Part shown: positions 1-64,000 of the stretch, piece after piece | Layout of the letters: the number at the start of each line of letters is the position of its first letter | How positions within the stretch are numbered: position 1 is the stretch's first letter | From: Escherichia phage I29 | Strand: one strand, 5' to 3' | Sequence record: ON286975 | Length of the DNA: 64,000 nt | Position numbers and translations under genes: made by a program | Notes under the pieces: model-generated | The model's input: the letters and a program-made list of their open reading frames with translations, nothing else | The model's database searches: none | What the model was told of the DNA's origin: nothing

Positions 1-103
1 CCGTAGGTCAATGGATGAGTATAATTTTTGACTGTTTGTATATGAAGCGAACATTCAATGATCAAACAAAACTTGTTAACGTTCTTAGAAATGTTGGAGC
101 AAT

Positions 104-439
104 TTGATGACTAAAAATTCTGTAGATAATGCAATTATGGAAGCTGTTTTTGAGGATGATCATACAACAGGGACCATTAAAACAAAAAATACATTTATTG
201 TTGCCACAGGTATGTGGCGGTTGTATGAAGATGACACTATTTCATACATCCTGTACACGGATGATTACGCAGATGACCGTGTATGGTCTGCTGTTTTAAA
301 AGAGGATTGTGAGCTGATTGAGGGCGAGCGGTTATGCATGTTCACCAGTGTGGAAACAGATGTTAAGCTTTGCTCTCTCGTCCTGTTCAAAGATAAGGCT
401 TATGCTCCTGATGAAGGAGAGGAGGATGAGGAAGCATGA
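104..439 (+). CDS. hypothetical protein
   Basis: 111-aa ORF at head of + strand cluster; stop overlaps next ORF start (ATGA). Confidence 0.4.
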   Translation: MMTKNSVDNAIMEAVFEDDHTTGTIKTKNTFIVATGMWRLYEDDTISYILYTDDYADDRVWSAVLKEDCELIEGERLCMFTSVETDVKLCSLVLFKDKAYAPDEGEEDEEA

Positions 440-1065
440 GAGAGCGTCTATTATCCATAGACCAGTCGTTGACACACACAGCTTGCGTTGTATGGGACGA
501 TGGAAAGCCTGTTCACAAGGTTGTGTTACGAACTCAAAGCTCATCTGCAAAAGAGAAGAAACCAGGGACGGTTTCTTTTGCAACAGCTGCTGAGCGTATT
601 GACTGGATCTGCAAACAGGTCAGATATTATATCCACACGCACCACGTTGACACCGTGGTTATGGAAGGGCTTTCCTTTGGATCACGCGGGGATGCCACAC
701 GTGAACTGGCTGGGTTGTTTTACGGTCTCGAAGTTATGCTTTGGGATGCTTTAGCTGATTGTGAAAATGACGGCCTGTTTAAGGTTCACACAGTGACACC
801 AACAACTGCCAAAAAGTTTGCTCGTAGTCATCTTCCTGAGGAACTTGCTTTTGAGGAGAAGAAAAAGCTTGACAAAAGGACAGGTAAAGAGCATACTGTG
901 AAGAAACCTGTTACGATGGATAAAAAGTTGATGGTTAAGGCCTGCGAAGTATCTGAACCTGGGTTCCTAGATGGGATCAATTTGGTACAAGGTAAGGCCG
1001 ATCTTGCAGATGCTTATTGGATAGGCAGGGCGCATCTGGAGGGATTATCGCAAAGCGTAAAATAA
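436..1065 (+). CDS. RuvC-like (RNase H-fold) resolvase, tentative
   Basis: N-terminal LSIDQSLTHTACVV resembles RuvC/YqgF first strand with catalytic Asp; VMEGLSF acidic motif; weak similarity only. Confidence 0.35.
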   Translation: MRERLLSIDQSLTHTACVVWDDGKPVHKVVLRTQSSSAKEKKPGTVSFATAAERIDWICKQVRYYIHTHHVDTVVMEGLSFGSRGDATRELAGLFYGLEVMLWDALADCENDGLFKVHTVTPTTAKKFARSHLPEELAFEEKKKLDKRTGKEHTVKKPVTMDKKLMVKACEVSEPGFLDGINLVQGKADLADAYWIGRAHLEGLSQSVK

Positions 1066-1622
1066 GAAAGAAAGCTGTCAAAGCTCCCGTTCATAACGGG
1101 TGGTTAAAAGATTCTAAGGACATAGCCAACTTTCGAAAAGAATTGTCAGAGGAGCAGGATGGTCTTGATCCAATCTTGTGCGAGCCACTTCGTAAGCCTT
1201 GTTTAGATCATGATCATCTGACTGGTCGTTGCAGGGGTGTTTTGTCTCAATGCACTAATACCTTTGAGGGGTATGTGCTTAAATACTGGATGAAATACTG
1301 TAACGAGTATACAGATTGCAGTTTATCAGAGGCGTTGCGCCGGATGGCTGACTATTTGGAGAAAGACTACAGCGACTTCCCGCTCCACAAAAACTACAGA
1401 GATGATATGACAAAGTTCTTGAGGAGATGCTCTAAAGCTACGATCATTGCACGAGCAGAATCAGATCTCAATCTTGTCATTAATCCGGAGTGCACCAAGC
1501 ATGAGGCTATTGAGTTCTACATGCAGGAGTTTATAAAGAAAACTGAGGAGAGAGATTTCTATGGGGATGAAAAAGGTATTCAATCCTTGCGACTCAGTCC
1601 TGATCAGGATGAAATACCGTAA
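1017..1622 (+). CDS. recombination endonuclease VII-like (T4 gp49 family)
   Basis: CLDHDHLTGRCRGVLSQCTNTFEG matches endo VII core (HLDHDH..G..RGLLCNLCN..EG); true start uncertain, overlaps upstream ORF. Confidence 0.6.
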   Translation: MDRQGASGGIIAKRKIRKKAVKAPVHNGWLKDSKDIANFRKELSEEQDGLDPILCEPLRKPCLDHDHLTGRCRGVLSQCTNTFEGYVLKYWMKYCNEYTDCSLSEALRRMADYLEKDYSDFPLHKNYRDDMTKFLRRCSKATIIARAESDLNLVINPECTKHEAIEFYMQEFIKKTEERDFYGDEKGIQSLRLSPDQDEIP

Positions 1623-1782
1623 CTGGAAAGGTGTTGTTGCAGATCGCTGCGTTACTGAGCCTAATTTATGGTTTGGCTCTACAGAGTATCATAAAGAAGA
1701 GCAGTGGTTGATGCGTGCCTTCGATGTAGACAAGGGCGAATATCGTGACTTCGCTTTAAAAGACATTCTTCAGTTTTACTAA
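1609..1782 (+). CDS. hypothetical protein
   Basis: 57-aa ORF from ATG 1609 (MKYRNWKG...), overlaps endo VII 3' end; weak RBS. Confidence 0.25.
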   Translation: MKYRNWKGVVADRCVTEPNLWFGSTEYHKEEQWLMRAFDVDKGEYRDFALKDILQFY

Positions 1783-1794
1783 GGAATCTTAACG

Positions 1795-2778
1795 ATGATG
1801 ACAAAGTTAACTCTTGAGCAAATTTTAACACTAAAGCAACAGGGATACACTAATAGACAAATTGCTCGTGAATTTTTAGGCCGTGAGTCACGTGAGAGCT
1901 GGATCCGACTACAGCTTAAACGTGCACAAGAGAATATGTCAGAGATTGTAGGAGAAGCAACGGAGCGCTTCCTTGAAGAGCACAAAGGCGCTAAAGTTTG
2001 GGTGTATGATACAGAGACATCCCCAACAAACGGCTGGTTCTTTGGGCACTATAAGACCAACATTCAAACCTGTGGTATTGAAGTTATGCCTTATATGCTA
2101 ACTTTCGCAGGTAAGTGGTTAGACAGCCCTAGTGTGGTTGACTGCGCTCTTCCCGATTACAAAATGTGGGATGAGGATATTCACAATGATCTCGAATTGA
2201 TTCAGGATTTGTGGTATTATCTGGATAAATGCGATGTCGCAGTAGCCCACAATTCAGGTTTTGACTGCGGGTGGGCCAACCAACGATTTGCATTTCACGG
2301 GTTGCCTCCAACAAGCCCCTACAAAGAGGTTGACACCCTTAAAATGATCAAGAAGGCATTCCGTTTGAATGCAAACACTTTGGAGTATGCATGCAAATAC
2401 TTCCAACTGGCCAGACAGAAACTGATTGATCACACATTTGAAATGTGGATCAAGTGTGTCCATGGCGATCTTGAGGCATTTAAACAGATGCGGGAGTATA
2501 ATGTTGGTGATATCCTGTCTCTGGAAGGACTGTATTTGCTGGCTCGCCCGTTTGCTAAGCAGCACCCAAACATGTCATTGTACTACCAGGACGAGGAGCC
2601 AAAGGTTCGTTGCCCACGCTGTGGTGGAGAACACCTTCACGAGGAAGAAGCTTTGGCATATACTCAGCTGAGTGCATTTAAAACATACCGCTGCGAAGGT
2701 TGTGGATCTGTTGTTCGTGACCGTAACAACATCCGTACCAGAGAAGAAATGAAAAACACCCTGATTCAGATAATCTAA
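1795..2778 (+). CDS. DnaQ-like DEDDh 3'-5' exonuclease with N-terminal HTH and C-terminal zinc ribbon
   Basis: Exo I YDTET, Exo III AHNSGFD (Hx4D); N-terminal NRQIAREF HTH-like; CPRCGG...CEGCG. Confidence 0.6.
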   Translation: MMTKLTLEQILTLKQQGYTNRQIAREFLGRESRESWIRLQLKRAQENMSEIVGEATERFLEEHKGAKVWVYDTETSPTNGWFFGHYKTNIQTCGIEVMPYMLTFAGKWLDSPSVVDCALPDYKMWDEDIHNDLELIQDLWYYLDKCDVAVAHNSGFDCGWANQRFAFHGLPPTSPYKEVDTLKMIKKAFRLNANTLEYACKYFQLARQKLIDHTFEMWIKCVHGDLEAFKQMREYNVGDILSLEGLYLLARPFAKQHPNMSLYYQDEEPKVRCPRCGGEHLHEEEALAYTQLSAFKTYRCEGCGSVVRDRNNIRTREEMKNTLIQII

Positions 2779-2786
2779 CAATTATA

Positions 2787-2808
2787 GGGAGGCTTGCGCC
2801 TCCCTTTT
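2787..2808 (+). terminator. intrinsic terminator hairpin
   Basis: gggaggc-ttgc-gcctccc followed by TTTT. Confidence 0.5.
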
Positions 2809-2823
2809 CCTTTTGGAGGCACT

Positions 2824-3642
2824 TTGAGCAAGAAAGAGTCCAACGACAAATATTACACAAACCCTGAGTATGCAGAATATCTTGTTGGTAAAGTAAAAGA
2901 TAAGTATGGAAATTGTGCATACGTTGAGCCTTCTGCTGGAAGAGGTTCTTTTTCAAAACTATTTTCAGAGATACTGTCGTACGATTTAGTACCAGATCCT
3001 GAATTTGAAGGGCCAACACCGTGCATTCAGGCAAACTTCTTGGAGGTGCACCCCAAGGCAGATGTCTTCATAGGTAACCCACCATTTGGCAAGAATTCAT
3101 CTTTAGCTTGCAAATTCTTCAACCATTGTGCATCATTGCTAGAGCTTGGAGGGGCCATAGCCTTCATCTTGCCACGGACATTTGAAAAAATATTTTTTGC
3201 AAACAAATTGGACATGTCGATGCACCTTGTCTACAGCGAAAGGTGCCCTAAGAATTCGTTTTTACTTAATGGCAAACCTTATGACGTGCCGTGTGTTTTC
3301 CAAATTTGGGAGAAAAAGGCGTGTAATAGGGATCCTGTAGAGATTGGAGAGAATAAGTTATTTTCTTTTAGCACTCCAGATGACTACGACTTCTGTGTAA
3401 GACGTGTTGGGTATAATGCTGGAAAAGTATTGGGGGATGATGACCCAAAATCTGAAGAATCGACATATTTCATAAAATCTTTAGTTGACGGTGTTGACAG
3501 AGTGTTTTCTGAATGCTATTCTTCTTTTCAAGAAGAAGCAGGTAAGACTGCCGGAATGAAGAGTATAGGCAAGAAAGAACTACAATACATTTTGGAGACC
3601 AGGTATGATCAAAAGCATAGACTTGACCAAAGAACTCACTGA
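2824..3642 (+). CDS. DNA N6-adenine methyltransferase
   Basis: Motif I EPSAGRGSF, motif IV NPPFG, YYT N-terminal motif; start placed at in-frame TTG after terminator hairpin and GGAGG (track ORF begins 2794). Confidence 0.65.
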   Translation: MSKKESNDKYYTNPEYAEYLVGKVKDKYGNCAYVEPSAGRGSFSKLFSEILSYDLVPDPEFEGPTPCIQANFLEVHPKADVFIGNPPFGKNSSLACKFFNHCASLLELGGAIAFILPRTFEKIFFANKLDMSMHLVYSERCPKNSFLLNGKPYDVPCVFQIWEKKACNRDPVEIGENKLFSFSTPDDYDFCVRRVGYNAGKVLGDDDPKSEESTYFIKSLVDGVDRVFSECYSSFQEEAGKTAGMKSIGKKELQYILETRYDQKHRLDQRTH

Positions 3643-4063
3643 TGCGAAAGCTTTTGGTGAGACAGCGGTACAAAGGGGGCAGGCAATGGGACTGGCACTA
3701 CCTTTCGTCTTAAAAGAGCACTTTACAGATTTTCAACTTATCAAGGGCGATAAGGGAATGCTTATCCTGGAGCATAAGTTGAGTAAGAAACGCTATAAAG
3801 TTGTTTTTAATTCTAAAGCTCCAACAAAACTGGGATTCAGAACTTACAATCTTAACCCATCCTACACTAAGGGTGTTGGAAGGGTAGAACAACAGCATTT
3901 CAGTGCCAGAGCTTCTTTAGCCCCTTTGATGCTAAATTTCTCAGGGGTGGCTTTAGGATACCTTGATAAGAAAAGAGTTCTTCATGTCCGTTTCACAGAC
4001 TTTGTAACGCTTTTAGCTAACAACGAGGTTGATGAAAAGGGACGTGTAAAAACAAACTTCTAA
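3605..4063 (+). CDS. hypothetical protein
   Basis: 152-aa ORF on cluster strand, overlaps methyltransferase 3' end. Confidence 0.4.
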   Translation: MIKSIDLTKELTDAKAFGETAVQRGQAMGLALPFVLKEHFTDFQLIKGDKGMLILEHKLSKKRYKVVFNSKAPTKLGFRTYNLNPSYTKGVGRVEQQHFSARASLAPLMLNFSGVALGYLDKKRVLHVRFTDFVTLLANNEVDEKGRVKTNF

Positions 4064-4090
4064 TAACGCATAATATGATTGGAGACCACA

Positions 4091-4282
4091 ATGACACTAA
4101 AGTTAACAATTCCAGACAGCTTTTCAGAAAACTTTATCCCAGAAATGATGAGTAAGATGCGATCATTGCTTGATCAGATTGAGGAGGCTGTTTGGGAAGA
4201 CGATGCTGTAGTGGCTAACGAGCTGGTAGATAAGTGTAAAAGTATTATTGATGCAGTTGAAGAATACCACGGAGGTTTTTGA
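4091..4282 (+). CDS. hypothetical protein
   Basis: ATG 4091 preceded by GGAG; stop overlaps next start (ATGA). Confidence 0.4.
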   Translation: MTLKLTIPDSFSENFIPEMMSKMRSLLDQIEEAVWEDDAVVANELVDKCKSIIDAVEEYHGGF

Positions 4283-4896
4283 TGGATATTATTGTTCTTA
4301 ACGCCCCACCCAGCAGTGGTAAGGATCACATTGCAGATCTCTTGTTGGAAGCTATTCCTAACTCACACCACCGTGAGGTTAAGGAGATGCTCTTCAGTGT
4401 GGCAATTAAGGCAGCTGGTGTAACTCCTCAACTCTGGAATGCCCTTTATGACCGCCACTACAAAGAAGAGCCTTGCCCTTTCTTAATGATAGACGGCAAG
4501 CATGTTTCTCCGCGAGAATGGATGATCCATTGTAGTGAAAATCTGATTAAACCTATCTTTGGTGAAGATGCTTTCGGTAAAGCCGCAGTCACATCTTTGA
4601 AGAAAGATTTCCCTGAAGGTAAAGGGGTTATTGTTTACTCCGATGGGGGATTCAAAGAGGAGCTGGCATGCCTTAGTGAGTACGCATACAGTACAGGTGG
4701 AGATCTGTTGTTGTTCCGTATTCACCGTGTAGGATATGACTGGGGAAATGATTCCAGAACCTACCTAAGTCTGGAAAAGAACGGAATAAAAGGGGTTGAG
4801 TTTGATGTTGTAAACCCTGAAGGTGCACCTTGGGAGTGTGCATCGGAGATTGTGTGCAAGTATATTGATGCTAAAGAGGCCCAAGAAGAATGTTAA
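4279..4896 (+). CDS. deoxynucleoside monophosphate kinase-like P-loop protein
   Basis: N-terminal P-loop-like NAPPSSGKD HIADLL, resembling phage dNMP kinases. Confidence 0.5.
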   Translation: MMDIIVLNAPPSSGKDHIADLLLEAIPNSHHREVKEMLFSVAIKAAGVTPQLWNALYDRHYKEEPCPFLMIDGKHVSPREWMIHCSENLIKPIFGEDAFGKAAVTSLKKDFPEGKGVIVYSDGGFKEELACLSEYAYSTGGDLLLFRIHRVGYDWGNDSRTYLSLEKNGIKGVEFDVVNPEGAPWECASEIVCKYIDAKEAQEEC

Positions 4897-5483
4897 TCGG
4901 AATTGATGTAGATCTGACACTGGTAGATTCAGGAACAGCATGGTGGGAGTGGTTGGAGCGTTTGTATGGTCCAGCCAGTAAGACAGTCGCTAAACCTTCT
5001 AATGGGTTAATGTATTACGATCTGTCAAAGTATTGGCCTGATCGCCCCAAAGAAAACATCATAGGGCCTTTTGATTTCTGGAGTGACCCGTTCCTTTACG
5101 ACTTTCTTAAGCCTGAAGAGGGGGCTATTGAGGTTATGAAAGATTTGGTGGCTCGTGGTCACAAGCTTGCGTTTATCTCGGTATGCAAGAAAGGTCACCT
5201 TGCATCTAAATCAAGGTTCTTAAAGCGTTGGACCAGTGATTTTATGGATCTGGACGATCACACCCAGGGCCACGGATTCTACGCCACACATTTCAAAGGG
5301 AATGTGGCTGTAGATGTTATAATTGACGACAGGCATGAATACCTGAACCAATTCGCTTCACGACCTGAAGTTATTAAAATCCTAAAAGATACGCCTTATG
5401 AGCAATTCGAGGAGTTAAAGGTCAGTATTGACTATACCGCCAATAGCTGGTATAAAATAGGAAAGTTTTTAGAAGGTATTTGA
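4890..5483 (+). CDS. HAD-superfamily phosphatase (putative 5'-deoxynucleotidase)
   Basis: HAD motif I IGIDVDLTLVDS (DxDxT) and VIIDDR motif; adjacent to nucleotide-metabolism genes. Confidence 0.5.
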   Translation: MLIGIDVDLTLVDSGTAWWEWLERLYGPASKTVAKPSNGLMYYDLSKYWPDRPKENIIGPFDFWSDPFLYDFLKPEEGAIEVMKDLVARGHKLAFISVCKKGHLASKSRFLKRWTSDFMDLDDHTQGHGFYATHFKGNVAVDVIIDDRHEYLNQFASRPEVIKILKDTPYEQFEELKVSIDYTANSWYKIGKFLEGI

Positions 5484-5484
5484 A

Positions 5485-5685
5485 ATGGGCAGATGTTCTA
5501 AAGGTGGCGATCCTGTAGTCAGATACGGAGACTGGCTAGAGGTATATAATCTGGAGGGAAAGCTAGTGTATGCTTCCAGGATCACCCAGGATATGTGCTC
5601 TGATATGTTTAACAGGTACCTTGCATTTAAGGCCAACATAAACCCAGACGAAATTTCCAAAATTAAAACAAGGAGAGCTAAATAA
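5485..5685 (+). CDS. hypothetical protein
   Basis: 66-aa ORF with GAAGG RBS; stop overlaps thyX start. Confidence 0.4.
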   Translation: MGRCSKGGDPVVRYGDWLEVYNLEGKLVYASRITQDMCSDMFNRYLAFKANINPDEISKIKTRRAK

Positions 5686-6668
5686 TGCTAAAACTGTGCA
5701 CTGCAAAGATTATTGCTGACAGCATTTCCGAGAAAGGTAAGCGTATAACCACTTTTGAGCTAGAGTATCCTAGAATCATTCACTCTGAACTCATGACACA
5801 CCGAGTTTTCAGCAGAAACGCCATGTCCTCTCGTGCAGTACCTGTTAACAAAATGCTGCAGCAGGTTGTGGAAAATCCTGCAATGCCAGTTCGTTTTGGT
5901 GTAAACCAGCGAGGTATGGAGGATGGTGGCGATCACGATCAGAAGATCCGTGTAGAGTATACTGATCTTGAGTTCTCTCCTGAAGAGTTCTGGAAAGAAG
6001 CTGCCAAAAATGCAGCCTGGCATGCAGAGAAGTTCGCACTTGCTGGTTACCATAAGCAAGTATGTAACCGCTTAGTGGAGCCTTTTCAGCGCATGAAAAC
6101 AGTTGTAACAAGCACCGAGTGGAATAATTTTTTCCACCTCCGTTGCTGGCACGATGCGGATCCTACGATTCAGATGTTGGCTAATTGTATGTGGGAGGCT
6201 CTTGGGAATAGCACTCCTGAAATCCTTAAACCGGGTCAATGGCACACCCCATATGTAGAGCACGTTTATTTGGACGGAGAGTTTAACTACGCTGTGCGTG
6301 ACACAGAAGGAAAGCTCTGCATTCTCGATACTAAAGAAGCTCTGTCTATCAGTGCTAGTTGCTGTGCACAAGTATCTTATCGAAATATTGACAGCACGTT
6401 TGAAAAGGCAGACAGTGTGGCTAAAAAATTGATTGGTGGGGATCGTATTCATGCAAGCCCTTACGAGCACCAGGCAACACCTATGGATCACGATAACGCA
6501 ATGGAACGTTTAAACTACTACCTGTCTTCATGTGAAATCACACAAGACATCAGTACTTGGCAGGAAGGTGTAACCCATCAAGACCGTGATGGTAAATTCT
6601 GGTCTGCCAACTTTTGTGGGTGGGTTCAGCACAGACAACTGCTTAATAACCACTTCGTGAAAGGTTAA
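5685..6668 (+). CDS. thyX: flavin-dependent thymidylate synthase ThyX
   Basis: ThyX signature region LMTHRVFSRNAMSSRAV (RHR-x7-S-like); AGGAGAG RBS. Confidence 0.7.
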   Translation: MLKLCTAKIIADSISEKGKRITTFELEYPRIIHSELMTHRVFSRNAMSSRAVPVNKMLQQVVENPAMPVRFGVNQRGMEDGGDHDQKIRVEYTDLEFSPEEFWKEAAKNAAWHAEKFALAGYHKQVCNRLVEPFQRMKTVVTSTEWNNFFHLRCWHDADPTIQMLANCMWEALGNSTPEILKPGQWHTPYVEHVYLDGEFNYAVRDTEGKLCILDTKEALSISASCCAQVSYRNIDSTFEKADSVAKKLIGGDRIHASPYEHQATPMDHDNAMERLNYYLSSCEITQDISTWQEGVTHQDRDGKFWSANFCGWVQHRQLLNNHFVKG

Positions 6669-6697
6669 TCCTATCACAGCGATAGGTAACTTTTGTG

Positions 6698-6726
6698 TTG
6701 ACTAATAGTATCAGATAATCTATAAT
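6698..6726 (+). promoter_or_regulatory. sigma70-type promoter
   Basis: TTGACT-17-TATAAT upstream of ORF 6767. Confidence 0.55.
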
Positions 6727-6766
6727 AATGGCTCACTTTGTTAGTGAGCCAGAAATGGAGACAGAT

Positions 6767-7228
6767 ATGAGTAATGTTATGATTCCTAAAAAGACATTTA
6801 TTTCAGTTACTTTGGATTTCCTATCTACCGTTCCCGGGTTTAACGTTCGCACACGAAACGGTCTCCGAGCTGCACTCTTTGCCGTAGGGTTCGATTTAAA
6901 AAGTATTGATGTTCTTCGTGGAAAAAACGTTCGATGCAAAAATAAGCCAACACATTATCGAAAGGCAGATGTATTTGCTGGTGTCATGCGTGCAGACTTT
7001 AGATATCCGCAAATGTATAACGGTGTAGATATTTTAGATGTAGATAAAGCACCCGGTGAGGCAATGCTTGTTCAAGATCTTCCGTATGATATCCCTGTAG
7101 AGGATCGTGTTAATGTAAGAAAGTATACAAAACAATCTGAAAAGGCTGAAGATATTCATATTGTTGATGAACCTTTCAATTTTGAAGATCTGCATCGCCT
7201 GGAAAAATTATTCGGTATTGAAAGCTAA
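6767..7228 (+). CDS. hypothetical protein (possible HhH-like DNA-binding motif)
   Basis: ATG 6767 after GGAGACAG; FNVRTRNGLRAALFAVGFDL resembles helix-hairpin-helix; weak. Confidence 0.45.
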   Translation: MSNVMIPKKTFISVTLDFLSTVPGFNVRTRNGLRAALFAVGFDLKSIDVLRGKNVRCKNKPTHYRKADVFAGVMRADFRYPQMYNGVDILDVDKAPGEAMLVQDLPYDIPVEDRVNVRKYTKQSEKAEDIHIVDEPFNFEDLHRLEKLFGIES

Positions 7229-7238
7229 GGTGGTGAAG

Positions 7239-7469
7239 ATGAGTCATAACTCCAAGTGGAAGGATCTTGGTTTTGCAAGCCGGGCAGAGTATGTTGGTTG
7301 GCTTTGGTTCAATGGCCTGACAAACGATATTAAAATGTATGATGATGTCTATTATGACGAGTATACAGGTAAAATTATAAATATCTCTGTAGAAGAGGAT
7401 ACTTTTATCCAGCAAGATACTGATACCTGCCTTGATAAATACGTTAGTGAAGTGGAGGAAGCAAATTGA
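7239..7469 (+). CDS. hypothetical protein
   Basis: ATG 7239 after AAGGTGG RBS; overlaps nrdA start. Confidence 0.45.
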   Translation: MSHNSKWKDLGFASRAEYVGWLWFNGLTNDIKMYDDVYYDEYTGKIINISVEEDTFIQQDTDTCLDKYVSEVEEAN

Positions 7470-9781
7470 TCACCAAGGTAATTAAAAGCAACGGATGTGA
7501 AGTGGCATTCGATCCAGAACGTTTAAATAAGGCAGCTATTTTCGGTGACGACGGTAACGGCAATTGGTCACACATTGCACTGGATGCATACAAACGACTG
7601 TATGATGGATGTACAACCAAAGAAGTTAACCAAGCTATCATAGACTCCTGTGTTAGCCGTAAAGACGAAGCACATTCCCGTATGGCTGGTCGTGTTCTTA
7701 TTGGTCAGATTTATAAAGAGGCTTTTGGAGGGTTTACAAAGATCCCTTCCTTACCATCATTTTACAATACCATGGTTGAGAAAGGGTATTGGGAGGATAT
7801 GGGCTATAGCTTTACCGAGCTAAACACTTTAGACGCTGTTATTGACCACAGTAAAGATCTCGGTTATGGCTATGCAGTCCTTAAACAGTTTCGCGACAAA
7901 TACGGGATCAAGGATACTCTTAAAGACACCCTGTTTGAATCTCCCCAGATGATGTTTATGGGGATAGCAATGGCTGTCATGAAGAATATGCCGAAAGAAC
8001 GTCGTATCAACGATGTTGTAAAATTGTACACTTATCTGTCCGACTTAAAGATCAATGCCCCGACACCGTACTTAAACGGGCTGCGCACAGGTAAGACAGG
8101 GTATGCATCTTGTTGTGTAATAAAAGCTGACGATACAGCAAAATCTATTGGTGTGGCACGTGAAGTTGCGTACACAATGACGGTTAACCAAGCAGGTATC
8201 GGCTACTATTTATCATCAAGATCTGCAGGCGATGGTGTTCGTGGTAACACTATTAAACATATGGGTAAGATTCCATATTATCGAGGTATTGATGCTGGGG
8301 TTAAGGAGAACAGACAACAATCACGTGGCGGTTCTGCAACAGTATCATTCCTTGCACTGGACCCGCAGATTGATGAGCTAATCCGTTTGAGAAACCCTAT
8401 GACTGTTGCTTCAAAAAGAATCAACACCATGGACTACTCCATCGGTATTAATAGGTCGTTTATCAACCGTGTGGCTAAGAATTTGGATTGGATGCTTGTT
8501 TCTTATAAGCACGCGCCTCAACTGCATGAGGGTATCTTCACCATGTCTATGGAGGAGTTTGATGCAGAGGTTGATCGTATCGCTAAAGATGACAGTATTC
8601 CTAAAACATGGATCCGAGCTAGAGATCTTGCTGTTGAGCTGATCACGCAGCGTACCGAGGTGGGAAGACTGTACGTATACTGGACAGATGAGATGAATAG
8701 ACATACACCTTTTAAAGATGTGATCTATTCAAGTAACCTGTGTGCAGAAATAGCTCTCCCGACAAAAGGCTATTCAGATATGCGTAATATCTTCAAGCAC
8801 GATGTTGATGATGGCGAAGTTGCATTGTGCTTCCTGTCATCTCTTGTAGCTGGAAGGGTTACCCCAGAGGAGTATGAGGATGTTGCATACTACACGGTGC
8901 TTATGATTGACAATGTTATGGAAATCATGACATATCCGTATGAAAATATGGAAAGCACAGTTAAAAAACGCAGATCCATCGGGGTTGGCCTTACCAATGT
9001 TGCACATTTTATTGCCAGCCACAAGGTTACTTACGGATCTCCTGAAAGTAAACAGCTCGTTCACGATCTTGCAGAACTTCACAGCTACAGCTTGCATAAG
9101 GCAAGTTTACGGTTGGCAAAAGAGCGTGGTGTCTGCGAGTGGATGCATAAAACAAAATATCCAGAAGGTTGGTTACCAATCGACACCTACAACAAAGAGG
9201 TCGATAGCGTGGTGAAAGATCCTTCTCTTAAACAGGATTGGGAAGGGTTACGTAAAGAAATCATTGAAAATGGTGGGCTACGTAATAGCGTTCTTGAAGC
9301 ATATATGCCTAATGAAAGCTCTTCGCTGGCAACAAACACCACTAACGGGGTTTATCCTGTCCGTGAGCACATTATCTTTAAAAAGTCGCCACAAGGGCAG
9401 GTGCTGTTTATCGTTCCTGACTATGATGAGTTGAAAGAGTATTACACCTCGGCTTGGGACGTTGATACTAACGACATGATCGATATGTATGCTGTAATTC
9501 AAAAATTCACAGGTCAGGCAATCAGCGCGGATTTATACATAGACTACACCAAGTTGAAAGATGGTAAAATTTCAATGAAGGAGCAGTTAGGGTACCTTAT
9601 CCGTGCCACTAAATTCGGGATGAAGACATGGTATTATTTAAACTCTAGGGTTGGTGCTGGTGACTCCTTGGCAGAGGAACTTCATGCCAAGAAACAGGCT
9701 GAAGATGAAACCAGAAAGAACTATCCTTTGATTGCAGATAGTTCAGTTGAAGATCCGTATTGCGAAAGCTGTGCACTATAA
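7466..9781 (+). CDS. nrdA: ribonucleoside-diphosphate reductase alpha subunit (class I)
   Basis: 771 aa; N-terminal ATP-cone; class I active-site NLCAEIALPT; TTG start after GGAGGA. Confidence 0.9.
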   Translation: MITKVIKSNGCEVAFDPERLNKAAIFGDDGNGNWSHIALDAYKRLYDGCTTKEVNQAIIDSCVSRKDEAHSRMAGRVLIGQIYKEAFGGFTKIPSLPSFYNTMVEKGYWEDMGYSFTELNTLDAVIDHSKDLGYGYAVLKQFRDKYGIKDTLKDTLFESPQMMFMGIAMAVMKNMPKERRINDVVKLYTYLSDLKINAPTPYLNGLRTGKTGYASCCVIKADDTAKSIGVAREVAYTMTVNQAGIGYYLSSRSAGDGVRGNTIKHMGKIPYYRGIDAGVKENRQQSRGGSATVSFLALDPQIDELIRLRNPMTVASKRINTMDYSIGINRSFINRVAKNLDWMLVSYKHAPQLHEGIFTMSMEEFDAEVDRIAKDDSIPKTWIRARDLAVELITQRTEVGRLYVYWTDEMNRHTPFKDVIYSSNLCAEIALPTKGYSDMRNIFKHDVDDGEVALCFLSSLVAGRVTPEEYEDVAYYTVLMIDNVMEIMTYPYENMESTVKKRRSIGVGLTNVAHFIASHKVTYGSPESKQLVHDLAELHSYSLHKASLRLAKERGVCEWMHKTKYPEGWLPIDTYNKEVDSVVKDPSLKQDWEGLRKEIIENGGLRNSVLEAYMPNESSSLATNTTNGVYPVREHIIFKKSPQGQVLFIVPDYDELKEYYTSAWDVDTNDMIDMYAVIQKFTGQAISADLYIDYTKLKDGKISMKEQLGYLIRATKFGMKTWYYLNSRVGAGDSLAEELHAKKQAEDETRKNYPLIADSSVEDPYCESCAL

Positions 9782-9788
9782 TTTTAAA

Positions 9789-9808
9789 GGGGCTTCGGCC
9801 CCATTTTA
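9789..9808 (+). terminator. hairpin with UUCG loop after nrdA
   Basis: ggggc-ttcg-gcccc followed by ATTTT. Confidence 0.45.
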
Positions 9809-9819
9809 GAGGTAGAATA

Positions 9820-10908
9820 ATGGCTGTATTTAATGCTGAGAACACCGCTCATAAAACTGGTGACTATCCGCTGTTTCTGGGACAGCAAATGGGTATGTAC
9901 GACTCTATCAACAAAAAATATCCACAACTGTTTGAACTATACAAAAAACAAAAAGAGCAAGATTGGGCAGAGGATGAAGTGGATTTGTCGCAATCTATTT
10001 CAGATTTTGTAACATGCTCAAAGTCAACTTATGACGTGATGGTACAGACCTTGATGTGGCAATGGGAGGCTGATAGCGTTGCGGCAAGATCGATCATCTG
10101 CCTCTTTTCACCATTCATCACTAATAGTGAGCTTTTCACTCTATTGATGAAACAGTCAGAGATTGAAGTTCTTCACGCACTAACTTACTCAGAGATTGTT
10201 AGACAATGCCTCCCCAATGCCCGTGAGATTATAGAAGAGATTCAGGAAAACCAAAACGTTCTGAGCAGATCCGGCGTTATTGTCAAATACATGCAAGAGC
10301 TTGAGGTTATTGGTGCAAAATACCGCCTGGATCCTTCTAGTGTTGAAGAAGATATTGTGCGGAAATGCATTCTTAGAGCGCTTTTTGCACTTTTAGCCCT
10401 GGAAAGTATTGAGTTTATTGCAAGTTTTGCATGCACTTTCGCAGTAGCTGAACAGGGTATTTTTGTTCAGGTGGCGCAGCTTGTTCAAAAAATCATGCTT
10501 GACGAAATGCTACATTCGAAAGGTGATTTTGCCATCATTGATATCTTGCTTAACGATCCCGCATGGGAGAAAAGCTTCCTGGAGATAAAAGGGGAGTTAA
10601 AAGAGATTCTTGATGAAGTACGAACCAAAGAGTACGGTTGGAGTGACTATATTTTCAGCGAAGGAAGAGCGATTATAGGTCTTAACTCACCGTTGCTTAA
10701 AGAATGGGTTGACTATAACTGCTCACCGATTTATGATTACTACGACATCGACAAAGACTTTGTGCCGCCAACAAAGGACCCGCTACCGTTTATGCAGGTG
10801 TGGATGAAACCTTCATTGCAACAGACGGCGAACCAAGAAATGTCGAACACTGACTACCGCGTCAACACAACTGTTAACGACGCTGAAGAAGAAATTTGGG
10901 AGTTTTAA
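9820..10908 (+). CDS. nrdB: ribonucleoside-diphosphate reductase beta subunit
   Basis: ATG 9820 after hairpin and GAGGTAGAAT; ferritin-like ExxH (DEMLHSKGDF); directly follows nrdA. Confidence 0.8.
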   Translation: MAVFNAENTAHKTGDYPLFLGQQMGMYDSINKKYPQLFELYKKQKEQDWAEDEVDLSQSISDFVTCSKSTYDVMVQTLMWQWEADSVAARSIICLFSPFITNSELFTLLMKQSEIEVLHALTYSEIVRQCLPNAREIIEEIQENQNVLSRSGVIVKYMQELEVIGAKYRLDPSSVEEDIVRKCILRALFALLALESIEFIASFACTFAVAEQGIFVQVAQLVQKIMLDEMLHSKGDFAIIDILLNDPAWEKSFLEIKGELKEILDEVRTKEYGWSDYIFSEGRAIIGLNSPLLKEWVDYNCSPIYDYYDIDKDFVPPTKDPLPFMQVWMKPSLQQTANQEMSNTDYRVNTTVNDAEEEIWEF

Positions 10909-10911
10909 TAT

Positions 10912-11190
10912 ATGAGCTGCGAAAAATCTTTTTTCATCATCATTTACGGTAAGGATAACTGCCCACATTGTGTCAGAGCAAAAGAATTTGCAATCAGCAA
11001 AGGTCTGCCTTTTGTATATAAGACACTTGGCGAGGGCTACACAAAAGAAGAGCTTATTGAGAAGTGTAGTCCAATCGTCCCCCGAACGTTGCCGCAGATC
11101 TTCTTAGAAAGCGATCTTGACAGTATCCATATAGGCGGTGCCGACGATTTCATCTCTTTTGTTAAGAATGGTTTTGGAGAGAAAAAGTGA
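10912..11190 (+). CDS. glutaredoxin/NrdH-like redoxin
   Basis: CPHC thioredoxin-fold active site near N-terminus; 92 aa; between nrdB and nrdD. Confidence 0.75.
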   Translation: MSCEKSFFIIIYGKDNCPHCVRAKEFAISKGLPFVYKTLGEGYTKEELIEKCSPIVPRTLPQIFLESDLDSIHIGGADDFISFVKNGFGEKK

Positions 11191-13325
11191 AAGTTGTAAA
11201 ACGGGACGGTAGAGAAGAGTTCTATAACGGAATTAAGGTGATCAAGGCGGCAGAGTCCGCCTTACTTGAGTCTGGACATACTGAAGAAGAAGCTTACCGG
11301 ATCGCTTGTGCGGTTAATGAAGTTGTTGCTAACAATCTGCCAACCGACCAGTGCACGATCTCTGTAAAAAATATCCATATCCTTGTTGAAGATGCTCTTA
11401 TGGATATGGGTTTAAAATGTGCAGCCAGAGAATACATCCAGTATAGACAGACAAGAGATAATAACAGAGAGGCAGGTGGAAAACTGCTTGCAGATATTAG
11501 TGGCTTCTTGGATCGAACTTGTGATGAATTTACAAAAGAAAACGCAAATAAGCCCACTAATCATGTACACACTCATCGTGACCTGCTTGCAGGCATCCTT
11601 AGCAAACACCTTGCATCAACACAGATCCTGCCAGACCGTGTCTCCGAAGAGCACAATAAAGGCTTCATCCATGTGCATGATCTTGACTACTTGATCAGTC
11701 CGTTAACAAACTGTTGTTTGGTAAATTATCCAGATATGCTGGAAAACGGATTCAACATTGGTAACGCCCATGTCAGTAAGCCGAAGTCAATAGGGGTTGC
11801 AACAACAATCCTTAGCCAAATCTCCAGTGCGGTAGCTAGTGCTCAATATGGTGGTCAGACTATGAGCCATATTGATCATTATCTGGCACAGTATGCTGAA
11901 GCGACCTATGAGAAGAACCTTAAATTTTGCCAGGAACATTGGTTGCCAGATGCTGAGACCGTTGCAATGCAAATGACAGATAAAGACGTGTTTGACAGCA
12001 TGCAGACTTTGCTCTATCAAATCAATACGTTAACCTCTGTCAACGGGCAAACTCCATTCATCACATTAAGTTTAGGACTGGATACCTCGGTCTTTGGTAG
12101 AATGATTACCAAAAATTACTTGAAAGTCCACAAAATGGGTCTTGGTGAAGAACGGATCACACCTGTGTTCCCTAAAGTGCTGTTCTTCCTAGAAGAGGGT
12201 GTCAACATGAGCCCTAGAGATCCTAACTATGATTTGAAACGATTAGCTCTGGAATGCTGTGCAGAACGTATCTATCCTGACTTCGTATCTGTACCACTAA
12301 ATAGAAAAGTGACAGGCTCGACAGATGGCAAAGTAACGAGCATGGGTTGCCGGAGTTTTCTTAGCAAATACAATGACTTGGAAACAGGCGAGGAGAAATA
12401 CCTTGGCAGATTTAACTTAGGCGTTGTTAGCCTTAACCTGCCAATGATTGCGGCAAAAGCTAAGACGGAAGGTGTTGATTTCTTTGCAGTTCTTGACGAA
12501 TACTTAGATCTTGCATACGAGGCTCACCTTGTAAGGGTTAACCGTCTAAAAGGAACAAAGGCAGGGCAGAACCCCATCATGTGGTGTGAAGGCGCTCTTG
12601 CTCGCCTGGATCCTGAAGAAAGTATTGATAAACTCTTCTATGACGGGTACGCTTCCATCAGCATTGGGTACATTGGTGTGTATGAAACCTGTCAGATTTT
12701 GGGCAGAGAAGGTGACAAGGCTTTAGCTCTTGGAATCCTTCAGCACATGAGAGATGCTTGTGAGCGATACAAGAAGGAAAGTAGACTAGCATTTAGCTTG
12801 TACGGCACTCCTTCTGAGAGTCTATGCTATAAAGCTGCAACCTGTCTGGATCGTGAATATCCAGAAGTGTTAAAGCACGAGCATGAATATCTCACCAACA
12901 GTTTCCATCAGCCAGTATGGATCAATAGCTCTCCTTTTGATAAGTGGGAGTATGAGGAAGGTTTTGCTATGATCTCCTCCGGTGGCAACATCGGATACGT
13001 AGAGACACCTAACCTGAAAAACAACCTTGATGCTTTAGAGGCTCTTGTTGACTTCGGGTATAAACACATTATGTATTTTGGTATTAACCAACCTGTGGAT
13101 AAATGTCTCAAGTGTGGTTTCTCTGGTGAGTTCAGTGCAACAGCTAAAGGGTTCTGCTGCCCTGCGTGCGGATGCCACGATGAACAATATATCTCAGTGA
13201 TCCGAAGAGTGTCTGGCTATCTCTCCAGCCCGAACAGTAGGCCGTATAACACAGGTAAACAAGCAGAGGTTATCGAACGTGTTAAACATGTTGGGAATGT
13301 AGACTGTTGTCCGTTGAGTAAATAA
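11187..13325 (+). CDS. nrdD: anaerobic ribonucleoside-triphosphate reductase
   Basis: GTG start after GGAGAG; N-terminal ATP-cone (MKVVKRDGREEFY); C-terminal glycyl-radical RVSGYL and CxxC...CxxC. Confidence 0.9.
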   Translation: MKVVKRDGREEFYNGIKVIKAAESALLESGHTEEEAYRIACAVNEVVANNLPTDQCTISVKNIHILVEDALMDMGLKCAAREYIQYRQTRDNNREAGGKLLADISGFLDRTCDEFTKENANKPTNHVHTHRDLLAGILSKHLASTQILPDRVSEEHNKGFIHVHDLDYLISPLTNCCLVNYPDMLENGFNIGNAHVSKPKSIGVATTILSQISSAVASAQYGGQTMSHIDHYLAQYAEATYEKNLKFCQEHWLPDAETVAMQMTDKDVFDSMQTLLYQINTLTSVNGQTPFITLSLGLDTSVFGRMITKNYLKVHKMGLGEERITPVFPKVLFFLEEGVNMSPRDPNYDLKRLALECCAERIYPDFVSVPLNRKVTGSTDGKVTSMGCRSFLSKYNDLETGEEKYLGRFNLGVVSLNLPMIAAKAKTEGVDFFAVLDEYLDLAYEAHLVRVNRLKGTKAGQNPIMWCEGALARLDPEESIDKLFYDGYASISIGYIGVYETCQILGREGDKALALGILQHMRDACERYKKESRLAFSLYGTPSESLCYKAATCLDREYPEVLKHEHEYLTNSFHQPVWINSSPFDKWEYEEGFAMISSGGNIGYVETPNLKNNLDALEALVDFGYKHIMYFGINQPVDKCLKCGFSGEFSATAKGFCCPACGCHDEQYISVIRRVSGYLSSPNSRPYNTGKQAEVIERVKHVGNVDCCPLSK

Positions 13326-13336
13326 GGAAAGAGGTG

Positions 13337-13369
13337 GAGAGCAAGGATGCTCTCATTTTTTTTTTTTTT
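13337..13369 (+). terminator. strong intrinsic terminator after nrdD
   Basis: gagagc-aaggat-gctctc hairpin followed by a 14-T run. Confidence 0.7.
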
Positions 13370-13376
13370 GTTTTTA

Positions 13377-13405
13377 TTGACTTCTATTCCTCTTTTCTAT
13401 AGTAT
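13377..13405 (+). promoter_or_regulatory. sigma70-type promoter
   Basis: TTGACT-17-TAGTAT upstream of ORF 13444. Confidence 0.5.
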
Positions 13406-13443
13406 GCAATATAAAGTGAATAGCGGAAGGGTCTGGTCTGGTA

Positions 13444-14376
13444 ATGAGAAGACTAACAACCGAAGAGTTTATAGAAAAAGCTCAGACTATACATGGTGAC
13501 AAATATGATTACTTCAAAGTGGAGTATAAAAACAACAAGACACCTGTGTGTATAATTTGTCCTGAGCACGGTGAGTTCTGGCAAACCCCTGTGGCACATG
13601 CTTTCAAGAATCATGGTTGTCCAAGGTGTGGTGGGTCAGCGAAAAAGAACACTGAAGAGTTCATAAAAGAGGCTATGGCTGTTCATGGGGACAAGTACGA
13701 TTACTCATTAGTCAAATATGCGAACATGAGAACGCCTGTAAAAATTGTTTGCCCTGAACACGGTGTGTTTGAACAATACCCTGAAAACCACTTATACCAA
13801 AGAAACGGCTGCCCAGAGTGCTATGACTTAAGACGTGGGCAAAGTCAAGCGTTAACCCATAAGGAGCATGCTGCAATTATCCACAAAGCCAACCCAGACA
13901 TAGAAATATTAGAGAAAATTGCCAATGATAACACAAAAGTGCAATGTAGGTGCAAAATTTGTGGGTATAAGTGGTCTGCTAAACCTAATAACCTAAAAAG
14001 TGGTCGTGGCTGCTGTAAATGCGCACAAAATGGATTCTTATCTCATGAGTACGGTAAACTCTACATTATGGTTGATGACTTAGAAGTGCCAACACTTATG
14101 AAAATCGGTGTATGCGTTAAAATGCACAGGAGGAAAAATGAGGTGCTTAACAGTGCTCGTAAATCTGGCGCAGGTGTCCACACTCTTCACGTAGTAAAAA
14201 CATGGAGCGGATCAACTCAAAACATGGTAGATTTAGAAAAATCTGTGCATAAGGCCTTGAGCAAGTATAAAATAAACTTTCCTGTAAAATTTGACGGTAG
14301 CACTGAGTTTTTCTACTACAGGCCTGAAGTGTTTGACACGGTAGAAGAGGTATACAAGAAGATTTGTGGTAAATGA
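13444..14376 (+). CDS. free-standing homing endonuclease-like protein (tandem zinc-ribbon repeats, GIY-YIG-like C-terminus, tentative)
   Basis: Three repeats of HGDKYDY...CPEHGxFxQxP..H...GCPxCGG; C-terminal KLYIMVDD...LMKIGV...RR..E resembles GIY-YIG; inserted between nrdD and nrdG with own promoter and terminator. Confidence 0.45.
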   Translation: MRRLTTEEFIEKAQTIHGDKYDYFKVEYKNNKTPVCIICPEHGEFWQTPVAHAFKNHGCPRCGGSAKKNTEEFIKEAMAVHGDKYDYSLVKYANMRTPVKIVCPEHGVFEQYPENHLYQRNGCPECYDLRRGQSQALTHKEHAAIIHKANPDIEILEKIANDNTKVQCRCKICGYKWSAKPNNLKSGRGCCKCAQNGFLSHEYGKLYIMVDDLEVPTLMKIGVCVKMHRRKNEVLNSARKSGAGVHTLHVVKTWSGSTQNMVDLEKSVHKALSKYKINFPVKFDGSTEFFYYRPEVFDTVEEVYKKICGK

Positions 14377-14428
14377 TTGTAGAAAGATATGCATATCTTA
14401 AACATGCTATTAACTAAGGAGGTGCAGT

Positions 14429-14545
14429 ATGTCATCAGGTATTTATAAAATTTGCAAGTGCGGCTGTAGTTGCAATCTTCGTTGGTGCAAGGCACTAGAC
14501 GATTTTATTTGGCATTGCCCTAAATGTGATGCGGAGTATCTATGA
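14429..14545 (+). CDS. small Cys-rich (zinc-ribbon-like) protein, 38 aa
   Basis: MSSGIYKICKCGCSCNLRWCKALDDFIWHCPKCDAEYL; AAGGAGG RBS; stop overlaps nrdG ATG (ATGA coupling); below track length cutoff. Confidence 0.5.
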   Translation: MSSGIYKICKCGCSCNLRWCKALDDFIWHCPKCDAEYL

Positions 14546-15015
14546 ACATTGTCGGATACACAGAAATATCTTACACCGAAGGGCCAGGTATTAGAACTGC
14601 CTTGTGGGTATCTGGGTGCCCACACGCTTGCCCTGGTTGCTTTAATCAGGCATTTTGGTCAAAAGATAAGGGGAGGGAGTTCACTGAAGAAGACTTGCAA
14701 AAAATCTTGTCAGATTTAGATAACCCGTCTGTGTGCGGTATCTCTCTGCTGGGTGGAGAACCCTTAGCATACTATAATGAGCCAGATATTATTAGCCTGA
14801 TGGAGAAAATTAAGGAAAAATTTGGTGACAAGAAAACTATTCTTGTATATACTGGGTTCACATTTGACCATATCTCTAGTGATGTTCTTAAACTGGCTGA
14901 TATCATCATTGACGGTAAGTATGTAAAAGATTTACCAACCAAGAAACCGTTCCGAGGCAGTGATAACCAAAGAATGTTTAAAAAAGTATCAGGCGGTTGG
15001 GTTCAGGTAGACTAG
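14542..15015 (+). CDS. nrdG: anaerobic ribonucleotide reductase activating protein (radical SAM)
   Basis: CPHACPGC (CxxxCxxC) radical-SAM motif; 157 aa; follows nrdD. Confidence 0.85.
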   Translation: MNIVGYTEISYTEGPGIRTALWVSGCPHACPGCFNQAFWSKDKGREFTEEDLQKILSDLDNPSVCGISLLGGEPLAYYNEPDIISLMEKIKEKFGDKKTILVYTGFTFDHISSDVLKLADIIIDGKYVKDLPTKKPFRGSDNQRMFKKVSGGWVQVD

Positions 15016-15018
15016 TTG

Positions 15019-15048
15019 TTGACAAAGCTTTGTTTAGATAGGTATAAT
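15019..15048 (+). promoter_or_regulatory. sigma70-type promoter
   Basis: TTGACA-18-TATAAT. Confidence 0.6.
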
Positions 15049-15079
15049 TATCGTAAAATGAAAGTAGAGGAGGTGCCAA

Positions 15080-15193
15080 ATGGCTAAAAAAGCCTTGAAG
15101 AAGGCGTACAAGAAAGAGATTGCGCTTGAGCTTAAGAAAAAACACAAGCGTGAAAAGAAACATCATGGAGATGAAGAGGGGGTGCAACAGTGA
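15080..15193 (+). CDS. small lysine-rich protein, 37 aa
   Basis: MAKKALKKAYKKEIALELKKKHKREKKHHGDEEGVQQ; GAGGAGG RBS; stop overlaps next start. Confidence 0.4.
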   Translation: MAKKALKKAYKKEIALELKKKHKREKKHHGDEEGVQQ

Positions 15194-15540
15194 CACAAGA
15201 ACGTATCGATTTGGCTAATAAGTTTGTAGATCTCATTTTGCCACGGTTAGTTACTCAACATGCAGATGCTATTTCTACTAATCTTGATGGCTTACGCCTA
15301 ATGCTGAATCGCACAGATGACCCTCGTATTCGGGCTGATTTAGAAGCCTCTGCCAACAAACTGGAAAAGTTCTTGCAAGTAGACACGCAAGAAGCCTTGC
15401 ACAAGATTATGGTGGAAGGTTTCTCTAAAGAATTTACCATTAAAGAGCTTAAGGAGCTGATCCACCAAGAAGAGATGAATATCCGAGTTCAGGCTGTTGC
15501 AAGCAGCATGGAAGCGGCTATTGAAAAACTGTTGCAGTAA
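15190..15540 (+). CDS. hypothetical protein
   Basis: 116-aa ORF, GTG start coupled to upstream small ORF. Confidence 0.45.
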   Translation: MTQERIDLANKFVDLILPRLVTQHADAISTNLDGLRLMLNRTDDPRIRADLEASANKLEKFLQVDTQEALHKIMVEGFSKEFTIKELKELIHQEEMNIRVQAVASSMEAAIEKLLQ

Positions 15541-15578
15541 AAGTACTTGGCACATCTCAATCTGAAAGGAGTCCCAAC

Positions 15579-16367
15579 ATGGGTCGAGCTAAAGAAACAA
15601 AACGCATGCGTGATGAAGCTAGAGAGGCTCGCAAATCTGATCGCTTGCGTAAGGCTGCTGAGAAATTTGCTGACGAAAGAGAGCACACCGCTCCAGCTCT
15701 CCGACCAATGAATAAGAAGCAGCAAAAGTATCTTGATTATCTAGGGTCACGTAAGATTATTATTGTAAACGGTGTGTTTGGATCCGGTAAGACATTTATG
15801 GCATCTGCATATGCAGGTGATCTTCTGCGTAAGAACGAGATTGATAAGATCATTGTTGCACGTCCTTACGTCCAGACAGGAAAGACTTCAGGATTTAAAC
15901 CCGGAAATGCAATTCAGAAACTGTGGCCCTATCTTCGAAGCATGATGGACACGATTTGTCGTCGTGTTGGCAAAGGTGCTTTTGCCGCAATGCTGGGAGA
16001 CGGTCAGAACAGTCGTATCGAGATTTGTGAGGTTGAAAGCATTCGTGGTCGTAGTTTCGATGAGCGATGCTTTGTCCTGATTGACGAGGCACAGCAAACT
16101 AACCCTGAAGAAATGTTGTCAATTATCACAAGGATCTCTGATCAAGCCACCCTTGTAATTATGGGTGATAATAGCCAACGTGACATCCCTGGTAAATCTG
16201 GCCTTGCGTGGGTGACGGATTTCTTTACTCGTCATCCAGATCCTGAGGTTGGAATGATCAGCTTTGATAGTCCAGACGATGTCGTTCGTTCCGGGTTGGG
16301 CCGTCAGATCGCACTCAATCTTATTGAGGATCGTGCAAATCATATTTGGACCCCTGTTTCCGAGTAA
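15579..16367 (+). CDS. phoH: PhoH-like ATPase
   Basis: Walker A GVFGSGKTF; PhoH-like IIVARPYVQTGK; AAAGGAG RBS. Confidence 0.8.
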   Translation: MGRAKETKRMRDEAREARKSDRLRKAAEKFADEREHTAPALRPMNKKQQKYLDYLGSRKIIIVNGVFGSGKTFMASAYAGDLLRKNEIDKIIVARPYVQTGKTSGFKPGNAIQKLWPYLRSMMDTICRRVGKGAFAAMLGDGQNSRIEICEVESIRGRSFDERCFVLIDEAQQTNPEEMLSIITRISDQATLVIMGDNSQRDIPGKSGLAWVTDFFTRHPDPEVGMISFDSPDDVVRSGLGRQIALNLIEDRANHIWTPVSE

Positions 16368-16372
16368 TACAG

Positions 16373-16393
16373 AAGGGTGGTTATTCCACCCTT
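16373..16393 (+). terminator. hairpin after phoH
   Basis: aagggtgg-ttatt-ccaccctt; no strong T-run. Confidence 0.35.
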
Positions 16394-16411
16394 AAATATC
16401 TAAAACAGTTG

Positions 16412-16440
16412 TTGACAAATAGGTAAGCTTTAGATATTAT
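16412..16440 (+). promoter_or_regulatory. sigma70-type promoter
   Basis: TTGACA-17-TATTAT. Confidence 0.55.
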
Positions 16441-16468
16441 TATCGGACAAAACAGAGAGAAGGACAGT

Positions 16469-16780
16469 ATGGCTACAATACAAGAGAAACTGAATAAAAT
16501 ATACTGCCTGTTTGTCTATAACGGCGAGACAATTTTGGCAAATAAAGGATCCAAGAATGTGTGGACCAAGGACAGCGGTGGTAATATAATTAACTTAGCG
16601 TTGCTACGTGAGCGCCGACACAGATTCTTTATCGAGTCTCGAATTATTGAAAGCAGCACTTGCTACAGAACAGGCGATAAAGTAATTGTTGACAATGATA
16701 CGTGGTATGTGGTAGATTGGCAATCATTGAGTTGTGATGCTTCTGACAATCGTAAGTACTCCATAGTGATTGCTAAATAA
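16469..16780 (+). CDS. hypothetical protein
   Basis: 103-aa ORF downstream of promoter. Confidence 0.5.
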   Translation: MATIQEKLNKIYCLFVYNGETILANKGSKNVWTKDSGGNIINLALLRERRHRFFIESRIIESSTCYRTGDKVIVDNDTWYVVDWQSLSCDASDNRKYSIVIAK

Positions 16781-16840
16781 AGGTAAATGTGAATCAGGTT
16801 TAAATAAATAGCTTTCAACTTCCAATATTAAGGATTTCTC

Positions 16841-17890
16841 ATGAATTTAACACCTCGCAGCACCATGGTACACGGCATGAAAGAAAAACAGAACGGTTTC
16901 GAACCTATGAGTAATAAAATGTTTGGTATGCCGGGCGGTATCATGGAAACATACAGCTACCCAACACCTGTTGTTGACCACGTTCTTTATATCGACGATT
17001 TGGAGGACCTGCAGGATCATATGTCTCGTCTGCAGACGATCCGTATGGCTCAGCCGGAAGAAAGCATTCGTGTGATCATCAATAGCCCTGGTGGTTGCGT
17101 GCACATTGCAATGGCTTATCTGCAGGCATTCCGCGAGTCTCAGGCAAGCGTTGTTGCACATGCTGAAGGGATGTGCTGCTCTGCTGGAACAATCTTATGG
17201 CTTGGTTGCAAAGAACGTACTGTGGCTCCGGACACAGAATTTATGTTCCACTACTATCAAGGTGGCACTTATGGTAACGGTGTTAACATGAATACTCAGG
17301 TCAGCTACTGGAAAAAACGTTTTGAACACCTGATCGAAAAATACTACGGTGGGGTGCTGACAGAAGATGAGATCGCATCCATCACAGCTGGTGGCGAAGT
17401 GTGGTTGGACGGAGAAGAGTTGGCAGCACGCACTGGAGCTATTATTCTGGATGAAGGCAACATACAACGCATCCAGAACGGACAAAAACCGAAAAAGCTT
17501 CTGGCAAAAGGTGATGAAGAAGGCGTGTTAGGTGAAGCAGGTCTTCCGGAGATTCATCAGTGCACATCTTTAGATGAGTTAGTTCATGCTGTTGAATCTG
17601 CAAAAGCGGGTGGTTCGAAAGGTGATGTTCACACTGTGTTCCTGAATCTGCAGATGGAAAGTGGCGAGACCGTCCGAATTGCCCTGGGTGAGATTACTTC
17701 AGAAGATCTGCAGAGATTCTCTGTCGTTGAACTTCAGGATATTCTGTCTCAATTGAAGACTACTCTGAACGGCGGTGAAGAGGTTAAGGTGAAAGATAAG
17801 ACTCGCAAGCGTCTTGTGGACAATATTATTAAAACAGCAAAAGAGCTCAATGAAAAAATCCTGGGTGCAGGAATTGTCGAAGAAGCTTAA
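16841..17890 (+). CDS. ClpP-like serine peptidase (S14 family) with C-terminal extension
   Basis: IINSPGGCVHIAMAYLQAF ~ ClpP YINSPGG; GMCCSAGT (Ser nucleophile); MFHYYQGG (His); AAGGA RBS. Confidence 0.6.
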   Translation: MNLTPRSTMVHGMKEKQNGFEPMSNKMFGMPGGIMETYSYPTPVVDHVLYIDDLEDLQDHMSRLQTIRMAQPEESIRVIINSPGGCVHIAMAYLQAFRESQASVVAHAEGMCCSAGTILWLGCKERTVAPDTEFMFHYYQGGTYGNGVNMNTQVSYWKKRFEHLIEKYYGGVLTEDEIASITAGGEVWLDGEELAARTGAIILDEGNIQRIQNGQKPKKLLAKGDEEGVLGEAGLPEIHQCTSLDELVHAVESAKAGGSKGDVHTVFLNLQMESGETVRIALGEITSEDLQRFSVVELQDILSQLKTTLNGGEEVKVKDKTRKRLVDNIIKTAKELNEKILGAGIVEEA

Positions 17891-17903
17891 ACATTAATTC
17901 TAA

Positions 17904-17925
17904 AGCCCTCTTCGGAGGGCTTTTA
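17904..17925 (+). terminator. intrinsic terminator
   Basis: agccctc-ttcg-gagggct followed by TTTT. Confidence 0.65.
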
Positions 17926-17941
17926 TGATCTGGAGATTTGC

Positions 17942-18475
17942 ATGACTTGTGCTAGAAAACCTGATGAACAACGTAACGCCTACGATGAGTATGTGACACC
18001 GGAGTGGTGTGCAGAAGGGCTGTATGACCTTATTCCGTTCCCAGAAGACTGGACCTACTTAGAGCCTTGCAGGAATAGTGCCTCAGGTGTGTTCTACTCC
18101 CGTATGCCGTTAGGATCTGCATGGGGAGAAATCCAAGAAGGTGTTGACTATCTGAATACAGAATACAACCATGTTGACTGTATTATCACCAACCCGCCGT
18201 ACAGCCTGGCTCGTGAGTTTGTGGACAAGGCGTTGAAAGATGCCGACGTAGTTATTATGCTTTTGCGTCTTAATTTTCTGGAAAGCAAGGCCAGATTTGA
18301 ATGGTGGCTTGATAATGCACCTACCACTGTGATCACAATATCTAAGCGTCCGTCATTCCAATCTAATGGTAGAACGGATGGGCAGGCATATGCATATTTT
18401 GTGTGGGATAAGAAAAACCGTTTAGACTTGCCGCCATTTATGTGGTTGGCACCCCCAGAGGTAGACCTGAAATGA
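17942..18475 (+). CDS. small phage Dam-like DNA N6-adenine methyltransferase
   Basis: DCIITNPPYS (motif IV NPPY) and YVTPEW; 177 aa. Confidence 0.6.
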   Translation: MTCARKPDEQRNAYDEYVTPEWCAEGLYDLIPFPEDWTYLEPCRNSASGVFYSRMPLGSAWGEIQEGVDYLNTEYNHVDCIITNPPYSLAREFVDKALKDADVVIMLLRLNFLESKARFEWWLDNAPTTVITISKRPSFQSNGRTDGQAYAYFVWDKKNRLDLPPFMWLAPPEVDLK

Positions 18476-18756
18476 AAATGAGTGCTAAGGACAAATTACA
18501 CCAGTTAGCGCTAAAACGTCCTGTAACGCTCCCTGACGAGCTTAACTCCATTTATGATGCGATTGTAGGGGAGATACAAAATAAAGCGTTAGCAGGCTTT
18601 CTGGGATGCGGATTTTCGATAAATCTACCGTCGCATCTCTCAGATTACTTCCCGCACATTGTTGGAGATTTAAGGGCAGGAGGTTTGCAGGTAGATGTTG
18701 TCGGCATCTCTCCAGAGAAAAATAACACGGTTGCCTACTTGACAGTAACCTGGTAG
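18472..18756 (+). CDS. hypothetical protein
   Basis: ATG overlaps upstream stop (ATGA); GAGGT RBS. Confidence 0.45.
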   Translation: MKMSAKDKLHQLALKRPVTLPDELNSIYDAIVGEIQNKALAGFLGCGFSINLPSHLSDYFPHIVGDLRAGGLQVDVVGISPEKNNTVAYLTVTW

Positions 18757-18790
18757 TTGTGTATTGTTGTTCTCAACAAGGGGGTCATTT

Positions 18791-19030
18791 ATGTACAAGT
18801 CATTCTCAATTTACTCAAGACAGGCGAAACACTACACAGAGATCCTGATTACTCAGAAAAAATCTGTAGAAGGTGAGTGGGAATATCACCATAAAATGTT
18901 GCGTCCAGATTGGGTTTTTGATAGACTTATTGCCATGATCCCTCTTGGGGAAGTATACCCTCTGACAGCCCATCGCGATGCTTGGGATTTAATTGATTAC
19001 ATAGATTCATTTAAGGAGCCTAGATTATGA
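18791..19030 (+). CDS. hypothetical protein
   Basis: ATG 18791 after AAGGGGG RBS. Confidence 0.45.
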   Translation: MYKSFSIYSRQAKHYTEILITQKKSVEGEWEYHHKMLRPDWVFDRLIAMIPLGEVYPLTAHRDAWDLIDYIDSFKEPRL

Positions 19031-19428
19031 AGATTGAGATTACTAAAGAAGGTAAGAAAGTGTCCGGCAACTATGCAACAGTAATTCGGGATTTAATGTT
19101 TGAAGCCACCAAGATAGGTACATCTAAAGTTGGTCAAACTGTTAGTGTGAAAAGTAATATCGCCACAGGAGAGAAGGTATTCATTGTGGTCAAAGGGCAG
19201 GATCCTGTGGAAGGAACAGTGGGCCGAGGAGGTTACCTGTGCATTTCTGAAGAGCCTCGTATGCTAGTGGCTGACTCCGCTACTATAGGTGGGAAACGTG
19301 TGTGCGAGGCGGATGAGGTAATGATTATCCAGCCTGTTGACCCAGATGATCCAGCAACTTGGGTGGTAGGAAATGAAATCTTCTCTTTAGAAGAGTTATC
19401 CTTCCCAGCCCCGCGCTCTGTTCAGTAA
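19027..19428 (+). CDS. hypothetical protein
   Basis: 133 aa; ATGA overlap with upstream. Confidence 0.5.
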   Translation: MKIEITKEGKKVSGNYATVIRDLMFEATKIGTSKVGQTVSVKSNIATGEKVFIVVKGQDPVEGTVGRGGYLCISEEPRMLVADSATIGGKRVCEADEVMIIQPVDPDDPATWVVGNEIFSLEELSFPAPRSVQ

Positions 19429-19467
19429 TAATTTATCTTACCAGGGACGGTAGAAGCAGGAGGTAGC

Positions 19468-19701
19468 ATGAAAGTTAAATTTCTTACAGATTTAGGGTAC
19501 CCTTCCTTGGTTGACTGTGTTGGTAAAATTGTGGAAGCAAAACGGCTATCTGCAAACGAGAATGTTGTCCTGGTTAAAGGGAAGGATTTACTAGCTGCAG
19601 GTGCAGAGTCTGGCAGGATCTCTCCTGATTATATGTATTACCTATCTTTAAGTAATCTGCCAGAGCGAGGCGGTAAAGGCCTTGAAGTTGTGGAGGAGTG
19701 A
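19468..19701 (+). CDS. small acidic protein, MKVK-family paralogue
   Basis: MKVKFLTD... VLVKGKDLLAAGA... C-terminal LEVVEE; GGAGG RBS. Confidence 0.5.
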   Translation: MKVKFLTDLGYPSLVDCVGKIVEAKRLSANENVVLVKGKDLLAAGAESGRISPDYMYYLSLSNLPERGGKGLEVVEE

Positions 19702-19706
19702 CAGGT

Positions 19707-20231
19707 ATGCTTCTGATTAACTGGGAAGACCTCTATGGGGACAAAGACCCTGTTGCGTTTGTTGATCGTAGGTGGAGATACACTGAAGAACAACTGGCGG
19801 CAAAAAATTTAACTGCAAAACGCAGAAAGATCATCCAGTGCAAGTACAAATACGCACAGTTTGCTGCAAAAGTGTCTCCACAAATCGAGAGCTTTGTGCT
19901 TAAATTGTATGACGAGTACCTCAAATTCAAATTGGATTTTGTACAGGTGTACCGTGCACAGGTACGACCAGATACCAACATATGTAGATGGAAGGTTGTT
20001 TGTGACGGTAAAGATTTGCCGCTCAGCTTGACAATTGAGTGGCGTTATGGGTATCATGAGTGTGGTCTGTATGATATTTGGGATGTCATTGTAGATCCTG
20101 CTAAGCATCTGAACACAGAGGAGCTGGAATATATCAATAAGGTTATTCTCGATATGTTTTTCAGCTACACCCATGAAAACTCTGAGAAAGAACGGGATAA
20201 TTTTCTTGACACCCTCAGCTGCCATTTGTAG
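19707..20231 (+). CDS. hypothetical protein
   Basis: ATG 19707 after GAGGAG; 175 aa. Confidence 0.5.
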   Translation: MLLINWEDLYGDKDPVAFVDRRWRYTEEQLAAKNLTAKRRKIIQCKYKYAQFAAKVSPQIESFVLKLYDEYLKFKLDFVQVYRAQVRPDTNICRWKVVCDGKDLPLSLTIEWRYGYHECGLYDIWDVIVDPAKHLNTEELEYINKVILDMFFSYTHENSEKERDNFLDTLSCHL

Positions 20232-20261
20232 TATACAATTTAACCTACAAAGGGAGGACCA

Positions 20262-20498
20262 ATGAGTATAAATGTTGTGCTAATAGGTTACCTGGTAATG
20301 TCCGTTATAACAGCGGTATTCTTGACAGGTGTATGCATCGTGTCCAGACGAAGGGTGAAGTTTGATGATTTTATCACCATCATCACTGCTGCACCTTTTT
20401 GGCCTGTTGTTATCTTCATCGTGATAATGTGCCTGGTTGATTACTACAAGAATATCCGTAAGGAGAAAAAGGAGGGTAGGGATGGAGACCGCACCTAA
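20262..20498 (+). CDS. small membrane protein
   Basis: Two hydrophobic segments, basic C-terminus; GGGAGG RBS. Confidence 0.5.
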   Translation: MSINVVLIGYLVMSVITAVFLTGVCIVSRRRVKFDDFITIITAAPFWPVVIFIVIMCLVDYYKNIRKEKKEGRDGDRT

Positions 20499-20634
20499 AA
20501 CTGTTTATACTGTTCTTAAAGAGATTGCGTTCTACGCAGATCTTAGTCAGGCACCTTTATGGGAAAAGAACATGTATTTAAAATGGTGCGTTAATTTAGG
20601 GAGACCTTCCAGTGTTTCAAGCCATGTTTATTGA
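20482..20634 (+). CDS. hypothetical protein
   Basis: ATG 20482 (METAPKTVY) after AAGGAGGG; overlaps upstream 3' end. Confidence 0.3.
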   Translation: METAPKTVYTVLKEIAFYADLSQAPLWEKNMYLKWCVNLGRPSSVSSHVY

Positions 20635-20717
20635 GATGCTATCTGGGGTATTGTTACTGGTAGCCATCTTAGGTGGTGCAGTTCTGATGTATAACTATCT
20701 TGAAAAAGGAGACAGTA

Positions 20718-20903
20718 ATGGCAAAAAATAAATCTTTAGAGCAGGCTGAAAACCTTCTCCACGAGCTGGTAAAGGAGTGGAAAGTCGAATACTCAGATTT
20801 TAATGCACGAGAGGGTGAAGATTATTGGCCTACGGAGCGCTCCGAGGGTGAATGGTATCAAGATTTTATAGAGTGGTTATATCAGACGTGCGATGAGGGG
20901 TGA
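20718..20903 (+). CDS. hypothetical protein
   Basis: ATG 20718 after AAAGGAG. Confidence 0.45.
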   Translation: MAKNKSLEQAENLLHELVKEWKVEYSDFNAREGEDYWPTERSEGEWYQDFIEWLYQTCDEG

Positions 20904-20905
20904 CG

Positions 20906-21370
20906 ATGTTTGTTAAATATGTAAAAACGTGCCTCAACAGCCTTGGCAGAGAGCATTGGTACACCTTGCTTGAAAAAGGAGAAATTTTAACAAAATCTGG
21001 AAAGATAACTTTGATACCTCTTGATAGTAAAGGTAAAGACCCGTCACGACTTGTTATAGATGATTACGTTACAGGTGTGACGTTCGAGGTCTCTGTGGAG
21101 AGGTTAATACGCAGAGCTGGCGGCCCTTATGACCGAAGAGAGTATGTTTTCGATTCCGTTACAGAGATGGGGGAGCATCCGTCTTTAATGTTCAGGATGG
21201 TAATCAGAGATATGAGGTCATCTATAGATAGGATCGTAAAGGACATTAAGGAACCTTTTAGAGTAAAAGTTAAGAAGTTTTTCGATTCTAAGATTAACAT
21301 ACTCGCCGTTGCACTAGGTGTAGTTCAACTTCTGTTAATTTTGCACTATTTTGAACTGTTGTTTAAGTAG
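20906..21370 (+). CDS. hypothetical protein with C-terminal transmembrane helix
   Basis: ATG 20906 after GAGGGG; C-terminal ILAVALGVVQLLLILHYF. Confidence 0.5.
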   Translation: MFVKYVKTCLNSLGREHWYTLLEKGEILTKSGKITLIPLDSKGKDPSRLVIDDYVTGVTFEVSVERLIRRAGGPYDRREYVFDSVTEMGEHPSLMFRMVIRDMRSSIDRIVKDIKEPFRVKVKKFFDSKINILAVALGVVQLLLILHYFELLFK

Positions 21371-21430
21371 TGTGCAACAAGGCACAAAGGATGTGCCATA
21401 ATTAAACAAATTAAGAAAGAGGTAGAGAGA

Positions 21431-21778
21431 ATGTCAAAGATTAAATCGATATTAATGTGGGTAGCTGTTGTGGCTTTTGTAGGATACTGGACTTGGGAAA
21501 CTGAATTAAAAGATATCGGATATACCAGTCTTGAGAGCAAGGCGTGCATTGGCATAACCGATGCATTCAGGCAAAATGCTATGGATCACGAATGTGTCGA
21601 TGCAGATATAGATGAGAAACTGTCTAAGGACAAGGATTTTTACCATGGTCATGCCTTGCTTGATAGTGGTGACACTGTAGAATTCTGGTCGTGGTTCCGT
21701 GAAGATGGAACAATAAAGACAGCAGTAAAGATTTCCAACAAAGAGTTAATGCTGTTGCAGCAGAAGGAGGTGCAATGA
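21431..21778 (+). CDS. membrane-anchored hypothetical protein
   Basis: N-terminal hydrophobic helix; GAGG RBS. Confidence 0.5.
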   Translation: MSKIKSILMWVAVVAFVGYWTWETELKDIGYTSLESKACIGITDAFRQNAMDHECVDADIDEKLSKDKDFYHGHALLDSGDTVEFWSWFREDGTIKTAVKISNKELMLLQQKEVQ

Positions 21779-22062
21779 TTTGGATATCCTACACTGATGG
21801 CACCATGCTGTATACTGCAGGTACCAGATATGAAGTTCAGGAGAACGATAAAAAATTTATCGTAAAAACATTTGACAAGGACGACAACCTTTTGCTAGAA
21901 TTGACTTACAAAGTTGGAGAGGTATCCAATATCCAGTTGGATTGTGGTCATAAAGATAATCCACTCAAAAAACCTGGAGTAGGTAAGGCTTCAGAAGAAC
22001 GTCTGTCTCGTATTGCAGAAAGCGTTTCTCCCCAAAAATCTAAGAAGAGGACTAGAAAATGA
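21775..22062 (+). CDS. hypothetical protein
   Basis: ATGA coupling with upstream ORF. Confidence 0.5.
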   Translation: MIWISYTDGTMLYTAGTRYEVQENDKKFIVKTFDKDDNLLLELTYKVGEVSNIQLDCGHKDNPLKKPGVGKASEERLSRIAESVSPQKSKKRTRK

Positions 22063-22253
22063 AAAACTTACGTTTTAACACTTATTACTACAACACATTG
22101 AATGATTTGTATTATATTGTTCGAAGTAAAAGTCCTGAAACAGTCCTATTCTGCCGCGAACCTTTCAAAGGGGAGGAAGTAGAGTCTGAGATGAATGTTA
22201 GCCAGATCACCTCTTTGTTGCTCTCAGGCGCAATGGAAGAAGCAATATTCTAA
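22059..22253 (+). CDS. hypothetical protein
   Basis: ATGA coupling; 64 aa. Confidence 0.45.
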   Translation: MKNLRFNTYYYNTLNDLYYIVRSKSPETVLFCREPFKGEEVESEMNVSQITSLLLSGAMEEAIF

Positions 22254-22271
22254 ACCAGGCGGGAGGGTTTT

Positions 22272-22457
22272 ATGAAGCACTATTGCCTGTCTGGTAGAAT
22301 GGGTGCAGATTGTGATTGGGTTTTCTTAAAACTTGTCAGCATTCGAGAGTTCATCCCAGAGGAAGAGCAAGAAAGCGAGCTGATGTCATGGATCAACCAT
22401 TACGGTAACACTTTTCGGCATGTTAAGGTGGAAGAGTTGCCAAGCGAGGCTGATTGA
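22272..22457 (+). CDS. hypothetical protein
   Basis: 61-aa ORF with GGAGGG RBS. Confidence 0.45.
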   Translation: MKHYCLSGRMGADCDWVFLKLVSIREFIPEEEQESELMSWINHYGNTFRHVKVEELPSEAD

Positions 22458-22459
22458 CT

Positions 22460-22549
22460 ATGATTGCATCAATATTAACGTTTATGGGTGGCGTGGCATT
22501 CGGATTCATTGTTTGCCTGTTTATAGTGATTATGTCTATGCGAGGCTGA
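22460..22549 (+). CDS. small hydrophobic peptide, 29 aa
   Basis: MIASILTFMGGVAFGFIVCLFIVIMSMRG; fills the gap between flanking genes. Confidence 0.35.
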   Translation: MIASILTFMGGVAFGFIVCLFIVIMSMRG

Positions 22550-22552
22550 ATT

Positions 22553-22849
22553 ATGAAACTTTTTGAGTGGTTTAAAAAGTTTAAATATAAAGCTGTAGCC
22601 ATCGTGCCGTGGTCCATTCAGTGGGTTGATGAAGGTGGTCTACCAATACCTGGTGACAAAGATACTGGGTACTGGATTATGATGGAGAACGGGTTTGGAA
22701 AGCGAAAGTATACGTGCACAAACTCTACTCGATCTGCACTTAATAGAGTGCCTGGTTACAAACTTATGGTTGTGTGGAAAATGTCAGGTGTGCCTCCAGC
22801 TAATGCTCAATTTCTTACTGACAATCCGACCACGGTGGAGGGAGATTGA
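22553..22849 (+). CDS. hypothetical protein
   Basis: 98 aa on cluster strand. Confidence 0.5.
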   Translation: MKLFEWFKKFKYKAVAIVPWSIQWVDEGGLPIPGDKDTGYWIMMENGFGKRKYTCTNSTRSALNRVPGYKLMVVWKMSGVPPANAQFLTDNPTTVEGD

Positions 22850-22851
22850 TA

Positions 22852-23133
22852 ATGAAAAAGATTAACAGTGGTGAAGTTGAGTTTAAACTTGTCGGGAAAG
22901 GCACTTACTGGGAAGTTCGTCAAAAGGTATATTTGTTCGGTCTTATTCCCTATTGGTCTAAATTCTACTGGGGAGCTAACGAGTGGGGAAGATACGCCAC
23001 CAAATCAATGGCACTTATTGGTATAGCAGAGTACATTGCAGCCAGAGATAGGGTTGGAGACACTTATTACTATACTGCGGACGATATTCGTAACAGTGTT
23101 TACGTCCCACAACCACCTGATGGAGACCGTTGA
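22852..23133 (+). CDS. hypothetical protein
   Basis: ATG 22852 after GGAGGGAG. Confidence 0.5.
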   Translation: MKKINSGEVEFKLVGKGTYWEVRQKVYLFGLIPYWSKFYWGANEWGRYATKSMALIGIAEYIAARDRVGDTYYYTADDIRNSVYVPQPPDGDR

Positions 23134-23357
23134 TGAAAGTTAAAGTTTTAGATTCAAGCTTCTATATTGGTCAGGAGCCTTTAGTAGGGAAATTGTTTAC
23201 TGCTGTCCCTAACGAAGATTACCCTGACCTTTTAAAAATAAAAGGGGCAGATCTTATTGCCGCTGGTGCATCTCAGGAATGCTTTGACAGTCAGTGGACC
23301 TACAACTTTGCCCTAGGTGAGGATGTAGAGGTAGTGGAGGACGATCATGAAGGTTAA
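23133..23357 (+). CDS. small acidic protein, MKVK-family paralogue
   Basis: MKVKVLDS... KIKGADLIAAGA... DVEVVEDD; coupled to upstream stop. Confidence 0.5.
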   Translation: MKVKVLDSSFYIGQEPLVGKLFTAVPNEDYPDLLKIKGADLIAAGASQECFDSQWTYNFALGEDVEVVEDDHEG

Positions 23358-23601
23358 AATTCTTGATTCTAACGTCTACTTGGGACAATCCTTCCTGAAT
23401 GGAAAGGTCGTTCCTGCGGTATACTTTGAAGGGTTGCCGTGGGATGATCCTGTGCGGCAACATCACAGTTATGTAGGCCACAACGTGGTGTTTATCTTGG
23501 GATCAGACCTGATCACCGCTGGTGCACCTGAATATTATTTCGGGGAAGAGTCCTACTATGCCTTTGGGGTAGGGTCAGATGCAGATATTGTAGAGCTGTG
23601 A
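23347..23601 (+). CDS. small acidic protein, MKVK-family paralogue
   Basis: MKVKILDSNVYLGQ... ILGSDLITAGA... DADIVEL. Confidence 0.5.
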   Translation: MKVKILDSNVYLGQSFLNGKVVPAVYFEGLPWDDPVRQHHSYVGHNVVFILGSDLITAGAPEYYFGEESYYAFGVGSDADIVEL

Positions 23602-23613
23602 TGGGTAACCGTT

Positions 23614-24012
23614 GTGAAAAATAAACTGTTTAAAGTTACAATGAAAATTCGCGGGGCTTGGAGCGTAAAGCAAGGGCGTATTCCAGAATTTGAGAAGGAC
23701 TTCTACGTAGTCTCCACCTCGGAGGAGGCTGCATGCTGGCAGGCTGGCTATGCCTATGCAAGAACCTGGTACGAAGGATACCAGACTGGGGGCTATGACG
23801 GAGAAATTATCAGCAAGGGTGTAGAAGAAATTAATGTGTTGACAAGTGAAAAAGTTTTTGTTATAGTGCATCCAGATTCCAGAGTGAAGCATTACTGGAA
23901 TTCCAGAACAAAAACTTGGACACCGTTTGCAGATTCTGCTACACCACTTTTAAACCAGAAAGCTCTTGATTCTGTCCCAAGCTATGGGGTTGTTGAAGAA
24001 AAGCTAAACTGA
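23614..24012 (+). CDS. hypothetical protein (paralogue of 25819-26214)
   Basis: VIVHPDSRVKHYWNSRTKTWTPF resembles FVMRHPHSNIAYYWDVLNNEWTP. Confidence 0.45.
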   Translation: MKNKLFKVTMKIRGAWSVKQGRIPEFEKDFYVVSTSEEAACWQAGYAYARTWYEGYQTGGYDGEIISKGVEEINVLTSEKVFVIVHPDSRVKHYWNSRTKTWTPFADSATPLLNQKALDSVPSYGVVEEKLN

Positions 24013-24029
24013 AACAGTGAGGTGCCACT

Positions 24030-24320
24030 ATGATGGATTTAGTTCTGAATATTGATAACGCAGGAGAGGTTAAAGACGATGGTGTAACAAGCATGGACCA
24101 GCCATGCCCTGCCAAGATTGACTCAAAATGGACCTATAAGTTTGACGGAGAGATCTTTGCAAATGATGAAAAGGTTGTAGATGCTGCAGCCATTTTGAAC
24201 GCTCTAGGGTACGACCCTGTAAATTCTTTGATCAAGGATCCTGTTGAGTTTGCAGAGTATGTTCGAAAAATGGCAGATCTTGCTGTAGATATTTTAAATA
24301 CTATCGACAACAATCTGTAA
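24030..24320 (+). CDS. acidic hypothetical protein
   Basis: GAGGTG RBS; 96 aa. Confidence 0.5.
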   Translation: MMDLVLNIDNAGEVKDDGVTSMDQPCPAKIDSKWTYKFDGEIFANDEKVVDAAAILNALGYDPVNSLIKDPVEFAEYVRKMADLAVDILNTIDNNL

Positions 24321-24326
24321 AAACTG

Positions 24327-24355
24327 TTGACACAACGCTTCAGATTTAGTATCAT
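24327..24355 (+). promoter_or_regulatory. sigma70-type promoter upstream of HPF homologue
   Basis: TTGACA-17-TATCAT. Confidence 0.5.
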
Positions 24356-24402
24356 TGTTTTCAAAGAGGGTTTGGTTCCCTCTTCTTTAAAAGGAACACG
24401 TT

Positions 24403-24720
24403 ATGCAAATTGAAATCACTGGCAACGTAGAAATCACTGAAGGTATGGTGTCTTTCATTTCCCACAAAATGTCTAAGCTGGAGCGTTTGCACCCCTCTGC
24501 CAACTATGCACGTGTGAGTGTAAAAGTTGAAAATGATCACCAGGAAGTTATGGCGTTCATTTTTGACAATTCTGGAAAAGAAGTTATTGCCAAAGCTAAA
24601 GGCAGTGATGCTTACGAGGCAACTGACCGTATGGTAGATGTTGCAGCACGTCAGCTGGCTAAATGTGGTGGAAAGAAAGGTAAGGGGAAAGGCAAAGTAA
24701 AGATTGACTTTGGAGAATGA
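24403..24720 (+). CDS. hpf: ribosome hibernation promoting factor / RaiA (S30AE) homologue
   Basis: MQIEITGNVEITEGM...KLERL...AKGSDAYEATDRMVDVAARQLAK aligns with E. coli HPF MQLNITGNNVEITEA...KLEQ...AEGQDMYAAIDGLIDKLARQLTK; Lys-rich tail. Confidence 0.8.
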   Translation: MQIEITGNVEITEGMVSFISHKMSKLERLHPSANYARVSVKVENDHQEVMAFIFDNSGKEVIAKAKGSDAYEATDRMVDVAARQLAKCGGKKGKGKGKVKIDFGE

Positions 24721-24729
24721 GGTGCTACA

Positions 24730-24831
24730 ATGGGTGTGATTAAGAAATTAGTCCCAAATGTAGAGATTGCATGCTTTGAAATTATGTTTGCAATCGCAGT
24801 TGTAGTTAATGTGTTAGGTTACGGCTATTAA
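24730..24831 (+). CDS. small hydrophobic peptide, 33 aa
   Basis: MGVIKKLVPNVEIACFEIMFAIAVVVNVLGYGY; GAGGTG RBS just after HPF stop. Confidence 0.4.
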   Translation: MGVIKKLVPNVEIACFEIMFAIAVVVNVLGYGY

Positions 24832-24857
24832 TATCAAATAATTGAGGAGACCTCTAA

Positions 24858-25127
24858 ATGAAAATTAAATTATTCAAAACTGAGCTGGCAGACAAAAACT
24901 GTGGACTGGTTGAAGGCATGATTGTCGAAGCACAACCAGTTGACTATATGAAGGTGGTTCGTGATGCCCTGGGTGAAGGTTTTGATCTGATGGAGCCAGC
25001 TCTGCGCGAAGATGTTATCGAGATGGCTAAAAAGCACACACCTGAAGGTTTGGTGGTGTTTGTTGCACCGGGTAACGGAGAAGAGTTGATTGTAACTCCT
25101 GATGTGTATGAGATTGTAGAGGAATAA
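24858..25127 (+). CDS. small acidic protein, MKVK-family paralogue
   Basis: MKIKLFKTEL... C-terminal VYEIVEE; GGAGA RBS. Confidence 0.5.
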   Translation: MKIKLFKTELADKNCGLVEGMIVEAQPVDYMKVVRDALGEGFDLMEPALREDVIEMAKKHTPEGLVVFVAPGNGEELIVTPDVYEIVEE

Positions 25128-25218
25128 TCCTGCTTGGATTAGCATACTTCCTCGATAAGGAAGATTTGTAATTATTTGTGGGAAAGGAATCCCAATCTCT
25201 TACCAGAGGTGATACTAT

Positions 25219-25482
25219 ATGATTGTTTATTTTAAAACTTCAGGTGGATACCCTGATTCTCAAAGCTTGATCGGAAAAACGTGCACAGCATACTCACCTC
25301 TTGATGAGGAGGTAAGCGATATTCTACGAAATATGTATCGGATTGATCCCCAAGAAGCTTTTGATCAAAACCTTGTATTTGTCAAGGGCTCAGACATGAA
25401 GTCTTTGGGAGCATTCCCTGAAGCAGATGATGATGCCGTTTATTCGTTCATGACCCCTTTTGAAGCTATGGTTGTTGGGTGA
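25219..25482 (+). CDS. small acidic protein, MKVK-family paralogue
   Basis: LVFVKGSDMKSLGAFPE core shared with family. Confidence 0.5.
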   Translation: MIVYFKTSGGYPDSQSLIGKTCTAYSPLDEEVSDILRNMYRIDPQEAFDQNLVFVKGSDMKSLGAFPEADDDAVYSFMTPFEAMVVG

Positions 25483-25486
25483 TAAT

Positions 25487-25819
25487 ATGAAAGTACGCTT
25501 TATTGGTGAAACAATTCCTGTGCATCTCCGGTCGCCTGAAGATTCTGCGGATCTTGCATCTCAGAAGGCGAGAGGTTATGATAAGAAAGTAATCTCAACC
25601 GATGTAGAACTTGAGGCTACTAGTCTACCTGACCCTGCTGCATTCTTCAATCATTATGGATACTATTTCAGCAATCTGATGAATATCGGTGAGCTTGTGT
25701 TTATTAGTGGTGGAGAGATTGTTAGCAAGCTTGGCGGCGATCCAGATGTCTTTCATGAAACCTGTCCTTTTGCATTTGTGGTAGGTTCAGATGTGGAAGT
25801 TATTGAGGAGGTGCGGTAA
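25487..25819 (+). CDS. small acidic protein, MKVK-family paralogue
   Basis: MKVRFIGE... LVFISGGEIVSKLGGDPD... DVEVIEEVR. Confidence 0.5.
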   Translation: MKVRFIGETIPVHLRSPEDSADLASQKARGYDKKVISTDVELEATSLPDPAAFFNHYGYYFSNLMNIGELVFISGGEIVSKLGGDPDVFHETCPFAFVVGSDVEVIEEVR

Positions 25820-26214
25820 TGGTAAGCCTATACCGTGTTGAGTATAGCTCAGATACTGTATACAACGTAAGAAGCAAAGATCGCAGCGACAGAGTGCAAG
25901 AAATGTATGTTCTTGCCGACAGTCCGTTATCTGCAGCGTTCAAGGCAGGGGCTCTTGCATCTCGTTGGAAATTTGAAGGCGGATCTTTCTATGAAGAAAC
26001 CCTTGAAGATTCTGTTGTTATTTCTTCTGTAGAGGTTTCAGACGACTACGAAGGGAAAAAGTTCGTAATGCGGCACCCACACAGCAACATTGCGTACTAC
26101 TGGGATGTTCTGAACAACGAGTGGACCCCAGATCTTCAGAAGGCTACTGTGCTAACACCGTTTTTGGCAGATAAGTTCCCACCAGAAGGTAATTTATCCG
26201 CACTGTTTCAGTAA
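25819..26214 (+). CDS. hypothetical protein (paralogue of 23614-24012)
   Basis: Shared YYW...WTP motif; ATG overlaps upstream stop. Confidence 0.5.
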   Translation: MVSLYRVEYSSDTVYNVRSKDRSDRVQEMYVLADSPLSAAFKAGALASRWKFEGGSFYEETLEDSVVISSVEVSDDYEGKKFVMRHPHSNIAYYWDVLNNEWTPDLQKATVLTPFLADKFPPEGNLSALFQ

Positions 26215-26232
26215 TTTTCTTGCACACAGGTG

Positions 26233-26261
26233 TTGACAACGCCAACCCTGTGTGAAATAAT
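26233..26261 (+). promoter_or_regulatory. sigma70-type promoter (extended -10)
   Basis: TTGACA-17-AATAAT with upstream TG. Confidence 0.4.
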
Positions 26262-26293
26262 ACCTTCATCTTAACAAGACAGGAGACCGATTG

Positions 26294-26551
26294 ATGAAGA
26301 TTAAATTGAAAAACCTTGAAACGGCAGAGATTCAGGACGGTGTTGATTTCCGTTCTAAAGATGGTGACATCTTAGAGGTAAATATTCCAACCTACGAGCT
26401 GATTAAAGGTTTTGGCAACGTTCCGGAAGAGGATATTACAGAAATTCTTATGATGTTGATTCTTGACGGAACTGTGTTTGTAGGTGAAGGTGAGAACGCT
26501 ATTGCAATCCCAGGCCATTTTTATGAAGTAGTTGACGAAGAGGTGCTGTAA
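26294..26551 (+). CDS. small acidic protein, MKVK-family paralogue
   Basis: MKIKLKNLE... C-terminal FYEVVDEEVL; AGGAGA RBS. Confidence 0.5.
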   Translation: MKIKLKNLETAEIQDGVDFRSKDGDILEVNIPTYELIKGFGNVPEEDITEILMMLILDGTVFVGEGENAIAIPGHFYEVVDEEVL

Positions 26552-26902
26552 ATGAAAGTAGAAATTACCGGTTTTGATGTGAATGTGGTTCCGGAAGATA
26601 TTTTAGCTAAACTTCCAGAAGGTTTTGGTAACGGCGTTGTGGTGGATGCTGTTCCTCCTACCAAAGACATTCTGCTGCAGTATGGTGTAGCAGAGGAAGA
26701 TGTCGATAAAGTTCTTACAATGATGGCAATCGATCGTGTTGTCGTTGTTAAAGGTCTCGATAATTTTGAGAGTGATCCCCTGATTATTCGTGGAGATGAC
26801 TACAAAATCATCGATAATGAAGGCCAAGAGTTCTATGAACCTTGTGCAGAAGATATTCTTAACTTATTACTGGAAGCAGGTACCGAAGAGGAGGACGAAT
26901 AA
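26552..26902 (+). CDS. small acidic protein, MKVK-family paralogue
   Basis: MKVEITGFD... VVVVKGLDNF...; acidic tail. Confidence 0.5.
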   Translation: MKVEITGFDVNVVPEDILAKLPEGFGNGVVVDAVPPTKDILLQYGVAEEDVDKVLTMMAIDRVVVVKGLDNFESDPLIIRGDDYKIIDNEGQEFYEPCAEDILNLLLEAGTEEEDE

Positions 26903-27231
26903 TGAAGATTGACCCGTTACTGAAGGCTCGTGCAGAAAAAGCGTACACCATTAAGCTGACCAACCTGGTTCCTACTTGTCATCCAGATGTAGGTTGGCCT
27001 GAAGGTCTGGTAGAGGGGACTGTAACAGCTGCATACCTCCCTAACATCAAATACCTTATGGAAATCTTGGAGCTGGATGAGGAAACGGCAGAAGAGTTAC
27101 AGTTGGACATGAAACAAAGTGGGACTCTGGTTATTCACGGGTGGTATAATACTAAAGACGCAGAAGACCCTCTTGTAACTTCTAATCTGGCATATGAAAT
27201 CTTAGGACCTTTGAACCTGGGGGAAGACTAA
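26902..27231 (+). CDS. small acidic protein
   Basis: ATGA coupling; 109 aa. Confidence 0.5.
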   Translation: MKIDPLLKARAEKAYTIKLTNLVPTCHPDVGWPEGLVEGTVTAAYLPNIKYLMEILELDEETAEELQLDMKQSGTLVIHGWYNTKDAEDPLVTSNLAYEILGPLNLGED

Positions 27232-27524
27232 TGAAAGATCTGGTTAAGATTAAGATTAAGATTAAAGATACCAACGGCGAACTCAGCCATTTTGGAATTA
27301 ATGATGGTGACGAGCTGATCGCACACCTTCCTACCAAGGAAGTTGTAAGCAAGGCGGTTGCCGGAGAAGAAGATGCAATGCAGGCTGCAGGTGTGGATGA
27401 AAACTATGTAGCCATGTGCATGTGCCGAGATCAGGTTGTTCTGTATAAAGCGTATCGACCAAACGGAGCCACGGAGTGGCTTGTATTCCGACCAGAAGGA
27501 TATGAAATCTTAGAGGCACTATGA
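27231..27524 (+). CDS. small acidic protein
   Basis: ATGA coupling; MKDLVKIKIKIKD...; C-terminal YEILEAL. Confidence 0.5.
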   Translation: MKDLVKIKIKIKDTNGELSHFGINDGDELIAHLPTKEVVSKAVAGEEDAMQAAGVDENYVAMCMCRDQVVLYKAYRPNGATEWLVFRPEGYEILEAL

Positions 27525-27613
27525 TAAATCTTGCCAAGGTTGCAACGGCACTATTAATTATTTGCTGGTCAGTAACCTTAACACTGTGTCTTGTATTTCA
27601 GTAAGGTGCTTGT

Positions 27614-27877
27614 ATGAACATCCTGATGTGGGTTATAGCAGTGGCGTTTGTTGCATGTTTTTGCTGCTGGGTTGCGGTGAGGATTTCTGTAGCTACCCTT
27701 CGGAAGTTGGGGTTCTCAGAATGGGATATTAATATCCTTTCTTTTCGCAATGAAACAATCTCAGCCGCCCTGCTTTGTAAGAAATTTAAGTGGGAACCTT
27801 GTGAGGTCATGAGCTATCTAAGAACAGGCGATATCCCTGAAAGATTTAAAAAAGTTCTTGACGGCAAGGATAAATAA
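27614..27877 (+). CDS. membrane-anchored hypothetical protein
   Basis: N-terminal hydrophobic helix MNILMWVIAVAFVACFCCWVAV. Confidence 0.45.
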   Translation: MNILMWVIAVAFVACFCCWVAVRISVATLRKLGFSEWDINILSFRNETISAALLCKKFKWEPCEVMSYLRTGDIPERFKKVLDGKDK

Positions 27878-28032
27878 CAGTATAGTGACTAACAAGAGGT
27901 GAGGGGTGACTGATTTTACTGAAGCTTTAATGATGGCCTTGTCTGTTTTAGCGCTATCGGTGTGTTTTGGGGCGTTATTCACATCTCTGGTTAAAGTTTT
28001 ACATACAGTATTATTACCCAAGGAGCGCAGTA

Positions 28033-28284
28033 ATGACGAAGATTGACTTGAATGCTGGTGATCATGTTGTTGTCAAATGCATTGGAGATTATCTTGGATT
28101 CACAATCGGCAATACTTATGAGGCGGTAGTGGCGAAGGTTTATCATGATAAAGTCCTCAGTCTTGTATTTGACTGCGATGATGATGGGGATGACCGATAC
28201 GTCTGTGAGGTGCTGGCACGAGACGATAGTGAAGACCAGAAATTCCTGGTTATTGAACTGAACGGTATTTTTGTAGAACGTTAA
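28033..28284 (+). CDS. hypothetical protein
   Basis: ATG 28033 after AAGGAG; acidic. Confidence 0.45.
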   Translation: MTKIDLNAGDHVVVKCIGDYLGFTIGNTYEAVVAKVYHDKVLSLVFDCDDDGDDRYVCEVLARDDSEDQKFLVIELNGIFVER

Positions 28285-28312
28285 TTTAAAACAACATAAG
28301 GAGACTCTTACT

Positions 28313-28618
28313 ATGGCTAAATCTAAAGTTGAACTGTTCACCTCTCTTCCTTCTGACACTGCAGAACGTGATCGCCTTCGCAAAACAATCGAAGAACTGG
28401 TGGAACTCCAGCTTCAGATTAAAGACCTGAAAGATGCCATCAAGGATATCATTCTCGTTGAGAAGCAGGATCATCTGTATTCTCCTAAATTCATCAAATC
28501 TCTGGTGGCTACAGAGTTCGATATTCGCTATGAGGCTGAAAAACGTCGCGCTAAAATCGAAGAAGAGGTTGAGCACATGTCTGAGGCAGACATTCTGTTC
28601 AAACGCTCTGTAGAATAA
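28313..28618 (+). CDS. coiled-coil hypothetical protein
   Basis: AAGGAGA RBS; heptad-rich sequence; followed by terminator. Confidence 0.5.
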   Translation: MAKSKVELFTSLPSDTAERDRLRKTIEELVELQLQIKDLKDAIKDIILVEKQDHLYSPKFIKSLVATEFDIRYEAEKRRAKIEEEVEHMSEADILFKRSVE

Positions 28619-28626
28619 TGACAAAG

Positions 28627-28650
28627 AGAGGGGCTTGGGCCCCTCTTTTT
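28627..28650 (+). terminator. intrinsic terminator
   Basis: gaggggc-ttgg-gcccctc followed by TTTTT. Confidence 0.65.
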
Positions 28651-28673
28651 ACTATCTATGAAGGAGATTTGAG

Positions 28674-29000
28674 ATGGGTATACCGATCACTGTAAAAGAA
28701 TTGAATGAGCGTGATGCAGGCGGTCTATGGCCTGCACGAAAAATACGCTGCGTCCGTATGAAAGAGAATCTTGAACATCTTGATCAACAGATCAAGGTAG
28801 GTGATATTTTTGAGGTCTTCTATTCCAATCGTCGCAACTGGGAAACCATTCAGCCTTCTGGTTTTGTTCTTGCCAAACTTGACACCGGAGAAGTGATTAT
28901 CCCTGGGTTAGATATTGTCTTCGAAATTATCCAGGAGTGGGATCCGGATAAGATTAGATACGAAGAGTTATTCGGTAAAGGTATTATCAAACCTGTGTGA
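28674..29000 (+). CDS. hypothetical protein
   Basis: AAGGAGA RBS; 108 aa. Confidence 0.5.
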   Translation: MGIPITVKELNERDAGGLWPARKIRCVRMKENLEHLDQQIKVGDIFEVFYSNRRNWETIQPSGFVLAKLDTGEVIIPGLDIVFEIIQEWDPDKIRYEELFGKGIIKPV

Positions 29001-29008
29001 GGTGGATT

Positions 29009-29308
29009 ATGTCTACAAAGGCGGCTAAATACTCTTACATGCCATCAACCTCTGCAGAGGTAGACTTTAGTTTCGATGTGTTTCCACTGTTTGAGGTGGT
29101 TCTGGCATACCCAACAATACTATCTACTCCTGAATCACTTGTGCCTGTTAAGTTGCAGAACGCTATGCATTCTATGCACTACAACAATAAATGTAGGCAC
29201 AGATGGTGTCAGGACGAGGAAAAAGATTTGGATAGTTTGAGAGATTTTGACAGTCACCTTTTGACACCTTTCAGCTACTCCAACCTTGATAAGCCCTCAT
29301 GGGTATAG
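29009..29308 (+). CDS. hypothetical protein
   Basis: ATG 29009 after GAGGTGG. Confidence 0.45.
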   Translation: MSTKAAKYSYMPSTSAEVDFSFDVFPLFEVVLAYPTILSTPESLVPVKLQNAMHSMHYNNKCRHRWCQDEEKDLDSLRDFDSHLLTPFSYSNLDKPSWV

Positions 29309-29332
29309 CAAAATATCAAATTTAAGACACCT

Positions 29333-29359
29333 AGGACGCTCTGTGGCGTCCTTTTCTTT
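29333..29359 (+). terminator. intrinsic terminator
   Basis: aggacgc-tctgtg-gcgtcct followed by T-run. Confidence 0.6.
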
Positions 29360-29521
29360 ATCTGGTGCACGATTGCATACCTTGGACAGATAATCTCATT
29401 ACAGAGCGTTTAAGAGCTTCCTACAAACAAATCTCTCTTTCGAGCGTAGCGAGAACGCACGTCCGTTTTGACCCAAATCACCATACGCTCGGATTTTAAC
29501 CAAACCCTCGCGGCGTTTCTG

Positions 29522-29550
29522 TTGACACATTACCGATCCAGTGATAGTAT
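29522..29550 (+). promoter_or_regulatory. sigma70-type promoter (extended -10)
   Basis: TTGACA-17-TAGTAT with TG at -15/-14. Confidence 0.55.
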
Positions 29551-29582
29551 CCACACATAGTTTGTAGAATATGGAGTACACA

Positions 29583-29672
29583 ATGAGAACATTGTCCGAA
29601 GTTTTAGTGGTGATCCTGATGATCATTACGTCCATAGCGGCTGTTGCCGGAATACTCACGGGTGGAACATGA
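29583..29672 (+). CDS. small hydrophobic peptide, 29 aa
   Basis: MRTLSEVLVVILMIITSIAAVAGILTGGT; GGAG RBS; stop overlaps next ATG. Confidence 0.4.
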   Translation: MRTLSEVLVVILMIITSIAAVAGILTGGT

Positions 29673-29881
29673 TAAACACACATGCATCTGAAGAGACATC
29701 CAAAGGAGTGACTATATGTCCCTTGGCTGAGCCAGTGAAAGAGGAAAACTTAGATTCTGAAGATTCTCCATCTTCGCTCCAGGTAGATCCTGAGGCTGAT
29801 GACCTAACGTGGGAAGACATCGTAGACATCTGGTTCTCCATTATGCCTGAGCACGAAGAGTTCAGAGGTGGTAGACTATGA
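29669..29881 (+). CDS. acidic hypothetical protein
   Basis: 70 aa; coupled to upstream peptide ORF. Confidence 0.45.
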   Translation: MINTHASEETSKGVTICPLAEPVKEENLDSEDSPSSLQVDPEADDLTWEDIVDIWFSIMPEHEEFRGGRL

Positions 29882-30001
29882 AGCACCGAGCCCACACAGG
29901 TTCCTCATGCTAAAGCATGGCCTGAAGAGGCAAACGTGCATAATTCCTGTGCATTGTGACGTATAAAACCCGTTCACACTCTCATTTCCAGAGGAGATTT
30001 T

Positions 30002-30217
30002 ATGAAGATAGAAATATTTGGTGGAGCTGACAACACTCGTGGCCTGATTTACCTGGAATTCGATGAATCATACCTGCCAGAGGTGTTAAATATAGACTCT
30101 GTTGCTGAGGCTTTGGGAGTAAACCCTAAAGAACTCCACTCTTGTGCTGAGATCGATGGTTGGGAAGAGACCATGAACATTGATTTCAGTGAAGTAGAGG
30201 ATGAACCGCTGGACTGA
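30002..30217 (+). CDS. small acidic protein
   Basis: MKIEIFGG...; GGAG RBS; last gene of + cluster. Confidence 0.45.
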   Translation: MKIEIFGGADNTRGLIYLEFDESYLPEVLNIDSVAEALGVNPKELHSCAEIDGWEETMNIDFSEVEDEPLD

Positions 30218-30344
30218 CACACAATTAGCTGCCCGACTAAAGGGCTGGAAGCACCTATAACACATCTTTCAACTAAATTTCCTACCACCACAATCACTTA
30301 CCTCCCACACATGACTGTTTGCTTGTTTAGTGAGCAGTCATGCC

Positions 30345-30372
30345 TTGACATTCTTGCCTATCCTGATAAAAT
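30345..30372 (+). promoter_or_regulatory. sigma70-type promoter reading into the non-coding repeat region
   Basis: TTGACA-16-TAAAAT with upstream TG; no convincing ORF downstream. Confidence 0.45.
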
Positions 30373-30850
30373 TAAGTTCTTCTCTTTTCTTTTACCGAGT
30401 AATTCGGGTTTTCTGTTCTCTTCGGTTTGAAGGGGTATGGAGATACACCTGAGTGAACAGGGTGAACAACCGAACATTTGGCTATGGCATTAGCATGGCG
30501 AAGCGGACGGGTGACGAAAGAGGGGCCGGAGGACACCAGTCACTGCCATATGATATATGGGTGATAACCTGAAGAGTCTGAATAAGTGTTTAAGTACCAG
30601 TCAGAGGAAAAGGTGAATGGTAGCCGAAGGGGGAGGGGGGTTTCTTGTATCTTTAATTTGTATATTATGTATACACTCGTAAACCAATCTCATCTGAATC
30701 TGTTTACCACACAAAGTAGATAGGGACAAATATCACCTATTAAACTTGAATTATTTATAGAAAATACCACAACACCACTTAAGTCTTTGATTTTACACAC
30801 AAATTCTACAGATATTCAACCTCCATATTTAACATACTTGTAACATATTC

Positions 30851-31990
30851 CATACTCTACCTGTCTGATCAATTTCCCCAACCACATCCTCCATATTTTC
30901 CCTGTCTGTACTACCCCTGCCCCGCCGTGAGTCCCGTCATATCTGGCTTTCCAGCAAATATCACACCCACAAATATCATTGCCTGAAGAGGGTTTCATCT
31001 CATAATATATGCCTTACCTGAAGAGCGCTTCATACACCACGTAATTTTTTTTTTAATTGACCCCCTCCCCGCCGCTGGAGAGGTTGGCTTTTCCCACACA
31101 GACCTGAAGAGTCAGCCAGAAATATCTGAACAGGCCCAATTCTACCACGATTTTGACCTGACCTACAGGAGTGCTGCCAGGCGGACGAAATGGGAATCAT
31201 TCTCATTCTTATAACAATTCTCAAATATCGAGGCAGTGAGGCAAATTAATAGGTGAGGCCGTTCACACAATGGCACAACATTTGCAACCTATCTTGTGGG
31301 AGTGAATGAGAATACCTATCATTGTGAGAATAGTTATCATTACGGGCAATTTAACATAATACCCATTATGCGCACCGCTGGTGATACATACAGGGAAAAT
31401 ATGGAGGATGTGGTTGGGGAAATTGATCAGACAGGTAGAGTATGCATACTCTACCTGTCTGATCAATTTCCCCAACCACATCCTCCATATTTTCCCTGTC
31501 TGTACTACCCCTGCCCCGCCGTGAGTCCCGTCATATCTGGCTTTCCAGCAAATATCACACCCACAAATATCATTGCCTGAAGAGGGTTTCATCTCATAAT
31601 ATATGCCTTACCTGAAGAGCGCTTCATACACCACGTAATTTTTTTTTTAATTGACCCCCTCCCCGCCGCTGGAGAGGTTGGCTTTTCCCACACAGACCTG
31701 AAGAGTCAGCCAGAAATATCTGAACAGGCCCAATTCTACCACGATTTTGACCTGACCTACAGGAGTGCTGCCAGGCGGACGAAATGGGAATCATTCTCAT
31801 TCTTATAACAATTCTCAAATATCGAGGCAGTGAGGCAAATTAATAGGTGAGGCCGTTCACACAATGGCACAACATTTGCAACCTATCTTGTGGGAGTGAA
31901 TGAGAATACCTATCATTGTGAGAATAGTTATCATTACGGGCAATTTAACATAATACCCATTATGCGCACCGCTGGTGATACATACAGGGA
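30851..31990. repeat. tandem direct repeat, 594-bp unit x 1.9 copies
   Basis: 30851-31444 is repeated at 31445-31990 with identical sequence where compared; unit contains three CCTGAAGAG motifs and a T10 run. Confidence 0.9.
31393..31496. repeat. perfect 104-bp palindrome at the tandem-repeat junction
   Basis: gggaaaatatggaggatgtggttggggaaattgatcagacaggtagagtatg is immediately followed by its exact reverse complement. Confidence 0.9.
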
Positions 31991-32272
31991 TTGATAACAT
32001 GAGTTACAGTTTACACACATAACAATTATATTTCTTACTATTTGTGTGGGATATAGTTAGCAACCAATAGATTAGATATTGACCTGTAGACTTCCAACCG
32101 TCTAGACGTCTAAACGCCCACACAACAAGGCTTATACATACACAACTGAATGTAAACAGGGCCGCAAAAATGCTACCATACCAGATTGTAAATTTTCATG
32201 CAGCACTTGACAAAGAGGAGAAAAACTTGTCTGACATAATGGTGACACTGAACATAATTGACATGCCTGACT

Positions 32273-32372
32273 GTTTACGCTATCACTATTCACTCCCTTT
32301 ACTGTTTACATTCTCAATAGTTTACATGTCTAATAGTTTACATAGCTAACTGTTCACGCATAGATTGTTTAC
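32273..32372. repeat. iteron-like array of GTTTAC(A) motifs
   Basis: Six (A/T)GTTTACA-like sites; the last five are spaced 15-17 bp apart (32304, 32320, 32337, 32352, 32367). Confidence 0.6.
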
Positions 32373-32385
32373 TCAAAAATGATAA

Positions 32386-32664
32386 GCCATGCCATTCGTT
32401 TGCATGATAAAGATTAGCAAGTTAATAATCTTTCGCTGGCTATGCCAGGTGACTAGGTCACCCCTTCGGGCGTTCCTATGACATAATATAAAAGCAGGGC
32501 AACTATTAGCAGATCTATAGTTGCCTTGCTTGTTATGTCATGATTAACTAAATACAAGGCAACTATGATCTGATTAATAGATTGCAGACAAACTATCACG
32601 GGGGTGATGGTTACTGCTTTTATATTATGTCGCGACTCCGTCGCGCCATGCCATTCGTTTGCAT
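32386..32664. repeat. symmetric element: paired 20-mers flanking inverted repeats
   Basis: gccatgccattcgtttgcat at 32386 and 32645; palindrome ggtgactaggtcacc; inverted 19-mers tgacataatataaaagcag / ctgcttttatattatgtc; GGCAACTAT x4 in both orientations. Confidence 0.6.
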
Positions 32665-33280
32665 AGTTGCCTTATTGTTACAGATAAAATAATTGTATTG
32701 TTAATTATTTCTTATCTTTCTCTTAGTCATCTAATGATTCCAGTCAGTATAGTAATGTACAGTAAACATTAGACGACTAAAGATTTCTCTGTTTATGATA
32801 ACTCACCGTGATAATTTCAGACTGTTTACGAAAAATGTTGACACCTAAGCTGATTTATGCTATGCAGTTTACACGAATAATTATTTTATGCAGGTATTGA
32901 CTATTCCGTTATTCTATGGTTGGAATAAATACTTAGTAGGCTATAGAATGGCGAGCGTACGTAAATTCTGAGATCTGGCGGCTATAGTTATACTCGATTT
33001 TTCACGTAGAACACGCTTTTGTGGTTATGTAAGTGTATGACTTATAAAGATTTTTAGTTGTTGACAAGATACTGAAGATGTGCATCAGGTTAAATTTTAT
33101 GCAATAGCTGCATTACGTGCAATTTTGGAAGGAAAAACGTGTAAAAATGGCCCTGCTACCACACAATGAAAGATTATGCAATAGCTATTTTACATGTATA
33201 TTTGTACAGTGTGTGGGATTGATGGCTAGTCAATTATTCCACTTGCCAGGTAGGGCCGTTTATGGTAGGAGAAGAGCAGA

Positions 33281-33308
33281 CAAAAAGAAAGGGGCCTTTA
33301 AGCCCCTT
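33281..33308. terminator. bidirectional terminator-like hairpin
   Basis: ggggc-ctttaa-gcccc flanked by an A-run upstream and T-rich downstream; just 3' of minus gene 33327-33746. Confidence 0.5.
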
Positions 33309-33326
33309 GATAATTCAGTTAAGAAA

Positions 33327-33746
33327 TTATAATGATTCGTATATTTCAAAAATCCGATTTGCCAGGTCGTTACGGTAGCGGAATTTTTCCTCACGTTTGA
33401 TCATCAGATCTTTAAAGCCATATTCTTTAAGCACTTCATTAACTTTATGGCGGCACACCTTCATATTATCTTGAGCGTCACCAATAAACTTGTTGCTGTG
33501 GTGCATTGCTTTAATTTCTTCTTCCAGGACCAGGGCAACTACCCGGACCGGATCAAGCTGGTAGGCGGTAACATCGATGCGGCATTGTAGACGGCTTTTA
33601 ACGTCTGCCACCGGATATACTGCAACCTCTTCCCCGTCAACATTGACAATAACTAGTTTACCATCGATTTCGAATCCTTTCGCCGCCGGACCGTGACAAA
33701 AAGCGTTATCAAAGCTATATGCCGGATTATTAGATTTAATGTTCAT
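33327..33746 (-). CDS. hypothetical protein
   Basis: 139 aa; first gene of - strand cluster. Confidence 0.5.
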   Translation of the reverse strand: MNIKSNNPAYSFDNAFCHGPAAKGFEIDGKLVIVNVDGEEVAVYPVADVKSRLQCRIDVTAYQLDPVRVVALVLEEEIKAMHHSNKFIGDAQDNMKVCRHKVNEVLKEYGFKDLMIKREEKFRYRNDLANRIFEIYESL

Positions 33747-33890
33747 GGTGTTTTTACCTCTTAGTTAATTTTCTTACAACTTCCCTTCAAAAAAGAATAT
33801 AGCAAAACTGCCGATCCCTGTCAACCAAGGATGGCATAATTTTTATGTGATCAAGGGGCTTTATTGCCCCTGACCATGTAACTTGTTGTA

Positions 33891-34154
33891 TTATTTGTTA
33901 TTCATCCAGTTTTCCCAAGCTGCCTGATAATCTGCCTCACTGCGGCGGATCTCTTCTTGCTCTTCAAGCCGGATCTCTTCTTCCAGGTACCCCAAGATAT
34001 CGGCTTTTTTGGTCTGGCGTAACATCCAATCATCTTTTTTGCGAGTGAAGATCTTATAAGCTTTCTCGCAAACCTCTTTTTTGCTACCTTTCTGGACTTC
34101 AAGAACACGATAAGCCATATATTGAACTAATTTGAGCTGATCAAGACGTTTCAT
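33891..34154 (-). CDS. hypothetical protein
   Basis: 87 aa, charged/coiled-coil-like. Confidence 0.5.
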   Translation of the reverse strand: MKRLDQLKLVQYMAYRVLEVQKGSKKEVCEKAYKIFTRKKDDWMLRQTKKADILGYLEEEIRLEEQEEIRRSEADYQAAWENWMNNK

Positions 34155-34216
34155 GATGTTTTTCCTCTTTATGTGGTTTTTGTTTAGTGGGCCTTTTGGC
34201 CCGTGTCATTATCTTA

Positions 34217-34489
34217 TTACTTACGGCGGCAGAATTCAAGCGTTTTTAATTGATAATCTTCCTCAGCCTGGAGTACAACCGCCTCGATCATTTCGTTGGC
34301 ATTGTTGAAGCCATATCCTTTAGCGAATTCATCCGCACCACCTTCGTGATCATGTTCTGCGTTCATCGCTTCCACAAAATGGAATTCAAGATTATTGAGG
34401 TAGGGGCTTGATGTTCCGTCCTCTTTTTCAATGAGATCCCAAATAGCATTAAAACGTGATTCGACTTCTTGGTTAATCCAACTTGACAC
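34217..34489 (-). CDS. acidic hypothetical protein
   Basis: GTG start after AGAGGAAAAC; 90 aa. Confidence 0.5.
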   Translation of the reverse strand: MSSWINQEVESRFNAIWDLIEKEDGTSSPYLNNLEFHFVEAMNAEHDHEGGADEFAKGYGFNNANEMIEAVVLQAEEDYQLKTLEFCRRK

Positions 34490-34703
34490 GGCGTTTTCCT
34501 CTCTTCTGGTTGTGTGGGCACTTTTGCCCTTTCAAGATAAATGTTACCTCACCCCATGGCAGATGTCAACGGTTTTTATAGTTCTTATATGACAGGCAGG
34601 CCCGGTGATTGTCTCCCCCTGTTCCCAAGTGCCGCCCGTTTAATAAGAATAGCAAAAGGGGCCGAACAAGTCAACCCCAAAATCAGTACCAAAACACTTT
34701 TAT

Positions 34704-35015
34704 TTATACGGTCCGATCATTGGCCTTTGTCCAGGACCTGGCGATCCGTTTCCCGGTCACCTGGAACGGAGGCTGCATTGTGTGTAATGAGTCCAGCGTA
34801 AGGGAGGACCGTTTACGGCGTATCTTCAGGATCGCTAACGTATTGTCCATCTCACGGCCAGGTCCTGGGCGGTATGGTGTGCCTCCAGCGTTAAGGTTGA
34901 TGATCTCATGTATTGAGATCCGGCGTTGTTTTGCTTCCGCATCTTTGAAGATAGCCAGCGGAGGCGCTATGCGTTGCCGATACCAATCTAAAACGGTTGG
35001 CGTAATAGCGATCAT
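34704..35015 (-). CDS. hypothetical protein
   Basis: 103 aa; ATGA coupling with upstream minus ORF. Confidence 0.4.
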   Translation of the reverse strand: MIAITPTVLDWYRQRIAPPLAIFKDAEAKQRRISIHEIINLNAGGTPYRPGPGREMDNTLAILKIRRKRSSLTLDSLHTMQPPFQVTGKRIARSWTKANDRTV

Positions 35016-35203
35016 ATTTTACCCCCTATGTAGTCCGGTCGGTTTTTCTCTGTCATGCGCTTTAGCAATTCTTGAATAATCCCTATTGCGGTCAATGTCT
35101 CATCTTCACGCTTTGAGTCAACATAATCAGGATCGTTTATAACTTTTGTCTGATTATGATATCTCAATACCGCCAACACTTTTACAGCTTCATCAGTGGT
35201 CAT
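35012..35203 (-). CDS. hypothetical protein
   Basis: AGGTG RBS; 63 aa. Confidence 0.45.
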   Translation of the reverse strand: MTTDEAVKVLAVLRYHNQTKVINDPDYVDSKREDETLTAIGIIQELLKRMTEKNRPDYIGGKI

Positions 35204-35211
35204 TATCGCAC

Positions 35212-35346
35212 CTAAAACAGTAAGTTAATATATAACACCAGATCGCTGACCACTAGAACAGCACGGATCAGCACATACCTAACCATAAGGGGAAAGAGCG
35301 CCAATATTGCCACCACAATCCCAAAGGTGATGATTATCTTTCTCAT
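35212..35346 (-). CDS. small hydrophobic peptide, 44 aa
   Basis: MRKIIITFGIVVAILALFPLMVRYVLIRAVLVVSDLVLYINLLF; ATG 2 nt after upstream stop. Confidence 0.35.
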   Translation of the reverse strand: MRKIIITFGIVVAILALFPLMVRYVLIRAVLVVSDLVLYINLLF

Positions 35347-35348
35347 GG

Positions 35349-35633
35349 TTAACGGTTTACGTAAGCTTTACCGTTTACGGTGATGGGCAAATCTTCCAGG
35401 TCTGGATCTTCCTTAAGGTCGCGAGCAAGCTCACCGCACCGGACACCCTCGAATCCGTAGTACTCTGTTGTGCCGTCCTTAAAAGTTTTAGCGGCAAGGC
35501 ATAAGCGATAAGTAACCCCGATTCGATTGACGGCATGAATATCCGTTAGATTAACCTCTTTTGCCAGCTCTTTAGCCATTACAGGCGCATTAAGTCCAAC
35601 AACCAGGGCAACCACTGCGATCATCTTTTTCAT
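35349..35633 (-). CDS. secreted (signal-peptide) small protein
   Basis: N-terminal MKKMIAVVALVVGLNAPVMA|KE signal peptide, no lipobox; 94 aa. Confidence 0.5.
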   Translation of the reverse strand: MKKMIAVVALVVGLNAPVMAKELAKEVNLTDIHAVNRIGVTYRLCLAAKTFKDGTTEYYGFEGVRCGELARDLKEDPDLEDLPITVNGKAYVNR

Positions 35634-35724
35634 TGTGTCTATCCTCTTTCTGCTACGTTTAAGGCGGCGGTAACCGTCTGTTTATGCCTTGTTGGTTAAT
35701 TTTCGGGTATCGGTATAAATTAAA

Positions 35725-35940
35725 CTATGCTGTACGCTCAACTATAACAACGGTTTGAGGGATCTCACCTTCCACCACTATCAAGGCTTTTTTCTGCGTG
35801 ATGGATATCTTTACCCGTTGCAGCGTGGCGGTGAAGTCTTTCATTTCGTCACGTGGTGTTTTAGTGCAATACCAGATCTCAGGCTTGCCGATCTGCAAGT
35901 TGCGTAAAAATTCTGTTTTGCCTGTTTTGTTAGTGATCAT
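35725..35940 (-). CDS. hypothetical protein
   Basis: 71 aa on cluster strand. Confidence 0.45.
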   Translation of the reverse strand: MITNKTGKTEFLRNLQIGKPEIWYCTKTPRDEMKDFTATLQRVKISITQKKALIVVEGEIPQTVVIVERTA

Positions 35941-35949
35941 TTGCCAACC

Positions 35950-36054
35950 TCACCCGATACCGTTGGAAGATAAGATCACATTAGCCATGGTTGCAATCAG
36001 GCCAATACCCAGGGCAATAACCAGGATCACCGCATCAATTAATTTCTGTTTCAT
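35950..36054 (-). CDS. small hydrophobic peptide, 34 aa
   Basis: MKQKLIDAVILVIALGIGLIATMANVILSSNGIG; AGAGGAAAAC RBS. Confidence 0.35.
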   Translation of the reverse strand: MKQKLIDAVILVIALGIGLIATMANVILSSNGIG

Positions 36055-36144
36055 TTTGTTTTCCTCTTCTTGTTCCAGGTGGCGGACCATTCCACCGCCT
36101 TATGTATTATGCTTTGTAAGATGGTTGTTTGTTTTCAAACTATT

Positions 36145-36324
36145 TTAACGATAATCATCGTACGCTTTATTAACCTGGCGAATATAACATTCAAAAGCCA
36201 GATCAATAGATTTATATTCACGGATATACTCACCATAGGAAACCACATACATTTCTATAGCTTCCTCATATGCGAGGAGAATAGAATCCAAGCCTACGAT
36301 CTCAGTCTTTGCAATAATAGCCAT
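36145..36324 (-). CDS. hypothetical protein, 59 aa
   Basis: ATG 36324 after AAGAGGATAAAAATC; below track cutoff. Confidence 0.4.
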   Translation of the reverse strand: MAIIAKTEIVGLDSILLAYEEAIEMYVVSYGEYIREYKSIDLAFECYIRQVNKAYDDYR

Positions 36325-36395
36325 GATTTTTATCCTCTTTGTGGTTGGTGGGGCTTGCCCCTTTGATTTATATACTACAGTCTTATATGGTCATG

Positions 36396-36629
36396 TCAAC
36401 TATTTTCAAAAAATTTTTCTGCTGTGATATTTTTCCCGGTAGGATTGGCTACTTTTAAAATTCTATCATGCACCGGACGCCCGAAAGAATAAGATCCGTA
36501 TACAGTAAACCAATAATCGCCGTCAGGTTGTACTATTACCGCCGCATATGGTACGCCTTTTTCGTTTTTGCTGACAAAATAGATCACATTGCCATTAATA
36601 GCCTCAGCGCGTTTAATTTGTTCCATCAT
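36396..36629 (-). CDS. hypothetical protein
   Basis: 77 aa; AGAGAGG RBS. Confidence 0.5.
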   Translation of the reverse strand: MMEQIKRAEAINGNVIYFVSKNEKGVPYAAVIVQPDGDYWFTVYGSYSFGRPVHDRILKVANPTGKNITAEKFFENS

Positions 36630-36683
36630 GATGATTTACCTCTCTTTATTTTCATAATTGGGGCCTTTTCGGCCCCGCCAGGT

Positions 36684-36968
36684 TTATTTATTGATAGCGT
36701 GCAGCGGGAAAGGTACGCCAGGTTGATAGATAACTTTTACAACCTCATCAGGGCAAAAGAAATTGCAGAATTCACCCTGATAAGCCTCATCCTCTTTTAA
36801 TTCTTCATCAACATACTGGAAAAAGTAGTCAATGCTTGGATAATCCTGACCGGGATTATATTCAACCATGGTTAATAACAATTCTTGATCATTCCGTACG
36901 ATATGCATACCAGCTTTTAAGTATTTGGCTTCCATTTCTACTACATCGCCAACGGTAACAATAGCCAT
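36684..36968 (-). CDS. acidic hypothetical protein
   Basis: 94 aa; AGGAG RBS. Confidence 0.5.
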   Translation of the reverse strand: MAIVTVGDVVEMEAKYLKAGMHIVRNDQELLLTMVEYNPGQDYPSIDYFFQYVDEELKEDEAYQGEFCNFFCPDEVVKVIYQPGVPFPLHAINK

Positions 36969-37173
36969 GGTTTTAACTCCTATCTATCCGGTTAATGATT
37001 GGAGGCCTCACCGCCCCCGACACCCTTTATTATCCATATTGTAGGACTTGATGCAAGTACTTCTTTAAAAATTTTTTAAGCGCCTTGGGGGCCGCTGTAA
37101 CGCCAAAATAATAAAGGCTATGCAACCGCATAGCCTTTATGTGATTATATCGCTGCAGGCCCTGCCAGGGGCC

Positions 37174-37524
37174 TTATTTTGCATTCTTTCCTATATTGCC
37201 GCTACGGTACCAGCGTTTACGGTGAAAATGGTAATAATCACCATCGGCATTAAACATCAGATGATTTTCAATAACCAGCTTACGAAGGTGGGCCGGATCT
37301 TGTTCCATTCTTGCCAGATTCTGGCGGCTGTTACGTAAGCGGATAAATTCCATATTCAGGCCGTTGATTGCAGCATGGATGTCAAAGTAACCACCTTTGA
37401 GACGTTCACGCATGGCGTTAAGCTCAACACAATATACAGATTTCTCACAAATCAAGGTATTAGCCAGGGCGCGGACCTGGGCAAGGGGGTTAAGCTCATT
37501 AAGGTAATATAGTTTTACTTTCAT
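37174..37524 (-). CDS. hypothetical protein
   Basis: 116 aa, basic. Confidence 0.5.
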   Translation of the reverse strand: MKVKLYYLNELNPLAQVRALANTLICEKSVYCVELNAMRERLKGGYFDIHAAINGLNMEFIRLRNSRQNLARMEQDPAHLRKLVIENHLMFNADGDYYHFHRKRWYRSGNIGKNAK

Positions 37525-37541
37525 AAAATCACCTGCTGAAA

Positions 37542-37841
37542 TTAGTTTGAGAAAACATCGTTCACAATAGCGATCACAATGCCGCCCACCTTGTCACGGT
37601 CAACAATGCACAAATCACCATAGATCATGTGGTAGTCTGGATGATCTTTGACGGAATAGTCGATAAGTGTTTTCTTGTCATCCAGCTTACTAACTTCCAT
37701 TCTCATAACGATATGAGAATCATCAAAGGCATTATTCCGAAAAGTCATAACCTGACCGCCAGGGCACCCGGTGATTTCCACCTCCACGCCGTCTACGATC
37801 TGACCATCAAAGAAATAAAGATTATTAGCCTGGATAAACAT
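37542..37841 (-). CDS. hypothetical protein
   Basis: Start placed at second ATG (37841) 8 nt after AAAGGAG; track ORF begins GTG 37862. Confidence 0.5.
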   Translation of the reverse strand: MFIQANNLYFFDGQIVDGVEVEITGCPGGQVMTFRNNAFDDSHIVMRMEVSKLDDKKTLIDYSVKDHPDYHMIYGDLCIVDRDKVGGIVIAIVNDVFSN

Positions 37842-37885
37842 GATCATTACTCCTTTTTGCACTGATTATTTTAACAGGGTTTAAA

Positions 37886-37929
37886 TTTACTTTATTGATG
37901 GCCCTGGAGTCAAGGCCATCTAAAAATAA
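37886..37929 (-). repeat. 45-bp promoter/stem-loop repeat element, copy 1 (PeSL-like)
   Basis: On minus strand: TTATTTTTA-GATGGCC-TTGACTCCAG-GGCCATC-AATAAAGTAAAC; hairpin with TTGACT in the loop, TAAATT -10 about 18 bp downstream. Confidence 0.6.
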
Positions 37930-37932
37930 ATT

Positions 37933-38133
37933 TTACAGGCCTACAATCTCTTTAATTCGTTTTACTGCTGCCTCAGCGCCTTGAGGGTAAAAATTATGGT
38001 AACCAATCACGCGAGTGATACTAATCGCCGTTTGATGATCTTCATAATCACCTTTAAAGATTTCTTGACCGTCAATCAGCACGGCAATTTTTTCTTCTTT
38101 TTTGAAGTTAATAACGCGGATATTGTTGCTCAT
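37933..38133 (-). CDS. hypothetical protein
   Basis: 66 aa; AAAGGAGAAAC RBS. Confidence 0.45.
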   Translation of the reverse strand: MSNNIRVINFKKEEKIAVLIDGQEIFKGDYEDHQTAISITRVIGYHNFYPQGAEAAVKRIKEIVGL

Positions 38134-38221
38134 TTTGTTTCTCCTTTTGGAACTTTGTCTATGCGGTGGGGAGTGTCTCCCCGTTGATTGATATTATCCA
38201 TATTCTGGATCGGATTGCAAC

Positions 38222-38259
38222 ACTCAGGGAGAAAAAATTTGAAAAGTTAGGCCCCAGGG
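38222..38259 (-). terminator. intrinsic terminator (minus strand)
   Basis: ggcccc-agggatc-ggggcc hairpin followed on the minus strand by a T-rich tract. Confidence 0.5.
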
Positions 38260-38611
38260 ATCGGGGCCGTTATCAGTTACTTACAGCGATAAAATACATC
38301 CCTACGCCTAACAATATTTCAAGGGCGATGATCTCAAGCCATACCATAACACGGCGCGCCTTATCGGTGCGGGGCTTATCCTTGGGTGTCATCGTCTCCC
38401 CCTTTCCTCCTGTTAGCAGTGACGTGGTTTGCAATGGCCCCCAGGAGTATTATCACCACGCACATTACAAGAAAAATTATCTCTGTCGTTGTTCGATCCA
38501 TTGTTATAAAATTCCTTAAGATCAGGCCTGAAAATAAAGCTTTCGTTATTGAATCCATCCCGCCAGGCGGCTGGCTTCAAATCTTCACTAAAGGGGTTAA
38601 TTAACGTGGCA

Positions 38612-38983
38612 TTATTTAAACGGCTGGTCCACATATTTTCTATTCCTCTCAAATAGGCGATCCGCCTCAGTTAAACAAATCTCATGGGCGTGATCTCTGG
38701 TTTTAGCTTCATCGAAAACCTGTTGTGCAAGGCTGCAACGTAGGGAGACTGGAAGATCGCTGTAGTAGGCGTTGACAAATGTTTGAGCGTCGTACAGGTC
38801 TGAAAATACTTTACCCTTTCTATTATTCCCCTTGTCAACAATTGCAAGGATAACCAATACAATAGTTGCAACCACTCCCAGGAAAATAGATATAACAAAC
38901 CATAGAAAAGCGGATCTACCCATCTTGCCAGCGATCCAGGCGTTGAACAAGGCAACTACTACAGCCAAAATAATAAATTCCAT
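38612..38983 (-). CDS. membrane protein (two predicted TM helices)
   Basis: Start at MEFIILAVVVALFNAWIAG after AAAGAGG; second hydrophobic segment FLWFVISIFLGVVATIVLVILAIV. Confidence 0.5.
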   Translation of the reverse strand: MEFIILAVVVALFNAWIAGKMGRSAFLWFVISIFLGVVATIVLVILAIVDKGNNRKGKVFSDLYDAQTFVNAYYSDLPVSLRCSLAQQVFDEAKTRDHAHEICLTEADRLFERNRKYVDQPFK

Positions 38984-39008
38984 TCTATGTACCTCTTTTG
39001 CAGTTCTG

Positions 39009-39038
39009 TTTAACAATAAGGCGGCAAATATGCCGCCT
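39009..39038 (-). terminator. intrinsic terminator (minus strand)
   Basis: ggcggca-aata-tgccgcc hairpin followed on the minus strand by TTATTGTT. Confidence 0.55.
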
Positions 39039-39047
39039 GTTACCTGA

Positions 39048-39428
39048 TTAAAAATTATCGCCGTAAATCTTTCCGCTTTCTGCCCACACCACCACGCGGG
39101 GCATGTTATCCCATACGTCTTGTTTTAGATTTAACGCGTGCAATTCTTCTGTGGTGCTCATACCAGGCACGGGCTGATTGTATACTGCAAAACGACCACC
39201 TGCATAATCATAAGCTAAAGTCAAATCGCACTGAATCATTTTCTTGATCATGGCGTTAAGCATAGCGTTAGCCGCGTACTGGTCACGTTTTAAAGGCAAC
39301 TCTTTGATTAGTTTGCGATAGTTTTCGATATGGTCGCACACTGTTTCACGTGGAAGATCTTTCATATCTTCACGGAATGTAACCAGGTTAAACATAACGG
39401 TGTCAATAGCTTTAGTAGTGTTTTTCAT
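39048..39428 (-). CDS. hypothetical protein
   Basis: 126 aa; AGAGGAAAAC RBS. Confidence 0.5.
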   Translation of the reverse strand: MKNTTKAIDTVMFNLVTFREDMKDLPRETVCDHIENYRKLIKELPLKRDQYAANAMLNAMIKKMIQCDLTLAYDYAGGRFAVYNQPVPGMSTTEELHALNLKQDVWDNMPRVVVWAESGKIYGDNF

Positions 39429-39519
39429 GATGTTTTCCTCTTTGTTTTGTGTGGGGGCAAGTCATCTCGCCCCCTTAAGTTTTAATATAGCAGGTTTTTA
39501 GATTATTGCAACACTTTAT

Positions 39520-40143
39520 TTATGAAAAACTCATCTCTCCATATTCATCCACATCAAACCGCCAATCATTGGCTTCAATAAGGCCGATCAAGTTTTCGGT
39601 AGTAAACTGTTCAAGATAGGCCTCCTCCAGGTCTACATAAACCTTGCGGGATAGCTCCCGTACCGTCTCGGTGATCAGCTCTTCCAGATCTTCCACTTTA
39701 TTTTCTTGTTTTGCGGTCAGATCTAGCCAGGTAGTATCAATATATCCGCTTACAGTGTTTTCATGGCTGTAATGGCTGTACTTGTCGCGTTCAACACTGG
39801 CTGATAGTTCGCCATCGTGCATTGTGCCGAACAAGTGACGAATTGATCGGAACTTGGTCAGGGCCTTGACTTTACGCAAGAATTTCTCTAAGTCTACATT
39901 TTCAGCACTAATTGACGCGCCATCGCCTTGACACCAAAAGCCGGACCAATGTACATCGGTATCTTCAAGGCCGTACTCTGGAAAAACTTGTTCTTTATAA
40001 TATTCAATTACACTTTCTGCGAAAAAATCCTCTCCGCTGTGTTCTTCTCTTTCGCGGACCATTTCAATAGCTTTTTCTTTTTGTTCGTCGGTCAGCACGT
40101 CGAAAGATAAATTGCAACCTGTGGTAATGTTAACGGTAGTCAT
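39520..40143 (-). CDS. acidic hypothetical protein
   Basis: 207 aa; contains HWSGFWCQGDGASI; no confident family assignment. Confidence 0.5.
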   Translation of the reverse strand: MTTVNITTGCNLSFDVLTDEQKEKAIEMVREREEHSGEDFFAESVIEYYKEQVFPEYGLEDTDVHWSGFWCQGDGASISAENVDLEKFLRKVKALTKFRSIRHLFGTMHDGELSASVERDKYSHYSHENTVSGYIDTTWLDLTAKQENKVEDLEELITETVRELSRKVYVDLEEAYLEQFTTENLIGLIEANDWRFDVDEYGEMSFS

Positions 40144-40199
40144 GATATTTTCTCCTATTTTCTTTGTTAGTGGCGGGAAGTTTTCTCGCCTGTGTGTTT

Positions 40200-40228
40200 A
40201 AGTATACTTATTGAGGCTTACTTGTCAA
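40200..40228 (-). promoter_or_regulatory. sigma70-type promoter (minus strand)
   Basis: Minus strand TTGACA-17-ATACTT, followed by 5'-UTR hairpin ggcgagaaaacttcccgcc. Confidence 0.5.
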
Positions 40229-40478
40229 CACTATTTTTTAAATTATTGTGGCGTAAAATGTTTAGAATCTCTTCAACGTCATCAACACGGCGGCAATTTT
40301 TAAACGCTACCAATTGCCCCATGATTTTAATCACTGGGCGGCCTTGCCAGTGCCCCTGGAGAAAGCGCGCCTTGACTTTATCGGTGGAACTATCACGCCA
40401 CCAAATGGCCTTGTTGTTGCAGTAGTAAAAATTATTCAGGACAACATCAACTTTATCAAAATTTTTTAATTTACGCAT
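40218..40478 (-). CDS. hypothetical protein
   Basis: 86 aa; AAAGGAGTAAAC RBS. Confidence 0.45.
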   Translation of the reverse strand: MRKLKNFDKVDVVLNNFYYCNNKAIWWRDSSTDKVKARFLQGHWQGRPVIKIMGQLVAFKNCRRVDDVEEILNILRHNNLKNSVDK

Positions 40479-40510
40479 GGCGTTTACTCCTTTCTCTCTT
40501 TGATGTGGTT

Positions 40511-40538
40511 AGTATAGCTAACCTGTTTAAGATGTCAA
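40511..40538 (-). promoter_or_regulatory. sigma70-type promoter (minus strand)
   Basis: Minus strand TTGACA-16-TATACT upstream of gene 40218-40478. Confidence 0.55.
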
Positions 40539-40685
40539 GCTTTAAATAAAATCACTGTCAATGATATTTTTAACGCCATAAAACGGCCCTAAGCGATGTT
40601 TTCAGGTTAAAGGGGGGCGATTGCATAGGTGGGGCCTTTTTGGCGCTTACAGGGCCAACCAGGGGCGCTATTCGTAGGATAGAAA

Positions 40686-40711
40686 TAAAAAGCCCCGCAC
40701 AATGGCGGGGC
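40686..40711 (-). terminator. intrinsic terminator (minus strand)
   Basis: gccccgc-acaatg-gcggggc followed on the minus strand by TTTTTA. Confidence 0.6.
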
Positions 40712-40719
40712 GTTGGTTG

Positions 40720-40917
40720 TTATTTGTCTTTATGGCGGTATCGTTCTGCCTGTCGTTCACGTTCCAAAAGTAGGCCAGGCAATTTACGATCATAATGATT
40801 CCGCCAGATCTTCCCAAATCTTTTTGGCTTATTCAGTTTATTGTTGCGCTGGCGACGTTCCGGCAACTCTTCGGAATCATGAGGGCGCTTTACAATTTTT
40901 TCGAAATTAATTTTCAT
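40720..40917 (-). CDS. small basic protein
   Basis: Start MKINFEKIV after AAGGGGGG; Arg/Lys-rich. Confidence 0.45.
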   Translation of the reverse strand: MKINFEKIVKRPHDSEELPERRQRNNKLNKPKRFGKIWRNHYDRKLPGLLLERERQAERYRHKDK

Positions 40918-41278
40918 AACTTCCCCCCTTACTGATCTCAATATTTGCCTGAATCGCCCGGATACGCCGTTTTATAACCTCCTGATCCTTGCAATCATAT
41001 CCCCAAAAGTCTACGATTTTTGCGCCTCCAGCCTTTAGGCGGTATAGTGTTTCTTGCATCTTGTAGGCCGGGATCGGTCGCGGTGTTACCTGGTCGCCCT
41101 TCTCATTCTTGTACTTGATAATGTAGTCTTCATTGTCGTTGAATACCCAAAATGGGTATTCTGTGAGCGCGTTGCTCTCTTTTTCGTTTTTAGATTGGAT
41201 CTTGTTTACAATTAAAGCCGTAGCAATAGCGCCAATAATAAAACTTGCCCCACTGATCATGTTACTTTCTCCTTTCAT
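40907..41278 (-). CDS. membrane-anchored hypothetical protein
   Basis: N-terminal hydrophobic helix ISGASFIIGAIATALIV; 123 aa. Confidence 0.45.
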   Translation of the reverse strand: MKGESNMISGASFIIGAIATALIVNKIQSKNEKESNALTEYPFWVFNDNEDYIIKYKNEKGDQVTPRPIPAYKMQETLYRLKAGGAKIVDFWGYDCKDQEVIKRRIRAIQANIEISKGGSYEN

Positions 41279-41336
41279 TGTATTGATAAACTATCTTTAT
41301 AGATGGCCCTGCTACCAGGACCACCGAAAAAACAGT

Positions 41337-41582
41337 TTATTTGACGATACCGACAAAACAGATCCCGCCTTCCCCTATATAGGCAATATCGGTAATTTTA
41401 TAATTTGTCAAGATCCGCGTGTTCAGCTCATTAATAAAATCTGTCATCGCGTTGGTGTAGTTGTCTTCCGTGTCTAAGGCATAATCCCAGGTGTAAACCT
41501 TTTTACGTCCGAAGCCTTTTACCATGATACGGGCGCTTTTGGTGTTGGTAGGGGCATAATATTTGGTGATTAGTGCTGCCAT
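41337..41582 (-). CDS. hypothetical protein
   Basis: 81 aa; AGGAG RBS; downstream of 45-bp element copy 2. Confidence 0.45.
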   Translation of the reverse strand: MAALITKYYAPTNTKSARIMVKGFGRKKVYTWDYALDTEDNYTNAMTDFINELNTRILTNYKITDIAYIGEGGICFVGIVK

Positions 41583-41625
41583 GGTTTTAACTCCTATGCA
41601 TTAGTTCAGTGTTAACAGTATAAAG

Positions 41626-41669
41626 TTTACTTTATTGATGGCCCTGGAGTCAAGGCCATCTAAAAATAA
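41626..41669 (-). repeat. 45-bp promoter/stem-loop repeat element, copy 2
   Basis: Near-identical to 37886-37929; -10 TAAACT. Confidence 0.6.
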
Positions 41670-41671
41670 TC

Positions 41672-42022
41672 TTACTCGTTTTCTTCCAGCTCCGCAAGCT
41701 CTTCTTTTGCTTCTTCCAACTCTGTCTGTAATTCCTGGTATTCTTCATCGTCCTCAATATCCAGGCTGTCGATGTAGTCGCTAAATCCGCAGCGGTAAGC
41801 GATAGGATCTAGCTCTTTGAGGATACGCGACGGAAGAAAAGAAATGTTTCCGATCATAATTTCGCCGTAGATCTCGTCTAACCATTCATCATAGTTTTCG
41901 TCGTACTTGTCCTCGTCGATTTCAAAGTTATCGATCTTGTCTTCAAGTTCTGCAATCTGTTTTTTCAGGGCGGCGATCTGCAGGGCTTTTTCTTCGGCGG
42001 TCATAGTGATGGAAGTATTCAT
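41672..42022 (-). CDS. highly acidic coiled-coil protein
   Basis: 116 aa, about one-third Asp/Glu (EDKIDNFEIDEDKYDENYDEWLDEIY...EDDEEYQELQTELEEAKEE). Confidence 0.5.
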   Translation of the reverse strand: MNTSITMTAEEKALQIAALKKQIAELEDKIDNFEIDEDKYDENYDEWLDEIYGEIMIGNISFLPSRILKELDPIAYRCGFSDYIDSLDIEDDEEYQELQTELEEAKEELAELEENE

Positions 42023-42074
42023 AATGTTTTCTCCTTTTGGTGTTCTGGGAAGTTTTCCCGTTTATGTGCTTAGT

Positions 42075-42102
42075 ATTATACTGATTTAAGTTAGCTTGTC
42101 AA
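42075..42102 (-). promoter_or_regulatory. sigma70-type promoter (minus strand)
   Basis: Minus strand TTGACA-16-TATAAT, then 5'-UTR hairpin gggaaaacttccc. Confidence 0.55.
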
Positions 42103-42222
42103 TTAAAAGTTTAAGAAAAATTTTGCGAAATCATTGGCGCTACTCATCAACATTTGCGCCAGGATGTAACCAATGATGCAAACGATAATAGTTACCTTTG
42201 TGTGCTGGCGTGTAGTGCTCAT
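42103..42222 (-). CDS. small hydrophobic peptide, 39 aa
   Basis: MSTTRQHTKVTIIVCIIGYILAQMLMSSANDFAKFFLNF; GGAGG RBS; downstream of 45-bp element copy 3. Confidence 0.4.
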   Translation of the reverse strand: MSTTRQHTKVTIIVCIIGYILAQMLMSSANDFAKFFLNF

Positions 42223-42251
42223 CTTCAAGCCTCCTTTTTAACTGGGATTAG

Positions 42252-42295
42252 TTTACTTTACTGATGGCCCTGGAGTCAAGGCCATCTAAAAATAA
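42252..42295 (-). repeat. 45-bp promoter/stem-loop repeat element, copy 3
   Basis: GATGGCC-TTGACTCCAG-GGCCATC with -10 TAAACT; one substitution vs other copies. Confidence 0.6.
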
Positions 42296-42297
42296 AC

Positions 42298-42693
42298 TCA
42301 ATAAGTTTTTAGTACTTTCCCGTCCAATCTGTCAAGCTGGATCTCGATAGCTGCAGAAAACCTATTGTAAACCACATCGCCCAAGGAGTCCAGCCAATCT
42401 ATGACGTTATACACCTGCTCTTTATTCTTGCAAGTCCGGATCCGTTTCATTACGTAAGACGGATCAATATTAGCGCTCTCGTTGTTGTGGTCATGCTCCT
42501 GGCCTGCTGCATTAGTTATAGATTTTACAACCACCTGAAAAGGCTTTAAGGTGCCTTTTGCGTTCATCTCACGCGCTTTTGCGGCGCGGTTGTTATATGT
42601 TACACAACGGCGGCAAATGTTGACCAAATGCATGTCAATAATTTTTTCATCGTTTGCCAGTTCGTTCATGATGCGGCGTACGTTCTTATTCAT
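42298..42693 (-). CDS. hypothetical protein
   Basis: 131 aa; AAGGAAAAAGATC RBS. Confidence 0.5.
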   Translation of the reverse strand: MNKNVRRIMNELANDEKIIDMHLVNICRRCVTYNNRAAKAREMNAKGTLKPFQVVVKSITNAAGQEHDHNNESANIDPSYVMKRIRTCKNKEQVYNVIDWLDSLGDVVYNRFSAAIEIQLDRLDGKVLKTY

Positions 42694-42712
42694 GATCTTT
42701 TTCCTTTGTGTT

Positions 42713-42731
42713 GGCGGGAAACATTCCCGCC
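42713..42731 (-). promoter_or_regulatory. conserved 5'-UTR stem-loop
   Basis: ggcgggaa-acat-tcccgcc directly after predicted TSS; similar hairpins at about 40170, 42040 and 39450. Confidence 0.4.
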
Positions 42732-42741
42732 TTTTGTGATT

Positions 42742-42769
42742 AGTTTACTTGAATTTTGCAGCGTGTCAA
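42742..42769 (-). promoter_or_regulatory. sigma70-type promoter (minus strand)
   Basis: Minus strand TTGACA-16-TAAACT. Confidence 0.5.
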
Positions 42770-42775
42770 CAATTT

Positions 42776-43174
42776 TTATTCGTGGGCGCATGTTACAATG
42801 TGCTTTTTATAGCCCAGGTGGTTAGCAAGTGCCGACAAAAACTCTTCTTCATAGATCCAGCCGTTGGCAGTGATCCCCATAGCATTTAATGCGCTCTCAA
42901 GTGCTGCATTAGCTTTATCGTAACCGTGACCGCTCGCCTTCCCGCCAGTATAACCGTACTTATTGTTCTTGTTGTCGTGAATCCAAAAAACGCAGTATTG
43001 AGTGTTCCCGCTGGCGGCGGCATAATACCGGATCTCAGCTACTTCGTGCAAATTATTGTCATCGTCCAGGCCCACCAGATTATAAGCCTTGTAAAATCCA
43101 CGATCCCGGCGGCAGTTCTTGACATCAGAAAAAGAAAAGTCCGCATTATCAAAATTAAAGGTAGTGGTTTTCAT
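42776..43174 (-). CDS. hypothetical protein
   Basis: 132 aa; contains GYTGGKASGHGYDKANAALESALNAMG. Confidence 0.5.
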   Translation of the reverse strand: MKTTTFNFDNADFSFSDVKNCRRDRGFYKAYNLVGLDDDNNLHEVAEIRYYAAASGNTQYCVFWIHDNKNNKYGYTGGKASGHGYDKANAALESALNAMGITANGWIYEEEFLSALANHLGYKKHIVTCAHE

Positions 43175-43238
43175 GATTTTATCCTCTTAGTGTCTTTTGT
43201 GCTTTTAGTGTATTTGGTGTCAGACTATATGTCAATAC

Positions 43239-43436
43239 TTATTTTTTATTAAACCAGTGGTTGATCTGGCCTTTTGTCAGGGCGCAACGATTAAGCTGTT
43301 GCCGGGTATAGCTCTGACCGCGACGGAATTTATAAAGGCCTTGCCCGTTGTTGATGGTTACGTCCACCTGGCAAACCATTTGATCGGTGACGGCCTGGTA
43401 AGTGTTGCGACGTACTTTAATTCCGTAGGCGTTCAT
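43239..43436 (-). CDS. small basic protein
   Basis: 65 aa; AGAGGATAAAAAATC RBS. Confidence 0.45.
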   Translation of the reverse strand: MNAYGIKVRRNTYQAVTDQMVCQVDVTINNGQGLYKFRRGQSYTRQQLNRCALTKGQINHWFNKK

Positions 43437-43805
43437 GATTTTTTATCCTCTCTGTTAATTAGTGTGGTGTTGTTCACCTTGCGAGGATAAGAATAACAGA
43501 ACTCTCCGAGCTGTCAACCATTAGTTAGAATTATTTTTTGGGAAGAATTCTCCAGCCGCCGCCCCTGCCAGGTTAACCATCATTTTTCGTACTCTTCTTT
43601 ATGTTCCAACGCTCCCGCCATAGCCTTTTCAACCAGGGTGATAACTTCAGCGGCGTTGATCGCTACATTTTCCAGGGGATTATATTACTTTTCATTTTTG
43701 TACCTCCTCTTCAATTGTTACCTGCCCTGTAGCATAGGCCTGCCAGGCTGGCCCCGCCAGGTTGCAACGGTTAGCGCATCAGGTTAGAAAAATTTTTTGA
43801 AAAGT

Positions 43806-43834
43806 GTTGACAGCGGCCCCGCCAGGTGGCACAA
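43806..43834 (+). promoter_or_regulatory. sigma70-type promoter (plus strand, inside minus-strand region)
   Basis: TTGACA-17-CACAAT; overlaps GCCCCGCCAGGT motif. Confidence 0.4.
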
Positions 43835-43841
43835 TATACCT

Positions 43842-43935
43842 ATCGAAAGGACGGCAGGCACCGGTGACGGGGGAGACAACCACCGGGGATGGGCGCTGCA
43901 TAAAATGAGAACGGTTATCATTATCATTTAAAAAT
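43842..43935 (+). ncRNA. candidate small RNA unit 1
   Basis: Hairpin ccggtg-(acgggggagacaac)-caccgg; about 75% nucleotide identity to unit 2; contains an 8-codon Ile-rich mini-ORF (MRTVIIII, 43904-43930). Confidence 0.3.
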
Positions 43936-43949
43936 TTATGCAAAAAATC

Positions 43950-43980
43950 CTTGCTTTCTTTGTCCTGTGTGATACTATAA
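43950..43980 (+). promoter_or_regulatory. sigma70-type promoter (plus strand)
   Basis: TATAAT -10 at 43975-43980; weak -35 TTGCTT. Confidence 0.4.
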
Positions 43981-43986
43981 TAACAA

Positions 43987-44072
43987 GCCGGGGCAACAGG
44001 GGCCGGGAGACAATCACCGGGGGTGCCCGTTATTCTGCAAACGAGAATGATTATCATTCAAAATTCTAAATG
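43987..44072 (+). ncRNA. candidate small RNA unit 2
   Basis: Paralogue of unit 1: shared GGGAGACAA(C/T)CACCGGGG and GAGAA(C/T)G(G/A)TTATCATT; mini-ORF MIIIQNSK at 44046-44072. Confidence 0.3.
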
Positions 44073-44169
44073 AGAACTCCTCGCATTTAATAAATTTAAT
44101 TAGCGTGCTAATTACCCTCCGTAACAATTTCCTATAAAACAGTATCCCATAAAATATTCCCATATAGAA

Positions 44170-44350
44170 ATTTTAAAAATCCATTTCTGAAAACGAAAAA
44201 TCGATTTCGTTCCCAAAAATTTCAGGTCGAGCTCCGGAACGATTTCCAGAAAATCCGATTCAGAAAACGAAAAACAGATCGAGTACTGAGAAATTTATCG
44301 AGAAAAATTTTCAGAAAATTCAATCTTTGAAACGAAAAACAGATCGAGTA
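44170..44350. repeat. degenerate tandem repeats (about 3 copies, 65-75 bp period)
   Basis: Cores GAAAACGAAAAA(T/C)(C/A)GAT... at 44188, 44262, 44328; copy 1 carries inverted repeat AACGAAA/TTTCGTT. Confidence 0.6.
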
Positions 44351-44596
44351 CCCGGAAAGCTGTACCGCAACCTCAAGATAGTGGTTAGACTATTACCATA
44401 AAAAGTCAAGGGTAAGTGGAGGAAGTTCTAGTAGAAGGATGTGAGCATGTGCGGGAAATCTGTAGTGGTGGTCTGGAATATGGTGCAAACGATAGGATGA
44501 GCGATTCAGCTTGTCGCGCCTACTCTGAAAAATCCATTTTAGTTTTCGATCCATTTTCTGATTTTCTAAGAATTTTAAAATATCTGGTCCGGTGAA

Positions 44597-44631
44597 ATAT
44601 CAAAAGGAGGAAATCCATTTTAGAAATCCTC
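44597..44631 (-). terminator. intrinsic terminator (minus strand)
   Basis: ggagga-(15 nt)-tcctcc followed on the minus strand by TTTTGATATTT; 3' of gene 44664-44996. Confidence 0.55.
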
Positions 44632-44663
44632 CTGATCTCTAGCAACCTGATAACTTAAAAATA

Positions 44664-44996
44664 TCAGGTGCCCAGTTTGTTCTTTCCTTTATACAACCGT
44701 AAGGGTATAGTTTTTGTAACAGTCCATCTCCCCAGCCCTTCCCAGTTCCAGTTGTAGGCATGGTACCCGGTTACGCATGCACTGCTAGAGTGGTCATAGG
44801 CATAAGAGAACGCTATACGCACCAAATGGAACCAGTCTTTCCACGGTTGTGGTCCGTAAGCTTTTCTCCAACACCGACACAAACTAAATGTCTCAAGAAT
44901 AGGTAGGATAACAAATCCATACACCGCCACCAGAATAGCCAGCGCAATGATTGTCAGGAATACATACCCTGCAGTTGAAACGATGATCTCTGTCAT
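44664..44996 (-). CDS. membrane protein
   Basis: N-terminal hydrophobic region EIIVSTAGYVFLTIIALAILVAVYGFVILPIL. Confidence 0.5.
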   Translation of the reverse strand: MTEIIVSTAGYVFLTIIALAILVAVYGFVILPILETFSLCRCWRKAYGPQPWKDWFHLVRIAFSYAYDHSSSACVTGYHAYNWNWEGLGRWTVTKTIPLRLYKGKNKLGT

Positions 44997-45196
44997 TTGT
45001 CGTCCCCTTTCTTACGGATATAGATGTGAGAGCCTGCCTGTATATAAATTTCTCGACCATCTTCTGCAAAGATATGAAATACACGATCACCTTCATACTC
45101 GATACGTGATATCTTCATAATGGTCTTTCCACCTGGGATGCGGATCTCGTCCCCCACAGCGATGTTCCATGCAGATTTAAGCTTAAACATCTGCAC
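44993..45196 (-). CDS. hypothetical protein
   Basis: 67 aa; ATGA coupling. Confidence 0.45.
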   Translation of the reverse strand: MQMFKLKSAWNIAVGDEIRIPGGKTIMKISRIEYEGDRVFHIFAEDGREIYIQAGSHIYIRKKGDDK

Positions 45197-45428
45197 CCTC
45201 CTTTGGGAGCTCTAACTCTGGCATAGCCATATACGCCACAACAGGGTTGTAATCAAAGTAGAAATGACCGTTAATTATCCCAGTTTTGTGAGCATAGTCA
45301 CCAGATCCTGCAAGAACAACCTCGCAAACTCCGAAATCCACCTTGCCATTCTCATCTGCCATGGCTACAATATACTTTCCTAGAGGCATGTTTTTAACGC
45401 CGTCTACAAATGTCCACCCTTTGTTCAT
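45183..45428 (-). CDS. hypothetical protein
   Basis: 81 aa; AGGAG RBS. Confidence 0.45.
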   Translation of the reverse strand: MNKGWTFVDGVKNMPLGKYIVAMADENGKVDFGVCEVVLAGSGDYAHKTGIINGHFYFDYNPVVAYMAMPELELPKEGADV

Positions 45429-45448
45429 ACTTTATCTCCTGCATTCTC

Positions 45449-45781
45449 TTAAGGTAACCAGTAAACAATCTCGCCTTTCAGCTTCATGTCGTTTCCAACA
45501 TAAATTTGCCAGCCATCCATCTTAGCAGCTGCAGGCCCAAAGTCATCCGCACCCCTTACCTCTTTCCAGGTCCCGTAGTCAGGTTGCCAGATGTAAAATC
45601 CACCTTCTTTGTCCCATGCTCCATACACTACGTTTAACAAGTTTCCCATTGCAACAATAGTGGGCCGTGGGAACAATGCATCTACAGATGCGCCACAATA
45701 TTTGGTATCTTTTAAATTGCACTCCCAAAAGATGTCTGCCAGTGTGGCGGCGATAGCTTTACGTCTTTCTAATGTTACCAT
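45449..45781 (-). CDS. hypothetical protein
   Basis: 110 aa on cluster strand. Confidence 0.5.
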   Translation of the reverse strand: MVTLERRKAIAATLADIFWECNLKDTKYCGASVDALFPRPTIVAMGNLLNVVYGAWDKEGGFYIWQPDYGTWKEVRGADDFGPAAAKMDGWQIYVGNDMKLKGEIVYWLP

Positions 45782-45788
45782 ATCATAC

Positions 45789-45980
45789 TCACTTGTTGTT
45801 AATAAGTTCTAAAACTTTCTGTCTTACCTTATCAATATCTGTTGATTCAAAAACTGTACGATATCCCCAACTTTGCCCATAAGAATGGCTGCAATCACCA
45901 TAACACCATTGCTCAATTTGATAGTATTCAAGGAACGGGTGCTGTCTAACTATGATACCGTCCCGGTTAAAAATTACCAT
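45789..45980 (-). CDS. hypothetical protein
   Basis: 63 aa downstream of minus promoter 46012-46039. Confidence 0.45.
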   Translation of the reverse strand: MVIFNRDGIIVRQHPFLEYYQIEQWCYGDCSHSYGQSWGYRTVFESTDIDKVRQKVLELINNK

Positions 45981-46011
45981 AATACATCACTCTCTGTTAG
46001 TTTATGCGTAT

Positions 46012-46039
46012 ATTATACACTGCAGTTTTCAGATGTCAA
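46012..46039 (-). promoter_or_regulatory. sigma70-type promoter (minus strand)
   Basis: Minus strand TTGACA-16-TATAAT. Confidence 0.55.
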
Positions 46040-46043
46040 CCTC

Positions 46044-46238
46044 TTACAGATTGCTCCAGTACAATCGGCATTTACATTTTGGGCAATGAGGTTCTTTTAT
46101 GTAATAACCGTCAGTCTTTGGAACACTTTTTGGTGCAGTTTTAAGATTGTACCTGGTAAAACATCGGAAGCAGGTTACCTCTCCCACCTGTTGATCGTTG
46201 ATCCACTCACCAGAGTAAAGTTCTTTCTTGTTTCTCAT
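46044..46238 (-). CDS. small zinc-ribbon-like protein
   Basis: CFRCF...CPKCKC Cys pairs; start placed at internal MRNKKE after GGGAGAG. Confidence 0.4.
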   Translation of the reverse strand: MRNKKELYSGEWINDQQVGEVTCFRCFTRYNLKTAPKSVPKTDGYYIKEPHCPKCKCRLYWSNL

Positions 46239-46489
46239 AATTCTCTCCCAAATCCTCTGCAATCTTATACCAAAATCTCCAGCCAGAAAGCACACGGGAA
46301 CACTTTGAGGATTGAATCTTTACTTGGCTCGGAAGTTCTTTTTCCGTATGGTAGGTAGAAATACCCTCCTGCAGATTCGAATATAGCTCCTTCGGTTGTA
46401 TCTACCACAGCAAGAATTAAGATTTTAGTCTCCACAGTGCTCTCCTCTCTTAGTTGTCGTGGAAACTATATCACCTCAGAAGATGGTCG

Positions 46490-46948
46490 TCAACACTTTT
46501 TGTACTCCACCACGACAATATCTATGTCGAAAGTGGCAAGGTTAATAACGTCCTCTACGTGTTCCCACTTCAAACCGCCTATGCCGCACCCGATCTTAGG
46601 TATGTAGAATGGTAAAGTCGATCCGCTGAATACTTCATTGACTAGCTCAAAGCCTTTCAGGATTGAGAAATACTCAGCATTAGGTCCTGGGTAGAACTGG
46701 GTATATAGATTGATTCCGTAGACAATACCTATCGGAGATAAGTGCTCCCATCGGGAGAACGCACCCAGTTTACTTAGGCAACCGTATCTAGTCTCTTTGT
46801 CGGCTGACAGTGCTTGAGGAAACTCACGGGCAATCTGTTTTGCTATACCCTTGCCCATTGTGTGGAAGCAGTTACAACCGTGGATCAGGTGACCAGCACC
46901 GCTCTTAAAAAGGGAGATTAAATCTCCCTCTACAGTATCAATAATCAC
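46490..46948 (-). CDS. TARG1/OARD1-like macrodomain protein (DarG-type ADP-ribosyl hydrolase fold)
   Basis: GDLISLFKSGAGHLIHGCNCFHTMGKGIAKQIAREF and PKIGCGIGGLKWEHVEDVI match TARG1 GDLF..HCIS.DCRMGAGIA / PRIGCGLDRLQWENV; GTG start coupled to upstream stop. Confidence 0.7.
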   Translation of the reverse strand: MIIDTVEGDLISLFKSGAGHLIHGCNCFHTMGKGIAKQIAREFPQALSADKETRYGCLSKLGAFSRWEHLSPIGIVYGINLYTQFYPGPNAEYFSILKGFELVNEVFSGSTLPFYIPKIGCGIGGLKWEHVEDVINLATFDIDIVVVEYKKC

Positions 46949-47363
46949 GGTAAGCCAGCTCCTCTTCCGCAATTTCAAAAAACTCAGTCCAGCACTGTGG
47001 CATATTGGAGTTACCGAAGTGGCTTTCATAGTAAAGGTTCTTACCGCTAGGAAGGTAGAAATCTGTTACCTCATAAAATCCACAATCGTCGCACTCACCT
47101 TCTTCAAACTTGGCCTTAACCTTAATACCGAGGAAGGTGAAAAGTTTATGGACATCTTCAGTTTCGAACTCCCAGGGAATGTTGTTTTCCGCATCGGTGT
47201 AGAACTGGATCAGCAGACCATTGTCCAGTTTACCAAAATACTCTGTGAAGTAACTTCCTTCCCAGAAATCTTTATGACAAATAATATCCATGCGTTTGCC
47301 CATAATAATGGTGTGAGCGTTTTGGGCATCGTCACGAATCAGTTTTGGCATTTCATAGATCAT
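46938..47363 (-). CDS. hypothetical protein
   Basis: 141 aa; AGGAGAAC RBS. Confidence 0.5.
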   Translation of the reverse strand: MIYEMPKLIRDDAQNAHTIIMGKRMDIICHKDFWEGSYFTEYFGKLDNGLLIQFYTDAENNIPWEFETEDVHKLFTFLGIKVKAKFEEGECDDCGFYEVTDFYLPSGKNLYYESHFGNSNMPQCWTEFFEIAEEELAYRDY

Positions 47364-47431
47364 CTTAGTTCTCCTGGTTCAACAGGTGGTGGCGCTACAG
47401 GAAGATCATAAAACATAGCTATCACAGTCTC

Positions 47432-47629
47432 TTACACAGGAATTGCTTCAAACAGGCCGTTATCTATACCGTCCTTCAGATAGAGATTATATTCTATGTC
47501 GGTATCTGTGTAAAGGGCAGCATCCAGCATTCTATCTGTGAGTCCATCCATTGGGTGGAGAAACCACCACCCACGCCAGTCAAAGTAACAGCCTGGTGCA
47601 TCTTCTCTTACACGGATTCGATAAATCAT
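47432..47629 (-). CDS. hypothetical protein
   Basis: 65 aa; AGGAGG RBS. Confidence 0.45.
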   Translation of the reverse strand: MIYRIRVREDAPGCYFDWRGWWFLHPMDGLTDRMLDAALYTDTDIEYNLYLKDGIDNGLFEAIPV

Positions 47630-47725
47630 GGGCAGTGGCCTCCTGTTAGTTATACATCCCAGTTTTCTTCGTTCATCACGTCCTCCCGTTCTATGAAGTT
47701 ATAATTGCACACCTTTCAATCTGTG

Positions 47726-48142
47726 TCAACAGAAAACTTCAACAAATTCTTCCACAGTTTTAATGTCGTGGGAAAAAGGTTTACGGCTATAACGGGCAAT
47801 AGCACTATCAACCACCGCCCGGTACTCCAAATCTTCAGAATATTTCATGAAGCATTGTAGCGTCTCTGGACAGATAGCTAAATAGCTCCACCACCCCTCT
47901 TCAGATTGGTAGTCGAATCCCATACTCTCCAACCATGAAGCATATACGCCTGCACCCTCAAGCCAGTGAGTATTTTCATCCAGAAACTTGTTAATAGACA
48001 TGTGAGCTTCTAAGCATTTATCCAGCTCCTTTCCGTTAACCAGCCACGCACTGACCGTGGCGCATCCAAGGTCTACAGATTGAGTTGACAGGTTGTATTG
48101 GTCATAGTTCTCAGGCTTAACAATGATATCTTCTAATGTCAT
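47726..48142 (-). CDS. hypothetical protein
   Basis: 138 aa; AGGAGA RBS. Confidence 0.5.
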   Translation of the reverse strand: MTLEDIIVKPENYDQYNLSTQSVDLGCATVSAWLVNGKELDKCLEAHMSINKFLDENTHWLEGAGVYASWLESMGFDYQSEEGWWSYLAICPETLQCFMKYSEDLEYRAVVDSAIARYSRKPFSHDIKTVEEFVEVFC

Positions 48143-48161
48143 TTTTCAGATCTCCTTATAC

Positions 48162-48189
48162 AAAAATGCCCCACCCTTTCGGGCAGGGC
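48162..48189 (-). terminator. intrinsic terminator with GAAA loop (minus strand)
   Basis: gccctgccc-gaaa-gggtggggc then TTTTT on minus strand; same 22-mer recurs at 59796-59817. Confidence 0.6.
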
Positions 48190-48204
48190 TATGTCAGTTA
48201 GGTG

Positions 48205-48828
48205 CTAAAAGTATTCATAGAGGTATCCATCGGGAGCTGGAATTTTTTCATGAATGTAGTAATCAACACATATTCCGGTTTCTCTTCTACAAGAATTGTG
48301 GGATACCCATTCTTTAAGAACGTTGCCATTCATGTCCAGCCTCCTTACATTTTTACACCGTCTACCGCTGGTGCTTCTATGCAACAGAATATCCTCCGTC
48401 TGCTTGTCTTTATTTTCTCCCCAGGTCGTTAAACGGATATTATCAAAAGAGTACCCTTTGAAATCATCTATCCTATCACAAGAAGGCTTTTTCCTTTTGT
48501 CGTATCCGCTGGCTACCCACTGATCATACAACTCTTTGTAACCGTTCAGGTATAGCCACTCCTTAAACTCCTTTTTGGTGTAAGTAGGAGGCGGGTGACC
48601 TCTCTTCTTACTGTTGCACTTTTGAGTCTTGTACAACACGCGGATAACACCTTTTTCTGAAGAGTCGTGGGAAAATTGGTCAGCCTCCCTGCTGGCCTTC
48701 TTACAACACTCTTTGCACTTATTAAGATGACCGTCAGACATCTTTGGGTGTTTGTAGAACTCGGAGAGGTTTTTCACCTCTCCGCACTTGATGCACCTCT
48801 TACAATGCGTGGATTCTACTTTTGCCAT
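48205..48828 (-). CDS. putative HNH-like homing endonuclease (degenerate), Cys-rich N-terminus
   Basis: N-terminal [10 protein letters not shown]...[11 protein letters not shown] zinc-finger-like; C-terminal [15 protein letters not shown] resembles HNH NLxLVT..EN; start at MAKVESTHC overlapping SSB-like 3' end. Confidence 0.35.
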
Positions 48829-50071
48829 ATTGCAAACCCACCGGAGCGAAAGGTATGTCATCACAGAAGTCATACTGTGCTGGATTCTGATCCATTGGGT
48901 CATCTTCCTCATCATTTACAGGAGGAGCGTCTACAGTGTTTTGCTGTGGAGCTGCTTCCTGTTTGGCAGCCTGGGGTTCTTGATAGTCAGTTGACCCAGC
49001 ACCGTTCTTGATCCAATCGTACAACGGCTCAGCCAGATTAGTCAAGACATCTTTTGCTTCTGCAGTAATTGCCGCTGCAAAATCATCAACTTTCGTTTTC
49101 TTGTCAATACGGCGACAAGCGTTCAACACCGCATTGCCGACACTGGCACCTACTTCATCTTCAGTTCGGTTGGTGGCTTGAGCATACTCTTTCTTAAGCT
49201 CAATGGTGACTACGTGCAGTGTTTTAGCCACGCCTAGTGGGTCGTCCACCTTAAACCCGCGATCCAGGATGATCTGCAACGCATTGATGCTATGTCCCGT
49301 CTCCACACCGATAGGGTCGTAAGAGGATTTACGCTTGCCACCAGAGCCTTGAGTGCCGTTCTCTGCCTTAGGAGGATAGGCCTTGAAACCACTGATAATG
49401 TTTCCGGTGTCTTTGTCAACAATGGCTGCAACACGACCACCTACCACCAGGTCTTTAAGCTGCTCATCAGTGACAACCATAGCACCTTCGCCAATCTTGT
49501 GGTCATTAACAGTAACCACGTTGCCAACAATCTGAGTCACATCACCATAGATGCGTAAAACGTCTTGATTGGCATTCTGCTGAGGTTTCTGCTTCTGGCC
49601 TTGTGATTGTGCACCTTGTTGCTGTTTTTGCTGCTGAGTCGCTGCTGGAGCCTCTCCTGCACCCAGCTTAACCATCTTAGCCAGTGAGCCTTTGTAATAG
49701 GTCTTACCGTTATGCTCGTTTGCCTTCAAAGGGATATTTACGATCCATCCTGGCGTTACGGTTTCCCACTTGTCATCAATCTTAACAGAGACAGAGTCTT
49801 GATGACCCGGTTTAAGCAGTTTATCACCCATGCTGATCCAGACTTCTTCACCACCTTGAAGCAGGTTATCAGAGGAATCCAGTTCAGAAATCAGTAAAGA
49901 GATGGTGTGGCTGGATTCAATTTTCTTACCTTGCCACACAGTGGTTTTAATACCTGTTGTAGGATCAGCACCTTTGATAGGCTTGATGCTGACACGTTTA
50001 ATCATGCCGTGAGCCAGTAAAACAGTTTCACGCGGATTCATCGGGTTAGCGAATTGTTGAATAACGCTCAT
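48800..50071 (-). CDS. SSB-like protein (OB-fold N-terminus, Gln-rich linker, acidic DDIPF tail)
   Basis: Acidic tail ...[22 protein letters not shown] resembles SSB C-terminal DDDIPF but is followed by 15 more residues overlapping the HNH-like gene. Confidence 0.5.
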
Positions 50072-50436
50072 TATTTGTCTCCTTGTTCTTCGTTAGTGTT
50101 TGCCGTGTGTGCAAACCCTGCTTGAATTAATTTGTCCTGAACTTGAGCCAACAGCCCCATTGCAAAACTTGTGGTCCCAGAGAGGGCCATCAGCATATCT
50201 CGTTGTTGAGCTACCCAACCTAAGGCATAGTCCAAACGACGATATTTTTCTTCTTCACGCAGAGCTTGAAATAATTGTTCAGCCTCTGGTTGTTGTGTGA
50301 GCTCCTGAAGTCTTCCCATGAAAGAAGAAAGCACTAGCAGAAGAGACACTTGATCTTTACTTAACCCTAAGAAAAATTCTTGAGGTTGTTCTTGCTCGTT
50401 CATCGCAACCGACGCTTGATCGTTCATTTGTTCCAT
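50071..50436 (-). CDS. hypothetical protein
   Basis: 121 aa; ATGA coupling to SSB-like gene. Confidence 0.5.
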   Translation of the reverse strand: MEQMNDQASVAMNEQEQPQEFFLGLSKDQVSLLLVLSSFMGRLQELTQQPEAEQLFQALREEEKYRRLDYALGWVAQQRDMLMALSGTTSFAMGLLAQVQDKLIQAGFAHTANTNEEQGDK

Positions 50437-50519
50437 TATGGAATCTCCGATTTTATTTGAACAACATAGAAGGAGACACTATTTTAGCATCCCCTTCTGC
50501 AAATTACAATAGGTATTTG

Positions 50520-50765
50520 TTAGCCAATCACTTCGAAAGTTCCCCAATTCCCGTCCAGCAGGCAGGTGATCGGATCCCCATCGTCGTCAAAGATTTCAAA
50601 GTTTTCAGCATCCAGGATGTGGCCCTCGAACACAATACTTTCGTCGCCACCACCAGAAATAACAGCGTATTCCTTACCTTGAGTCAAGTTTTGACACCCT
50701 TTGCCACCAAAACCTACTTCCACACAACGTACTTTCTGTCCTGCGCGAGCAACTACTTCAGCCAT
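50520..50765 (-). CDS. hypothetical protein
   Basis: 81 aa; AGGAGACC RBS. Confidence 0.45.
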   Translation of the reverse strand: MAEVVARAGQKVRCVEVGFGGKGCQNLTQGKEYAVISGGGDESIVFEGHILDAENFEIFDDDGDPITCLLDGNWGTFEVIG

Positions 50766-50782
50766 CTTAAGGTCTCCTGATA

Positions 50783-51103
50783 TTAATCGTCAAGTTCAAA
50801 ATAGATTTTAACAGCTTCATCAAAGATTGGAATCCCGATGTTGTTGATAAGCTGCCAAACTACCATATCTTTACCTGGGTCTGGGAGAATGTCAACCTTT
50901 CTCCATGCGCTGTATATCCAGTTCGGACCACCTTCTGCACTAACTGGCAGATTTTCACCAGCCTCCTGCAGATACTTATACAGCAAAAGATACTCTGGAT
51001 ACTCTAGAACACTGTCCTCTGTAGTATATAGCAGTTCACGGTATACTTTTAAGAACCCTGCTGGGGTAATGTTTTCAGTCTTCATTTGCCGCTTCTCCTG
51101 CAT
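50783..51103 (-). CDS. hypothetical protein
   Basis: 106 aa; AGGAGAAGCGGC RBS. Confidence 0.45.
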   Translation of the reverse strand: MQEKRQMKTENITPAGFLKVYRELLYTTEDSVLEYPEYLLLYKYLQEAGENLPVSAEGGPNWIYSAWRKVDILPDPGKDMVVWQLINNIGIPIFDEAVKIYFELDD

Positions 51104-51467
51104 TCATCAGGTCTGCCATAGCGTCACCCACGAAGAGAACAACCACATCGTTGACAGCGTCAGCATCATCTTTGTTGACGTTGCTGAATTTAGGACACAC
51201 AGCAATGATCATATAGACACCGTTACCCACCTGAACTGTCTGTGTGGTGCACATCATGGCTGTATTTGTGCCTTCTTTGAAGGCGAAGCCTTGAAGACGC
51301 TCCTCTAAAGTGTTACCGGTAGATTTCAGAAGCGCCAGCTCGTCCAAGGCATAGATGATATCTCCTGAAGTTAGTGTTGCCTTGCCATCAGACACCATAA
51401 TCACTCCATCAGCACCGTCAAGCTTAGAGGCTTCAAAGATATCAATATCCCAAATATTTTTCATCAC
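51075..51467 (-). CDS. hypothetical protein
   Basis: 130 aa; coupled to upstream gene. Confidence 0.5.
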   Translation of the reverse strand: MMKNIWDIDIFEASKLDGADGVIMVSDGKATLTSGDIIYALDELALLKSTGNTLEERLQGFAFKEGTNTAMMCTTQTVQVGNGVYMIIAVCPKFSNVNKDDADAVNDVVVLFVGDAMADLMNAGEAANED

Positions 51468-51796
51468 GCTTCCTCGTCGTCTAAGTAATCATCAAGAGAG
51501 GTGAAGATTTCACCGAAGTATTCTAAGATTTCTAGCTCACGTGTGGTGCAGAAAACACAGTCACCGTTGTCATCCTCGATAACGGCCTTTTTACCCAGCA
51601 CATCTACTTCAAGTTTATCGTTCAACAGGACAGCTCCTGTGTAAACTTTGTCGGCTGTACAGTCCCGAAAAGCAGAATCCTTCTCCAGATAGTCTGGCTT
51701 AACCTTGGCTTTAATTCGTTGATATTGTTTAGTCATTGCTGTGGTCCCCTTTCGTTTTGATAGGGCCATTATATTAGGCCCCATCACTGTTGTCAA
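51464..51796 (-). CDS. hypothetical protein (paralogue of 51800-52054)
   Basis: Shared AFRDCT/AFKDCT motif and CxxC pairs. Confidence 0.45.
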   Translation of the reverse strand: MTTVMGPNIMALSKRKGTTAMTKQYQRIKAKVKPDYLEKDSAFRDCTADKVYTGAVLLNDKLEVDVLGKKAVIEDDNGDCVFCTTRELEILEYFGEIFTSLDDYLDDEEA

Positions 51797-51799
51797 GTA

Positions 51800-52054
51800 T
51801 TAATGTTCAGGTTTTACAAAAACTACTTCGTTAACAGTGCACCAGACAGAATCTCCTTCGTCATCTTTAAAGGTAAGGCACTGGGCTGAGTTTTCCAGCT
51901 CATCAATCTCTTCTTGTGATAAAGGAGCCCCTTCTTCCAAAAGGGCTTTTACTAAAGGGTTCTCACAAAACTCTGCTTCATAAATAGCACCAAGCGTGCA
52001 ATCTTTAAAAGCTCGGTCATTTGCAACGCATGCTGGTTTCAACATGATTTTCAT
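51800..52054 (-). CDS. hypothetical protein (paralogue of 51464-51796)
   Basis: 84 aa; GAGGAGACTGC RBS. Confidence 0.45.
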   Translation of the reverse strand: MKIMLKPACVANDRAFKDCTLGAIYEAEFCENPLVKALLEEGAPLSQEEIDELENSAQCLTFKDDEGDSVWCTVNEVVFVKPEH

Positions 52055-52130
52055 TTTAGCAGTCTCCTCAATTATTTAAAAATCAACTCTCTGTTTGTGT
52101 GAAGCATCTTATATCTAATCTTACTTCTTG

Positions 52131-52502
52131 TCAATGACTATTTTCAATCAGCCACACAGGGTCGAGGTAAATTTGTTGGCGTGTTGCCCAATGACAAACT
52201 TCATTGTACGTCTGAACCTCTTTGTCTGTCAATTCACGAATAGGCTCATCTATACCCTCATTTTTGTGGTAATCCCAGTCGGCATCGATTTCCCACAGCC
52301 ATGACTTGTTGTCACCACGCTTACGCACACAGAAGTCACCAGGACGGCCTGCCAGTGCATTTAAGAACTCGTTCTCTGCTCGCTCCTGAAGAATGCTAAG
52401 GAGCAAAACGTTGGAGCATGACCGTAAAATATGCTTCAGCTCGCAGTCATCAATCTCAACTTCAATACGTTGTTTGACTGTGTGGGTACCTTTTACTAAC
52501 AT
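52131..52502 (-). CDS. hypothetical protein
   Basis: Start MLVKGTHTV after AGAGGAGG. Confidence 0.5.
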   Translation of the reverse strand: MLVKGTHTVKQRIEVEIDDCELKHILRSCSNVLLLSILQERAENEFLNALAGRPGDFCVRKRGDNKSWLWEIDADWDYHKNEGIDEPIRELTDKEVQTYNEVCHWATRQQIYLDPVWLIENSH

Positions 52503-52512
52503 TCTACCTCCT

Positions 52513-52707
52513 CTATACAAACTCTGCAAGTGTTGTGTTGTTCACTGCACCGCAGTAAATGGAGTATCCCAGCCCATTAGGGTGCAGAAACCACGGCGTG
52601 CCGAAATTATCTTTCACGTAGACATCGCCGTTGCTTGTAAAGGGCCAATATTCTTCACCAAGGGTGAAATACCTACTCATACCCTCAGCCAGATACTTTA
52701 CTTTCAT
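52513..52707 (-). CDS. hypothetical protein (WF-family paralogue)
   Basis: GTPWFLHPNGLGYSIY resembles neighbours 52704-52931 and 52928-53212. Confidence 0.45.
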   Translation of the reverse strand: MKVKYLAEGMSRYFTLGEEYWPFTSNGDVYVKDNFGTPWFLHPNGLGYSIYCGAVNNTTLAEFV

Positions 52708-52931
52708 AGGTCCTCTTCAACAGCTACAAACTTGGCAAGCAGGGTGGTTCCGTAGATATGATACTCACCGTTTGCCAGATGGGAGATAAACCAGGCAATC
52801 CCTTCCTCGTCTTTAATCATCTTGTTTGCACGAGCTTTATCGTAATAAACCTCGTAGGTCTTTCCTTCTTTAAAGAATGACAGGTCTGTCATCTTTTCTT
52901 CTACAAAGGTAGCTTTAACCAAAGTCGTCAT
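52704..52931 (-). CDS. hypothetical protein (WF-family paralogue)
   Basis: EGIAWFISHLANGEYHIYG; ATGA coupling. Confidence 0.45.
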   Translation of the reverse strand: MTTLVKATFVEEKMTDLSFFKEGKTYEVYYDKARANKMIKDEEGIAWFISHLANGEYHIYGTTLLAKFVAVEEDL

Positions 52932-53212
52932 TGATCAGTCTCCTTCTTGTTAAGTCTGAATACTGCAATAATAGCATTCCCAAGGTGCAGTGTCAAATCA
53001 TTTCCAAGATACCACAGCATTCCACGGTCATCTTTGATGAAAGGGTGACAATCTGGTGCCTTCCAGACATTGTACACTTTCCCAACCTGAAAGAAATCAG
53101 GCCCTGTTGGGATTTTAGTGCCTGGCCACACTTGAGATACCTGAACACACTCCACCTGCATAATAACAGGGATAGTCATGGATGTAAATGTTTTTGTTGG
53201 TTCTACTACCAT
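52928..53212 (-). CDS. hypothetical protein (WF-family paralogue)
   Basis: Start MVVEPTK after AAAGAGGAG; RGMLWYLGNDLTLHLG. Confidence 0.45.
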   Translation of the reverse strand: MVVEPTKTFTSMTIPVIMQVECVQVSQVWPGTKIPTGPDFFQVGKVYNVWKAPDCHPFIKDDRGMLWYLGNDLTLHLGNAIIAVFRLNKKETDQ

Positions 53213-53261
53213 AAAAGTCTCCTCTTTGCTCAACAACACTTCCATGTGTTGATAGTTTACA

Positions 53262-53615
53262 TTAGTGACAATCACCCCAATTACGACCACACAGGTATTC
53301 ACCTGTGATCTGGAACGGGACGCCCATCATTTTAGAAGCTTGCCAGAAGCAATGCACCACCATTTCACCCACAGGGCTCCAGATAAGTTCAAGCTTTCCG
53401 TCATCGTTCAGGATAGGATCGTACACCGTGTTTCCGTCTCTGTCAACCACTTCGTTTCCGTCCTCATCCTTGCGTGCCTTTTTGTACTTATGACCGTCGA
53501 ACACATGAAGTTTGGCCTCCTGCTCTGCCTTAAATGCTTCCAGTTCTTCGATTGTGTCGAAGGTGTACACAGTCTTATACTTAGGCGTGTCAGGGACCTG
53601 AAGTTGGTACTCATC
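53262..53615 (-). CDS. DNA polymerase (family A), exon 2
   Basis: Begins DEYQLQV (motif C Asp/Glu) and ends ...GRNWGDCH, cf. Pol I ...GENWDQAH and T7 ...GPNWAICH; in frame with exon 1 after removal of 53616-54457. Confidence 0.75.
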   Translation of the reverse strand, partial: DEYQLQVPDTPKYKTVYTFDTIEELEAFKAEQEAKLHVFDGHKYKKARKDEDGNEVVDRDGNTVYDPILNDDGKLELIWSPVGEMVVHCFWQASKMMGVPFQITGEYLCGRNWGDCH

Positions 53616-54457
53616 CAATAGTTCAGGTAGGTCGTTAAGCTACCCCGCACCATTACGTGCACAGCCATACGGTTTCCTGTATGGATCGGACTATCTCATT
53701 ACCTTGTTACCAAGGCACCTCTCATTTCGACCGCACTTGCTGGCCTACTCTACTCGCTTCTTCACACCAAACTATGTTGGAGCTATGCTTTCGATAGTCT
53801 CTGAACGTTACTACCAGGTGTAGTTTTTAGAGATATGTTTCCACTGTCTTCTTTGCTTTATGGCTCTGACCGTCTCATAAGGATACCCAAGATCCCTAAT
53901 CTCGCATTGTCGTAGACCACTCTGCAACAGTTCGCAAATCTCCGTTACCTCATCCTCGGTCAGCACAGCGTTGGCATTATACTCACCGACTGGCCTTACT
54001 CTGAGTTCATTATCGTAGGCGTGTTTGATATTTCCACCAGGGGTAGTCCATTCCAGGTTCCAGTGTGCATTGTTGTACTTATTTCCATCCTTATGGTTCA
54101 CCCATGTGAGCTTTTCAGGATCAGGGTTCGGTACAAAGCATTCAGCAACCAAGTGGTGGACACCTTTTGTGCACTGCTTCCCCTCGATGAGCATGGTTAC
54201 GCAAAGGTAACCTCTACCATTATCAAAACAAAACATTGTTGTATGATCACGTTTCGATAAAGGTATTGTTCCATCATCAAACACGGTATACCCGTGATAA
54301 TCAGCTGATCTAGCCATTTTAACTACACCCCTTTAGTCTTCGCTGCGGATTAGCATATTGAGCTTTTACCATGTTCAGGTGTAAAAGTCAACTTAGCCTT
54401 CCCGTCAATTAAAGAGGTTTTCGACGTGCATCACTGCACGAAGCCACAATGTTATTT
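53616..54457 (-). mobile_element. group I intron (842 nt) with HNH homing endonuclease ORF
   Basis: Conserved P (aattgacgggaagg), Q (aatccgcagc), R (gttcagagacta), S (gagatagtcc) elements; IGS 5'-CAUUGUGG-3' pairs with exon 1 end CCAU (U-G at splice site) and exon 2 start GAUG; intron ends in G. Confidence 0.8.
53811..54317 (-). CDS. HNH homing endonuclease (I-HmuI-like), intron-encoded
   Basis: GVHHLVAECF...VNHKDGNKYNNAHWNLEWTT matches VHRLVA...DHKDGNKDNN..NLRWVT; C-terminal HTH-like LTEDEVTEICELLQSG...WKHI; closed by stem gtgtagtt/aactacac. Confidence 0.8.
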   Translation of the reverse strand: MARSADYHGYTVFDDGTIPLSKRDHTTMFCFDNGRGYLCVTMLIEGKQCTKGVHHLVAECFVPNPDPEKLTWVNHKDGNKYNNAHWNLEWTTPGGNIKHAYDNELRVRPVGEYNANAVLTEDEVTEICELLQSGLRQCEIRDLGYPYETVRAIKQRRQWKHISKNYTW

Positions 54458-56881
54458 ATGGTAATAGATAATACGACGAACACCTTCATCGTACCACCCA
54501 CGCTTCACCATTTGATGGTGCATGAGTATCCCAACTAAGTCACACAACGATGCGCCGCCATTTTGTTGGTATGCATTAAGTAAAGAGTGTTTAGATCGGG
54601 TCCAGATAGCATGACCATCAAAAGAGTAGATAAACTTCTTACCCGTTGCTTCCCAGAATTTCTCCAGATCTTCTTTACGCCCCTTAAGACCAGGGTTGGC
54701 ATCCCAGAGTGCATCGATTACCCTTTGTCCCAACTCTGGAGAGATGTCCAGCATATCTGCAACTTTATCTTTTTGTGCCCCATACATAACCCCATACGTG
54801 ATAGGTTTACCGTCGTTACGAGACACCTCTCTACCTGCTACTTTTGTATATGCCTCAGCATTGTTTTGGTGTGCGTCCCCGTTACTTACAACATCGTAAT
54901 ACAGGCCGTTGTCGAACTCAAAGGCACCCCAAGCCCCGATAAGCTGCTCTAAGTTGGACCCGTCAATACCGATCTCAAAGTATCCTGGAGGAACACCCCA
55001 CAGACTGCGCATCTCTTTACCCATAACCACTTTAGGAGATGGTTTAGGCATGTTTGCACAAATACTGTGTTTCTGTCGGGAAGTGTTTGTTAATCCAGAA
55101 CTTTTAGCAGGAAGCTTATGGTCAATCTTCAAACGTGGGTGATTAAGAAGACCAGTATCAACCTTATCCTCCTTGATTGGATCAAGGACCGATCTGCGGT
55201 TTCGCAATGATAACCACAAGACGATATCTTTAGCCATCTCTCCGTTCAATTTTTCAAGATTCGGGCATAGGTGTCCAAACGTATCTTTCAGTTGCGGAGA
55301 AGTAATAAGTGCCCTAGCTTTTCTACGTATTTTCCCGAATACTTCCTTTTTAATCCTTTCGGAGTTAGGAAAGCTTCGGAACTTGTGCACGGTTGTCTGA
55401 AACTTAGCATCAGTTTTGTTCCAGAAGTTGATAATCAGGTCACAATACTCTGACTCTAAAAGCTCGTCCATGTATGCATATACTCGTGCATCAACATCTG
55501 CATCAGGTAGAGCTTTCTTCTTGCTGTCTTTAGTTACATCCTTAGTTCTCCACATTGTCGGAAGCCAACCAGCACTGATCAGGTATCGCTTAATGTCGTC
55601 CTGATTGCTGATTTTCATAGGTATCTTGCAGTCCGGCATTCGCTTCTGCTGTAGATCACTTATTGCCTGATCCATCAGCTCTTTAGGTAAAGGTTGTGGT
55701 GTGGAAGTGCCCTTAATATAGCCTCTCAAGAAATCAGCCATCTTATCAGGGTCTTTGCAGCCCATCTCTTCACACCATTTTATCCCCATCTTGCTGACAT
55801 CTCCTGTGGAGGTAAATGCTCGCTTAGGCGGGGCTTTGAACTCCAAAGCACTCATGTCCACAGGATAGCCAAGCTTATCTTTTAACCATTTCCAACCATT
55901 GTTGGAGATTGTCCCATCTTGGTTAAACGGCTTTTCAGGGAACTTGGGCCGCTGAGACATTGACAGCTCTTTTAAAGGAAGTTGAGGTTCAACACGATCA
56001 GCGATTTCTTTCATCCACGCATCGCAACGGTCACGTAAAGCAATAGCTCCATCTATGTCGAAGTATACACCCTGACGGGCCTGCAGCTCCATCAGGAAGT
56101 GCTGCAGCATGCCTCGGCGTAATGCGTTCTTCCAGGTGATTTTCTTGAACCCTTTCGGCTTCTCTTTGGCTGGATCGTACATAAAGTTCTGCATGTCAGA
56201 TTTGCCGTAGAATACACCTTTTGATTCCGCTACCAGCTCTTTCCAGAGCAGCTCCTGGATGATAACGTCCTCGAATACACGATCCACATACTTCCACAAC
56301 GGAAGATCGCGCCAGTCATCAATTTGAACTTTCTGGTTACCAAGGGCGTAGCCCCATGCCATAAGGCCGTGAGGACCAACAGGCTGCATTTTCTTAGTAA
56401 CCGGGTTGAATACAGAGTCCGGACAACCTTTTGGTAAAGGGCGATCAGGCCACAAGATTCTGCTCATCGCCAACGTATCAAACAGGTTAACCTGGTGGTC
56501 GTTGATAGTCCCCATGCATTTAGGATCACGGAACATATCAAAATGAATACCGGATAATCTTTCCATCAGCATAAAGTCATAACTGTAGCAGTTATGGCAG
56601 TTCAAAGCTGTTGGTGACCAGTCGGAATTGCCTGTAAGCCAACCTTCCAACTCCGAAAAATCTGCTATGCGAACTTCAAAATCTTTATGAAGAGTTTTCT
56701 TTGCCAGAATAAAGTTCTTAGCCTTCTCTATATCCTCTTCGGAGTAGTGTGTGCGGTCATTTAGAGGAAGGAACAGCATAAAACGGTTCTTATTCAGCTC
56801 TTTAAACAGGCCGCAGTGATAATAAAGATCTGGATCTTCCAGCAAACCGGATGACTCAAAGTCGAACGACCACATGCTCAT
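54458..56881 (-). CDS. DNA polymerase (family A) with 3'-5' exonuclease, exon 1
   Basis: Exo I FDFESSG; motif A DGSNLEQLIGAW; motif B KPITYGVMYGAQ; ends ...GWYDEGVRRIIYYH just before motif C; AAGGAG RBS. Confidence 0.85.
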
Positions 56882-56939
56882 ATACAGTTCTCCTTAAAGG
56901 GGAGGCGGTTGTACTACCCCTCCCACTCTTTGTTAAACA

Positions 56940-59018
56940 TTAAAAAGGTGTTTCATCATCCTCAAAACCAGGGACCGGATCAGAGGATGGATCATCGTAT
57001 TGGAGGTCTTCCTGCGTGTCAATAGGCTTGACAGTGGGTGTTACAACCTTATCAGCCACAACCTTGCCCATAGGTGTTTCTACAACTGCATGCTCCTGAT
57101 CCTCAAACATAGCCTGAGGTCTCCAAACAACCTCCCCACCTTCTCCGTCTGTAAACATCTGCATTTCTTTGTCCCAGTACCAATTACTGGCATCATGGAA
57201 CTTACCTGTATGCGGATCCATAACTAAAGTGTCAGCAATACCTAAAGTTTTTGCTGGACGGTTTTTAAGACCTACCAGACGGACACGTCCACGAGAACGA
57301 TCCACCATTTCTTCGGCCTCGACACCTATGACTACCCAACTCAACTGTTCAAGCCCAGCCGATCCTCGCAAATTCTCTTTTCGCACAGGATACCAGAAAG
57401 GTAATGGGTTACCATCCTTGTCCTTAGGGGGCACAATCTCTGTACGTTTGAGGTGAGCGATCACCAAGATAAACACGTTAAACTGCTTACAAAACGCAGC
57501 CAGTTGGGTCATAGCCATGTCCAGTTCTTTTCGCTCATCCTTAACATTAAGCCCTGAAATTACCATGGACAGGTGATCCAGCACAATATAACGACAATGG
57601 TACAGGCAAACCATTTGCTTAAGCTTGGTAATCAACTCGTCCACTGGAATAGACCCGAAATGTTTGAACACTTTGATTTTTCCAGCTTTTGCCCATGATT
57701 GGTGAATCTCTGCGTGTTCTTGATCAGTTAAAAACTGGCTAGGATCTTCAACAAACTCTTTAACATCAAACCCTAACTGGTTTGCATACAAGGAGTTAAT
57801 TGCTTCCTCTGGGTCCTCCTCAAGATGAATCATGCATAGACGATCATCCTCTTCATAGTCATCGGCCTTCGGGCATGTCGGGTCCATTAGGTATCTTGCA
57901 ATACAGTGTTCCAGTTTTTTAGCCACGGTTGTTTTACCGCCGCCTGATGGACCTGTAAGCATTACAAGTGTCCCTTTGTGCAAGCCTTTTAGCATTTTTT
58001 GCAGTTTTGGGAACTCTGCACTGATATCTACCCCGTTGGAAGTCTTTTTCCGCAAAGACTCGATAGAGAAGTCTTCTAAATCCGACACAGCATCAGGCAC
58101 ATATTTAACAGGGTGCCGGAACATGTTGACAATATCTTCCAGCTTTTTAGCCTTCAGCATGTCTCGGATATCTTTTACACCGTCAGGGTCATTTACTTCA
58201 CCAGGGTATTCTACGTGGTAAACGTTATCAGCCATCAAAAATGCTGCGATATTGTGCGTGGCCTCAACACCTTTAATGACGTGTTTTTGCTTCTCTACCT
58301 CGTTAGCTGCATCGTTATCCATTGCCAGCACAACTGTTCCATAGCTACGGATAAACTTCTCATTGTTTGCAAAAGTATCTACTGCGTTTGCACATCCACA
58401 GTTAATTCCAACAAAAGGCAGGCAGGGTTTTCCTGCCAGATCACCACCGTTGATAACTGCGTCGATCCCGTCCTGGACCTCTTTAGCCCACTGCTTCACC
58501 TTTGCCGGGGCTTTAGCGTTGGTGAGAATCCCTTTTACTTGTATCTGATATGCAGCCTGCCATGCTGCAATAACATCACCTTCTCCCTCACAAACGTTAA
58601 TCTGCTTACGGTTGTTGGAAGATGCACACAGCTTTTGACCAAACATCTGGGAGTTGGCCTTTACGATGCCAACAACGGAGAAATGGCCCCTTTGCTCTTT
58701 AGGAATAGTCCAGTCACGCTTTTTGAAACCAGACAGATTTCCGTAGCGGTCGTAATATGGGAAATATGTTGCAGTGACTGTCACACCGTCTTCTTGGGAC
58801 AATGCTGATCGCACACCAAAATATTGTGCAGCCATCAGACCGATATTTTGTTGTGGGACAGGGACAATTTTAGTATTTTCTAAAACAGTCTCTACAGTTT
58901 CAACTTCTTTTTCATCACGATAGTCTCGTTTCACACTTCCCCCACTTTTATACTTAGTTGCTTTCGGGTTTGGCTCACCGAAACGGTTGTATGCAGATGC
59001 CATAAATTTACTTCCCAT
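56940..59018 (-). CDS. primase-helicase (TOPRIM primase + DnaB-like helicase)
   Basis: TOPRIM VCEGEGD...MDNDAANE; helicase Walker A GPSGGGKTT; AAGGAG RBS; no N-terminal zinc finger seen. Confidence 0.8.
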   Translation of the reverse strand: MGSKFMASAYNRFGEPNPKATKYKSGGSVKRDYRDEKEVETVETVLENTKIVPVPQQNIGLMAAQYFGVRSALSQEDGVTVTATYFPYYDRYGNLSGFKKRDWTIPKEQRGHFSVVGIVKANSQMFGQKLCASSNNRKQINVCEGEGDVIAAWQAAYQIQVKGILTNAKAPAKVKQWAKEVQDGIDAVINGGDLAGKPCLPFVGINCGCANAVDTFANNEKFIRSYGTVVLAMDNDAANEVEKQKHVIKGVEATHNIAAFLMADNVYHVEYPGEVNDPDGVKDIRDMLKAKKLEDIVNMFRHPVKYVPDAVSDLEDFSIESLRKKTSNGVDISAEFPKLQKMLKGLHKGTLVMLTGPSGGGKTTVAKKLEHCIARYLMDPTCPKADDYEEDDRLCMIHLEEDPEEAINSLYANQLGFDVKEFVEDPSQFLTDQEHAEIHQSWAKAGKIKVFKHFGSIPVDELITKLKQMVCLYHCRYIVLDHLSMVISGLNVKDERKELDMAMTQLAAFCKQFNVFILVIAHLKRTEIVPPKDKDGNPLPFWYPVRKENLRGSAGLEQLSWVVIGVEAEEMVDRSRGRVRLVGLKNRPAKTLGIADTLVMDPHTGKFHDASNWYWDKEMQMFTDGEGGEVVWRPQAMFEDQEHAVVETPMGKVVADKVVTPTVKPIDTQEDLQYDDPSSDPVPGFEDDETPF

Positions 59019-59772
59019 TAATTCTGCTCCTTACTACAGGCTCGTTTGCTAAGAATACGGCTTTTGCCCAGCCACGTGGTGTGAGGCTTCGGATCATCTT
59101 CGTTCTTGCACTCTTTCCACCCAGCTTGGCGTGTTGCATGGAATACCCGCTAACCGCGTCAACTATTTGCTGGACAGGTTTTGTGGCCGGGATTATAAAT
59201 CCATTACCTATCCAGCCGCAAGTTATTTTTGGATAGGCATCACGTGGAGCTATAAATTCAGGAAACCAGGGGTTTACATCATCCTCCGGTAAATACCCGC
59301 CATAGTCAGAAGGATGAAAACGGTAATCAGGTTTGCGCCACAGTGTGGACATAACACCAACAGGATTCTCTACATGCCACGGGCAATCGTAAATCTCTCC
59401 CAGCTCTTCCGCAACCCGAGCATCCTTTACAGCATTAATTTGGATCAAAGGATCCTTAGCCAGCTTTTTCTTAAAATGTGCAGCACCTGATACCGCTAAA
59501 TGCGTGCACGGAGGAAATGCAAGAACAAAGTCCGGAGCTGGGTACATGCAGAAAGTTTCCTGAGGGAACCATGGATCAATCCAATAATCTACATAGTGAA
59601 TATTTGGATGATCGGTGATCACCTCTGCATAACTGCCGTGGTCAGCACCTTCTGCGTTAAAGCACAGGCACAGATATCCAGCTTTTGCCCAGTCAATGAC
59701 TGCACCGCCAGATCCGTCAAATAGACTCCACACAACACCTTTGTGGTAGTGTTCTTTATAGATAAATTTCAA
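59008..59772 (-). CDS. DNA cytosine-C5 methyltransferase-like protein
   Basis: Motif I LFDGSGGA, catalytic PPC (PCT not PCQ), ENP motif HVENPVG; start placed at TTG 59772 after AGGAG, downstream of terminator. Confidence 0.55.
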   Translation of the reverse strand: MKFIYKEHYHKGVVWSLFDGSGGAVIDWAKAGYLCLCFNAEGADHGSYAEVITDHPNIHYVDYWIDPWFPQETFCMYPAPDFVLAFPPCTHLAVSGAAHFKKKLAKDPLIQINAVKDARVAEELGEIYDCPWHVENPVGVMSTLWRKPDYRFHPSDYGGYLPEDDVNPWFPEFIAPRDAYPKITCGWIGNGFIIPATKPVQQIVDAVSGYSMQHAKLGGKSARTKMIRSLTPRGWAKAVFLANEPVVRSRINGK

Positions 59773-59790
59773 TTTGCTGTCTCCTAATGC

Positions 59791-59817
59791 AAAAAGCCCC
59801 ACCCTTTCGGGCAGGGC
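59791..59817 (-). terminator. intrinsic terminator with GAAA loop (minus strand)
   Basis: gccctgccc-gaaa-gggtggggc then TTTTT; identical to 48168-48189. Confidence 0.6.
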
Positions 59818-59823
59818 CTAGTG

Positions 59824-60306
59824 TTAAACCCGGATACCTATTGTATACTCGGTGGATACCAATGTCAAATCTAAATTTAAAATTTCTTGCATCTCATAGT
59901 ATGCATCCAGGGTGAGATACATTTCCCCATCCTTTTCTACATACTTGTCAAGGTGTTTGAGGCACTTTGGATAACTATTAAGGGCAGCCTTTAGGCACTC
60001 AAACTCTGTGCTGTTGATGAATCCTTCCATCTTGGCTACCCGTTCTGGGGTAACGATAGCACTGTAGTGAGATTTAGCTTCCTGAATGCAATGGGTCCAA
60101 GCATCAACTTTCTCTTCGAAAAGTCCGAAGAACTTCTTTTTGGTGAGCTTCAGATTCTTTAAGTGCTTAAGCACTCGGTTGCCGATCACAGATACATCAC
60201 GAAACTTAAAGATCACTTTGTCAATATCCTCGCGGCCTATTTTTACAAAGCAAGCCTCGCACATTTCAGGAGAGGCATAACCTACTTTCCACATAAAATC
60301 TGACAT
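59824..60306 (-). CDS. hypothetical protein
   Basis: 160 aa; AAGGAGAGAG RBS. Confidence 0.5.
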   Translation of the reverse strand: MSDFMWKVGYASPEMCEACFVKIGREDIDKVIFKFRDVSVIGNRVLKHLKNLKLTKKKFFGLFEEKVDAWTHCIQEAKSHYSAIVTPERVAKMEGFINSTEFECLKAALNSYPKCLKHLDKYVEKDGEMYLTLDAYYEMQEILNLDLTLVSTEYTIGIRV

Positions 60307-60318
60307 AACACTCTCTCC

Positions 60319-60714
60319 TTATTCCTGAAAAGCAACGATATCATATGCACTTACCAATGATTCCGGTGAAGAATGACTCCAGTCCAGGTTATCAGAGTAT
60401 CCAGCGTACTGTGCGCCACTACGCAGTTTGTATTTTACCCACTTACCTGGTGCAGGGTTTTCACCACCTTCCCATACTTCCCAGCCTTCTGGCAGGCCGT
60501 CCTGAGCGTAGTCATCCACCTCACTAATGATCTTAGGGTTTGGCACCAAGATCCCCGCAGGCTCTTCCTTCCGGATAAGTGTCCACACAGCGTATGTGTC
60601 TGAGCAGGCGCATGATAGCAAAGTATATCCACTATTCAGAACTTCTGCAAGCTCTTTTTCAGCATCTTCCAATTTGGTTAAGTGGTATTGGATAATCTTC
60701 ACACCTGTAATCAT
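60319..60714 (-). CDS. hypothetical protein
   Basis: 131 aa; coupled to upstream gene. Confidence 0.5.
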   Translation of the reverse strand: MITGVKIIQYHLTKLEDAEKELAEVLNSGYTLLSCACSDTYAVWTLIRKEEPAGILVPNPKIISEVDDYAQDGLPEGWEVWEGGENPAPGKWVKYKLRSGAQYAGYSDNLDWSHSSPESLVSAYDIVAFQE

Positions 60715-61016
60715 CAGAAACCTCCCACTTCTTCAGCAAATGCAGCTGCTGTCGTCGCTGCATCCAGATAGGACTCTAGTTCACGGGCTGCACGTTTGTA
60801 AATTGAGTGGCGCATATCGTTTGGCAGTTGGTGGAAGTCCACCTCTTCACCGTTGTGGTAAACACGCACATCGGTAATTTGTCTAAACCCGTAATAGTCA
60901 ACATCAGAGTCACGGCACTCCGAGTCTGGCAACTGGACAACTGCCTGAGCTTCCACAGTAAACATATCGTCAAGTTCGAAATCGATTTCAAAAGTGTATG
61001 GTTTATAACGTTTCAT
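60714..61016 (-). CDS. acidic hypothetical protein
   Basis: 100 aa; AAGGAAG RBS. Confidence 0.45.
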   Translation of the reverse strand: MKRYKPYTFEIDFELDDMFTVEAQAVVQLPDSECRDSDVDYYGFRQITDVRVYHNGEEVDFHQLPNDMRHSIYKRAARELESYLDAATTAAAFAEEVGGF

Positions 61017-61076
61017 CGTTTAGTGCTTCCTTAGTTTTTGTGGGGAGGAGTGCCTCCCCTTTATACTCACATCTTA

Positions 61077-61418
61077 CTACTCAAGGTCTTCAGAGTCAAG
61101 CTCAAAAAGAATCAAACTGTGCATGCCTGCAGAGAGATCAACACACCCTGCAACAATAAGGGTTTGATAGTAAGGTTCAGCACCCTCAATGTCTTCGTTA
61201 AAATCCACAACAAGGTAGTCACCTTTGTTAAAGGTGTATTTGTCCGATGTAAACGCAAAACCTGCCCAGTCCCCTACTGCAGGATCTTTATCAGTCACCT
61301 TTGTTAGCAGTAGATCTTTTTCACGAGATCTTTTAGTAAAATCGTGAATCACAACATCCTTCTCTTCAGGAGTTGGATTGCCGCACACGTAGTTAACGAT
61401 ATTTCTCCACAAACTCAT
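61077..61418 (-). CDS. hypothetical protein
   Basis: 113 aa; ATGA coupling to helicase gene. Confidence 0.5.
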   Translation of the reverse strand: MSLWRNIVNYVCGNPTPEEKDVVIHDFTKRSREKDLLLTKVTDKDPAVGDWAGFAFTSDKYTFNKGDYLVVDFNEDIEGAEPYYQTLIVAGCVDLSAGMHSLILFELDSEDLE

Positions 61419-62785
61419 ACGTCACCCTCTTCTGCTCTGGTTTCAAAATCTTTCCTGACAATTTTGTCTAAGTCAGGGAATGTTGTATTGTAAAACTCTA
61501 CGACTCGCGGGTCAACAATAATGTCAACCTCTCTTAGTGGACGCAACAAGTTTATTCCTTGTATTGTCTTAACTCTACTCAAAGCGACATACGTCATCCC
61601 AGGAGAGAAAGCTCCGTTCTTTCCAAGGTCTAGGTTGTAACAATCTAGTGTAAGTCCTTGACTTTTATGAGATGTTACAGCGTACCCAGATTTCAGAGGA
61701 AGTTGCTTGTATGACCCAATCACTACCCTCTCTATAAACTTCTCCATCTTCCTTTCTGCAATGTTGTATCTCTGGGATGGCTTATACTCGTTATTCTCCC
61801 ACAACCTCTGCTCTATGTCAACCTGTGTTCCATCTTCAAGCTCTACCACCACCGCCTTGTTCTTAAATTTAACAATTGTAGCACGTGTTCCGTTAACATA
61901 ATAAGGTACTTTGTGCGTCGGGTCAACATCGTTGGCGGTTATCATAACTTTCATGCCAATTTTCAACTTCATCTCCTGCTCAACTGGCAGGGTGGAGGGA
62001 AACTTACCCTTCATTTCACCAGTGTATACCTTCTCTGGGGCGTTGATGGCATCATAGAACCTTCTGTTCACTTCCTCTGCTTGTTTGTTGGTGGCGCAAA
62101 TTGTGAGAGCGTCTGTTGGTACACCTCCTTTGTAACAGCGAGCATTAAGTTCTGCTACAACCTCTTTTATGCGACGACCCTCACGAACACAGTTGAGCAT
62201 TGTAGCAAATCGAATAGACTCCTGTCGGAACTGATCTATTAGGGCTATGTTGTGGAGGTCAAGCTCTTTCCAAGATTCGGTATAGCAACACAGGTCCGTA
62301 TGGTAGAAGTTGAAGTAGGCTTCCTTCTCCATAGAAGAGACAACAGGAGGTGCCTGGTAAAAATCGCCAAACAATATGACCTGTATGCCTCCGAAAGGTT
62401 TGTCATTTTTTCGAAGGAAGCGGAGTTTCCTATCCATCTCTATAAACTTATCAGCACGGATCATAGAGATTTCATCGATAATTAGGATGGTAAATGCCTT
62501 GCTTTTCAAAGGCTTTGCTGTTTTTGCCCTTATTGCGGTCCAGTCTGACTCCATGCTCACACCTGCTGCAAGATCGAAGGTTCGGTGTGCTGTTGCTCCA
62601 TTAACGTTTAAAGCGGCTACCCCTGTCGGGGCAACCGTTATGCAAGAGTCTCCATACATCGACTGGATCATGTTGATGAGATACGTCTTCCCACAACCTG
62701 CAGGTCCTGAAACGAAGACATTCTCACCGCTCATGATTGCAACGAGGGCAGCATCTGTGCCTACATCATACTGCCCTTTTTCCAT
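61415..62785 (-). CDS. Dda/Pif1-like SF1B DNA helicase
   Basis: Walker A GPAGCGKT, Walker B IIDEISM, GDFYQAPPV, VTSHKSQGLT. Confidence 0.8.
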   Translation of the reverse strand: MEKGQYDVGTDAALVAIMSGENVFVSGPAGCGKTYLINMIQSMYGDSCITVAPTGVAALNVNGATAHRTFDLAAGVSMESDWTAIRAKTAKPLKSKAFTILIIDEISMIRADKFIEMDRKLRFLRKNDKPFGGIQVILFGDFYQAPPVVSSMEKEAYFNFYHTDLCCYTESWKELDLHNIALIDQFRQESIRFATMLNCVREGRRIKEVVAELNARCYKGGVPTDALTICATNKQAEEVNRRFYDAINAPEKVYTGEMKGKFPSTLPVEQEMKLKIGMKVMITANDVDPTHKVPYYVNGTRATIVKFKNKAVVVELEDGTQVDIEQRLWENNEYKPSQRYNIAERKMEKFIERVVIGSYKQLPLKSGYAVTSHKSQGLTLDCYNLDLGKNGAFSPGMTYVALSRVKTIQGINLLRPLREVDIIVDPRVVEFYNTTFPDLDKIVRKDFETRAEEGDV

Positions 62786-63990
62786 TACGCCTCCTCGTAA
62801 AGAATGTCGATAGTGTTACCGTCACGATCAACTACATATTCAATAGGGTCTCCATCTTTGCGTGCTTCCGGAGCTACCACAATCTCATAGCGGCATGCAC
62901 GGCACTTGGCGCTATTGTGTTGGTATGGCACACTAACCACATCTGCAGGGTCAACCATGACAGTCATTACAGTGCCGTAGCTCTTTGCATACTCTTTGCT
63001 GGCGCAGTGTAAGCCATAGGAGCACGCAGCTTCCGGATCATCCTCTACAAAGTTACGAGGCATGGATACAAAAGCACCCTGGTATTGTGGAACTTTACCG
63101 CTGTGCCAATCCACCCACTTGCTTCCGTTAAACTGAACCCCTTTGTAGCAAATGATTCGACCATCTTCTGCAATCTGGATATCGTTGGCCTGCATAAAAT
63201 CGTAGAGCATGTTTACAGATTTTGCAGAAGGATTGCGTAGCAGGCGAACGAGGAATTTCACATAGCGGTCATCCAGCGTTCCGTCTGCATAATCTTTCTC
63301 AATTTTCTTTGCAATGGTGGATCGCATCTCTACACCGTAGTAGTAGAGCTTACCATCTTTCATGATCAGGTTGTCTGCAAGTGTGGTGAACTCATTCTTG
63401 CGTTCCAGCCAGACAAGGATTTCACCAATTGCCTCATCATATTCCTGAACAGAGATATGGTCGAAGACTTTCTGGTAAACTTCCTCACTTTCGCTGCGGC
63501 GAATTTCAAAAATGCCTTCGTTGCAGGTGATCTGGAGGAGTTCCCCACAAATAACTACCAAAGGCTCGATGCTTCGAGTCTGTTGCTGAGACACACTGCT
63601 CACCACCTCCAGCACCGGATCTTTGACTTCTACTAAAGGTTCTTCTGACTTGATTGCTACCCCAGTGAACCCCACACCGTGAACAACACACAGTGGGTAT
63701 ACCACGCCCCAACGTTTAACGGAACCTTCGCCTAAATCTAAGATCATAGCGTACTTACCGTTATCTTCCAGACCGTATCGAAATAAACGGGCCTCTTCGC
63801 GGGTTTCAAAATCCTCACGGGTGTAGCAGACGCTGTCACGGTCAGGATCGAACAACTCTGGGGCACCAACTGCCAGTGTCCAGGTTGTGTCGCCTTTCTC
63901 AATGGCACATGTGAAACCCTTCTTCTCAAGTTCTGCACGGCGGTCTCGTGCTTCTTTACGGGTTTTGAAATGTTCGTAGATGAAAATCAT
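62785..63990 (-). CDS. hypothetical protein with duplicated N-terminal motif
   Basis: 401 aa; N-terminal repeats F(K/E)TR(K/E)EAR...G(F/L); GGAGACC RBS at 63990; no family assigned. Confidence 0.5.
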   Translation of the reverse strand: MIFIYEHFKTRKEARDRRAELEKKGFTCAIEKGDTTWTLAVGAPELFDPDRDSVCYTREDFETREEARLFRYGLEDNGKYAMILDLGEGSVKRWGVVYPLCVVHGVGFTGVAIKSEEPLVEVKDPVLEVVSSVSQQQTRSIEPLVVICGELLQITCNEGIFEIRRSESEEVYQKVFDHISVQEYDEAIGEILVWLERKNEFTTLADNLIMKDGKLYYYGVEMRSTIAKKIEKDYADGTLDDRYVKFLVRLLRNPSAKSVNMLYDFMQANDIQIAEDGRIICYKGVQFNGSKWVDWHSGKVPQYQGAFVSMPRNFVEDDPEAACSYGLHCASKEYAKSYGTVMTVMVDPADVVSVPYQHNSAKCRACRYEIVVAPEARKDGDPIEYVVDRDGNTIDILYEEA

Positions 63991-64000
63991 CTTGGTCTCC

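Follow-up and report, generated by a model that had tools for sequence, protein, structure and literature searches.

In a 64,000-nucleotide stretch of Escherichia phage I29 (ON286975; hereafter, the window), ten promoter and hairpin units (A-J) were found, all of them on the minus strand. Judging from their sequence, these units are best read as putative 5'-terminal stabilising stem-loops carried inside a recombination-prone regulatory cassette; we give this reading a probability of about 0.5. The strong statistic for the units is the positional coupling of the hairpin to the -10 element. The window belongs to an rV5-like myophage (Vequintavirus) with 99.7% identity to Shigella phage CM1.

Layout and distribution of the cassettes

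As seen directly in the sequence, the cassette reads, from 5' to 3', as an A/T-rich stretch, the -35 and -10 elements, C(-1)A(+1), unpaired bases, the hairpin, the leader and the start codon. The -35 and -10 are near-consensus sigma-70 (host-type) elements. The hairpin is G-rich/C-rich, with 5-9 bp and a loop of 3-5 nt that varies freely, and the leader (17-36 nt) is A/C-rich, U-poor and unstructured and harbours a Shine-Dalgarno sequence. The gene downstream of each cassette is a small orphan gene. The hairpin was present at only about ten of the roughly two dozen intergenic early promoters of the window, about half being without it. A second class of cassette, with the hairpin around the -35 (the -35 lies inside the hairpin), was also observed in the window.

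The earlier note had reported four minus-strand hairpins (42713-42731 and near 42040, 40170 and 39450), each between a promoter and an A-rich tract with a ribosome-binding site. All four are present on that strand; a sigma-70-like promoter precedes every one, and an A/C-rich tract, a Shine-Dalgarno sequence and an ATG follow. Units E, F, I, G, J and H are six additions outside or beside these positions (Table 1). The recurrence and conservation proposed for the element were borne out beyond the window and reach other phage subfamilies: the cassette recurs in phi92, phAPEC8, Av-05 and the jumbo phage 121Q, often with the stem GCGGGAA-NNN-TTCCCGC. The unit A stem is unchanged in 13 relatives, and the unit C stem, with one A.C mismatch in the window, is perfect in CM1 and most relatives. 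Unit D precedes a membrane-protein gene common to phi92 and 121Q; in rV5-like phages, phi92, phAPEC8 and 121Q alike, this gene carries a promoter and a hairpin in the same location, with a stem sequence specific to each lineage.

Table 1. Promoter and hairpin units of the window, with example terminators. Folding z-scores compare predicted 5' UTRs with dinucleotide shuffles.
Feature	Position	Strand	Sequence and remarks	Hairpin start after -10 (nt)	Start codon	Folding z	Covariance model
Unit A promoter	42742..42769	-	TTGACA-16-TAAACT; A/T-rich stretch upstream
Unit A hairpin	42713..42731	-	GGCGGGAAtgtTTCCCGCC = GGCGGGAA-tgt-TTCCCGCC; stem 8 bp, 3-nt loop; then AACACAAAGGAAAAAGATC	10	ATG 42693	-4.26	42.6 bits
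Unit B promoter	42075..42102	-	TTGACA-16-TATAAT; 12/12 consensus match
Unit B hairpin	42045..42060	-	CGGGAAaacTTCCCaG = CGGGAA-aac-TTCCCaG; only 5 bp	15	ATG 42022	-1.69	E 0.13
Unit C promoter	40201..40228	-	TTGACA-16-TATACT
Unit C hairpin	40172..40190	-	GGCGaGAAaacTTCcCGCC = GGCGaGAA-aac-TTCcCGCC	10	ATG 40143	-2.19	38.1 bits
Unit D promoter	39484..39511	-	TTGCAA-16-TATATT; extended -10 TG (TGn)
Unit D hairpin	39453..39474	-	GGGGGCGAGatgaCTTGCCCCC = GGGGGCGAG-atga-CTTGCCCCC; 9 bp including one G.U	9	ATG 39428	-5.42
Unit E promoter	38193..38220	-	TTGCAA-16-GATAAT with TGn
Unit E hairpin	38168..38182	-	GGGGAG-aca-CTCCCC	10	ATG 38133	-3.12	29 bits
Unit F, whole	36350..36399	-	promoter TTGACA-16-TAGTAT (36399-36372)
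Unit F hairpin	36361-36350	-	short GGGG-caag-CCCC; 4-bp stem		ATG 36324	-0.75 (weak)	24.1 bits
Unit I hairpin	36078..36099	-	GGCGGTGGA-atgg-TCCGCCACC; one mismatch, one U.G; preceded by CATAAT without a good -35		ATG 36053 (true start)		21.6 bits
Unit G, whole	34516..34569	-	promoter TTGACA-17-TAACAT (34569-34541)
Unit G hairpin	34529-34516	-	GGGCA-aaag-TGCCC		GTG 34489	-1.84
Unit J, whole	34189..34239	-	weak promoter TTGAAT-17-TAAGAT (34239-34211)
Unit J hairpin	34202-34189	-	GGGCC-aaaa-GGCCC	8	ATG 34154
Unit H, whole	61042..61099	-	promoter TTGACT-17-TAAGAT (61099-61071)
Unit H hairpin	61059-61042	-	GGGGAGG-cact-CCTCCCC		ATG 61016	-2.78
Real terminators of the phage (examples)	40711-40692, 48189-48168, 33308-33289		look unlike cassette hairpins

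Position, structure and conservation of the hairpins

On the minus strand of the window, a hairpin begins 9-11 nt past a promoter-like -10 in seven cases, compared to 0.45 ± 0.66 expected by chance (5000 circular shifts, maximum 4); the same scan found zero such hairpins on the plus strand of the window. The -10-to-hairpin distance peaks at 9-11 nt only on the gene strand, both in the window and in four further phages; of 47 distinct units, 21 have a distance of 10 nt, another 11 have 11 nt and seven have 9 nt. This constant spacing may come partly from the common descent of copied cassettes. Unit B is an exception, its distance being 12-13 nt in several relatives and longer still here (Table 1).

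A C followed by a purine at positions 7-8 after the -10 is the classical -1/+1 start context. Of the 47 distinct units, 32 have C at position 7 and 45 have a purine at position 8, which is A in 36 of them. Transcription is predicted to start at this conserved C-A, 7-8 nt past the -10, which would leave 2-4 unpaired bases at the 5' end of the RNA. As the context is conserved and the hairpin lies 2-4 nt later, a start downstream of the hairpin would need a non-canonical promoter. The earlier suggestion that the hairpins sit at the 5' ends of transcripts is thus backed by the -10-to-hairpin geometry and by the predicted start context.

In the predicted 5' UTRs the hairpin is the only fold and the ribosome site stays open. 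Taken singly, the folding z-scores of units A and D reach significance and those of B and C are weak; B is the weakest of the four units first noted. Across 13 orthologous loci, the fraction of variable columns was 0.00 in the -35, 0.13 in the -10, 0.25 in the stems, 0.28 in the spacer, 0.34 in the leader, 0.50 in the discriminator and 0.75 in the loop. When 48 distinct units were aligned with the covariance model, 83.7% of cells paired vs. 77.6% in shuffled alignments (reached by 0/500), and the covariation score was 0.179 vs. 0.105 in shuffles (0/500), with all slid controls at or below 0.118. Covariation in homologues, a check named by the earlier note, gave a modest signal, but true double compensatory changes were few in orthologues. 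Stems also tolerate single substitutions that break a pair (unit C in the window, also L003 and L011). Significant covariance-model matches fell on the gene strand in every case. For 34 of 44 units the better-folding RNA is the sense one and not the antisense (Wilcoxon p 0.0008), and folding gaps of at least 2 kcal/mol favour sense in 10 units vs. 2, via G.U pairs. Loops flip orientation between orthologues (TGT/ACA in unit A, AAC/GTT in unit C).

Relation to PeSL cassettes and alternative readings

The units belong to a known kind of composite element, the promoter-early stem-loop (PeSL) cassettes, a point that the earlier note missed. PeSL cassettes were described in the T4-like phages RB49, phi1, PST/T4 and nt-1/KVP40 (Arbiol et al. 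2010, PMC2839356; Comeau et al. 2014, PMC4122927). The PeSL authors interpreted the stem-loop as a terminator or attenuator and as a site of recombination rather than as stabilising the 5' UTR. The two sets share a near-consensus sigma-70 early promoter with an A/T-rich region upstream, an adjacent stable stem-loop of G runs then C runs, a 3' end that carries the Shine-Dalgarno sequence and the start codon, a clustering of many copies between small orphan genes, and indel junctions of close relatives inside the elements; the window's class with the -35 inside the hairpin matches a described PeSL subclass. However, the carriers here come from other taxa (Vequintavirinae, Stephanstirmvirinae and Asteriusvirus), the sequence family differs, and a covariance-model search of the RB49 PeSL region gave no significant match (best E 0.047). 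In RB49, on which the PeSL type is based, the stem-loop is mostly found between the -35 and -10 or over the -10, where it could not form the 5' end of the RNA made from its promoter, whereas the window hairpin is at a fixed position of about +4, inside the predicted transcript, with an A/C-rich tail behind it. Given the RB49 geometry, one function common to all such cassettes would not be 5' protection.

It is unlikely that the hairpin is a terminator, attenuator or insulator that damps upstream transcription and leaves the small gene driven mainly by its own promoter. The stem-loops of RB49 and phi1 reportedly cut downstream lacZ expression as strongly as rrnB T1 (PMC2839356), but there a U/A-rich -10 hexamer follows the stem-loop, unlike here. 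Like intrinsic (Rho-independent) terminators, the cassette hairpins are short, GC-rich and intergenic, about 45 nt past the upstream stop codon; in the deposited annotation of phage Alma, the hairpins orthologous to A and C carry gene-strand terminator labels, and the second class, with its hairpin around the -35, can only act on upstream transcripts. However, a U-tract is lacking: among the 47 distinct units, the base composition over the 8 nt past the stem is 54% A, 26% C, 6% G and 14% U, with two U or fewer in 40 tails, and the intergenic hairpins of the early arm form two groups, these units with 0-1 U in the tail and the canonical terminators with 5-6. Moreover, the hairpin lies downstream of the next gene's promoter and predicted start, and a true terminator at this place would equally abort that promoter's own transcripts at about +25. 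Intrinsic termination on the plus strand, stopping antisense transcription into the early arm, is extremely improbable: A, B and C come out as terminator-like in a simple scan (e.g. GGCGGGAAACATTCCCGCC then TTTTGTGATT), but four U directly after the stem occur in unit A only, phi92 and phAPEC8 lack a U-rich complement to the upstream flank, the covariance model including the flanks matches the gene strand only, and the sites are faced by neither genes nor strong promoters on the plus strand.

A site for a trans-acting factor, either a DNA operator (+4 to +22, dimeric phage repressor) or an RNA hairpin bound by a protein of phage or host, is quite unlikely. The 17-bp palindrome GCGGGAA-NNN-TTCCCGC, its centre always 3 nt, occurs in many near-identical copies in rV5-like phages, phi92, phAPEC8 and the jumbo phage 121Q, and repressor operators typically have this size and this place, directly after the -10. 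Against this, the GCGGGAA half-site is found in only 3-4 of the ten window units, other stems (GGGGGCGAG, GGGGAG, GGGCA, GGGGAGG and GGGCC) all keep pairing and position, and G.U pairs favour the sense RNA. That loops vary freely in length and sequence, and even flip between orthologues, argues against loop-specific RNA recognition, and a domain scan of the ten adjacent proteins found no DNA- or RNA-binding domain. The lambda nut (boxA plus boxB) and HK022 put sites resemble the cassettes in placing an RNA hairpin immediately past early promoters, in phages that also have terminators inside the early arm. They differ from them in serving two promoters rather than ten; no boxA-like motif was found beside the hairpins, the loops are not conserved, and there is one short stem instead of the two-stem structure of about 65 nt of put. 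Finally, the hairpin might have no RNA function of its own and persist in a recombination-spread cassette as a palindromic recombination or template-switch hot spot, which we consider very unlikely. Consistent with such a history, the junction of a gene-sized indel between the window and JeffSchatz and Alma lies inside a chimeric GGGGC..GCCCC hairpin and that of a second indel in the shared leader aaccacataaagagg, the inverted loops separate orthologues of units A and C, cassettes look homogenised within each genome, and PeSL mini-circles are documented (PMC2839356). Yet stems are more conserved than the adjoining spacer, discriminator and leader, very different stems keep an equal -10 spacing and a U-poor tail, and the strand asymmetry of folding is unexpected for a purely DNA-level element.

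Proposed role of the stem-loop and cassette

In the preferred reading, a 5'-terminal stabilising stem-loop, host RNA polymerase would initiate just upstream of the hairpin, so every mRNA from these promoters would start with a 5'-terminal stem-loop. The stem-loop would hinder 5'-end-dependent decay (RppH pyrophosphate removal and RNase E 5'-end sensing), as do the leaders of ompA, papA and T7 gene 10, and the open A/C-rich leader would leave the ribosome site free. Read-through transcripts would acquire the same protected 5' end by cleavage within the A/U-rich promoter RNA. Three or four unpaired 5' nucleotides are reportedly near the upper limit for protection, which counts against this role. 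So do the long 5' tail of unit B (about 7 unpaired bases before its stem), the short stem of unit F, the tolerated stem-breaking substitutions, the scarcity of true double compensatory changes in orthologues and the many early promoters that lack a hairpin.

Stabilisation of E. coli mRNAs by 5'-terminal stem-loops is established (Emory 1992, Bouvet and Belasco 1992, Arnold 1998; all referenced in PMC3997798). Like the ompA and papA 5' UTRs and the T7 gene 10 leader, the cassettes combine a stable hairpin a few nt from the (here predicted) 5' end with an unstructured leader and an accessible ribosome site, and structure is kept rather than loop sequence; unlike them, the phage hairpin is multi-copy, tied to a promoter cassette and shares sequence across phage lineages. 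rV5 codes for a probable Srd homologue (PMC3606486), and T4 Srd stimulates RNase E, as Qi 2015 is cited in PMC7430671; this stimulation would give a motive to protect the 5' ends of phage mRNAs. The cassettes, being repeated and alike and having indel junctions inside them, would also act as homology patches for the gain, loss and swap of small genes, as reported for the PeSL cassettes of T4-like phages, a role that is partly shown.

Promoter-hairpin units of the minus-strand early arm

The four GC-rich hairpins of the earlier note (units A to D in the table) are present on the minus strand at the sites it named. Each follows a sigma-70-type promoter and precedes an A/C-rich tract with a Shine-Dalgarno sequence and then an ATG; the note's description was accurate and the finding is real. 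Six further minus-strand units, E to J, emerged from scans and a covariance model. The promoters of units A to H match TTGACA-N16-18-TATAAT at 9-12 of 12 positions. The hairpin core (mean -13.3 kcal/mol) is adjacent to the promoter and often consists of a G run and then a C run. Hairpin and promoter are coupled far more tightly than chance predicts: seven hairpins start 9-11 nt past the -10 (0.45 expected) and the plus strand has none. Folding predicted that the ribosome-binding site and the remaining leader are open in units A, B, C and D. The rV5 genome paper tabulates 33 promoters and 20 terminators, and these hairpins are absent from it; its promoter table stops 7 nt past the -10, and the hairpins fall outside it (PMC3606486).

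Hairpins of the promoter-hairpin units (A to J) and of the second cassette type
Feature	Position in window	Strand	Remarks
Unit A hairpin	42731-42713	minus	8 bp; folding z -4.26
Unit B hairpin	42060-42045	minus	5 bp; folding z -1.69
Unit C hairpin	40190-40172	minus	one A.C mismatch in window; folding z -2.19
Unit D hairpin	39474-39453	minus	9 bp including one G.U; folding z -5.42
Unit E hairpin	38182-38168	minus	
Unit F hairpin	36361-36350	minus	
Unit I hairpin	36099-36078	minus	
Unit G hairpin	34529-34516	minus	
Unit J hairpin	34202-34189	minus	
Unit H hairpin	61059-61042	minus	
Second-type hairpin, identical copy	42286-42263	minus	-35 TTGACT inside hairpin
Second-type hairpin, identical copy	41660-41637	minus	-35 TTGACT inside hairpin
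Second-type hairpin, identical copy	37920-37897	minus	-35 TTGACT inside hairpin
Second-type hairpin, variant	41325-41302	minus	-35 TTGACT inside hairpin

Anatomy was analysed in 47 distinct units pooled from the window and its relatives. The stem begins 10 nt past the -10 in 21 units, 11 nt past it in 11 and 9 nt past it in 7. The seventh base past the -10 is C in 32/47 and the eighth is a purine in 45/47; a C followed by a purine at this distance is typical of the -1/+1 positions at E. coli start sites. From this context and the distance between -10 and stem, transcripts are predicted to start with 2-4 unpaired bases followed by the stem, so that the sequence supports well the placement of the hairpin in the 5'-UTR that had been proposed. 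In unit B the predicted 5' end leaves approximately 7 unpaired nt ahead of the stem. The 8 nt 3' of the stem are rich in A and C (A 54%, C 26%, G 6%, U 14%), the start codon follows 17-36 nt further 3', and the 20 nt 5' of the -35 are 75% A+T.

Two units carry local peculiarities. Position 40186, in the 5' arm of unit C, is A in the window and G in Shigella phage CM1 (99.7% identical over the region) and most relatives; the A leaves an A.C mismatch, and the stem is less stable for it (about -7.7 instead of -14.6 kcal/mol). In the interval 35950-36090, an ATG at 36090 falls within the loop of hairpin I, and the small gene after this hairpin more plausibly starts at ATG 36053, which has a Shine-Dalgarno sequence.

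The second cassette type has a 24-nt hairpin, GATGGCC-TTGACTCCAG-GGCCATC, followed by the -10 TAAACT, and resembles the promoter-early stem-loop (PeSL) subclass of T4-like phages that overlaps the -35. This hairpin can be present only in transcripts arriving from upstream. In RNA, U-rich and A-rich flanking arms add to the helix, bringing it to about 21 bp, and a helix of this length could serve for RNase III-type processing. A separate minus-strand element at 34678-34658 consists of the hairpin GGGGTTGACTTGTTCGGCCCC followed by TTTTGC, with a -35 TTGACT within, and appears to be a terminator and a promoter overlapping each other.

Plus-strand genes occupy approximately 1-30 kb of the window and small hypothetical minus-strand genes 33-64 kb; all genes neighbouring the units are hypothetical. 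None of ten proteins adjoining units reached the Pfam gathering cut-off (three weak sub-cut-off matches, all in one protein) and no nucleic-acid-binding domain was seen among them. A tRNA scan of the whole window found no tRNA genes, and an Rfam scan of 33-48 kb found no family above its gathering score (two sub-threshold matches were at chance level). ORFs are few between 30300 and 33300, the zone in which the plus-strand arm meets the minus-strand arm, and this interval matches a 'non-coding' box on the rV5 map. Within the early arm, 43440-44520 (1.1 kb) is without a convincing ORF. A sequence of about 57 nt occurs there three times as a direct repeat (44163-44358; spacings of 65-74 nt), GGCCCCGCCAGGT is present in three copies (43561-43831), and GGGAGACAAnCACCGGGG motifs recur. 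The stretch might be origin-like or a small-RNA region.

Conservation of the hairpin and its spread among phages

Over 100 Vequintavirus (rV5-like) genomes besides CM1 are 91-97% identical to the window region. Orthologues were drawn from GenBank phage records because an IMG/VR query with the protein encoded after unit A returned two loci only. Regions of 13 orthologous Vequintavirus loci differed in their fraction of variable columns, which was lowest in the -35 (0.00) and -10 (0.13), followed by the stems (0.25), spacer (0.28), leader (0.34), discriminator (0.50) and loop (0.75). Some changes kept the pairing, e.g. A-U in place of G.U in unit D and U.G in place of C-G in unit C; in unit D the G-run and C-run lengths also change in step. 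Unit C tolerates three independent single mismatches, and the structural constraint is therefore not absolute. The loop of unit A (42721-42723) is TGT in the window and ACA in an IMG/VR contig, while that of unit C (40180-40182) is AAC in the window and GTT in JeffSchatz and APECc02. Both pairs are exact reverse complements, which suggests that the loop inverts within a perfect palindrome.

The earlier note had named covariation in homologues as a check. In an alignment of 48 distinct units based on the covariance model, 83.7% of cells paired (77.6% in shuffles, 0/500), and the covariation score was 0.179, compared to 0.105 in shuffles (0/500) and at most 0.118 in slid controls. These figures are conservative, as the inner stem is structurally inconsistent in the MAFFT alignment of the paralogous units. 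Many unlike stems occupy the same position, loops vary freely and covariation exceeds the controls, indicating that structure is kept over sequence.

The sense RNA folds better than the antisense in 34/44 units (p 0.0008), a difference in energy that comes partly from flanking-base effects. Large differences favour the sense strand (10 vs. 2, with several of these units sharing ancestry) because of G.U pairs. This folding comparison replaced a count of G.U against A.C in the covariance-model alignment, which was unreliable since stems of unequal length were misaligned; the direct count in stems (14 vs. 8) did not reach significance and was raised by extension artefacts. Conservation, covariation and folding are suggestive, not proof, of a function in the sense RNA.

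The same architecture precedes many small genes in phi92 (Justusliebigvirus), phAPEC8 (Phapecoctavirus), Av-05 (Avunavirus) and the 348-kb jumbo phage 121Q (Asteriusvirus), where stems are often almost alike (GGGCGGGAA-tag-TTCCCGCTC, GAGCGGGAA-tag-TTCCCGCCTC and GGGCGGCA-atag-TGCCGCTC). BLAST with a 45-nt unit matched 675 places in 178 phage records, almost all of them large enterobacterial phages. The covariance model, built on 44 units, matched nine units in the window, all on the minus strand, and in 50 kb of phi92 its matches were confined to the small-ORF cluster adjoining the right terminal repeat. The gene after unit D (39048-39428, minus strand) encodes a membrane protein with homologues in phi92, phAPEC8 and 121Q (64-72% protein identity); a promoter and a hairpin lie upstream of it in each lineage, with a lineage-specific stem. 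This gene and, in part, its 207-aa neighbour (39520-40143) are also common to 121Q, Sharanji and other Asteriusvirus jumbo phages. Their identity to the Asteriusvirus copies (about 67% in nucleotides, 62-68% in protein) indicates that unrelated coliphage lineages exchange early-gene modules.

Relation to PeSL cassettes

PeSL cassettes, which form clusters among orphan genes, combine a consensus early promoter, an A/T-rich upstream region and a G-run/C-run stem-loop. The authors who described them proposed that they stop transcription arriving from upstream, and showed recombination between cassettes (PMC2839356, PMC4122927). The units described here likewise have a sigma-70-consensus early promoter (with the -35 invariant in 13 relatives), A/T-rich upstream sequence and a stable adjacent G-run/C-run stem-loop, lie among the small orphan genes of variable regions, and contain the ends of indels between close relatives. 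In the commonest of the five PeSL subclasses the stem-loop overlaps the -10 or is placed between the two promoter hexamers (PMC2839356); the hairpin of the present units, at a fixed 9-11 nt past the -10, corresponds to the rare subclass 'downstream of the -10'. Read directly, the RB49 PeSL region has the stem-loop mostly between the -35 and -10 (TTGACA-GGGGATC..GATCCCC-TATAAT) or over the -10, and the covariance model of the rV5/phi92-type unit found nothing significant there. The units are thus of the same kind as PeSL cassettes but belong to another sequence family, and their hairpin has a constant location within the predicted transcript.

Two indels illustrate the exchange. The module with the gene at 33327-33746 and its promoter is absent from JeffSchatz and Alma (546-nt indel, window 33307-33853). 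At the junction in these phages (about 858-875 in L001, the JeffSchatz locus, and about 934-951 in L004) there is a single chimeric GGGGC-ttaaa-GCCCC hairpin, while the window has two similar hairpins (33871-33854 and 33308-33289), pointing to recombination inside hairpins. JeffSchatz in turn has an extra small gene, bas55_0129 (L001 1193-1459), in a 266-nt insertion at window 34161-34188, with the crossover in the shared A/C-rich leader aaccacataaagagg, just 5' of the start codons.

Candidate functions of the hairpin

Host RNA polymerase would start at the conserved A, making the hairpin the 5'-terminal stem-loop of each early mRNA. We consider it about an even bet (probability roughly 0.5) that this stem-loop stabilises the early mRNAs. 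5' stem-loops are described as protecting mRNAs of E. coli against decay that depends on the 5' end (Emory 1992, Bouvet and Belasco 1992, Arnold 1998; PMC3997798). As in stabilising stem-loops of the ompA type, structure matters more than sequence. The hairpin is also predicted to lie close to the 5' end, 2-4 nt past a C-A start context located 7-8 nt after the -10. rV5 encodes a probable Srd homologue (PMC3606486), and T4 Srd is described as stimulating RNase E against host mRNA (Qi 2015, cited in PMC7430671); speculatively, protecting phage 5' ends would then be useful.

The hairpins might instead be terminators, attenuators or insulators, the reading of the PeSL authors for their stem-loops and of the deposited annotation of phage Alma. 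We regard this as unlikely: the 28 intergenic hairpins of the early arm separate clearly into the promoter-hairpin units, with 0-1 U per 8 nt of tail (14% U in the pooled tails) and no U-tract, canonical terminators of the phage, with 5-6 U (e.g. 40711-40692, 48189-48168 and 33308-33289), and the second cassette type. Termination would also abort the transcripts of the unit's own promoter. The terminator labels, found in at least one deposited genome, are likely to be an annotation error. Termination of antisense transcripts is very improbable, as the plus strand has a U-rich tail in unit A only. A shared 17-bp palindrome suggests an operator or protein-binding site, an idea made doubtful by the different stems of most window units and their unconstrained loops. 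Slightly less credible than an operator is a recombination cassette without an RNA role, the main objection being that stems are better conserved than their neighbours.

Two known RNA elements were also considered. A lambda nut or HK022 put antitermination RNA was rejected, as no boxA-like minus-strand match lies beside any unit and the loops are the most variable part. A hairpin promoter of the N4 type for a phage RNA polymerase was set aside because canonical sigma-70 promoters lie directly upstream; we know of no phage RNA polymerase in the rV5-like group.

The stem GCGGGAA-NNN-TTCCCGC, shared at the predicted transcript 5' end by at least three unrelated coliphage lineages (rV5-like, phi92/phAPEC8-like and 121Q-like jumbo phages), might conceivably be more than a generic structure or a hitch-hiking cassette, namely a specific recognition mark for a trans-acting factor and so a cross-lineage 'self' tag on phage mRNAs, although we hold this to be a long shot. 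Such a mark could exempt early mRNAs from phage-stimulated (Srd-type) RNase E decay or, in another form, time early-gene shut-off.

Literature searches on rV5, PVP-SE1, phAPEC8 and Vequintavirus returned no report of transcription starts, transcriptomes or stem-loops, and as far as we found the units are undescribed in rV5-like, phi92-like and 121Q-like phages. The element belongs both to the promoter and stem-loop cassettes and to the 5'-terminal stem-loops. If the 5' stem-loop reading holds, the PeSL idea is no longer confined to T4-like phages but applies also to large virulent coliphages of at least three further groups, in which many orphan early genes would carry a portable unit of strong promoter, protective 5' hairpin, open leader and ribosome site. 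This would explain how phage mRNA could survive during the destruction of host mRNA, how new small genes can be plugged in ready for expression, and why it is at these very junctions that gene content varies. The units would also offer compact natural 5'-UTR parts for expression design.

Follow-up and report, generated by a model that had tools for sequence, protein, structure and literature searches.

What do two similar plus-strand units, lying one after the other in a gap between genes of a virulent coliphage, do for the phage? The gap measures 1.2 kb and belongs to a 64,000-nt stretch of Escherichia phage I29 (ON286975), which was analysed as a whole and is called the window here. In a preliminary description based on the sequence, the units were proposed to be small-RNA-like elements, each with its own promoter, a common hairpin and an Ile-rich mini-ORF. 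This proposal was confirmed in part: the paralogous units, the first promoter, the mini-ORFs and a recurring motif were found again, whereas the shared hairpin and an argument from the offsets of the mini-ORFs did not hold.

The locus and its surroundings

The window is from an rV5-like coliphage and shares 99.9% identity with Shigella phage CM1. As described before, the gap is flanked by minus-strand genes, and the CM1 annotation has no CDS there; the region is non-coding. A core of 321 nt was at least 95% identical in 105 records, and the whole gap mostly 90-95%; GenBank phages contain roughly 238 regions homologous to it. The module has its counterpart in phiTE_078/079 of phage phiTE. Every neighbouring gene is on the minus strand and belongs to a PHROG of unknown function, and none of them had a Pfam match above the curated cutoff of the family concerned. 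The same PHROG and Pfam check of the neighbours revealed no iron-related gene near the boxes that are described below. The literature search on Fur boxes or transcriptomes of these phages gave nothing relevant.

One Klebsiella phage record carries annotated tRNA-Met, tRNA-Ile and tRNA-Lys genes at the homologous spot. The idea of a tRNA remnant was dropped, as ARAGORN detected no tRNA at this spot or in the window, and the Klebsiella annotation is therefore probably misplaced. Mimicry of the host by extended sequence was also dropped, after a blastn search with unit 2 against 5,426 E. coli genomes gave 0 matches.

Two tandem units and their promoters

The two units showed an overall alignment identity of 72%. 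An 18-mer common to them occurs three times (0.05 expected), and the 16-mer GAGAAYNNNTATCATT six times (0.36 expected). Both units contain GGGAGACAAYCACCGGGGRTG (at 43871 and 44005; 21 nt, 90%), and the 3' segment starts with AAAYGAGAAYGRTTATCATT at 43903 and 44039 and is 73% identical over 33 nt. The motif GGCCCCGCCAGGT that had been noticed as recurring was located at 43750, 43815 and 36671. Together with its variants, which start at 43561 and 37158, five copies are present where 0.56 were expected; the copy at 43815-43827 is within the G+C-rich spacer of the first promoter, P1.

Two plus-strand promoters had been claimed. P1 is a strong match, and P2 was not called by the promoter tool because its -35 TTGCTT matches at just 3/6 positions. 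It reads as an extended -10 promoter, with TG at 43970-71, TACTAT at 43973-78 and a spacer of 16 nt, and scored in the alternative way, as TTGCTT-N19-TATAAT, it reaches 9/12. The TG and the TACTAT are kept in the relatives L014, L018 and L019, in which the base between them varies. A weak candidate promoter on the minus strand has a box in its spacer, and the same arrangement was found in 12/18 related phages.

The number of units differs among close relatives: L006 has a single unit, L018 a hybrid pair and rV5 two. The rV5-like phages have duplicated the cassette, and the two units are its tandem duplicates. Only three cassette copies are present in 64 kb, and two of them point against the flow of the surrounding genes. 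In the third, inverted copy a terminator-like hairpin overlaps the -35. The features are collected in Table 1.

Table 1. Features of the cassettes and Fur boxes in the window; bit scores are from a matrix trained on distant phages only, with the boxes of the 31.2-kb cluster absent from the training set.
Feature	Position	Strand	Details
Promoter P1, TTGACA-17-CACAAT	43807-43835	+	10/12, with TG
Leader of unit 1	43842-43903	+	G-rich; motif GGGAGACAACCACCGGGG at 43871-43888; start is the transcription start placed from the -10 position
Putative Fur box 1, AATGAGAACGGTTATCATT	43904-43922	.	16/19 in the E. coli register 43907-43925; 26.0 bits
Promoter P2	43951-43981	+	-35 TTGCTT 43951-56; extended -10 TG-n-TACTAT 43970-78; overlapping TATAAT 43976-81
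Leader of unit 2	43985-44039	+	motif GGGAGACAATCACCGGGG at 44005-44022; start is the presumed transcription start
Candidate minus-strand promoter, weak, TTGAAT-N18-CAGAAT	44032-44061	-	8/12; box 2 fills the spacer
Putative Fur box 2, AACGAGAATGATTATCATT	44040-44058	.	15/19 in the E. coli register 44043-44061; 25.4 bits
Putative Fur box 3, degenerate, AATGAGAACTCCTCGCATT	44069-44087	.	begins 29 nt after the start of box 2; 16.0 bits
Third cassette copy, inverted, without functional box	34541-34674	-	promoter TTGACT-17-TATTCT, then leader with GGGAGACAATCACCGGGC (34600-34617)
Second promoter of third copy, TTGACA-17-TAACAT	within 34541-34674, after the leader	-	upstream of gene 34217-34489
Second cluster, three putative Fur boxes	31189-31341	.	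31189-31207, 31305-31323, 31323-31341; 18.9-26.4 bits
Leader RNA motif			12 nt, conserved; also given as GGGAGACAAUCACC

The conserved 3' segment as a probable Fur-type operator

A 19-bp palindrome, AATGAGAAT-N-ATTCTCATT, makes up the conserved 3' segment. The palindrome family AATGAGAATNATTCTCATT was found six times in the window against 0.08 expected. The E. coli Fur consensus is also 19 bp long, GATAATGATAATCATTATC, and can be described as two overlapping 7-1-7 inverted repeats (PMC11353095). In shuffled sequences we counted 0.33 sites matching this consensus at 15/19 positions and none at 16/19. With the matrix from distant phages, 10 matches of at least 15 bits were obtained in the window compared to 0.375 in shuffles, and nine of the 10 were located in two non-coding clusters. 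The box arrays are AT-rich. The cluster at 31.2 kb, which lacks the leader motif, is part of a 546-bp duplication and recurs at 31783-31935.

The exact palindrome was detected at more than 120 loci of bacterial genomes, and in 8 of the 10 that were sampled it was flanked by genes for iron or metal uptake (two FecI-type ECF sigma factors, FeoA, an Fe2+ transport protein, Peripla_BP_2, an FbpA-type binding protein, ZnuA/SitA and an ABC ATPase). When a matrix built from 31 phage boxes was applied to 26 kb of E. coli K-12, the top six matches all fell into the fepA-fes, fepD-entS and fepB-entC intergenic regions, which are Fur-controlled (enterobactin regulon). The phage boxes scored 19-28 bits and E. 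coli's own ent/fep boxes 14-17 bits with this matrix. The left half reads GAGAAT instead of the canonical GATAAT in 27/31 boxes, and the affinity of the phage boxes for enterobacterial Fur is therefore an assumption.

In the preliminary description the 3' segment was thought to be conserved at the RNA level. What we found is a palindromic operator in arrays, of which the symmetry is broken on one side without compensation: 52 deviations from the palindrome were one-sided and 3 were compensatory, which argues for a DNA site and not an RNA hairpin. Related phages have 1-7 boxes per module, with most neighbouring boxes 29 nt apart from start to start, and clusters of at least three boxes were present in 43 of 120 viral contigs with the exact palindrome. 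Judged by these comparisons, the boxes are very probably Fur-type operators.

Architecture of the cassette

The order of the elements in the relatives is a sigma70 promoter, a G-rich leader of about 55 nt with the invariant GAGACAAnCACC, and then the boxes. A plus-strand promoter followed by the leader was found in 18/18 homologous regions or modules, and the position of box 1 after them was fixed in all 18. The cassette is common to relatives from two subfamilies, Vequintavirinae and Stephanstirmvirinae; this architecture and its conservation were observed directly. Leader and boxes are separable, since each occurs without the other: the 31.2-kb cluster has boxes and no leader, and the leader is without boxes at 34.6 kb and in L012 and L015.

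In the usual geometry of Fur repression the operator overlaps the -35 or the -10 (PMC11353095). The boxes in the units are located about 55-60 nt downstream of strong plus-strand promoters instead and do not overlap the -35 or -10 of P1 and P2; an operator over a promoter was seen just for the weak minus-strand candidate. No intrinsic terminator was found on the plus strand in 43200-44800, nor after P1 or P2, which would fit termination by a protein roadblock.

Several other explanations of the leader were rejected. Its motif could be read as the -35 of a second plus-strand promoter (GAGACA-N18-TATTCT), but the match is just 7-8/12, and at this spacing the L012 and L015 copies lack a -10. A G-quadruplex was set aside as the number of G tracts is not conserved, and coding potential as relatives differ in leader length by 1, 3 or 5 nt.

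Comparison with known systems

The Fur-repressed promoters of enterobacteria (fepA-fes, fepD-entS, fepB-entC; PMC11353095) contain operators of the same class, which the phage boxes match at 15-16/19 positions, and adjacent multiple boxes would allow arrays of bound Fur in both cases. The phage boxes differ in being more perfect palindromes with GAGAAT in place of GATAAT and a start-to-start distance of mostly 29 nt, in their position downstream of strong promoters, and in their occurrence in a virulent phage, where no iron-related gene was found in the vicinity.

A likeness was also found in phage T5, where the injection-stop region (Repeat Region 3 in the left terminal repeat; AY587007) has the same box sequence, e.g. 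AAATGAGAATCATTATCATT, with boxes at 9473, 9577 and 9612 that scored 25-31 bits. In T5-like phages the boxes stand in tandem at about 29-35 nt, and T5 and the phage studied here, both large virulent coliphages, have them in an untranslated region that is conserved. However, the T5 boxes are beside DnaA boxes, at the boundary of first-step transfer and after operon terminators, and have no promoter-plus-leader cassette upstream. This non-promoter context hints at a role outside transcription. Phage S130 differs from our phage in that a LexA-type box is also present. In the T5 literature consulted the boxes are not assigned to Fur (0 mentions).

The cassettes also resemble the PeSL elements of T4-like phages, which are composites of an early promoter and a stem-loop terminator (PMC4122927, PMC2839356). 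Both are short repeated cassettes between small early genes, with strong sigma70 early promoters and adjacent G+C-rich stem-loops, and both vary in copy number and composition between close relatives (here L006, L018 and rV5). A terminator-like hairpin over the promoter was found in the third copy only. The 12-nt leader motif and the Fur boxes are both missing from PeSLs, and the low number of copies (three per 64 kb) and the orientation of two copies against the surrounding gene flow are further differences.

The use of host transcription-factor sites by virulent phages has been reported for CtrA sites in alphaproteobacterial phages (PMC9437464). The concept is the same, with sites for a global host regulator in phage control regions coupling infection to the state of the host; the regulator (here Fur), the signal (here iron), the hosts and the array architecture are different.

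Proposed function and alternatives

As the repeats consist of a host-type promoter and a G-rich leader that run into putative Fur boxes, the phage probably senses or manipulates the iron status of its host. We propose that transcripts from early plus-strand promoters meet Fur operators, resulting in iron-gated transcription or in titration of Fur, and give this reading a probability of roughly 0.45. E. coli Fur presumably binds the boxes in vivo, and both promoters, P1 and P2, are presumed to be active. Host RNA polymerase would initiate plus-strand transcripts from them, running opposite to the surrounding early genes, and after about 55-60 nt would encounter Fe-Fur bound to the boxes. With plentiful iron, Fur would block or truncate the plus-strand transcripts, and in most relatives it would also cover the weak minus-strand promoter whose spacer contains box 1. 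Under iron scarcity Fur would leave, and transcription through the island would change. This gating by roadblock or occlusion, with its dependence on iron, is put forward tentatively.

Fur may also be bound without regulating any local promoter. The replicating genomes, with hundreds of copies of 6-9 near-perfect boxes, would then titrate Fur as a decoy, and either host iron uptake would be derepressed for the benefit of the phage or a Fur-dependent host response would be blunted. We consider this unlikely. Promoter hexamers are associated neither with boxes 2-7 of the arrays nor with any part of the second cluster, the phage boxes score above the ent/fep boxes of E. coli, and the clusters of at least three boxes extend to T5-like phages, all of which is consistent with a decoy. 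However, a pure sponge does not need box 1 at a fixed place behind promoter and leader, as found in every module, and the number of boxes per genome is modest.

A wider scenario, for which we also see little probability, is that large virulent coliphages of unrelated lineages (rV5-like, phAPEC8-like and T5-like) have each gained such arrays, made of near-perfect Fur operators and placed in untranslated islands that are conserved. Fur, an abundant host protein, would then serve as a structural tool. As a roadblock or anchor it would terminate early transcripts or hold up the entering DNA, which would account for the T5 injection-stop signal, or as a sponge it would derepress iron uptake. The adjacent GAGACAAnCACC leader would represent a phage RNA family that is new and acts on a host target.

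It is rather improbable that a protein other than Fur, encoded by the phage or not, binds the boxes and that their likeness to Fur boxes is incidental. They would in that case act as iterons or anchors, e.g. in replication, in organising the genome or in the stepwise entry of DNA, comparable to the T5 injection-stop repeats. The 29-nt spacing of most neighbours and the consistent GAGAAT point in this direction, as do iteron-like direct repeats of 57 nt located 100 nt downstream (44163-44358) and the identical arrays in T5, known as 'direct repeat C / palindromes E, G, I', which are beside the 7.9% nick and DnaA boxes (bioRxiv 10.1101/866236). Against it, the matrix from phage boxes recovered known Fur-controlled regions of E. 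coli, and the exact palindrome flanks iron genes in many bacteria. T5-like and rV5-like phages share hosts and have no obvious DNA-binding protein in common. Additionally, no DnaA, LexA, CpxR, Ter or IHF boxes were found in the two non-coding islands of the window, and the GC skew does not turn at 44 kb; it turns only once, near 30 kb, where the genes change orientation.

The original interpretation, in which each unit is a gene for a small regulatory RNA with GGGAGACAAYCACCGGGG as seed or protein-binding site and with the boxes in or after its 3' part, appears quite doubtful. Its promoters and the conserved order of promoter and leader stood, whereas a terminator, a consensus structure and an Rfam family were not found. 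Each unit has an own promoter (P1 at 10/12 with TG, P2 with its extended -10), as do the modules of 18/18 relatives. The terminal stem was paired in 86.6% of cells in a distant clade compared to 24-57% for slid controls, with 13 G-U cells favouring the plus strand. An unrelated viral contig, for which a search of the phage collection and a tblastx comparison with the window both gave no match, carries four copies of the leader motif behind promoters, one of them with a terminator 50 nt downstream in the manner of an sRNA gene. Furthermore, rV5-like phages are known to carry non-coding RNA decoys, such as the pseudo-ToxI of phiTE (PMC3475682), which is at another locus than the counterpart of the present module. 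However, no plus-strand terminator follows the units, and the covariation of the terminal stem was no better than in shuffles (197/500). RNAalifold gave 0 conserved pairs over 19 sequences, and no convincing covariation was seen in the leader. Folding energies were ordinary: compared with shuffles, z was -1.35 and -0.74 for the two units (no difference), and ranged from -2.7 to +1.2 over the units and relatives tested. The hairpin said to be shared is a CCGG/CCGG stem around GAGACAAUCA in unit 2 only, and unit 1 needs another pairing. As a conserved structure this inner hairpin was rejected, with an uncompensated G-to-A change in POP17 and CB7 and no stem in phAPEC8 and ChuuTotoro. The suggested Rfam scan (Rfam 15) gave no match at the gathering threshold, at E<=10 for the window region or at E<=0.1 for the relatives, so that known RNA families and riboswitches were set aside at permissive thresholds as well, and E. 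coli genomes contained no match to unit 2.

A protein-coding function is highly improbable. ORF198 of the rV5 annotation, a 92-aa minus-strand protein, corresponds to 43779-44057 here, and this frame is open in the window, CM1 and rV5 and matches PHROG 14993. However, two in-frame stops interrupt it in L014, a relative at 93% identity. It has no Pfam match and is missing from about half of the related annotations and from distant relatives that keep the DNA. The repeat units are spaced 134-136 nt apart and are therefore mutually out of frame in ORF198.

Both mini-ORFs do exist, MRTVIIII* from the ATG at 43905 and MIIIQNSK* from the ATG at 44047, the former starting inside box 1 and the latter inside box 2. 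They were said to lie at different offsets, which fails because their starts are 6 nt apart in the same register of the shared sequence. The Ile codons ATC ATT ATC are the Fur box read as protein. An attenuator in which Ile-rich leader peptides sense the isoleucine supply can practically be dismissed: runs of ATC/ATT codons do follow the ATG in both units, and relatives read MRMIIIQ... in the same frame, but these codons (ATCATT) are part of the box, a Shine-Dalgarno sequence at a usable distance is missing, ORF length runs from 8 to more than 30 codons with a varying stop position, leader lengths differ by non-multiples of 3, the same pseudo-ORF starts at every box of an array, and no terminator/antiterminator pair or downstream plus-strand gene was found, so that the data already contradict it.

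Implications

For annotation, the ORF198-type 'hypothetical proteins' and the Ile-rich mini-ORFs at this locus are artefacts of a regulatory DNA motif. The repeats of the T5 injection-stop region have to our knowledge been described for decades without a binding partner, and if the present assignment is true, Fur would be a concrete and testable candidate protein for them. In iron status, laboratory broth is very different from the gut or from infected tissue. If host Fur occupies the boxes, virulent phages used for typing and therapy (rV5, phAPEC8, PVP-SE1 and relatives of T5) would tie part of their early programme to the iron status of the host, or disturb this status.

Results

Repeats and setting of the region

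Over the 1.2-kb region, identity was 99.9% with Shigella phage CM1 and 90-96% with about 120 rV5-like phages (genus Vequintavirus). In the annotation of CM1 this region is a gene-free gap, and the genes around it are all small minus-strand ORFs of unknown function. A 321-nt core was better conserved among rV5-like phages than the entire gap, with at least 95% identity in 105 records versus mostly 90-95% for the whole gap. The only turn in the cumulative GC skew was at about 30 kb, at the switch of gene orientation, with none at 44 kb.

The two plus-strand repeats at 43806-44072 (units 1 and 2) are real and, as described before, share extended segments: a 21-nt segment was 90% and a 33-nt segment 73% identical, with 72% overall between the units. 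These segments occurred in 3 copies against 0.05 expected and in 6 copies against 0.36 expected. The reported recurrence of GGCCCCGCCAGGT was likewise found (5 copies versus 0.56 expected). Its contexts differ, among them the spacer of P1 (the promoter of unit 1), a hairpin (CUGGC-CCC-GCCAG) located upstream of that promoter and, at 36.67 kb, the vicinity of a GGGGCC-GAAAA-GGCCCC hairpin between minus-strand genes; it is kept in the relatives L006, L014 and L018. Of the two promoters proposed, P1 was a strong sigma70 match. P2, before unit 2, was not called by the promoter tool; its sequence (TTGCTT, 16 nt, TG-n-TACTAT) reads like that of an extended -10 promoter, of which the TG and the hexamer were preserved in relatives and the intervening base varied.

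Coordinates of features in the window, and parts of the conserved cassette
Feature	Location	Strand	Details
Gap in CM1 annotation	43436-44664		between the end of one minus-strand gene and the start of the other
P1	43807-43835	plus	TTGACA-17-CACAAT with TG
GGCCCCGCCAGGT copies	36671, 37158, 43561, 43750, 43815
Third cassette copy	34541-34674	inverted	decayed box; flanked by two promoters, upstream of a gene
Counterpart of ~85-nt element	~43720-43790		diverged
Possible frameshifted small gene, or sequencing error	43556-43700	minus	strong ribosome-binding site GAGGAGG, then MKSNIIPWKM and stop; protein-like frame NVAINAAEVITLVEKAMAGALEHKEEYEK goes on in a different frame after the stop
Three 57-nt direct repeats	44163-44358		AAATCC..TTCAGAAAACGAAAAACAGATCGAGTAC; spacing 74 and 65 nt; ~100 nt downstream of boxes
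Perfect 546-bp direct repeat	30851-31990		copies 30851-31396 and 31445-31990
Palindrome at 546-bp repeat junction	31380-31509		130 nt; 65-nt arms, 95%
Cassette part 1, sigma70 promoter		plus	7-11/12 matches
Cassette part 2, G-rich leader			55-60 nt; upstream ACRGGG, invariant GAGACAAnCACC, then CUGCC
Cassette part 3, YATTCT hexamer			between leader and boxes
Cassette part 4, boxes			1-7; most neighbour starts 29 nt apart

A conserved cassette in related phages

Counterparts of unit 2, with 70-90% identity over 60-160 nt in genomes otherwise diverged, were found in Mydovirus, Seunavirus (PVP-SE1, GAP31), Certrevirus (CR3, CB7, POP17), Henunavirus, a Serratia phage and Phapecoctavirus (phAPEC8). 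The order of promoter, leader and boxes was identical in all 18 modules examined. Units 1 and 2 are copies of this cassette, which rV5-like phages have duplicated; one metagenomic relative carried a single unit and another a hybrid pair.

Several other elements were observed near the cassette. Directly upstream of it, in the distant relatives L003 (1340-1420), L004, L005 and L020-L026, a promoter drives a further conserved element that is non-coding and about 85 nt long (ACGCCACCCCACGGCGAAAAGGCGGGGCUAAC...GGUGGAUCGCCGGUAG); this element has an SD-like AGGAG without AUG, no Rfam match, and 15 RNAalifold pairs, one with GC/AU covariation. A tandem GTAAA-N5-GTAAA (TTTGTAAAGATTTGTAAAGA, period 10), which matches the CpxR-box consensus, abuts the cassette -35 upstream in L003, L004, L005, L020, L021 and others; it is conserved in distant relatives and absent from the window. 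Just upstream of the cassette promoter, the metagenomic rV5-like contigs L006 (~400 and ~500, reverse strand) and L018 carry AATGTTGTAACTAA, which matches the core of the E. coli Ter/Tus site perfectly; no match above chance was found in the window. Where the plus-strand island begins, distant relatives carry a small gene on that strand with its own promoter (~60 aa, MEN.KV.TSETMVTL.TWE...; L003 1069-1260, L004 1097-1279, L021 1573-1758), without a window counterpart. ARAGORN found none of the Lys, Ile and Met tRNAs annotated over the cassette region of Klebsiella phage vB_Kpn_K45PH128C2 (L002, OY978796.1 10349-11044), and these features are probably a misplaced annotation.

The 57-nt repeats look like iterons, and distant relatives have related 'GAAAA..CGATCGAGAAC' repeats after their box arrays. 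The 546-bp repeat lies in non-coding sequence between converging blocks of plus- and minus-strand genes, and holds a second Fur-box cluster. Only about 10 of 119 related records have two copies, so that either an artefact of assembly or a true tandem duplication may lie behind it.

Fur-type boxes in the 3' segment

Alignment with relatives showed the 3' segment to be a single copy of a palindrome of 19 bp, AATGAGAAT-N-ATTCTCATT, present 6 times in the window against 0.08 expected. The two unit boxes matched the E. coli Fur (ferric uptake regulator) consensus GATAATGATAATCATTATC (PMC11353095) at 16/19 and 15/19 positions. Three independent tests support this assignment. The exact palindrome occurred at at least 120 loci in bacterial genomes versus roughly 17 estimated chance matches, and in 8 of 10 sampled loci the adjoining gene was for iron or metal uptake (FecI-type sigma factors, FeoA, an Fe2+ transporter, siderophore-type and FbpA-type binding proteins, SitA/ZnuA). 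Within the 26 kb of the E. coli K-12 ent-fep region, the six best sites for a weight matrix built from 31 phage boxes only all fell in the intergenic regions fepA|fes, fepD|entS and fepB|entC, which are Fur-controlled (enterobactin regulon). A matrix from distant phages only gave 10 window sites of at least 15 bits versus 0.375 in shuffles, 9 of them within two non-coding clusters. We consider the boxes to be probable Fur-type operators (probability about 0.8). The 31 distinct boxes departed from the palindrome on one side at 52 position pairs, in a compensatory way at 3 and with both bases non-complementary at 5. This pattern indicates a DNA site for a protein and not an RNA hairpin, and the RNA-level conservation suggested for the segment was not borne out.

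Discussion

The universal features are a plus-strand promoter, a leader and downstream boxes, and no plus-strand intrinsic terminator was found after P1 or P2. In the simplest mechanism, Fe-Fur on the boxes at about +55 to +105 would block or truncate antisense-directed transcripts, and low iron would lift the block and release them. The sequence identity of the operator and the architecture are shown, and the gating that we infer is proposed tentatively. In 12 of 18 phages the 18-nt spacer of a weak putative minus-strand promoter, TTGAAT-N18-CAGAAT (8/12), is also taken up by box 1; this is the classical geometry of Fur repression but is not universal.

In viral contigs the exact palindrome was found at at least 120 loci, at least 43 of which held three strong boxes or more; that such arrays serve to titrate Fur is unlikely in our estimation. 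Binding by a protein other than Fur, with an iteron or anchor role, seems improbable.

We give similarly low credence to true sRNAs, and the sRNA reading of the preliminary description is right in part at most. The hairpin said to be common to both units was weak (a 4-bp stem in unit 2 only), neither unit folded better than shuffled sequence, and the proposed inner hairpin was not kept across relatives. The leader had no Rfam family match in the window or relatives and nothing similar in E. coli genomes, and RNAalifold gave 0 consensus pairs for 19 leaders. A terminal stem joining the first transcript bases to those just before the boxes was paired in 86.6% of cells in the distant clade (slid controls 24-57%), including 13 G-U cells that are mismatches if read on the other strand. 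Its covariation was no better than in shuffles (197/500), with double changes at one pair only, and it was broken in three sequences. Leader lengths differed by non-multiples of three, and the leader is therefore non-coding. The plus strand is probably transcribed and the leader motif probably matters. The motif also has four copies in an uncultivated viral contig (L012, L015; IMGVR_UViG_3300027123_000194) that is unrelated and resembles neither the window nor sequenced phages; a promoter precedes each copy by about 20 nt. The copies form four terminator-promoter-GGAGACAAWCACCGGGG-U-run cassettes, one of which has its own terminator 50 nt downstream and looks like a ~90-nt sRNA gene.

Leader peptides and ORF198 were rejected. 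Both Ile-rich mini-ORFs exist; measured against the shared sequence their register is the same and their starts differ by 6 nt, so the earlier inference from 'different offsets' fails; their Ile codons are ATC/ATT of the box itself, the same pseudo-ORF begins at every box of an array, no Shine-Dalgarno precedes them and their length varies among relatives. ORF198 (92 aa, minus strand), annotated in rV5 across the units, had two in-frame stops in a relative of 93% identity, and the unit spacing of 134-136 nt puts the units out of frame with one another.

Several of the viral-contig loci belong to T5-like phages, with arrays in the untranslated injection-stop region. In Salmonella phage S130 (L214 3460-3830) the array has paired DnaA boxes and a perfect LexA-type box, TACTGTATATTTATACAGTA, as neighbours. 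In T5 (L274, 9468-9637) the boxes coincide with the annotated copies of 'direct repeat C' and with palindromes E, G and I (9473-9631), and adjoin the 7.9% nick at the first-step-transfer boundary. A comparative study of the T5 region discussed DnaA boxes and many unexplained repeats, with Fur unmentioned (bioRxiv 10.1101/866236). As far as we found in the literature, Fur boxes in these phages and a Vequintavirus transcriptome are unreported.

The PeSL promoter/stem-loop cassettes of T4-like phages are likewise short, duplicated early-promoter elements variable between close relatives (PMC4122927), but the present cassettes differ by their specific leader motif and Fur boxes. Pseudo-ToxI, an ncRNA of phiTE (an rV5-like phage), maps to a locus different from the cassette. 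CtrA sites in alphaproteobacterial phages provide a precedent for a lytic phage using the sites of a global host regulator (PMC9437464). By sequence the phage boxes belong to the class of Fur operators, and are candidate operators, unrecognised until now, attached to duplicated early promoter cassettes in two phage subfamilies, with a parallel in T5-like phages.

Follow-up and report, generated by a model that had tools for sequence, protein, structure and literature searches.

Iteron arrays such as lambda ori, P1 oriR and P4 ori/crr consist of direct repeats of a short box at a unique non-coding site, with AT-rich DNA adjoining. The iterons lie about 22 bp (two helical turns) apart and the initiator is usually encoded nearby; in P4 crr, long direct repeats each carry short binding boxes. 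Transcription-primed phage origins, such as the T7 primary origin (promoters 1.1A/1.1B and an AT-rich region) and T4 oriF and oriG, have tandem promoters that read into a gene-free, mostly AT-rich stretch without repeated protein-binding boxes. Clusters of repeats over about 120–160 bp are also found at packaging sites, such as the GATC-containing hexamers of P1 pac, which flank the cut, and the three R sites of lambda cosB. A further type of repeat is pseudo-ToxI of phage PhiTE, an RNA that mimics a type III antitoxin and comes from a tandem array of a 36-nt unit (about 34–45 nt in this class, which forms pseudoknots) in an A-rich, possibly transcribed non-coding stretch.

PhiTE belongs with the rV5-like phages (Vequintavirinae), large lytic phages that are widely used as candidates for therapy and biocontrol of E. 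coli, Salmonella, Klebsiella, Cronobacter, and Pectobacterium. Neither the replication origin nor the pac site of these phages is mapped, and their early regulation is poorly understood. Here, we describe repeats in Escherichia phage I29 (ON286975), of which a stretch of 64,000 nucleotides, referred to as the window, was analyzed. The repeats represent the version found in Vequintavirus of a non-coding, single-copy array that is common to Vequintavirinae. In the rV5 genome paper, the gap that contains the array has promoters P195 and P195A at its left edge and no entry within (PMC3606486, Table S4). Neither this paper nor the one on the CB7 genome (PMC7344957) annotates a feature here, and our literature search found no description of the array or of the surrounding module.

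In its direct repeats of a short box, unique non-coding site, and adjoining AT-rich DNA, the array resembles the iteron origins, but its units are bipartite and 63–78 bp apart with boxes 25 bp apart, its AT-richness does not extend to Certrevirus, and there is no adjacent Rep or initiator gene. It shares with the T7 and T4 origins the tandem promoters aimed into a gene-free, mostly AT-rich stretch, in a genome with an annotated helicase/primase and DNA polymerase as in transcription-primed phages; unlike them, it has repeated boxes, predicted host sigma-70 promoters, and a strand skew that does not support an origin. The cluster length and the headful packaging of the family recall P1 pac and cosB, from which the array differs by its distance from the terminase genes, its unrelated box sequence, and its associated promoters. 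Compared with pseudo-ToxI, the array has a longer unit (65–78 nt), lies at another locus, shows no similarity or fold, and has three copies that are fixed. In principle the array resembles those of the iteron or cosB type, from which its long bipartite units and its fixed geometry of three boxes set it apart. The observation and the conservation of the element are both solid, and the functions discussed below are hypotheses drawn from sequence. The array offers a concrete target for mutation in locating the origin or pac site, a bait for its putative binding protein, and a region to spare in genome engineering.

The repeat array and its gene-free setting

Between positions 43400 and 44720, the window is 99.9% identical to Shigella phage CM1 (MK962749.1), an rV5-like myovirus of the genus Vequintavirus (window position = CM1 record position − 74258). 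The array sits within a 1.2 kb gap (43437–44663) that has no genes in the CM1 record and is flanked on both sides by small genes, all on the minus strand. The open reading frames that annotators have called in the gap are not kept among relatives. They were judged non-coding because indels are not multiples of three and because the 33-codon terminator ORF is truncated in DrSchubert. A tRNA/tmRNA search found none. The genes annotated as helicase/primase and DNA polymerase are 10–15 kb from the array. When neighboring genes were compared across genera, none was conserved, and no initiator-like gene was found to be kept next to the locus. The small plus-strand genes adjoining the module were considered as candidate binding proteins and rejected, as they are not conserved across genera. 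A neighboring gene of 110 amino acids, tried as an anchor to distant relatives, is restricted to the genus Vequintavirus.

A repeat search yields three in-register 57-nt copies at 44163–44219, 44237–44293, and 44302–44358. Copies 1 and 3 are 63% and 77% identical to copy 2, the reference, and the start-to-start spacings are 74 and 65 bp. The initial annotation, made from the letters of the sequence, had noticed three imperfect copies at 65–75 bp spacing, and this description stands; the repeats are non-random against shuffled sequence. The 24-mer GAAAACGAAAAACAGATCGAGTAC occurs twice at three or fewer mismatches, where 0.00 occurrences are expected from 100 shuffles. Self-BLAST of the region, against a database of the 64 kb window and 100 kb of the FV3 genome, gives an off-register match of 111 nt with 71% identity (E = 2e-9). 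Tandem Repeats Finder does not report the 65–74 bp period because the copies are too degenerate.

Every unit contains a fixed bipartite core on the plus strand, in which a left box, AAT(C/T)C(A/G), is followed by exactly 19 nt and a right box. Unit 1 (44163–44219) has the left box AATCCA at 44178–44183 and a degenerate right box, GATTTCGTTC, at 44203–44212. In unit 2 (44237–44293) the left box is AATCCG (44252–44257) and the right box GATCGAGTAC (44277–44286). Unit 3 (44302–44358) carries AATTCA at 44317–44322 and again GATCGAGTAC at 44342–44351, with 19 intervening nucleotides that vary within the genus. An extra half-unit (44214–44236, plus strand) consists of a AAAAATTT tract and a right-box variant, GGTCGAGCTC, at 44225–44234; it is found in most Vequintavirus genomes examined and is missing from FV3.

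Copy 1 also carries the inverted repeat that had been pointed out earlier, and its presence is borne out, with arms of 16 nt at 44183–44198 and 44205–44220 that are 81% complementary. Folded on the minus strand, copy 1 reaches −11.8 kcal/mol (z = −3.2 against shuffles). A terminator scan flags the site on the minus strand, with three GC pairs of 16, an offset T-run, and one site against 1.9 expected. The hairpin, which the initial annotation had emphasized, is conserved in Vequintavirus but specific to this genus; it is absent from unit 1 in other genera and lies outside the conserved design of the repeat.

The array is unique. The right-box pattern GATCGAG[AT]AC occurs in the array only within the 64 kb window, and in the 100 kb of FV3 there are two isolated chance copies outside the array. 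This confinement argues for a unique cis element rather than a dispersed operator. A second genomic copy suggested by two BLAST "places" in relatives was dismissed, since these are off-register self-matches. The two-unit pattern has no match in one genome each of 185,579 bacterial and archaeal species, and the array has no match in E. coli chromosomes. Mimicry of host or plasmid DNA was likewise rejected, as the sole "plasmid" match, CP057073.1, is probably a phage genome. This PLSDB entry, labeled a "non-mobilizable E. coli plasmid" from cattle feces, matches the array at 96.8% and has a Vequintavirus-like size of 137,565 bp; the phage genome probably entered the record through carry-over or a carrier state.

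Conservation and geometry across Vequintavirinae

The region is carried by 116 phage records at 84–99% identity. Sixteen of the records, with MG0656xx accessions, are labeled "Campylobacter phage" with C. jejuni as host and are about 94% identical to E. coli Vequintavirus at the region; their host labels are doubtful. In an alignment of eight of the most divergent Vequintavirus genomes, 83.7% of the array columns are invariant, whereas the third codon positions in flanking genes reach 65.7% (p = 1.4e-6), which places the array under constraint by purifying selection. Both perfect GATCGAGTAC right boxes, those of units 2 and 3, are 100% invariant in 8/8 genomes. In unit 1, most Vequintavirus genomes have a decayed right box, GATTTCGTYC, with an extra GGTCGAG 22 bp further on; FV3 is without the decayed box and without the extra GGTCGAG and has the two perfect boxes only. 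Box-to-box spacing within the genus is 52–76 bp, and the outer boxes span 139 bp in most genomes when the decayed first box is counted.

To the right of the array is a hypervariable spacer of 168 bp (44359–44526), in which 44% of the alignment columns are invariant, below the level of third codon positions (p = 8e-7). It occurs in two haplotypes whose indels are not multiples of three, and its variability reflects either the exchange of divergent cassettes or diversifying selection. Across genera the length of the spacer is roughly kept, and its sequence is unalignable. Beyond the spacer lies a conserved AT-rich block (about 44527–44601, plus strand) with AAATCCATTTTAG at 44530, GATCCATTTTCTG at 44548, and AAATATC at 44578 and 44595. 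PVP-SE1 and Mydo have equivalent AAA(A/T)CCATTT motifs, and all genera examined share the AAATATC repeats.

BLAST with the array and the neighboring genes gave no match outside Vequintavirus. More distant loci were compared through an element upstream of the array (44003–44094) that is 80–90% identical across Vequintavirinae and Stephanstirmvirinae, in genomes that otherwise no longer align; the same conservation was noted at 43840–43900. Sigma-70-like promoters directed against the flanking genes precede the element, which matches no Rfam family and gives no convincing consensus fold on the plus strand. Next to it is a small hairpin at 44096–44114, TTAATTAGC..GCTAATTA, in which substitutions among relatives keep pairing (G-U) on the plus strand only. 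The loci of CB7, CR8, PVP-SE1, Mydo, and phAPEC8 were compared in this way, and homologous arrays were found at the syntenic locus of PVP-SE1, Mydo, CR8, and CB7. The array thereby extends over the genera Seunavirus, Mydovirus, Certrevirus, and Vequintavirus. Ten IMG/VR contigs and seven metagenome contigs carry further homologous arrays; the first IMG/VR pattern scan gave mostly high-GC false positives, which were filtered by composition. The check on conservation in relatives that the initial annotation had proposed, as well as the one against shuffled sequence, therefore came out in favor of the repeats.

Two other repeats were encountered in these comparisons. In phAPEC8, from the sister subfamily, the upstream conserved elements are kept and a different repeat takes the place of the array. 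This repeat (locus positions 2720–2920) reads AAACTTTAAAT...ACTTTCAyTTTTGTAAA and has a sigma-70-like promoter between its copies. An IMG/VR contig of 149,090 bp contains, at 6700–7650, about 13 copies of a non-coding 77-bp repeat with AAAAATTTTT and GATCGAGAAC. The proteins of this contig have no similarity to Vequintavirinae, and it is probably an unrelated virus whose repeat merely looks alike.

Read on the plus strand, the loci share a common layout. On the left are sigma-70-like promoters with GC-rich conserved units, followed by one to four Fur-box-like palindromes; on the right are the three repeat units, the unalignable spacer, the AAA(A/T)CCATTT motifs (in PVP-SE1 and Mydo), and the AAATATC repeats. 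Across lineages the core of the unit is AAT(A/C/T)C(G/A)-N19-GATCGAG(A/T)(A/C)C, with the two boxes 25 bp apart from start to start and a unit period of about 65–78 bp. All lineages examined outside Vequintavirus have AATNCN-N19-GATCGAGNNC in three units; where the left box is AATACG, the gap to GATCGAG is 19 nt without exception. The two right-box spacings are 63/78 bp in Certrevirus, 67/75 bp in PVP-SE1, and 67/74 bp in Mydo, and fall at 63–68 and 74–78 bp in the IMG/VR and metagenome contigs. The outer right boxes are 141–143 bp apart in all arrays outside Vequintavirus, an apparent compensation between the two spacings that has essentially two clades behind it. The right boxes of unit 1 in other genera are perfect palindromes of 10–12 bp, from CTCGATCGAG up to TCTCGATCGAGA. 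Perfect palindromic boxes are typical for the sites of dimeric DNA-binding proteins.

When PVP-SE1 and Mydo are compared unit by unit, units 1, 2, and 3 are 0.78, 0.83, and 0.69 identical, against 0.60–0.74 between units of one genome. Units 1 and 2 exceed this range and unit 3 falls inside it. From these positional matches the triplication appears to be older than the genera, and it has been maintained. The age and conservation of the array bear on the notion that the repeats are a neutral relic of an old local duplication. The degeneracy of the copies (63–77% identity), uncalled by Tandem Repeats Finder, would suit such an origin. Against this, conservation of the array within the genus exceeds that of synonymous sites, and three units with their box geometry are retained in genera whose surrounding DNA no longer aligns. 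These comparative data effectively refute a relic.

The geometry is also of interest for DNA packaging. The rV5-like phages package DNA by headfuls and have circularly permuted genomes, and their pac site is unmapped (PhiTE, PMC3475682; CB7, PMC7344957; PMC13211470; PMC8407724). If the locus were the pac site, the small terminase would bind the three units together with the AAA(A/T)CCATTT/AAATATC repeats, and the first headful cut would be made in the spacer between them. The packaging mode of the family and the uniqueness of the element in the genome are in line with this, as are boxes that flank a spacer of about 170 bp with free sequence and roughly kept length, a distance of 236–251 bp from box 3 to the first AAATATC in five genera, and a GATC within the right box as in the P1 pac hexamers. 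However, a long distance separates the locus from the terminase genes (the CB7 large terminase is CB7_1/3, whereas the array locus of this phage falls between CB7_123 and CB7_124), a pac site would have no obvious use for tandem promoters, the start positions of GenBank records are not clustered at the locus, and GATC is ordinary in the genome, neither depleted nor enriched (345 observed vs 330 expected). A packaging site is, on balance, an unlikely identity for the array.

Promoters, strand composition and transcription

The promoters predicted in the gap are directed at the array and run counter to the flanking genes. A sigma-70-like promoter, P1 (TTGACA-17-CACAAT with TG), is predicted at 43807–43835 on the plus strand, and a second candidate on this strand, TTGCTT...TATAAT at 43951–43981, was spotted by eye only. 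Just upstream of unit 1, a genus-invariant TAAAAT hexamer (44150–44155, plus strand) is a possible −10 element of a weak promoter with a poor −35; at the equivalent position, a clear sigma-70-like promoter is seen in PVP-SE1 and Mydo. A consensus scan predicts plus-strand promoters at 2300, 2460, and 2586 in PVP-SE1 and at 2278, 2438, and 2595 in Mydo, and in both phages the last of them ends about 13–15 bp ahead of the array. 

In A content, the array ranks first among 6380 segments of 200 bp in the 64 kb, and A exceeds T on the plus strand in the arrays of all five genera examined. Phasing of A-tracts at 10–11 bp, as in DNA bending, is not consistent across genera. The upstream promoters and the excess of A are equally compatible with a transcribed RNA. 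Such a non-coding RNA would run rightwards from the promoters or leftwards to the copy-1 hairpin, and a host or defense factor would be bound or titrated by its repeated, single-stranded A-rich modules. Besides the promoters immediately upstream in PVP-SE1 and Mydo and the composition of the plus strand, a T/C polymorphism in the copy-1 hairpin that keeps pairing only in minus-strand RNA is consistent with this. There is also the precedent of a repeat RNA decoy, pseudo-ToxI of the rV5-like phage PhiTE (PMC3475682). A direct link to pseudo-ToxI was rejected because the loci are not syntenic, the array locus of PhiTE being phiTE_078/079.

The search for structure gave little sign of an RNA with a defined fold. 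No consensus RNA structure was found in 15 aligned units on either strand, whole-array folds are no better than shuffles (z = −1.2 and −0.1), and Rfam, at gathering and permissive thresholds, matched nothing in the window and five related loci. Moreover, the number of units is fixed at three in all lineages, whereas a decoy evolved by expansion should vary; E. coli chromosomes and plasmids hold nothing similar to mimic, and no plus-strand terminator delimits a discrete RNA. The palindromic boxes of unit 1, like the conserved box sequence, the fixed 25-bp box offset, and the conserved outer span, suggest recognition of duplex DNA. An RNA as the functional product is therefore doubtful, with the promoters into the array, the plus-strand excess of A, and the top A-richness of the window array on the side of transcription.

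The locus is an exact operon boundary. An intrinsic-terminator-like hairpin (AGGAGGA...TCCTCCT with a T-run), recognized in the alignment and read from the sequence at 44605–44633 on the minus strand, marks the end of the upstream minus-strand operon; substitutions in relatives keep its pairing on the minus strand only, by compensatory change or G-U wobble. Promoter-like sites at 43517–43490 and 43235–43207 correspond to P195A and P195 of the rV5 paper. The genes from 33400 to 64000 are all on the minus strand, yet a GC-skew changepoint falls at 44650–45150 (p = 0.009), and coding-strand skew at four-fold sites passes from −0.18 to +0.19 across the locus. The sign of this step is that of converging forks, opposite to an origin, but the operon boundary coincides with the step, confounds it and could explain it.

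Fur-box-like palindromes are a further part of the module. One, CGAGAATGATTATCA at 44042–44056, lies inside the element 44003–44094, and a second lies at 43906–43920. Their consensus, TGAGAATNATTCTCA, differs from the Fur 7-1-7 box by one base in each half-site. It scores 43 hits at three or fewer mismatches, against 17 expected, and the hits with two or fewer mismatches are all in non-coding DNA at 31191–31933 and 43906–44056, except for those at 34251 and 35331. The Fur-like box beside the array is conserved in five other genera. The presence of such palindromes hints that the phage program may be linked to the iron status of the host.

A purely local function in transcription would account for part of this evidence. 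The boxes would then be operators or roadblocks where the rightward promoters meet the leftward early operon, perhaps acting with the Fur-like palindromes and having no role in replication or packaging. The operon boundary with its terminator and nearby P195A/P195 sites agrees with such control, as does the density of other conserved DNA motifs in the gap (Fur-like boxes, TGTAAAGA direct repeats, AAATATC repeats), and the skew step fits two differently expressed transcription units. Operators, however, usually lie near or overlap promoters and are spaced for cooperativity, whereas here three sites extend over 140 bp downstream. The box is not reused at other promoters in the genome, and the deep conservation of the geometry exceeds what simple roadblocking seems to need. 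Control of local transcription alone is accordingly rather improbable.

A candidate origin of replication

The array probably acts as a DNA site for protein binding. This part of the initial annotation, which had proposed an iteron-like protein-binding array, fits a single-copy element under purifying selection with fixed geometry, invariant and palindromic boxes, and no conserved RNA fold; the iteron comparison itself fails on the spacing, as the boxes do not recur at about 22 bp. Membership in a replication origin is a more tentative proposition, to which we give somewhat less than even chances. Of the roles considered it is the most likely, because predicted promoters read into gene-free DNA and the genome is annotated with a helicase/primase and a DNA polymerase. 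Each line of evidence has a second explanation: the geometry of the boxes would suit a pac site as well as an origin, and promoters that read into DNA without genes would suit an RNA as well as an origin.

Taken together, the preferred reading, offered with reserve, is a cis-acting protein-binding array that would most likely form part of a transcription-activated origin. A sequence-specific protein of phage or host would bind the three bipartite units, and its binding would organize about 140 bp of DNA, possibly by wrapping, into one nucleoprotein complex. Tandem host-type promoters would fire into the gene-free stretch, against all neighboring genes, and transcription would activate or prime the origin, as it does in T7, at T4 oriF/oriG, or in lambda. 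The replacement of the repeat in phAPEC8 is the behavior of iterons that co-evolve with their binding protein. Against an origin are the lack of a candidate initiator conserved beside the locus and a spacing that departs from that of classical iterons.

The AT content of the array is 66–68% in Vequintavirus, Seunavirus, and Mydovirus and 51% in Certrevirus, so the array is not itself a conserved unwinding element; the right block is 67–73% AT in all four genera measured. The secondary origin that had been suggested earlier therefore survives as a hypothesis only, with the promoters aimed into the array in its favor and the unit spacing, the AT content in Certrevirus, and the direction of the GC skew against it.

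A bolder version of the origin reading, which we consider improbable on present sequence comparisons, is that the array represents the core of an undescribed nucleoprotein organizer of the subfamily, within a conserved control region that has tandem host-type promoters and Fur-box-like operators. Its three bipartite sites would hold about 141–143 bp, which is about nucleosome-sized, around a protein, and the origin (or pac site) that has long been missing in the rV5-like phages would be found here, possibly coupled to the iron status of the host.

Motifs like those at the array locus recur elsewhere in the window. A perfect 594-bp tandem duplication lies at 30851–32000, in a large non-coding region where plus- and minus-strand gene blocks converge, and could be genuine or an assembly artefact. 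Each of its copies contains four Fur-like boxes and an AAATATC pair like that at the right end of the array locus.
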